Source: an uncultured virus (IMG/VR IMGVR_UViG_3300014826_000003) (Duplodnaviria; Heunggongvirae; Uroviricota; Caudoviricetes). From it: a stretch of 22,187 bases of DNA. Below the pieces are notes generated by a model, which worked only from the letters and a program-made list of their open reading frames with translations, was not told the origin of the DNA and made no database searches. The stretch is from the IMG/VR virus record IMGVR_UViG_3300014826_000003. The stretch is one strand, 5' to 3'. Shown piece by piece: positions 1 to 22,187 of this stretch. Within the stretch, counting starts at the first letter, position 1; each line of letters begins with the position of its first letter. The position numbers and the translations under genes are program-made.

Positions 1-159
1 AGTTCTAAGATAACTAATAGGCTAAGGTATATTTTAGTAGACTTACACTTAACTTATCAAGTACCATTATCTAAGCTAAGTGTTATATTTAATATAAGTT
101 CTAGACACCTTTCTGAATTAGTAAATCAGTATAAGAAAGGTACTAGATGGTCAATCTAG
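1..159 (+). CDS. Partial CDS (3' end) with a C-terminal helix-turn-helix, resembling the tail of phage HNH homing endonucleases
   Basis: Frame 1 is open from base 1 to TAG at 157-159: SSKITNRLRYILVDLHLTYQVPLSKLSVIFNISSRHLSELVNQYKKGTRWSI. The pattern SK(I/L)T...L(S/A)xxFxIS...W matches that HTH tail. Not in the supplied ORF track, and the catalytic domain lies outside the window. Confidence 0.5.
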   Translation, partial: SSKITNRLRYILVDLHLTYQVPLSKLSVIFNISSRHLSELVNQYKKGTRWSI

Positions 160-218
160 ACATCCAGGTAGCTCATTAGTTTAGGGATATCCTATATTAT
201 TATATAAACTTTTATTAT

Positions 219-1043
219 ATGCGAGATCCAAGTATACACATCACTAAATCCTCCTTCAGGAAAATCCTAAAAGATATGGATATCAAATTTCCTGTGGAGG
301 ATTTTTTCGTTAAAGCACGGCAACTTTCTGTAGATACTAGAAGTATAACTACAACCAGCCGTAAAACTACAAAGAAAGCAAATAATATTGCACTAGCAAG
401 TAACGGGGATGCTAACTTAGCAGCTGACATCCTCTACTCTGTTCAGATTCAGCTTAAACATCGAGGAGTAAAGAAGATAGATGAGAATAATACTCGCTTC
501 TGGCCTCTCTGTAAAAAGCTGGCTGATGTATGTAATACCTTCTGTAATGATTTCGGTTTAGAAACCAGAGCCGGGTATATTAAGTATATTAAGATAGGTT
601 TTAGTAGGATGGATAATACCAGGAACTACCTTAACCGCTTAATATCAATGGCTCAGAACATAACTGAATCTTATCAGGCAGTTCAGGACATTAACCATGA
701 TACGAATCCGATAGAGACGGCTTCTATACATGATCACTACTGTACAGAGATTATTAGTAGGACTGGTATCAAGGTAGATTATCATGAGAAACCAGAAATG
801 TATATCTACTTTGTTAAGGTACGTCAGTTCTGTGAAGAAGAGGGTATAGATCCTGATGATTGGATTGATGCTCAGTTTGATGGATTAGAATGGTGTAATG
901 GTATACCAGACCCAGATAAGCTTCTCAAAGGTAAGTGTAAAGAGTATTACGTTAAGTATATGTATAAGAATAATAAGAACTACGACCAGACTCCTAAGGT
1001 ACATGGTAGCTTATGGTCTCAAATAAACGAAGCAGATGAGTAG
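219..1043 (+). CDS. Hypothetical phage protein (274 aa), possibly replication-associated
   Basis: Long ORF with an AT-rich leader that overlaps the helicase start by 8 nt. No motif recognised. Confidence 0.75.
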   Translation: MRDPSIHITKSSFRKILKDMDIKFPVEDFFVKARQLSVDTRSITTTSRKTTKKANNIALASNGDANLAADILYSVQIQLKHRGVKKIDENNTRFWPLCKKLADVCNTFCNDFGLETRAGYIKYIKIGFSRMDNTRNYLNRLISMAQNITESYQAVQDINHDTNPIETASIHDHYCTEIISRTGIKVDYHEKPEMYIYFVKVRQFCEEEGIDPDDWIDAQFDGLEWCNGIPDPDKLLKGKCKEYYVKYMYKNNKNYDQTPKVHGSLWSQINEADE

Positions 1044-2529
1044 GATAGTTATTAAGAACAGCAACGAATGCGAGCTTGATATACCTCAAAAGTATGCAGT
1101 TAAGCTTTATGATGAACTTAGTATCAGGCATCCTAATGCGTTTTACTTACGTAGGACGATGAAGAACTGGGATGGTAAAGTTCATTTCATAGGTAAGTAT
1201 GGTAATTTCAAGATAGGTCTTCTACCTCGAGTTTATAAGATGTTACAATCTTATGGTCTTAAAGTTAAGGTAGAGGACCGTCGTCGTGAAATAAAGATGC
1301 CTAAGAAGGTTGTAACTAAGGTAGGTAACTACAAACTCCGACCAGAACAGGTAGATGCACTTAAGGCTATCATAGGTTACAAGGTTGGTGGAGTACCTTA
1401 CCAAGTTGGTGTTATAGATGCTACCGTTAACTTCGGTAAGAGTTTGTTGATGTCGGCTCTGTATTATACTTATGGTAAGAAACTTAAGACTCTACTGATT
1501 ACCCAAGATGCTGACTGGTTTAACCAAGCTAAGGATGAATTTAAGGAGTATGTACCTGATGAGAAGGTAACATTTATTCAAGGCAGTAAAGTATACGACT
1601 GGGGTAATTTTAGTATCGGTATGATACAATCTATCTCAAGGAATATAAAAGCCTATCAGAAAGAGCTTACAATGATTGATATGGTCCTGGTTGATGAGGC
1701 TGACTTAGCAGGCAGTAAGATGTACCAATCAGTTCTTACTCATCTGTATAATACTCGAGTAAGGTTAGGTCTATCTGGTACTATCTATATGTCTGGTCTT
1801 AAGAAGGACCTACTTAAGAATATGAACCTTGAATCATTCTTTGGTTTGAGGATGTATGAATTTAGGTTAGCTGACTCCATTAAAGCGGGATATTCAACCA
1901 AGACTATTGTAAAGCTTATTGATACCGATCCTTGGTACAAAGGTTATGTGAACACTACAGGCAATGATTACAAGGAGGTATATGACCGAGTTATTACCAA
2001 TGCCCAAGTAGGTTATGAGCTTATTCATGACCGGCTTAGGTTTAATCTTAAGTATGGCAGAACACCGGCACTCATAGTATGCAAGCACATAGCTCACTGT
2101 GAAAATCTTTATAATTATTTGAAGCGGGTACTAGATAAAGATCTAAACATTGCCTATGTTCACGTTAATACTGCAGATAAGCAACGTAGAAATATAATGC
2201 AAAGGTTTAGGTCTGGAGATATAGATATATTGGTATCTACTACGATCATTGCTCGAGGTAAAAACTTCCCGAAGCTTAGGTACATGATCAATGCTGCTGG
2301 TATGAACTCTCAGGAAAAGTCAATCCAGTTCCTTGGTCGTTTGGTAAGAACCTTTGAAGGTAAAGATAGGGTTTACCTAGATGATATCCAGTATCAAGGA
2401 GATTATCTTAGTAGGCATTCTAAGAGAAGAGCTAGATATTATAAAGATGAAGATCTGAAGGTAATCAGCATGAAGAAGCTCTGGAATAAGTATGAGAAGC
2501 ACTATCCTTTAGATTACCTACCTTTCTAA
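1036..2529 (+). CDS. Superfamily 2 DNA helicase (UvsW/DEAD-like)
   Basis: Q motif LRPEQ, variant Walker A ATVNFGKS, LVDEAD, motif III LSGT, motif V STTIIARGKNFP, motif VI QFLGRLVR. Confidence 0.92.
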   Translation: MSRIVIKNSNECELDIPQKYAVKLYDELSIRHPNAFYLRRTMKNWDGKVHFIGKYGNFKIGLLPRVYKMLQSYGLKVKVEDRRREIKMPKKVVTKVGNYKLRPEQVDALKAIIGYKVGGVPYQVGVIDATVNFGKSLLMSALYYTYGKKLKTLLITQDADWFNQAKDEFKEYVPDEKVTFIQGSKVYDWGNFSIGMIQSISRNIKAYQKELTMIDMVLVDEADLAGSKMYQSVLTHLYNTRVRLGLSGTIYMSGLKKDLLKNMNLESFFGLRMYEFRLADSIKAGYSTKTIVKLIDTDPWYKGYVNTTGNDYKEVYDRVITNAQVGYELIHDRLRFNLKYGRTPALIVCKHIAHCENLYNYLKRVLDKDLNIAYVHVNTADKQRRNIMQRFRSGDIDILVSTTIIARGKNFPKLRYMINAAGMNSQEKSIQFLGRLVRTFEGKDRVYLDDIQYQGDYLSRHSKRRARYYKDEDLKVISMKKLWNKYEKHYPLDYLPF

Positions 2530-2551
2530 GGAGGTTAAGGTTAAGACTAGA

Positions 2552-2636
2552 AGTATATATCTTTTACCTGTAAGGGAATAAGATATATTACTAAGGGTAA
2601 AAGGGCATTAACTCATATATGCAAGTATGTACATAC
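2552..2636. promoter_or_regulatory. Structured intergenic region with inverted repeats and a 12-bp palindrome
   Basis: ATATATCTT (2555-2563) pairs with AAGATATAT (2580-2588). CTTTTACC (2561-2568) pairs with GGTAAAAG (2596-2603). Perfect palindrome GTATGTACATAC at 2625-2636. Confidence 0.4.
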
Positions 2637-2719
2637 GTATAAAGACTCAGATCTCTTACGAGAATGTTCTAGGGTCAACTATATTCATACATAACGTTCA
2701 TATTTAAATCACAGTAATA

Positions 2720-3100
2720 ATGGCTAAGAAGAAAAAGAATTTACCGGACCTTTCAAAACAAGATCCATTAGTACCTATTGATCTATCTTCAATAGGGGCT
2801 TCTAATGACCCTTGCTTTGGTAAGGGCTATGACTTAAGTACACGAGAGTGTAAACAATGTGGAGACTCCGAGCTATGTGCATTAAAGATGTCCCAGGTAC
2901 TTGGTAAAACTCGTAAAGAGTTAGAAAAAGAAAATAAGTACAAGGATCTGGATGTCTTGGAGGATGTAGATGGAATCAAGAAGTTCATGCGAAGGCTTAA
3001 GAGAAAGGGCGAGAAGAGAAGAGCTATCGTTCTTCAAGCAGCAGAGAAGTTCGAGGTTCCAACTACTATGTTGCGTAAGATATATAAGGAATTAAAATAA
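2720..3100 (+). CDS. Hypothetical basic protein with four Cys (putative metal binding)
   Basis: DPCFGKGYDLSTRECKQCGDSELC followed by a Lys/Arg-rich helical C-terminus. Confidence 0.75.
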   Translation: MAKKKKNLPDLSKQDPLVPIDLSSIGASNDPCFGKGYDLSTRECKQCGDSELCALKMSQVLGKTRKELEKENKYKDLDVLEDVDGIKKFMRRLKRKGEKRRAIVLQAAEKFEVPTTMLRKIYKELK

Positions 3101-3381
3101 TGAAACGTATTGAGAAGATTATAAGATTAGCTATGCCTCATATCTGGTATCTGTTCAGGATCTTTCTGAATGATCAGTACTACCTGTTACAGAATACCGA
3201 TATCATGGCAGAACACTTTGGTAGAGGAGAAAAGGATGTGAAGGAATTCTTTAAGATGATGAATGCCTTTTTGGAAGAGAATCAGATTGAGGACTTCCAT
3301 CCATTGGTATACTACCCAAAGATGAAATATCAAGATTTATTGGACCAAATAACAAATTATTACAATGGCAAAAAGATTTAG
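3100..3381 (+). CDS. Hypothetical protein (93 aa)
   Basis: TAATG stop/start coupling with the upstream gene; overlaps the dUTPase start. Confidence 0.7.
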   Translation: MKRIEKIIRLAMPHIWYLFRIFLNDQYYLLQNTDIMAEHFGRGEKDVKEFFKMMNAFLEENQIEDFHPLVYYPKMKYQDLLDQITNYYNGKKI

Positions 3382-3943
3382 ATTTACAAAGGTACGAGAG
3401 GTTAAGACACCTTTCCGTGCACATGAAGGTGATGCTGGGTTGGATTTCTTTATGCCCACAGATCTTACATTGGCTGATATCTTCAAGGCTAATGCAGCAG
3501 CTAAGGATATCTCCCATACTGCTGGTCAAGTAAACCCAGGTCAGTATACTGTAGTAATGTCTGACGGTAAGATTCAGCAACTTATCTTAGGACCTCTTAC
3601 AAGGATCCTCATCCCATCCGGTATTCGTTGTCTGCTGGAGCCTGTAGATTCAATGATGCAGGTCAATAACAAGTCAGGCCGTTCTACTAAGAAAGGTTTA
3701 CTCTTTACAGCTCAGGTATGTGATTCACCTTATACAGGAGAATATCACTTGGGAGTATTTAATACCAGTTCACAGCCTCAGACTCTGGTTGCAGGTGAGC
3801 CAGTAGTACAGCTAGTACACGTTCCAATTATTCTTGATGATGAACTCATCGAGTTATCTAACGATGACTATGAGAAAGAGGCAGAGAATTGGGGAACACG
3901 TGGAACTGATGGTTTAGGATCTGGCGATAAAAAGGAAGCGTAA
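3365..3943 (+). CDS. dut: Trimeric (beta-fold) dUTPase
   Basis: All five motifs present: AGLD (I), KSG (II), VCDSPYTGE (III), VVQLV (IV), RGTDGLGSG (V). Confidence 0.92.
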   Translation: MAKRFRFTKVREVKTPFRAHEGDAGLDFFMPTDLTLADIFKANAAAKDISHTAGQVNPGQYTVVMSDGKIQQLILGPLTRILIPSGIRCLLEPVDSMMQVNNKSGRSTKKGLLFTAQVCDSPYTGEYHLGVFNTSSQPQTLVAGEPVVQLVHVPIILDDELIELSNDDYEKEAENWGTRGTDGLGSGDKKEA

Positions 3944-3945
3944 TC

Positions 3946-4827
3946 ATGGATATCAGAAATATAAAAGAGGTACCACCAGTAGTAGAAGATGGTAAGTATC
4001 TCGAAATGATCTACGAACTTCAGAAGAAGCTGATGGCTGGTTACATAGGGAAGATCGAAAAGAATCTACCCAACTACCCAATCAGTATTAACTCAGAGAA
4101 AGGTCAACTAGTTCTCAAGGATTTCTCAGCCCGTGTAATAGAGGAAACATGCGAAGGTTATGAATCTAATACTGAAGCTTTGAAATTAGCTCAGGCTTAT
4201 GGTTGGAACATACAGGCTTTGCCTGATGATAAGTTTGATATGTTACTCAACCATCTTCAGAACTCCAATGAGGAACAGGCTGATGCTTTTGCTTTCTTCG
4301 TTGAGTTGATGCTATACGCCAATATTCAACCTGAAGACATCTACTCTTATGTATTGGATAAGTACCTGGATAACCGGAAGTTCAGTAGTATTACTCAGGT
4401 TAATCTTGGTACTCTGTTTGGTGTTGGCCATTACTTTCATGAGAAAGATGGCTATATCTTGGATCAGATGAATCTTTGGCCATTGCTTACCGAAGATCAT
4501 CTGAAAGCTTTCGATAAGGACGTAGAACATGTACTCAGCTACATTCCAGGTTTTAGAACTTCTAACGAGGAACTTCATCGTAACGAGGATCACATGCTTT
4601 GGAAGGTTGCTTACCATTTGAACATAGGTCGTAACTTCCTAAAGAATAAGACCTGGAAACAGACTCAAGAACTTACTGATACAGTACGTTATCAGGAGCA
4701 GGTAGTACTTGCTTTTATTAACTACTGCGGTTATCTTGCAGCTATGGGTTTTAAGCCTGAGACTTTCTATGTTCTCTTCTATAAGAAACATGCCGTAAAT
4801 ATCTTCAGACAGCACAGTCATTACTAA
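3946..4827 (+). CDS. All-alpha NTP pyrophosphatase (MazG/dimeric dUTPase/T4 gp56 dCTPase-like), apparently internally duplicated
   Basis: Acidic helices IEETCE and EEQAD, plus KNKTWKQ and the C-terminal KKHAVNIFRQHSHY typical of dimeric dUTPase/dCTPase. Confidence 0.75.
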   Translation: MDIRNIKEVPPVVEDGKYLEMIYELQKKLMAGYIGKIEKNLPNYPISINSEKGQLVLKDFSARVIEETCEGYESNTEALKLAQAYGWNIQALPDDKFDMLLNHLQNSNEEQADAFAFFVELMLYANIQPEDIYSYVLDKYLDNRKFSSITQVNLGTLFGVGHYFHEKDGYILDQMNLWPLLTEDHLKAFDKDVEHVLSYIPGFRTSNEELHRNEDHMLWKVAYHLNIGRNFLKNKTWKQTQELTDTVRYQEQVVLAFINYCGYLAAMGFKPETFYVLFYKKHAVNIFRQHSHY

Positions 4828-4844
4828 TTCAAATTACTAGAAAT

Positions 4845-5570
4845 ATGCCAACATTAGATTCCATTGATGCCGAGGTACAGGAACTTAAACAGAGAATGTC
4901 TTCTGTAGAGAGTACTAACACCTCACAAGGTACAGCAATCCAAAACTTGCAGGTAATACAGGGTCAGCATACTACTACATTGAACTCTCATGGTACTCGT
5001 CTTGATAACCATGATGATCAGTTAGCTGACCATAACACTCGTCTCCATACTCTTGAAGACAGTACTCTAAAGATAACCTTTACTCGAGAAGGTAGAATGC
5101 CTATCATGAACGAGAAAGGTTTGATTGAGGTATATATGCCAGATAAACTTCTGATTGAGGATTTCCGTAAGGTAAACGATCAGCTTAACATCGCTCAGGA
5201 CTTCAACTGGTTCCGTAAGATATCCAATATCGTTGGGGCTGGTAAAGTATGTTTCGACTTTGATCGTGATGATGGTATCAAATCCATTATCTTAGGTCAG
5301 TATACTCGTATAGTAATACCTACTGGCTTAAAGATTACCGAGCTTACTCCTGAGAAGTCAACGCTCAAGGCAGTGAATGACGATAAGATGGTAACCGAGC
5401 AAGGCCTTTGCTTTGGTATAGAGGTAGTACAGGCTGATGAAAACAAGGAAGTACTCCTTTCGATCTGTAACTACACAAATCACACGGTACACCTCTATCG
5501 AGGTAAGTTGATCTGTTCACTGGCTCATCTGTTCCAGTATAAGACTAACCCTGTAATAACCACTGAGTAA
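4845..5570 (+). CDS. Coiled-coil plus degenerate dUTPase-fold protein (pseudo-dUTPase)
   Basis: The N-terminal ~70 aa are heptad repeats. The C-terminal domain is collinear with the dUTPase at 3365 (IILGQYTRIVIPTG vs LILGPLTRILIPSG; TEQGLCF vs TKKGLLF) but has lost the catalytic motifs. Confidence 0.7.
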   Translation: MPTLDSIDAEVQELKQRMSSVESTNTSQGTAIQNLQVIQGQHTTTLNSHGTRLDNHDDQLADHNTRLHTLEDSTLKITFTREGRMPIMNEKGLIEVYMPDKLLIEDFRKVNDQLNIAQDFNWFRKISNIVGAGKVCFDFDRDDGIKSIILGQYTRIVIPTGLKITELTPEKSTLKAVNDDKMVTEQGLCFGIEVVQADENKEVLLSICNYTNHTVHLYRGKLICSLAHLFQYKTNPVITTE

Positions 5571-5571
5571 G

Positions 5572-6480
5572 ATGTCAGGTTGGAACAAAAAGTTAGAAGG
5601 TTTAGAGTTCAACGGGGAGGAAACTTGTCATTCACTCGAGTTTGCAACATCACAGGAGGCTTGGGAGAAACTGAATGAAGGTTTCCTCCGTTTGGACCCT
5701 ATACTTTTTGAGAAAGGGGCTACTGCTAATTCAGGCGTAGCTATTGTTTACAATGTATTTGTAAAGATTCGTAAAGCTTGGGTGGATCCAGACTTTAATT
5801 ATGGTCGTTGTTTTAACTACAAAGAGACTAAATGGACTACTCTGCTGAATAACTACTTAGATTTTACACAGCTTGACTTGATAAAGTCCCAACTGCGTAT
5901 GAAATCTAGGTCCTATCAGAATTATAACTTGAGTTATGTCTTCAACAATTCTCACAACAATGGTAAGCAATGTTTGCTCGCTGCTACATTTAGTAAGAGG
6001 TTCCAAGAAGATGTACCAGTAGTTACAATGATACTCAGATCCTCTGAGATTACCAAGAGACTTATCTTTGACTTCCTACTCATACAGCGTATGTCAGAGT
6101 ACATATACGGAAAAGAGCAGACCGTTCAGATCAATCTCTTTGCAACTCAGATGTATGGAAACGTTGAAACACTTCTTATGTACGGAGCCTATAAACCTAT
6201 TAAGAAGGTCCTCAAAGGAACTGATAAGAAGTCGGCTTGGATTCAACGTGTTAAAGAGATTAACGACAAGTTCACAAATGGGACTGAGAAAGACTTCTCC
6301 TCATACAAGGTGTTCTTAAGATGTTTCAAGGTTTTACGACCCGATATCTATACCTATGAGCCACTACTGGCTAGGGACTTGGTTATCGAGGACGATGATA
6401 TCGAATACCCAGAGGACTGTATCTCTTACTCACAGAGAAGGAGGTATAAGAAGAAGTTGATGGCTAGAAAGAAGTCCTAA
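5572..6480 (+). CDS. Divergent thymidylate-synthase-fold protein
   Basis: N-terminal helix SQEAWEKL, KQCLL at the catalytic Cys position, ILRSSEITKRLIFD equivalent to TS QRSxD...N/D. Lacks the SLHxY motif. Confidence 0.65.
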   Translation: MSGWNKKLEGLEFNGEETCHSLEFATSQEAWEKLNEGFLRLDPILFEKGATANSGVAIVYNVFVKIRKAWVDPDFNYGRCFNYKETKWTTLLNNYLDFTQLDLIKSQLRMKSRSYQNYNLSYVFNNSHNNGKQCLLAATFSKRFQEDVPVVTMILRSSEITKRLIFDFLLIQRMSEYIYGKEQTVQINLFATQMYGNVETLLMYGAYKPIKKVLKGTDKKSAWIQRVKEINDKFTNGTEKDFSSYKVFLRCFKVLRPDIYTYEPLLARDLVIEDDDIEYPEDCISYSQRRRYKKKLMARKKS

Positions 6481-6536
6481 ACTCTAAAGTTGTAACTGGT
6501 TCTATAGGATATTGCTTTTATAAAAATATATTAACT

Positions 6537-7307
6537 ATGAGATTTTACGAAAACGCTTATGAATTGATGTCCGAAATGGGCAGAGATCTATGGGAGATGG
6601 GGATCCTGAATAAACCCAAAACCTATCAGAATAAGGTAATCGAAGGAAATGAAGACTTCATTACTAAAGAAGAGATCTGTAAACAGTACTGCTTAACCGG
6701 TCTACCCGACCCTGAGATGTTGTTCATCTTTACTAAAGCTAAGGATTGGGCAGAGGCTGAGTTTACTGAAAGAATTTCTGGTAAACAGGTCAACCCAGGT
6801 AAAGCTTGGGAACTTCGAAAGGATATGTGGGAAGAATTCCTGGTTAAGGATATGTTTGCCACTGGTCCTGGTTTCGATTATACCTATCCTGAGAGAATTA
6901 ACCAGGAGGTTACATGGAAAGGTAATCCAAAACGAATTACTATACTCGAGGCTTTGATCGAACTACTCAAGCAGGATCATGATACTCGTAAAGCTGTTCT
7001 TCCTATCTTTACTGATAGAGACTGTAACAACTACGACGGTAGTGCTCGTATACCTTGTTCTATGTACTACGATTTCCTAATCAGAGATTGTGGTCAAGGT
7101 CCCCAGGTTAACATCGTGTACCACCAAAGAAGTTCAGATTTTGTTGGTCACTTTGGAGACGATGTATACCTTGCTTGGTGTATGATGGAGTACGTAGCTG
7201 AGAAGGTTGGAGTAAAGGCTGGTTTCCTTTACCATACAATAGATTCTCTACATTGTTACCAGAGAGACTGGCACTATTTAAAAACGTCAGTAGATGACAT
7301 TAAGTAG
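6537..7307 (+). CDS. Thymidylate synthase/dCMP hydroxymethylase-family enzyme
   Basis: YTYPER, DTRKAV, catalytic IPC, YHQRSSDFVGHFGDD, HTIDSLHCY. Asp at the position equivalent to E. coli TS Asn177. Confidence 0.88.
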   Translation: MRFYENAYELMSEMGRDLWEMGILNKPKTYQNKVIEGNEDFITKEEICKQYCLTGLPDPEMLFIFTKAKDWAEAEFTERISGKQVNPGKAWELRKDMWEEFLVKDMFATGPGFDYTYPERINQEVTWKGNPKRITILEALIELLKQDHDTRKAVLPIFTDRDCNNYDGSARIPCSMYYDFLIRDCGQGPQVNIVYHQRSSDFVGHFGDDVYLAWCMMEYVAEKVGVKAGFLYHTIDSLHCYQRDWHYLKTSVDDIK

Positions 7308-7322
7308 TTAGTAGTTTGTTTT

Positions 7323-7361
7323 AGGCTGTTACTCTTCAAGGTTGGTGGGTAACAGCCTTTT
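7323..7361 (+). terminator. Terminator-like hairpin between the TS-fold gene and the DNA polymerase
   Basis: AGGCTGTTACTC (7323-7334) pairs with GGGTAACAGCCT (7347-7358); 12-nt loop, then a short T run. Confidence 0.6.
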
Positions 7362-7374
7362 AATCTGTTTAGAA

Positions 7375-9681
7375 ATGCGAACAAAGTATCATATCATAAA
7401 GAACTATCAAGAGCTGGACCAATTGATGGATGCTTGTATTAAGACTGGTTATGCTACAGTTGACTTTGAGACTAATGCACAACCACTCCATACAAAGCTT
7501 TTCAAACCAACTATCTTATCAGTAACCTTTCAACCAGGTTTTGGATGTTCAATACCTCTCGACCATCCGGAAACTAAGGATCATACTGATAGAGGTTGGA
7601 GATGGCAAACAGCTCTTAAGAGGTTCGGTAGAAAAGTCATAGAGAATCCAAAAGTAACTAAAGGAGCTTGGAATGCTAAGTTTGACTTTCAGATATTCAT
7701 GTTATACCATATCTACTATCGAGGTACGTTATTAGATGGTATGCTTGCTAAGTATATTCTTAATGAGGAGAGACCTCATGATCTGAAAGAAATGGTTAGA
7801 AGGTATATCCCAGAGGCGGCAGATTATGAATCCGATAAGGGCTTCGATAAGATACCTTGGGATAAGAAACCTCTTGATCTTCTCTGTAAATATGGATGTC
7901 AGGATACCGACTATACTCATAGGTTGATCATCTTCTTCGAGAAGAAGCTTATTGATTGCGGTCTGTATAGTTACTATAGGAACTTCACGATGTGTTGTTC
8001 AAGGGTACTTCAATCGGTAGAGTTTACTGGGTTATACTTGGATAAGAACTTTAACAGTAAGCTTTTGGAAGAGTATAAACCTAAGATTGATAAGGCTCGG
8101 GAAATTTGCTTATCTTCTCCGAAAGTACAAAAGGTAGAAAAAACTTTAAATCAGGCAAGGATAGACAAATATCTAGAAAAACTTTACCAAGAACTAGATG
8201 ATTTGGATGAAAATGATCCAAAAGATGCTAGAAAGATTGCTACTCGTAGGAATAAGATATCTAATATCAAAGCAGGTATCTTCACTACTAAAACTGAGAG
8301 AGAACTATGCAGACCGATCAATCTTGGTAGTCCAGTAGATTTACCTCAGTTGATGTATCTACACCCAAAAGGGTTCAAATTCCCTATCATTAAGTATATC
8401 GTCGATAAGAAAACCAAACAAGATACAGATAAGCCGAGTACTGATGAGGATACGCTGAAAGAACTTCGACTTAAGTATAAGGATCCTAATAATCCTAAAG
8501 CTGTCTTCTTGGATAACCTGTTAGAGTTACGAGGTTTGGAGAAGATGTATAAGACTTATATCCTTGGTTGGTCAGAAAAAGTCCAGGATGATAGTAGGTT
8601 ACACGGTAGGTATAATATACACGGAACCGACTCTCAACGATTCTCTTCTGCTGATCCAAATATGCAGCAGATACCAAAGACTACTGTAGACCCAAACATC
8701 AAGAAACAACTCATAGCTCCAAAAGGTCAGTTATATCTGGTATTTGACTACTCACAGGCTGAGTTAAGAATCATGGCTCACTTATCTGGTGATGAGACTT
8801 ATCTCAATGCTTTCAGAAATGGTGAAGATCCTCACTTAGCTATTGCTGCTAAGAAGTATGGAGTTAGTTATGCTGAAGCACTAGCTATTCAAGATGACGA
8901 TAACCATCCAGATCATAAACTGTGGAAGATCCGAAGGAAGCAAGCTAAACAACTTGCTTTCGGTCTTATCTATGGTATTGGTCCTGGACTACTTGCTGTA
9001 AAACTATCTGATCCTAAAGCTGGTATTATCGTAACTAAGGAAGAGGCTAAGCAACAGATGGATGAATACTTCCAGGAACATCCAAAGTTACAAACCTTCA
9101 AGGCTAAACAGGAAAGGTTCTTAAGGAAACATGGTTACTTAGTATCTCTCTTCGGAGCTAAGAGAAGGTTACCTCAGATATATTCTGATGATCAGCAGGA
9201 TGTAGCTTATGCTATCCGACTTGGTCTAAACTTCCCATGTCAATCTGCTGCAAGTTGTATGACAGCTTTTGGTTCAGTACTTCTATACTGGGCTATGCAC
9301 CAAGGTATATTCCCACTTATGAAGGAAGTAGCAACTGTACATGATGCTATCTACATGAACACAGACCCTCGTTGGATAAATACTTGGACTGTGTATAACT
9401 TCTGGGAAATACTACGTAATCCAAGTACCAAGAAATACTTCGGTTTCCAGATTAAGGATGTAGATATGGATATGGACTTTACTATCGGTAGGTCTATGGC
9501 TGAAGAATTACCTTTCATACCTGGGTACGATTACAATAAGATGTTAGACCCAAACTTCTCGGTTGAAGAATATCTTGAGGAACATAAGAAGTACAAAGGT
9601 ATTCATATCAAAGATTTCCCAAAACATTTCGGTAAACAGATTAAGCAATATGAAAAAGATTTTAAGAAGTGGCACTCGTAA
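7375..9681 (+). CDS. polA: Family A DNA polymerase with 3'-5' exonuclease domain
   Basis: ExoI DFET, ExoII NAKFD, ExoIII YGCQD; motif A DYSQAELR, motif B RKQAKQLAFGLIYG, motif C TVHDA. Start moved to ATG 7375 because the track's TTG at 7342 lies inside the hairpin. Confidence 0.95.
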   Translation: MRTKYHIIKNYQELDQLMDACIKTGYATVDFETNAQPLHTKLFKPTILSVTFQPGFGCSIPLDHPETKDHTDRGWRWQTALKRFGRKVIENPKVTKGAWNAKFDFQIFMLYHIYYRGTLLDGMLAKYILNEERPHDLKEMVRRYIPEAADYESDKGFDKIPWDKKPLDLLCKYGCQDTDYTHRLIIFFEKKLIDCGLYSYYRNFTMCCSRVLQSVEFTGLYLDKNFNSKLLEEYKPKIDKAREICLSSPKVQKVEKTLNQARIDKYLEKLYQELDDLDENDPKDARKIATRRNKISNIKAGIFTTKTERELCRPINLGSPVDLPQLMYLHPKGFKFPIIKYIVDKKTKQDTDKPSTDEDTLKELRLKYKDPNNPKAVFLDNLLELRGLEKMYKTYILGWSEKVQDDSRLHGRYNIHGTDSQRFSSADPNMQQIPKTTVDPNIKKQLIAPKGQLYLVFDYSQAELRIMAHLSGDETYLNAFRNGEDPHLAIAAKKYGVSYAEALAIQDDDNHPDHKLWKIRRKQAKQLAFGLIYGIGPGLLAVKLSDPKAGIIVTKEEAKQQMDEYFQEHPKLQTFKAKQERFLRKHGYLVSLFGAKRRLPQIYSDDQQDVAYAIRLGLNFPCQSAASCMTAFGSVLLYWAMHQGIFPLMKEVATVHDAIYMNTDPRWINTWTVYNFWEILRNPSTKKYFGFQIKDVDMDMDFTIGRSMAEELPFIPGYDYNKMLDPNFSVEEYLEEHKKYKGIHIKDFPKHFGKQIKQYEKDFKKWHS

Positions 9682-9874
9682 CCTACCTGCTAAATGGATA
9701 GGTAATTGTCCAAGCTGTGGTTGTCAATTCGAGTACGACCGTTCAGATTTGGTTTACTCTGATACTTTTAAACAGATGCCCCTATATGTAGAATGCCCAG
9801 AATGTCATCAACACTTAAGACACTCTGATCAAACTCGATGCTCAATGGATAAAGTCAGCACTATTCAAGCATAA
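9650..9874 (+). CDS. Small zinc-ribbon protein (74 aa)
   Basis: CPSC...CPEC pair. ATG at 9650 (MKKILRSG) is more plausible than the TTG start at 9563. Confidence 0.7.
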   Translation: MKKILRSGTRNLPAKWIGNCPSCGCQFEYDRSDLVYSDTFKQMPLYVECPECHQHLRHSDQTRCSMDKVSTIQA

Positions 9875-9889
9875 TAAATCTAAATAAAT

Positions 9890-10450
9890 ATGGATAGTAA
9901 AATTAAAACCCCAGACCTAACAGAGGCTGCTGTAGCTGAGTTTAGAGCTGATGCTAATCGCAAGGTAAATCTGACTTACTTAATTGCTGGTGCTTATGTA
10001 CAGGCTTTAGAGATGACAGAGAAGGCTATGGACTTTTCTAATCTTGAGTTAGTACAAAGAGATAAACAGTTGGTAAAGAGGATCCAACAAATGAGCAAAG
10101 GTATCATCAATCTCATCGAAGACTTACAGGAAGGTTCGGTACTCCAGATGTCGGCAGAAGATACACTGGTACATGAGAATACCTTGCACATGTTCTTCGC
10201 TTTGTTCATGACTATCGTTAGTAGAGCTGGTATAGATAAGTATTCGGATTTAAGATTATATAATCTGTATAATATCATAACTAGCTACCCAGCTTTGGTA
10301 GACTTTAAGTTCTTCGAGTCTAAGGATCACATGGCTTTTGCCATACTTAGGGATCAGATAGCTAATGACCCTAACATGACCGAGGACTCTCAAGGTAATA
10401 TATTGGTAACTGTTGACGGTAAGAAGAAACAAATACTGATTAAGAAATGA
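9890..10450 (+). CDS. Hypothetical protein (186 aa)
   Basis: A-rich leader; ATGA overlap with the next gene. Confidence 0.75.
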   Translation: MDSKIKTPDLTEAAVAEFRADANRKVNLTYLIAGAYVQALEMTEKAMDFSNLELVQRDKQLVKRIQQMSKGIINLIEDLQEGSVLQMSAEDTLVHENTLHMFFALFMTIVSRAGIDKYSDLRLYNLYNIITSYPALVDFKFFESKDHMAFAILRDQIANDPNMTEDSQGNILVTVDGKKKQILIKK

Positions 10451-10863
10451 ACATCGATATCAAACCAATCAAGGTAAAATATCAAGGTAAGGTTATTACT
10501 CTGGATATTGCTAAGGAGTTGAGTATAAACCAAAATAAGCTCGATTCTCAGCTTAGAGAAATACCTTCTAGTTATTATATCTTATGTAATCTAAGAGATA
10601 AAGCAATTAGAAAGCGAGATACACTAGCAAGGCAAAGGGACGAAGCCTATAGCAAAGCTTGGACCTACTATAAAGACTGCAATCCAAGTTGGAATAATGA
10701 TTACGTATCAAACAAGGCCGTAACGAATAATAAGTACGTATCCTTATATAATAGGTATTTAAAAGCCGCAGAGAAAGCTTCTAGTTTTATATCTATCTGT
10801 CGAGCTTATGAAAGTAAGGAAAACATACTTCGTACGTTGTCTGCCAATCTAAGACGACAGTAG
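10447..10863 (+). CDS. UvsY-like recombination mediator
   Basis: 138 aa helical protein with the ELSINQNKLDSQLREIPSSY pattern of T4 UvsY-like proteins; lies near SSB and RecA. Confidence 0.55.
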   Translation: MNIDIKPIKVKYQGKVITLDIAKELSINQNKLDSQLREIPSSYYILCNLRDKAIRKRDTLARQRDEAYSKAWTYYKDCNPSWNNDYVSNKAVTNNKYVSLYNRYLKAAEKASSFISICRAYESKENILRTLSANLRRQ

Positions 10864-10908
10864 GATTACTATTGAAATATACAACGTTTAATTATAAAGA
10901 ACAGACAA

Positions 10909-11307
10909 ATGATTTTTACACATCTACCATTCGTCTCTGAACTGGTTGCTCAACAGTTTAGAGAAGCAATCCTTACTATAGGAGGTAAGGTTGCAGAAGA
11001 TCGAGTACTAGTACTATCACCAAAAGCTCAGGATGAGAAAATCGGTAGTATCATTATCCCTGGAAACAAGGAGAATATGCCACGTGAAGGCGTAGCTATC
11101 TTGGCTGGAGAACTTTCCGAGGAGAATAAGACTTACCGAGATTTGATCCAGGTTGGTCAGGTGATTACTTATGGTTTGTATGCCGGTAAAGAGATCGTAT
11201 TTGATCCGGCTATCTTCCCAGAAGGTCTTCGATCTTTGTTAGACCGTCACGATTTTACGGTCCTGAGTATTACAGAGATCGTATTTAGTAAGAATAACCC
11301 AATGTAA
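10909..11307 (+). CDS. GroES-like co-chaperonin
   Basis: DRVLV, mobile loop KIGSIIIPG, VGQVITYGLYAGKEI. Confidence 0.75.
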   Translation: MIFTHLPFVSELVAQQFREAILTIGGKVAEDRVLVLSPKAQDEKIGSIIIPGNKENMPREGVAILAGELSEENKTYRDLIQVGQVITYGLYAGKEIVFDPAIFPEGLRSLLDRHDFTVLSITEIVFSKNNPM

Positions 11308-11317
11308 CGTTACAATT

Positions 11318-12130
11318 ATGGCAAAAGACAAAGACAAGAAAAAGAAGAAACTCTCTGACAGTGGCATGACCACCAGAGAGAAAATGCTAGCAAGAAAGAA
11401 GAAGCTGGCAGAGAAAGCTTCAGGTAATGGATTTGTATTCCCAAAGAACGGTACTACTCGAGTACGTCTGTTGAGTCCAGGTCCAACTGAAGAGTTAGGT
11501 ATCGAAGTTATACGCTTCTACTTAGGTGATCACTCAGTATATTCACCGGCTACTTTCGATGAGCCTTGTCCTTTTATGGAGAAGTACCAAGAGCTCAACA
11601 GTTCTAAGGATGAGGACGATAAGAAGTTGGCGAAGAAACTGGTTCCTTCTCGTCGTTACGTAGTAGCAGGTATCATCTTCAAGGATGACAAGGGTAGAGA
11701 GATGGACTACGACGGTAAACCTCGTGGAATTATGGTTCCATCATCTGTTTACCAGGACATCGTTGAACTTTACCTCGATGAGGATGAAGCTGGCGATATG
11801 ACCGATCCTAAGAACGGCTACGATATTAAGATCGAACGTACAGGTACTGGTCAGTATGACACTTCTTATTCAGTTCGTAACTGTAAACCTACAAAGATGG
11901 ACAAGAAGCTCCTCAAGGTAGTTGATCTTCAGGAGATCGTCAGATCACAGATTAAGTCTTACGACGAGCTGGAGGAGGAATTGAATAACTTCCTAAACAA
12001 CGTCTCCGATGATGATGACGATGACGACGAGCTAAAGAAGAAATCTAAGGGCAAGAAAAAAGACAAGAAGTCCAAGGATAAAAAGAAGGATAAAAAGAAG
12101 GACAAGAAGAAACGTCATGGCGACATCTAA
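11318..12130 (+). CDS. Single-stranded DNA-binding protein (gp32-like)
   Basis: GTTRVRLL, EPCPFME, DMTDPKNGYDIKIERTGTGQYDTSY, acidic tract near the C-terminus; lies upstream of recA. Confidence 0.75.
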   Translation: MAKDKDKKKKKLSDSGMTTREKMLARKKKLAEKASGNGFVFPKNGTTRVRLLSPGPTEELGIEVIRFYLGDHSVYSPATFDEPCPFMEKYQELNSSKDEDDKKLAKKLVPSRRYVVAGIIFKDDKGREMDYDGKPRGIMVPSSVYQDIVELYLDEDEAGDMTDPKNGYDIKIERTGTGQYDTSYSVRNCKPTKMDKKLLKVVDLQEIVRSQIKSYDELEEELNNFLNNVSDDDDDDDELKKKSKGKKKDKKSKDKKKDKKKDKKKRHGDI

Positions 12131-12181
12131 GGCGTACCTCTAATTAAGATATGTTCATACGATGTTTTATAAGTTGTTCAC

Positions 12182-12215
12182 AGGGAGGTAGTCTACGGGC
12201 TGCTTCCCTATTTTT
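12182..12215 (+). terminator. Intrinsic terminator with a cUACGg tetraloop
   Basis: AGGGAGGTAGTC-TACG-GGCTGCTTCCCT forms a 12-bp stem with G-U pairs, followed by ATTTTT. Confidence 0.85.
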
Positions 12216-12230
12216 ATTTATACAGACACT

Positions 12231-13361
12231 ATGGCAAGAAAGAAGATAAAAGTTCCAAGCTTACGGGACATACAGAAAAAATATCCTGGCCAGTACATTG
12301 CTTCTCAGGTAGACGAGAGTAGGATGCCGTGGCTTCCCTCTAGATGCTTGGCTCTTAACAAGGTAATGGGTGGTGGTATACCATTCGGAAAGATCCTTGA
12401 GCTATTCGGGGAAGAATCATCAGGTAAATCTCTACTGGCTTATGACTTCGCATACTGTGCTCAGTACCTGGATGGAGTAGTTCTATGGGTAGATGCTGAG
12501 CAATCATTTACAAATGCTTGGGCAGAAACTAATGGCTTAGACCTGTCAAGGGTAGTAGTATACCGAGAGACTTCTATAGAGAAGATCTCTGACTGGATAG
12601 CTATGCAAGCTCTGTATTGGAGATCTCAACTAACTCATAATGAGCCTATACTATTGGTATTAGATTCTATATCGGCATTAGATACCGACCAGAACATTGA
12701 TTCTCAGATGGACGGAGCTTCTGCCGATATGGGTAACCGAGCTAAGGCTATCTACAAGTACTTTAGGATTCGTAATGAGATGTTATACTCTTTGGGTATC
12801 ACTCAGGTATACATCAACCAGTTACGTAAGAATCTTAAAGCTGGTATGTTCGAGGATCCCGATACTACTCCTGGAGGTAAGGCTTTGGCATTCTATGCTC
12901 ATATCCGTATCGGTATGTACGGTGGTAAGCAGATCACCAAAAAGATCAATGGTAAAGAGAGGAAGATAGGTAGAGTAACTTCAATTCGAACTAAAAAGAA
13001 TAAGGTTGCTCCTCCTGGACCTACTCTAAAGGGTACACCTATCTACAACAACAGTAAGTATGTTGAGGTAGGTATAGACAGATTACACTTCCTCGATGAG
13101 ATCCTCATAGAAGAGGAGGTTGTAGAGAAGAGTAAAGCTGGTGTATTTACATTTAAGGGTAATACCTTATGTAGGGGAGCTGAGAAATTTACTAAACTAT
13201 TAGAGGATGACGATGACCTTCGTAGAAAGTTAATTAAGAAAGCTCATATAAATACTCTCGGTACTACTAAGAAGTTACTAGACAGTTTAGATACTAACCT
13301 ATTCCCAATCGACGAAATAGAGGGCGATTATGAAGAAGAAAACGAAGAAGAAGACGAATAA
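12231..13361 (+). CDS. recA: RecA/UvsX recombinase
   Basis: GGGIPFGKILELFGEESSGKS, WVDAEQS, LVLDSISAL, INQLR, TTPGGKALAFYA, KNKVAPP. Confidence 0.95.
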   Translation: MARKKIKVPSLRDIQKKYPGQYIASQVDESRMPWLPSRCLALNKVMGGGIPFGKILELFGEESSGKSLLAYDFAYCAQYLDGVVLWVDAEQSFTNAWAETNGLDLSRVVVYRETSIEKISDWIAMQALYWRSQLTHNEPILLVLDSISALDTDQNIDSQMDGASADMGNRAKAIYKYFRIRNEMLYSLGITQVYINQLRKNLKAGMFEDPDTTPGGKALAFYAHIRIGMYGGKQITKKINGKERKIGRVTSIRTKKNKVAPPGPTLKGTPIYNNSKYVEVGIDRLHFLDEILIEEEVVEKSKAGVFTFKGNTLCRGAEKFTKLLEDDDDLRRKLIKKAHINTLGTTKKLLDSLDTNLFPIDEIEGDYEEENEEEDE

Positions 13362-14283
13362 GGAACAGAAATCCTATCTACTTATAGATGGTGAAGGTCT
13401 GTTACACCAATCCTTTCATAAGTTCTCTAATCTTATGAGTAGGAAGGCTGTACCAACTGGAGCAATCTTCGGATTCTTTAAATCACTTCACCATTATATG
13501 TATAGGTTTCAGTGTAACGATGTATATGTGGTTTTTGATAATGGCCATTCTAAACATCGTGATAGTTTACTGCCTACCTACAAGGAGCATCGTAAGAGGG
13601 TTGATATTGATTATGAATCCTTACAGGCTCAGAAGAAAAAGATTATGGCAGTTTGCAGGATGCTAAGAATTAAATATATCTTCGATAAAGAAAAATCTTG
13701 TAATTATGAAGGTGATGACTTCTTGGCATACCTAACTCTTAAATACTTACCCCGGAAAAGTAAGATTGTAATTGTTACTGCTGATAAGGACTTCAACCAA
13801 TTACTTAGAGGCCAGACAGTAAAGATCTTCAATCCTCGTAAGGATCAGTTGATATTTGAATCCAACTGTAAGACTATCTATGGTTACAAATCTTCTGAGA
13901 CTGTAGACTGGCTTTCACTGATTGGAGATACTTCAGATGATATTCCTGGGTATAAGGGTATAGGAGAGAAGAAGGCTAGGCAATTCTTAGATACATATGG
14001 TTCAATAGAGGCTTACTTAGTCCAGGATCAATGTCTATCTGACGATAAGGGTCATACTAAGATGTTGGAGGTTTATAACCGTAACAAACAACTGATTGAT
14101 CTGAAGTGGTATGTAAATAATATTAAGCTTGATAAGCTTCCTCTTAAAGACTACAAGGATTCAGTGATCCAAGAGAAGAAATTAAAGAAATTCTCAGACG
14201 AACACAACCTTGATTCGTTCAATACTGATATATTCAAAAGAACTTTTATAGAACAACTAGAAGGATGGAAAACAAACGACTAA
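13330..14283 (+). CDS. 5'-3' exonuclease/flap endonuclease (PolI N-terminal/T4 RNase H-like)
   Basis: LLIDG, VVFD, YKEHR, EGDD, TADKDFNQL, LIGDTSDDIPGYKGIGEKKA (H3TH). Confidence 0.92.
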   Translation: MKKKTKKKTNKEQKSYLLIDGEGLLHQSFHKFSNLMSRKAVPTGAIFGFFKSLHHYMYRFQCNDVYVVFDNGHSKHRDSLLPTYKEHRKRVDIDYESLQAQKKKIMAVCRMLRIKYIFDKEKSCNYEGDDFLAYLTLKYLPRKSKIVIVTADKDFNQLLRGQTVKIFNPRKDQLIFESNCKTIYGYKSSETVDWLSLIGDTSDDIPGYKGIGEKKARQFLDTYGSIEAYLVQDQCLSDDKGHTKMLEVYNRNKQLIDLKWYVNNIKLDKLPLKDYKDSVIQEKKLKKFSDEHNLDSFNTDIFKRTFIEQLEGWKTND

Positions 14284-15011
14284 ACATTATGTTTGCTGGC
14301 GCCAGTGGTGTTGGTAAAACAACTTCTGCTAAAGCTGTAGAAGACAGTTCATGTACGAATTGGACTCCAGATGATGCAGAGTTCTCTATACCTTTTGTAT
14401 CTGGTTCTGTATCTGATCTTCTACCTAAAACTAAAGACATGCCCCATGCTGACATGTTAGCAAGAGATCCTAAAGATCTGTATATGGAAGATTATCAGAT
14501 ACTTAATCTGAGACAGAAGTTATTTAGAGAACAGATTGAGAAAAGTGGTAACTTCGTATCAGACCGGTCTTTCTTAGATTCGGCTGCTTACTTCTTATAT
14601 AAGCAAGCAGATAAGATACCGGCTTGTGAGGTAGAAGCTTTCTTGGGTCTCTGTAAGCAGTTAACTAATACTTACTGTACTCACCTGATACTATTCGATT
14701 TCAATGTAGATATGCTACACGAGTGGAACACTGAAGATAACGGTAAACGTATCAGGAGTAACTACTTCCAGATGGAGATCACTACTATCATGAAGATGGT
14801 CCTTGATATATGGGGTATAACTTGTTTAGGTTTCCCTATCAATAGATTAGCTGGTGGAGGTTGGTTTAAACAAGATAACCTCCTGGACTATGGAGCAGAG
14901 AAATATCTTATCTCAAGTATCTATGGTCAAACTAAGGTACTACTCTGTAAAGAGGTAAATAGAGAAATACGTAACAAACTTATTTGGCAGTTTATACATG
15001 GCAAAATCTAA
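14265..15011 (+). CDS. P-loop deoxynucleoside monophosphate kinase-like protein
   Basis: N-terminal GASGVGKTT and FVSDRSFLDSAAY (the DR motif of TMK/AAA_28-like kinases). Confidence 0.75.
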   Translation: MENKRLNIMFAGASGVGKTTSAKAVEDSSCTNWTPDDAEFSIPFVSGSVSDLLPKTKDMPHADMLARDPKDLYMEDYQILNLRQKLFREQIEKSGNFVSDRSFLDSAAYFLYKQADKIPACEVEAFLGLCKQLTNTYCTHLILFDFNVDMLHEWNTEDNGKRIRSNYFQMEITTIMKMVLDIWGITCLGFPINRLAGGGWFKQDNLLDYGAEKYLISSIYGQTKVLLCKEVNREIRNKLIWQFIHGKI

Positions 15012-16023
15012 AAAACTTATGGCAATAGTCTTCTCAGATTTACACCTGAATCTATGGTCTAAATTCAATGAAGATCTTCAGAGGACTAAGGTAGGTTTTA
15101 AGGTACTGCACCATATAGCCGAGATCTGTTGTAAAAAACAGGTCCCGGCTTTGTTTTGTGGAGACCTTTTTCATAAACCCGAGGCTTTGGATCAAGATGT
15201 AGCTTTGATTATGAAAGAACATCTGGACGAGTTCTACTACAAGTATCCTCATTTTAAGGTCTATGCTATCGAAGGTAATCATGATCTTAAACATAAGAAC
15301 GTTCTTAACCCCAATGACCCAAATGATCGTTCAACTCTAACCAAAGGTTGGATATCTTTCTTCGAGAACGACAGAGGTAATCATTCTACCTTTACTGTTC
15401 TCTCTCCAAAAACACCTGCTGCTATGCTGGGTGTAGGTACTGACTGTATGGTACATGGTGTACCTTATTTGGATCATAACATAGGTTTAACTCAGTATGT
15501 AAAAACTCTCAAACTAATGGAAGGCTATAAGCATATCCTTCTGTTACATACTGACTACCCAGGAGCTCAGGATACGGACGGTAGACCAGTAGATTCTGTA
15601 GAGAACCTAAATATGAATGTTCTTAATCGATTTGATCTGGTACTTTGTGGGCATATTCATAAACCCCAGAGACTGGGTAAGAAGGTATACATGATCGGAG
15701 CTCCCTACCAACAACGTCGTACAGATAAAAACTGTAAGATGGGCTATTGGAAACTTTACTCTGACCTATCGATGAAGTTTGTACCTTTGAAAGGTTATCC
15801 TAAGTTTATCGACGTAGATAGCCAAGATGAGGTTAAGGATGATGGCAATTACTATACAGTAATTCCTCAGAAAGCTAGTGTAGAAGAAGTAGTTAAACAT
15901 AAAATTACTAAGCAGCTTTCTAAAAAGAAGCTAGCTAAACGCTATATGAAGACCAAAGGTATCAGCGATAAGAACAAAGAGAGTTTATTGATTAAGGTAT
16001 TAGAAAAATCTGAAGACTTATGA
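14998..16023 (+). CDS. SbcD/Mre11-like metallophosphoesterase nuclease
   Basis: SDLH, GDLFH, GNHD, LLLH, GHIH. Confidence 0.9.
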   Translation: MAKSKKLMAIVFSDLHLNLWSKFNEDLQRTKVGFKVLHHIAEICCKKQVPALFCGDLFHKPEALDQDVALIMKEHLDEFYYKYPHFKVYAIEGNHDLKHKNVLNPNDPNDRSTLTKGWISFFENDRGNHSTFTVLSPKTPAAMLGVGTDCMVHGVPYLDHNIGLTQYVKTLKLMEGYKHILLLHTDYPGAQDTDGRPVDSVENLNMNVLNRFDLVLCGHIHKPQRLGKKVYMIGAPYQQRRTDKNCKMGYWKLYSDLSMKFVPLKGYPKFIDVDSQDEVKDDGNYYTVIPQKASVEEVVKHKITKQLSKKKLAKRYMKTKGISDKNKESLLIKVLEKSEDL

Positions 16024-17735
16024 TTACATTCCTAAAGATACGTATAAAAGGTTTCTGTTCTTATGTAGAAGAAGTTACTGTAGATCTGAATACTCATCAG
16101 ACTACTCTGATAAAAGCTCCAAATGGTTTTGGTAAGAGTACTATATTCTCGGCTTTGACTTGGGCTTTGTATGGGAAATCTCTGAAAGGTAAGTCTGAGG
16201 TTAATACTTGGAAACAGTATCAACCTAAAGATTATACTGGTACTTTAGTTGAGGTATTCTTCCAAAGAGACGACAGTATCTACAAGGTAACTCGTTGTCA
16301 GAACTATACTGAGCTTCTCGATGATGGGGCTAAAGGTAAAGATCGTCTACTACTCCAGAAAGATGCAGAGGTTCTCAGTATTAAATCTAAAACCCAGATC
16401 CAGGATAAGCTGAATGAGGCAGTGGGTATGACATACAAGCTGTTCATCAATTCACTTATGTTTGGTCAAGGCATTAAGAGGTTGGTAGAGGAATCTAATG
16501 CAGATAAGAAGAAACTTTTCGAGGAAGCTTTTAATCTGAACTTTATCAACTTGGCTAAGGGCATAGCTACAGAAGAAAAGAATAAGGTATACAACGAAGT
16601 TAGGGACTTCGAATCTCAGTTGGAATCCCTAAAGAAAGAGTTAACTACTACTCATGAGGCTTTTAAAGATCTGTGGGAAAGGGAAAAGAACTTCCAAGAT
16701 ACTCTACGTAAAGAGAAGAAACGTTTAACAAAAGAACGTACTCGTTTAACTAAGGAACTTATTCAGATTAAGAAAACTTACAGTGAGGATAAGGAGAATC
16801 TAGTAGCTCTGAAGATTAAAAGAGTTAAGAAATCTTTAGAAGAAGTTAGAAATGGACTAGCAACTGCCAAGAAAGTTTCTAATATACCTCTTTTAGATCT
16901 GATTGAAGAGGTTATTAAATTATTGAAGAAAGGTAAAGTTAAGAAGGCTTTGGATAGTATGTTAAAAATCCGAAAAGCCTTCAAGGATATAGACAGATTA
17001 CAAGATGAAAGAGAAGAATTGCAAGATACTCTATCTACACTCCAGGACAAGCAGCGTAGTTTGGACAAATCAAGGAGAGAAGCTGATGAACTCTCTGATG
17101 AGATTGCGGAAGTTGATGAAAAGATCAGGACTCTTAAAACCGAAAAGCTAAAGGTCGTATCACCTAAGTATAAGAAGAAACAAGAGAAGATTAAAGAGGA
17201 GATTAAGGCTGTTAAAAGGCGGCTTAATAAATACCAAGAGAAGCTTGATGATTATGAGTGGCTTCTGAATGACCCTTTATCTAATAAGGGTATAAAAGCT
17301 TTCTTATTTGATTCAAGCCTCGACTTACTTAACCATACCTTGGATAGTTATGCTTCTGTACTTGGGTTCAGGATCTCCTTCGAAGTAGACTTAGGTTCTA
17401 CTAAGAAAGACTTCGTAACCTTGATCGAGAGAGATGGTATTATCATAGATTATGATGATCTATCTGGTGGTGAACGTCAGTTATGTAATGTAGCTATGGC
17501 TTTTGCTATGAATGAATCTATGACTGCCTCTAAGGGGATAAATATTGCTTTCTTGGATGAGGTATTTGAATCCCTTGATGCCGAGAACATAGAGTTAGTG
17601 ATCTCTCTGATCAATACGGTTTACGAGGATAAATCTCTATTCCTAATTACCCACCACGAATCATTACCATTGTCAAATGTTAAGACCATGCAGGTAGTAA
17701 AGGCACATGGTCGTAGTACCATTAAATTACTATAA
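16020..17735 (+). CDS. SbcC/Rad50-like ATPase
   Basis: Walker A APNGFGKST, Q-loop FGQG, long coiled coil, signature LSGGE, Walker B FLDEVF, ITH. Confidence 0.92.
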   Translation: MITFLKIRIKGFCSYVEEVTVDLNTHQTTLIKAPNGFGKSTIFSALTWALYGKSLKGKSEVNTWKQYQPKDYTGTLVEVFFQRDDSIYKVTRCQNYTELLDDGAKGKDRLLLQKDAEVLSIKSKTQIQDKLNEAVGMTYKLFINSLMFGQGIKRLVEESNADKKKLFEEAFNLNFINLAKGIATEEKNKVYNEVRDFESQLESLKKELTTTHEAFKDLWEREKNFQDTLRKEKKRLTKERTRLTKELIQIKKTYSEDKENLVALKIKRVKKSLEEVRNGLATAKKVSNIPLLDLIEEVIKLLKKGKVKKALDSMLKIRKAFKDIDRLQDEREELQDTLSTLQDKQRSLDKSRREADELSDEIAEVDEKIRTLKTEKLKVVSPKYKKKQEKIKEEIKAVKRRLNKYQEKLDDYEWLLNDPLSNKGIKAFLFDSSLDLLNHTLDSYASVLGFRISFEVDLGSTKKDFVTLIERDGIIIDYDDLSGGERQLCNVAMAFAMNESMTASKGINIAFLDEVFESLDAENIELVISLINTVYEDKSLFLITHHESLPLSNVKTMQVVKAHGRSTIKLL

Positions 17736-17758
17736 TGGTATAAACAAATGACAAGACA

Positions 17759-18286
17759 ATGAACAGTAAGAGAAAAGGTAACAAATTCGAAAGGGTCATC
17801 TCGAAATGGCTTTCTGAATGGTCCGGCTTTAAGTTTGAAAGGAATCGCGCCGGATCTGGGGCATGGCATTCTAACAAGGATGCCGGAGCTGATATAACCT
17901 GCACCGACCCAAGACATGCTCATCGGTGCAGGTTATCTATTGAGTGTAAATCTTATAGAGATATTCGTTTTGAACATACTCTATTAGGTACAAAGGGTAG
18001 TGAGATAGAAAAGTTTTGGAATCAGGCAGTAACTGATGCAAAACGAACTGGTAAAGTACCTATGCTTATAATGAGGTATAACTCTATGCCTAAAGAAGAG
18101 TTCTTCTTGGTAGTAGATTCAGACCTTGCCGATGGCTTCCTCACAGAAGGTATGTATGACCATCGATTCATGGCAATAAGTACGCCTGAGCTTTCCCTGT
18201 ATGTCTTTATGGCTAGTGCCGTTAAGAAAGAGGTATCTTATAAAGATATACATAAACTCGCTAAAAACCTATTAAAGAACTCCTAA
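17759..18286 (+). CDS. Holliday junction resolvase-like PD-(D/E)xK nuclease (Hjc type)
   Basis: KGNKFER, GADI, IECK, W..QA; follows sbcCD. Confidence 0.8.
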   Translation: MNSKRKGNKFERVISKWLSEWSGFKFERNRAGSGAWHSNKDAGADITCTDPRHAHRCRLSIECKSYRDIRFEHTLLGTKGSEIEKFWNQAVTDAKRTGKVPMLIMRYNSMPKEEFFLVVDSDLADGFLTEGMYDHRFMAISTPELSLYVFMASAVKKEVSYKDIHKLAKNLLKNS

Positions 18287-18301
18287 AAACTTCTTAGTCT
18301 T

Positions 18302-19021
18302 ATGAAAAAGAGGAAGAAATTCACTTATTGTATCTTCTATCTAGAGCGTAAGCTTTATAAGAAGATAAATGAACAGTTGGTAGATGAAGGATACACAAGA
18401 ATCAAAGCGATCGTGCCTACGGTTAATATCCTGAGGAAAACAATCAAAGGTAAGATGGTCTTTGAGGAAGAGCCTGTCCTATTCAACTATGGATTCATTA
18501 AGATGCCTACTGAGTGTGCTTTCTCACGTCCTTTCCTTAATAAGATGAAGAAGAAAATCCCCGGTATACATCACTGGCTTAAAAACACAGAGACCTTGCA
18601 CCCAAGAAGGAAGAAGGCCCGTATTGATAATGCAGAAGACTTTGATGATTTTTCAAAGGTAGCTACTGTTCCTAGATCAGAGGTACGTAGGTTCCTTAAG
18701 TTATCTAGGGAGAATAAGAAATACTCTCTAGATGATTTAGTAAATCTGAAGCCTGGAGATTATGTATCTCTTAATGGTTATCCTTATGATGGTGTAGGAG
18801 CTACAGTGGTAGAGGTTAATTACAATGATCGTACAGTACAACTTGAAATGAGTATACGAGAAAAAGGTACAATGCCTCTGGTACTGCCTTTCGATAATGT
18901 ACTGTACAGTGTATATCAAAACTATGATCCTGATAAGTTGTATGCTGGCTACTTGGATAAGAATCCTGAGAATATAACTCAAGAAGGTATAGATAACATT
19001 CTAAATCGTAAAACCTATTAA
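18302..19021 (+). CDS. NusG-family transcription elongation/antitermination factor
   Basis: NGN-like IKAIVPT...VLFNYGFI and KOW motif LKPGDYVSLNGYPYDGVGATVVEVN. Confidence 0.8.
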   Translation: MKKRKKFTYCIFYLERKLYKKINEQLVDEGYTRIKAIVPTVNILRKTIKGKMVFEEEPVLFNYGFIKMPTECAFSRPFLNKMKKKIPGIHHWLKNTETLHPRRKKARIDNAEDFDDFSKVATVPRSEVRRFLKLSRENKKYSLDDLVNLKPGDYVSLNGYPYDGVGATVVEVNYNDRTVQLEMSIREKGTMPLVLPFDNVLYSVYQNYDPDKLYAGYLDKNPENITQEGIDNILNRKTY

Positions 19022-19023
19022 GT

Positions 19024-20016
19024 ATGAATGATATACAAGAGATGGCTTGGAGTTGGTTATTGCCAAACGAGCAGAATAGTTTGTACCTTACTCTTGGTAC
19101 TGGTAAATCTTCTTGGGAAGCTGGTGAAATGCTAAAGATCTCTCACTATAAGTACCTTGAGATTAAGGAAAGGGCCGAGGTATTTTTTAAGTTATTTACC
19201 AATTTCTTAGAAAAGCACCCAAGTTTATTCAGGCCAGATGGACCTTGTCAAGAGGATTTCAAAGATTACATAGAAGCAGTACTATGCGATAGAAAGACTC
19301 GGAAAGAAGCAGCTCAAAAGACTGGGTACTCTGCAAACCTACTTTCAGAGGTATCTAATAGGAAGATAGAGAAGAATATCAAACGTCTCAAAGAATCCGA
19401 TAATGAGTGGGATATAGATACTCTGAAGTTAATCCTAGAATTTGATAGATGGAATAACTTTAGGATTCTTCCAAAAATGCTACAACAACCTTCTGCGTAT
19501 AAGCGTAGACTAAATAAGAAAGATAAGATATACATCAAATATCTGTTGAACGAGGATAAGATGCCTACTTGGTTGATAGAGAAGATAAAAGAGAAGTTCT
19601 ACTTCAAATCTCGTAAAGAAGATAATAAGTATTACGTTGCTCTAATCTCTAAGACCTTATATAAGGATGGCTACTTTGTTCTACCGATACGTAAAGATAA
19701 GGATGTGGTTAAAGAAATGAACCGCTTCTATATCTACGTATTTGCAGATAAGGATGATGCTGACTCTTTTGGGTTTATGATTGCCAATTACTTCTTGAAA
19801 ACTGCAAGAGTAAGGCTTGGGCTAAAGTTTTGGCCTGAATATAGGGAAGTAGTTCATAGAGCTGTTAACTATGCCAAGATAAACAACTTGGACTTCAATG
19901 TTAAAACGCTTGATATGGCCTATGAACCTTTGCATAAACACAAGAAGGCTAAGAAGAAGGCTAAAGAGGACCAAGGTTTCCTACGAGCAGATCCTCAGCT
20001 TTTTTATAAAAAATAA
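19024..20016 (+). CDS. Putative transcription regulator with a sigma70 region-4-like HTH
   Basis: AWSWLLPNEQNSLYL..G.GKSSWEAGEMLKIS...ERA fits the sigma-4 pattern; possible second HTH KTRKEAAQKTGYS. Confidence 0.55.
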   Translation: MNDIQEMAWSWLLPNEQNSLYLTLGTGKSSWEAGEMLKISHYKYLEIKERAEVFFKLFTNFLEKHPSLFRPDGPCQEDFKDYIEAVLCDRKTRKEAAQKTGYSANLLSEVSNRKIEKNIKRLKESDNEWDIDTLKLILEFDRWNNFRILPKMLQQPSAYKRRLNKKDKIYIKYLLNEDKMPTWLIEKIKEKFYFKSRKEDNKYYVALISKTLYKDGYFVLPIRKDKDVVKEMNRFYIYVFADKDDADSFGFMIANYFLKTARVRLGLKFWPEYREVVHRAVNYAKINNLDFNVKTLDMAYEPLHKHKKAKKKAKEDQGFLRADPQLFYKK

Positions 20017-20025
20017 AGAAAATAT

Positions 20026-20056
20026 TTTGTTATATCAAAAATTTATTGTAATTTTG
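20026..20056 (+). promoter_or_regulatory. Bacteroidota housekeeping-sigma promoter
   Basis: TTTG (20026-20029), 19-nt spacer, TAATTTTG (20049-20056) = TAnnTTTG, just upstream of ATG 20095. Confidence 0.8.
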
Positions 20057-20094
20057 CAGCAGAATTTTAAACTTTATACATTATTTATATAAGT

Positions 20095-20673
20095 ATGGCA
20101 CGGAAAAAGAAAGAACAAAGTCGGGAGAAGACATCATTCCTACGGGACTCATGCCACCACGACACTTACAGAGATCTAAAGAGGAAGGCTATCATCCTTG
20201 GTATGCCATTCCCAGATGCAACTGGTTGCGGAGTAATGCAATTGATAGCCTATATCAATAGGCCTGATACTCCTAATCCAAACCCAGACTTAATCGATGA
20301 ATATGACAAGTGGATGGATGCACAACTTGCTCAGACAGGTATTCCAGAAGATGATCCACTCAGAAGTTCAAGATTACGCCTGGGTTTTATCGGTGATACC
20401 GACGATGAAGGAAACGTTACAAAGAGGAAGAGAATCCCCGGTATCAAGAAATCTAAAATCAAAAAGCCTGCTCGGGAGAGGGATGAGTTTAACCTTCTAA
20501 AAGGTACTAAGAAGAGTTATACTTGGGAGCTCACTAAAAAGGGTATGGATATCGAAAGAATCATCCGAAGAGTTCTCAAGAAATTCCCTGAAGCTAACGA
20601 GAAATCCATCAGACTCTGGAATAGAGCTTGCTTAAGAGATATGAAGAAACATGGTAAAGATAAAGAGGGATAA
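20095..20673 (+). CDS. Hypothetical basic protein (192 aa)
   Basis: ORF directly downstream of the host-type promoter; helical, basic C-terminal domain. Confidence 0.75.
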   Translation: MARKKKEQSREKTSFLRDSCHHDTYRDLKRKAIILGMPFPDATGCGVMQLIAYINRPDTPNPNPDLIDEYDKWMDAQLAQTGIPEDDPLRSSRLRLGFIGDTDDEGNVTKRKRIPGIKKSKIKKPARERDEFNLLKGTKKSYTWELTKKGMDIERIIRRVLKKFPEANEKSIRLWNRACLRDMKKHGKDKEG

Positions 20674-21223
20674 ACGATTTGTATGGCCTGATCGGTATTA
20701 TATATGGACTTATATGCCGAAGAAGTACAGAAAGAGTACCGATCAAGTCCATAAGGACAGGCTCTACTATAAACATGTCTGTTGCATCCCTTATTTTACT
20801 AGAAGACATGCCAAACATGTCGTAGCATTCTTCCACGGAGTTAAAGCTCTAAAGGCTATCCACATAATAAGTGGTAAGAGGCTTATCCAACAAGGATTCT
20901 CTACTTTCAATATGAGGCAGAGAGTTGGTAGGAAGAGAATAGCTAGGGCAATCTTCTATAGAGATCAGGTAAGGTTTCTTAGGCAATGGGCTTATCCTCC
21001 AGAAGATCGTTATGATAAACATCGAAGAAGGCATTACATAGTAAAACTTAATAAGGCCTTTAAAAATGGAGGTCGTAACGGATTTAATAGGAAATACAAT
21101 GAGGTAAATTATGGCAATAGTTACAGAAGATTTAAAAGAGCTTATCTTCGGGGTCTTTACAAGAAGGCGGTATTCTCTATCTTACAGGAGATACAGGAAA
21201 CTAACTCCGGAGGAGAAGGCTGA
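20651..21223 (+). CDS. Hypothetical Arg/Lys/Tyr-rich protein (190 aa)
   Basis: Long ORF filling the gap between neighbours; overlaps both. Confidence 0.65.
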   Translation: MVKIKRDKRFVWPDRYYIWTYMPKKYRKSTDQVHKDRLYYKHVCCIPYFTRRHAKHVVAFFHGVKALKAIHIISGKRLIQQGFSTFNMRQRVGRKRIARAIFYRDQVRFLRQWAYPPEDRYDKHRRRHYIVKLNKAFKNGGRNGFNRKYNEVNYGNSYRRFKRAYLRGLYKKAVFSILQEIQETNSGGEG

Positions 21224-21728
21224 ATTCGATAAGTATAAAAAGGATTATGATCCTCGGGAATGGGGTTGGGCTCTTATTCTAAAAGAGGAACTCAAAACAC
21301 CTTTCCATCATCGACTATTTAGGCAAGTACACCGGTTCGGGAAAGAGGCCTATTTAGCTAATTCTTCTGAATGGATGTCTAAATATCGTACTGGTTCTAG
21401 AAGTGACCCTCTATTTATACCAGGTAATACCATTAAGGATAAGTTCCTTGAGCAGGAATTTATATTCCAGGGCTTTGTACCTTTAGATAAGTATAAGATA
21501 AAATTAGGGTATAACTACATCGCTTCTAACCGTGCTATCAATGGGAAATTCTATATTTATCCGAAAAGGTTATATGGAAGTGCTTGTTACTCAAAAGGCC
21601 CATCTAAAAGACATCCCGTACAATGGGAAGTTTGGGCTGGAGTTCCAGGCTGTACCAGAACCACTCAAGGTGATGAACAAGTTAAAAGTTTAATATTGAA
21701 TCAGAAATGGCAAATCAGACAAAGTTAA
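21111..21728 (+). CDS. Hypothetical protein (205 aa)
   Basis: Long ORF; the start is uncertain because of a 113-nt overlap with the upstream ORF. Confidence 0.65.
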   Translation: MAIVTEDLKELIFGVFTRRRYSLSYRRYRKLTPEEKAEFDKYKKDYDPREWGWALILKEELKTPFHHRLFRQVHRFGKEAYLANSSEWMSKYRTGSRSDPLFIPGNTIKDKFLEQEFIFQGFVPLDKYKIKLGYNYIASNRAINGKFYIYPKRLYGSACYSKGPSKRHPVQWEVWAGVPGCTRTTQGDEQVKSLILNQKWQIRQS

Positions 21729-21919
21729 ATGTACACGGGCCTCAATCCGATTATCCTATGGTTAGGCAATTGGTTACAAGGCAAGGAACTGAAGTTCTAG
21801 GTTCAGAAGAAAAAACCTTAGACTCTATGGCAGATTTCGAAACTCTACTAGAAGAGGTGAAACAATTTAACACCGATCCTCAAAACAAGGATAAGGGTAT
21901 AACTCAAATTATATGTTAA
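21707..21919 (+). CDS. Small hypothetical protein (70 aa)
   Basis: Co-directional ORF filling the space between neighbours. Confidence 0.6.
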   Translation: MANQTKLNVHGPQSDYPMVRQLVTRQGTEVLGSEEKTLDSMADFETLLEEVKQFNTDPQNKDKGITQIIC

Positions 21920-21941
21920 ACATTTTAAAACATTAACAAAC

Positions 21942-22187
<246 letters not shown>

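Follow-up and report, generated by a model that had tools for sequence, protein, structure and literature searches.

Gene content and organization of the locus

The window (the whole stretch of DNA analyzed here, 22,187 nucleotides of the uncultured virus IMGVR_UViG_3300014826_000003) carries an open reading frame at positions 4845 to 5570 (ORF 4845-5570) inside a cassette of genes for nucleotide metabolism and replication. The features considered below are listed with the evidence for each in brackets.

3365..3943, plus strand: active trimeric dUTPase with the five motifs complete, paralog of ORF 4845-5570 (BLASTP, Pfam, PHROG, PDB)
3946..4827, plus strand: MazG-like, all-alpha NTP pyrophosphohydrolase, C-terminal ~70 aa (phrog_12184, E = 3.2e-14; PF08761, E = 5.5e-04, below cut-off)
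4845..5570, plus strand: whole ORF, 241 aa, presumed inactive dUTPase paralog with an N-terminal coiled coil (ORF list)
4845..5057, plus strand: predicted parallel three-stranded coiled-coil stalk, residues 1-71, ~10 heptads (heptads, AF2, three-copy model, profile match)
4968..5033, plus strand: His ladder, His42/49/56/63 (four consecutive d, or core, positions)
5040..5057, plus strand: R66-L-H-T-L-E71, R-hxxhE trimerization motif at the junction of stalk and knob (alignment A5, heptad register)
5058..5567, plus strand: dUTPase-fold domain without catalytic motifs, residues 72-241 (AF2, Foldseek, BFVD, motif columns)
5142..5288, plus strand: insert after motif I, residues 100-148, candidate binding surface (helix and beta-hairpin in the model; invariant residues)
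5572..6480, plus strand: 302-aa protein of unknown fold, phrog_34294 (start 1 nt past the stop of ORF 4845-5570)
6537..7307, plus strand: thymidylate-synthase (TS)-superfamily enzyme, TS or pyrimidine hydroxymethylase (PF00303, E = 2.8e-11; PDB TS and CMP 5-hydroxymethylase)
7342..9681, plus strand: DNA polymerase I (PolA), downstream end of the block (phrog_17, E = 1.4e-101; 64% identity to two human-faecal phage records)

The same cassette (dUTPase, MazG-like protein, protein of unknown fold, TS-like enzyme and PolA) was found in six of six lineages (the window, L003, L006, L033, L036 and L037), and in four of these a gene of the ORF 4845-5570 type lay directly downstream of the dUTPase gene. 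No plus-strand terminator was found between positions 2400 and 7500. A promoter scan returned fewer promoter-like sites than shuffled sequence did; the scan does not cover Bacteroidota promoters and is therefore uninformative on promoters. In metatranscriptome run X1, three short contigs of a 90-96% relative fell at 3997-4199, 5469-5867 and 6827-7272, the second of them bridging the stop of ORF 4845-5570 and the start of the next gene, with DNA carry-over being a possible source of all three. The phrog_34294 protein was also considered as a degenerate TS-fold paralog, a candidate that was rejected (BLASTP E = 0.16; no TS in the PDB profile search; hhalign probability 0.3%).

ORF 4845-5570 descends from a dUTPase

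By BLASTP, the product of ORF 4845-5570 matched that of the 3365-3943 gene at 50.8 bits (E = 1e-12; 27% identity over 157 columns), with residues 75-229 aligned collinearly to residues 5-153 of the neighbor, as the initial annotation had proposed from the letters of the sequence. On sequence grounds the neighbor is a real dUTPase, matching PF00692 above the Pfam cut-off (E = 6.2e-07), phrog_135 (E = 3.8e-13) and 30 PDB dUTPase sequences at E ≤ 0.01. ORF 4845-5570 gave no PF00692 match at E ≤ 1 and no dut or dCTP-deaminase NCBIfam match. A profile of its C-terminal domain, searched against 1.84 billion representatives, recovered 33 proteins at E ≤ 0.001: 24 relatives of dUTPases, most of which have the motifs complete, and nine proteins of the inactive type with a coiled coil, two of these being fragments. 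The coiled-coil dUTPase relatives, ORF 4845-5570 included, are referred to here as the inactive family, and 13 of them were aligned with 26 active dUTPases in 39 rows. PF00692 was matched weakly by three of ten members of this family (best E = 0.003, under the Pfam cut-off). Six homolog clusters of ORF 4845-5570 shared 50-98% identity, a length of 240-246 aa and a common start, MPTLD or MATLD, and tblastn of its product and of P0007 against 50,697 phage records gave no match.

Structure prediction pointed the same way. An AF2 model of the C-terminal domain reached a pLDDT of 86.2 and a pTM of 0.81 with the 39-row alignment, which contained the 26 active dUTPases, and was poor and unusable (pLDDT 53.2) with seven close homologs alone. 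The predicted fold may lean on these enzymes and on solved dUTPase structures. Foldseek returned 155 matches at E ≤ 0.001 for the domain model, and all 30 PDB matches listed were trimeric dUTPases (best E = 6.4e-06; TM by target 0.61-0.82); the top BFVD matches were dUTPases too. The dUTPase fold that had been anticipated for this search was thus what the model yielded in both databases. In the ESM Atlas, the top feature match (0.76) was a retroviral protease cluster, under the lead threshold, and structural rows to dUTPase clusters had a TM below 0.5 by query. Taken together, descent from a dUTPase and a dUTPase fold are supported for the C-terminal domain.

Catalytic motifs are lost and constraint lies in an insert

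Relative to the 3365-3943 product, motif I of ORF 4845-5570 has changed from AGLD to GLIE, motif II from NKSG to NDDK, motif III from DSPYTGE to QADENKE and the Gln of motif IV to Ser, and the Gly-rich arm of motif V (R-G-x-x-G-F-G-S-T) is missing, as it is from 13 of 13 inactive rows. The five catalytic motifs were lost in all 13 members of the inactive family, whereas active relatives keep them. Alignment columns were compared between 23 active and 12 inactive rows. In ORF 4845-5570 numbering, the columns of G93, D95, D196, Y199, E202 and Q225 were invariant across the 23 active rows, and the K, S and G of motif II were each present in 22 of the 23. The same motif columns in the 12 inactive rows had entropies of 2.0-3.3 bits or were gapped, with the exception of E202, which is largely kept (10 of 12). 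The column of the metal-site Asp of motif I, present in all 23 active rows, rose to 3.25 bits, motif II, with its phosphate-binding Ser, to 2.1-2.4 bits, the catalytic Asp column of motif III (D196) to 3.0 bits and Q225 to 2.46 bits, and the column of the sugar-stacking Tyr (Y199) was mostly gapped. The decay of motifs that had been noted for the single protein (GLIE, DDK, QADE and no motif V) therefore extends to the family, and supports the view that the whole catalytic apparatus has been lost and that the protein is probably inactive.

Both paralogs have an insert directly behind motif I, in keeping with the earlier observation of a long insert common to the two; the Chlorella virus dUTPase has nothing corresponding to ~35 residues (35-69) of the 3365-3943 enzyme. 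Across active dUTPases the region of the insert is either gapped or variable. Nine positions were invariant in the inactive family only (N111, W122, I126, N128, G133, F137, D138, G151 and Y232), most of them within the insert, and K125 and V135 were each present in 11 of 12 inactive rows. Judged by these columns, constraint has moved to the insert after motif I. None of the confident contacts between subunits in the trimer model described below involved the insert.

Age, selection and distribution

In a maximum-likelihood tree of the 39 rows, the 13 inactive proteins fell on one side of a branch with support of 100/99, and the active 3365-3943 dUTPase grouped with its active counterpart from locus L003 (100/98) rather than with ORF 4845-5570. 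The tree topology indicates that the duplication was old and of single origin; the initial annotation's reading of the pair as a local duplication, in the sense of a recent event, did not survive this comparison. The gene is under purifying selection, with dN/dS of 0.05-0.06 against L001 and L002, 0.026-0.056 within the window's group and 0.11 for the most divergent pair among 27 P0007-type loci; no internal stops were present in any of the 27 (0/27), and variant codons of the C-terminal domain comprised 58 synonymous and nine nonsynonymous changes. It also evolves faster than the rest of the block (30-57% identity, versus 61-82% for the helicase, PolA, TS-like enzyme and phrog_34294 protein). 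Such fast evolution would also suit a host-facing protein. One locus (L004, whose PolA has 64% identity to that of the window) retains the cassette without the ORF 4845-5570 gene, so the gene is dispensable for the chemistry of the cassette.

One sister cluster has 5361 members, carried by contigs 83-86 kb long, and the phages of this group probably fit "Flandersviridae", an abundant family of human-gut Bacteroides/Parabacteroides phages. The main text of the "Flandersviridae" paper (PMC8008677) has no occurrence of "dUTPase" or "thymidylate", and its additional files may annotate the gene. GenBank records label the sister protein "dUTPase", which as an enzyme name is probably wrong; on inactive relatives this label would mislead metabolic readings of these genomes.

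The N-terminus is a predicted trimeric stalk

Ten heptads run without a break from residue 4 to residue 74 (a = LVMNIQLLLL, d = ILVQLHHHHL); 13 of their 20 a and d positions are hydrophobic and the others N, Q or H, and the AF2 helix spans residues 4-71. This bears out the earlier description of about ten heptads with His recurring at core positions; His42, His49, His56 and His63 lie at d. Among seven close members H42, H56 and H63 were invariant; in the wider alignment A5 (10 rows), H63 was the only invariant His of the ladder. All 10 rows of A5 have R66 and E71, and R66-L67-H68-T69-L70-E71 occupies g-a-x-x-d-e positions, fitting the heptad register and the R-hxxhE trimerization motif as defined in PMC3653964. 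Stalk length across the inactive family ranged from 71 to 100-108 residues. The 42-nt echo reported earlier at the DNA level was recovered (4995-5017 versus 5037-5059; 23 nt, 74% identity) and merely mirrors a 14-residue periodicity of the peptide.

A three-copy model of the protein gave a median ipSAE of 0.86 (runs at 0.87, 0.85 and 0.86), compared with 0.00 for the best of three controls, a result that may lean on solved dUTPase trimers; the alignment contained 26 active dUTPases. Of 30 proteins solved as pairs of one chain, 20 reach the mark of the complex tool, as does one of 23 solved as single chains. Runs agreed in at least 87% of contacts, with partner pLDDT of at least 79, and in-register contacts (32:32, 35:35, 42:42, 49:49, 56:56 and 63:63) carried expected errors of 0.4-0.5 Å. 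The model shows a parallel stalk plus a dUTPase-like knob. The trimeric fibre-and-knob architecture suggested by the initial annotation is consistent with the heptads, the invariant R-hxxhE motif and the homotrimer modeling that it had called for, and a stalk-and-knob homotrimer is accordingly put forward here as a prediction. The stalk also gave a profile match to the trimeric coiled coil of TRAF3 (E = 5.2e-05), which was treated as convergence of trimeric coiled coils, homology being rejected.

A non-catalytic binding module and its alternatives

The product of ORF 4845-5570 would be a dead copy of a dUTPase on a trimeric stalk, most likely with a non-enzymatic binding job. We favor, with moderate confidence, a homotrimeric pseudo-dUTPase that serves as a non-catalytic binding module and possibly as a regulator or scaffold of phage pyrimidine-nucleotide synthesis. 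Such a protein would trace back to a single ancient origin among this phage group's insert-bearing dUTPases, and would have been kept since by purifying selection inside an early pyrimidine/replication gene block. It would perform a non-enzymatic "second function" of the phage-dUTPase kind, split into a gene of its own: the stalk would trimerize and space the knob, and the knob would present three copies of the conserved insert that follows motif I, through which a partner would be bound. As a first guess, the partner would be sought among the proteins of the cassette (the dUTPase, the MazG-like protein, the phrog_34294 protein and the TS-like enzyme), making the pseudo-dUTPase a scaffold or regulator.

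The same architecture could instead be directed at the host, with the inactive knob mimicking a trimer of the dUTPase or dCTP-deaminase type and either occupying a host or satellite protein that senses or binds dUTPases, in the manner of SaPI Stl repressors, or blocking a host enzyme of the same fold. We regard this as unlikely, if the most serious of the alternatives: the gene is accessory, being absent from L004, its divergence outpaces all others of the block and its stalk varies in length, as host-interface proteins often do, and the Stl-dUTPase literature describes dUTPase surfaces as targeted by such sensing. However, variation within the population is strongly purifying and not diversifying, strict placement in the phage nucleotide cassette in six of six lineages is at least equally compatible with an internal partner, and no host factor is known. 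PADLOC matches of ORF 4845-5570 to defense models were coiled-coil noise only (LmuB, JetC and PbeC), with no dCTP-deaminase-type defense model among them. Improbable in our judgment is a role in nucleotide binding or new catalysis, in which the protein would sense or soak up dUTP or a modified pyrimidine nucleotide, or would be an enzyme using the new residues D138, N128 and N111. N178, E202 and N209 have been kept, the surrounding cassette hints at unusual pyrimidine chemistry, and in the model the inter-subunit cleft of the old active site stays a contact region, with residues 90-94, 177-180 and 189-196 interfacial; yet the family varies most, and has indels, at the columns with which active enzymes bind uracil, deoxyribose, phosphates and Mg, which speaks against the "nucleotide sponge" of the initial annotation, and none of the 13 rows has a motif V. 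Because D138 is the single acidic residue invariant across the wide family, the basis for catalysis is also thin.

Two further readings are highly improbable. A subunit mixed into trimers of the active dUTPase, retuning its activity or specificity, would account for the adjacency of the two genes in four of six lineages and for the fold and insert position common to both proteins, but the paralogs are only 27% identical and the C-terminal strand motif of the inactive protein, F-x-Y-x-T-x-P, is unlike that of the enzyme. As the pseudo-dUTPase carries its own ten-heptad stalk and invariant trimer motif, both absent from the enzyme, homotrimers should be favored. A virion fibre or appendage, with a trimeric coiled-coil shaft and a distal knob, is similarly remote: the architecture does resemble trimeric fibres, and weak PHROG matches to tail needle, adhesin and minor tail proteins were obtained (E = 6.8e-04 to 0.053), but these matches cover the coiled coil alone. 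In six of six lineages the gene lies between nucleotide-metabolism genes upstream of PolA and not in a structural block, a position that tells against the suggestion of a virion appendage made earlier.

Returning to the non-catalytic binding module, a bolder form of it is speculative and in our view doubtful as a whole: that the long-debated second function of phage dUTPases is important enough to have acquired, in this abundant gut-phage lineage, a dedicated, enzyme-free gene, encoding a stalked trimeric ligand whose insert engages a specific partner, perhaps with His3 layers that respond to metal or pH. If true, the partner would be either a hub in a phage complex that makes a non-canonical pyrimidine or, for a decoy, a host or satellite sensor of dUTPase-like trimers, and the stalk core, with its stack of four to six His3 layers, could tie assembly to metal or pH. 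Several phage dUTPases (T5, staphylococcal phages) have an unexplained non-catalytic function. An active enzyme beside a conserved inactive copy, with constraint in the insert, would be a natural separation of the two roles, and with the two side by side the non-enzymatic role is directly testable without confounding catalysis.

Comparison with known systems

With trimeric dUTPases (PF00692, EC 3.6.1.23) the inactive family shares common descent, the jelly-roll fold, the position of the insert after motif I and, in the model, a C-terminal strand at the trimer interface. It differs in having lost the five motifs and added an N-terminal coiled coil of 71-108 residues, and in that the insert is conserved, whereas it is variable in active enzymes. 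A literature search found no described phage coiled-coil or inactive dUTPase. The closest functional parallels are catalysis-independent functions that lie in a surface insertion of the trimeric enzyme. According to PMC10815766, a surface loop of T5 dUTPase (30-35, between beta2 and beta3, just past the motif I strand) is needed for phage development, and the catalytically dead mutants S68A and D85N still complement; motif VI of staphylococcal phage Dut is described as binding SaPI Stl. The T5 insertion would occupy the same topological place as the insert here, a correspondence drawn from sequence and strand numbers rather than from structural superposition. The T5 and staphylococcal proteins are still enzymes, whereas here the function would have a separate, inactive paralog to itself, encoded next to an active enzyme.

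Loss of activity with a turn to protein binding is described in PMC8961515 for the dUTPase-derived adenovirus E4-ORF1 and herpesvirus dUTPase-related proteins (HCMV UL31, KSHV ORF11), and the family reported here would resemble them in this respect. Those proteins belong to eukaryotic viruses and are without a coiled-coil stalk. Since the nearest relatives of the inactive family are phage dUTPases, its origin is independent and it would be a separate case of the same kind of change. TRAF adaptors likewise have a parallel trimeric coiled coil ending in R-hxxhE that leads into a beta-sandwich knob, and the TRAF3 coil aligned including His at core positions, but the coil alone aligns and the knob here has a dUTPase fold, not MATH. 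The P22 gp26 tail needle and T4 fibritin share the trimeric coiled-coil shaft, whereas the gene described here lies in a nucleotide/replication block and its knob differs in fold.

Gene context of the inactive dUTPase paralog

The ORF at 4845..5570 (+ strand, 241 aa), here called the inactive paralog, is real and belongs to a co-directional run of early genes, with spacers of 17 nt upstream and 1 nt downstream; a scan of positions 2400-7500 of the window found no terminator-like site on the + strand.

Genes around the inactive paralog (coordinates in the window, strand, product)
1036-2529, +, helicase
between helicase and dUTPase, two small proteins
3365-3943, +, dUTPase
3946-4827, +, MazG-like pyrophosphohydrolase
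4845-5570, +, inactive paralog
5572-6480, +, 302-aa protein, fold not assigned (phrog_34294)
6537-7307, +, thymidylate-synthase (TS)-superfamily enzyme
7342-9681, +, PolA
after PolA, SSB, UvsX-like recombinase, exonuclease, P-loop protein, SbcCD-like proteins and RusA

The dUTPase, MazG-like, TS-superfamily and P-loop genes look like a toolkit for a non-canonical pyrimidine in phage DNA, a reading based in part on the T4, SPO1 and ViI-type pathways. The TS-superfamily enzyme matched thymidylate synthases (E = 1.1e-08) and the CMP 5-hydroxymethylase MilA (E = 1.6e-07) in the PDB, and the P-loop protein (14265-15011) gave a weak thymidylate-kinase match. In the MazG-like protein, the pyrophosphohydrolase family match was confined to the last ~70 residues, and no family match was found for the first ~220. 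The phrog_34294 protein had no sequence match in Pfam, NCBIfam or the PDB. Between helicase and dUTPase, the window (2720-3100) and L004, a GenBank relative (2225-2626), share a small, basic protein whose conserved cysteine cluster (C-x-G...C-K-x-C-G-D-S-E-L-C) may be a zinc ribbon.

Descent from dUTPase and loss of catalysis

The paralogy with the neighboring dUTPase noted in the initial annotation was borne out by BLASTP against the 3365-3943 product (E = 1e-12; 27% identity over 157 columns; collinear over residues 75-229), a genuine trimeric dUTPase that retains all five motifs and has, relative to the Chlorella virus enzyme, an insertion (its residues 35-69) directly after motif I. The inactive paralog itself had no Pfam dUTPase match at E ≤ 1. 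A profile of its C-terminal domain recovered 33 proteins at E ≤ 0.001 among 1.84 billion representative proteins; nine (including two fragments) were of the coiled-coil-plus-inactive-domain type and 24 were dUTPase relatives, of which most have the full motifs and many carry an insert in the corresponding position. An AF2 model from seven close homologs was poor (pLDDT 53.2); that of the C-terminal domain (residues 71-241) from a 39-row alignment reached pLDDT 86.2 and pTM 0.81, although 26 of these rows are active dUTPases and the model therefore leans towards the dUTPase fold. Foldseek against the PDB gave 155 matches at E ≤ 0.001, and the 30 matches listed were trimeric dUTPases only (best E = 6.4e-06; TM by target 0.61-0.82), the fold that had been anticipated for this domain; a search of a viral-structure library agreed. 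Homology to dUTPases at the sequence level stands on its own, independent of the fold model.

The decay of catalytic motifs described initially was seen across the inactive family. In 23 active rows (defective rows P0020, P0024 and P0027 left out), no variation occurs at G93 and D95 (motif I), D196, Y199 and E202 (motif III) or Q225 (motif IV), and 22 of the rows have the motif II K-S-G. The same columns in 12 inactive rows (P0001, a 98% copy, left out) have entropies of 2.0-3.3 bits or are gapped, except for E202, which is kept in 10 of the 12; the Gly-rich motif V arm is absent from 13 of 13. P86, P99, P159, G187, L188 and N209 are common to both groups and are likely structural. Judged by its sequence, the protein is a member of the dUTPase superfamily by descent and fold that has none of the enzyme family's catalytic motifs intact. 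Residues invariant in the inactive family only (N111, W122, I126, N128, G133, F137, D138, G151 and Y232; K125 and V135 in 11 of 12 rows) lie mostly within the insert that follows motif I (residues 100-148); active enzymes have gaps or variable residues there, and the model gives this insert a helix and a beta-hairpin.

Coiled-coil stalk and trimer model

A stalk with His at repeated core positions had been proposed, and indeed a single unbroken heptad register runs across residues 4-74 (a = LVMNIQLLLL; d = ILVQLHHHHL), with His42, 49, 56 and 63 at four consecutive d positions. Core His number four to six in close relatives and one to three in distant ones, and H63 is the sole His invariant over the wide family alignment; stalk length within the family ranges from 71 to 100-108 residues. 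The final heptad, R66(g)-L67(a)-H-T-L70(d)-E71(e), fits the R-hxxhE trimerisation motif of PMC3653964, and R66 and E71 are invariant in all 10 rows of the wide alignment. A PDB profile search with residues 5-81 matched the TRAF3 trimeric coiled coil (E = 5.2e-05) and EibD (E = 0.0025), which we read as convergence between trimeric coils; TRAF adaptors also resemble the protein in architecture.

Modeling of three full-length copies (39-row alignment) yielded ipSAE values of 0.87, 0.85 and 0.86 in three runs (median 0.86), whereas the best of three controls scored 0.00; contact agreement between runs was at least 87% and partner pLDDT at least 79, so that the suggested homotrimer was recovered as a model. 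When the tool was calibrated, 20 of 30 structures of one-chain pairs and 1 of 23 single-chain structures attained this mark, counts that are only rough here because the model was built from a custom alignment with three copies. The tightest contacts join the same residue of each copy (32:32, 35:35, 42:42, 49:49, 56:56, 63:63 and 230:230), indicating a parallel, in-register coil on a three-fold axis; the subunit interfaces involve the C-terminal strand (229-241) and the regions in which motifs I, II and III once lay, and the insert is absent among the confident inter-subunit contacts. Since solved dUTPase trimers exist, the model may in part be reproducing them, and the pass shows likeness, not binding. 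In the predicted homotrimer, a ~10 nm stalk bears a knob formed by the C-terminal domain.

History, selection and synteny

An ML tree of 39 domains placed the 13 inactive proteins on one side of a branch (support 100/99; split recovered in 100% of 200 bootstrap trees), although nesting of the inactive clade within active ones is not readable from this unrooted tree. The active dUTPase of the window pairs with that of the relative L003 (100/98). As a recent event, the local duplication of the neighboring gene put forward in the initial annotation is excluded on this phylogeny. Pairwise dN/dS was 0.056 (window versus L001), 0.050 (window versus L002) and 0.026 (L001 versus L002). Among 27 loci of the P0007 cluster type, all free of internal stops, the most divergent pair had a value of 0.11. 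Variant codons in these 27 loci were 58 synonymous and 9 non-synonymous in the C-terminal domain and 24 and 23 in the coil. The gene is thus maintained, with the knob held tighter than the stalk.

Gene order in L003 (protein 58% identical) is as in the window, and L006, L033, L036 and L037 (proteins 30-39% identical) have dUTPase, inactive paralog, MazG-like, phrog_34294, TS-like and PolA. The cassette position of the inactive paralog is common to six of six lineages (directly after dUTPase in four). L004, a PolA relative (64%), has the cassette without the inactive paralog, which is also the most diverged gene of the block. The MazG-like protein is the second most diverged of the cassette, and the phrog_34294 gene is the best conserved.

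Identity to the window's copy
inactive paralog, 30-57%
MazG-like, 39-62%
dUTPase, 40-57%
TS-like, 64-74%
phrog_34294 protein, 66-76%
PolA, 64-69%
helicase, 61-82%

Two tandem phrog_34294 paralogs (329 and 261 aa; 4121-5888) occupy the place of the inactive dUTPase in L004, and in L033 the MazG-like and phrog_34294 genes are separated by an inserted HNH endonuclease gene (8959-9459; phrog_59, E = 7.1e-29). The L004 PolA (9016-12294) has 1092 aa versus 779 aa in the window, its tblastn match falling in two pieces around a ~310-residue insertion that by eye looks intein- or homing-endonuclease-like. P0016 (90 aa), a short P0007-type form, joins the first ~25 residues directly to the last ~65; it represents a variant with an internal deletion or else an artefact of assembly.

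Proposed role

Together, these results show that this dUTPase-fold protein is old and conserved, has been stripped of its catalytic motifs, carries a coiled coil of the trimer type and has a fixed place in a pyrimidine/replication cassette. Such a protein would act by binding, with the insert, where the family's constraint now lies, as the contact surface, and the phage lineage may have handed a non-enzymatic dUTPase role to a dedicated paralog. For T5 dUTPase, PMC10815766 reports that normal phage development requires a surface loop of six residues between beta2 and beta3 and that the catalytically dead S68A and D85N variants still complement; staphylococcal phage dUTPases are described as binding Stl through an extra motif. 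The protein would work like adenovirus E4-ORF1 and herpesvirus dUTPase-related proteins, which are non-enzymatic dUTPase derivatives (PMC8961515), but it arose separately, from phage dUTPases. In the open-access papers that were searched, no inactive phage dUTPase carried on a coiled coil is described.

Synteny favors a partner within the cassette, for which the protein might serve as scaffold or regulator. The main rival, a host-directed decoy or inhibitor, fits both the fast divergence of the paralog and the dispensability of the gene. Retained nucleotide binding or new chemistry is less likely, as the pocket columns are the least conserved, and the nucleotide sponge proposed initially loses ground with it. 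Mixed trimers with the active enzyme are also less likely given that the protein has its own trimerising stalk, and location in the pyrimidine/replication cassette argues against the virion fibre, or appendage, of the same proposal. The sequence observation in the initial annotation is therefore confirmed and its interpretation partly supported.

Phage group and public annotation

Contigs of family members are mostly 83-88 kb. PMC8008677 describes the candidate family "Flandersviridae" as having colinear genomes (median 85.2 kb) with PolA, Bacteroides and Parabacteroides hosts by CRISPR spacers and, in some members, an ispD+licD insertion in the replication module; the main text of that paper has zero occurrences of "dUTPase" or "thymidylate". 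L004 carries IspD-like nucleotidyltransferase and licD-like genes between its TS-like gene and PolA (7275-8895), matching that insertion, and their position within a nucleotide/replication block raises the alternative that the products might act on DNA or nucleotides, not the cell wall. From the size range, PolA and the ispD/licD resemblance, we think that the window belongs to "Flandersviridae".

The P0007-type cluster has 5361 member sequences. Among 40 sampled, five were named: two as "MAG: dUTPase [Bacteriophage sp.]" and three as "hypothetical protein". One member of the P0009 cluster is named "dUTPase/DNA-binding transcriptional MerR regulator". Public annotation has thus already picked up the homology, but as an enzyme name; taken as such, "MAG: dUTPase" is probably wrong, and the mention of MerR is probably an artefact of the coiled coil.
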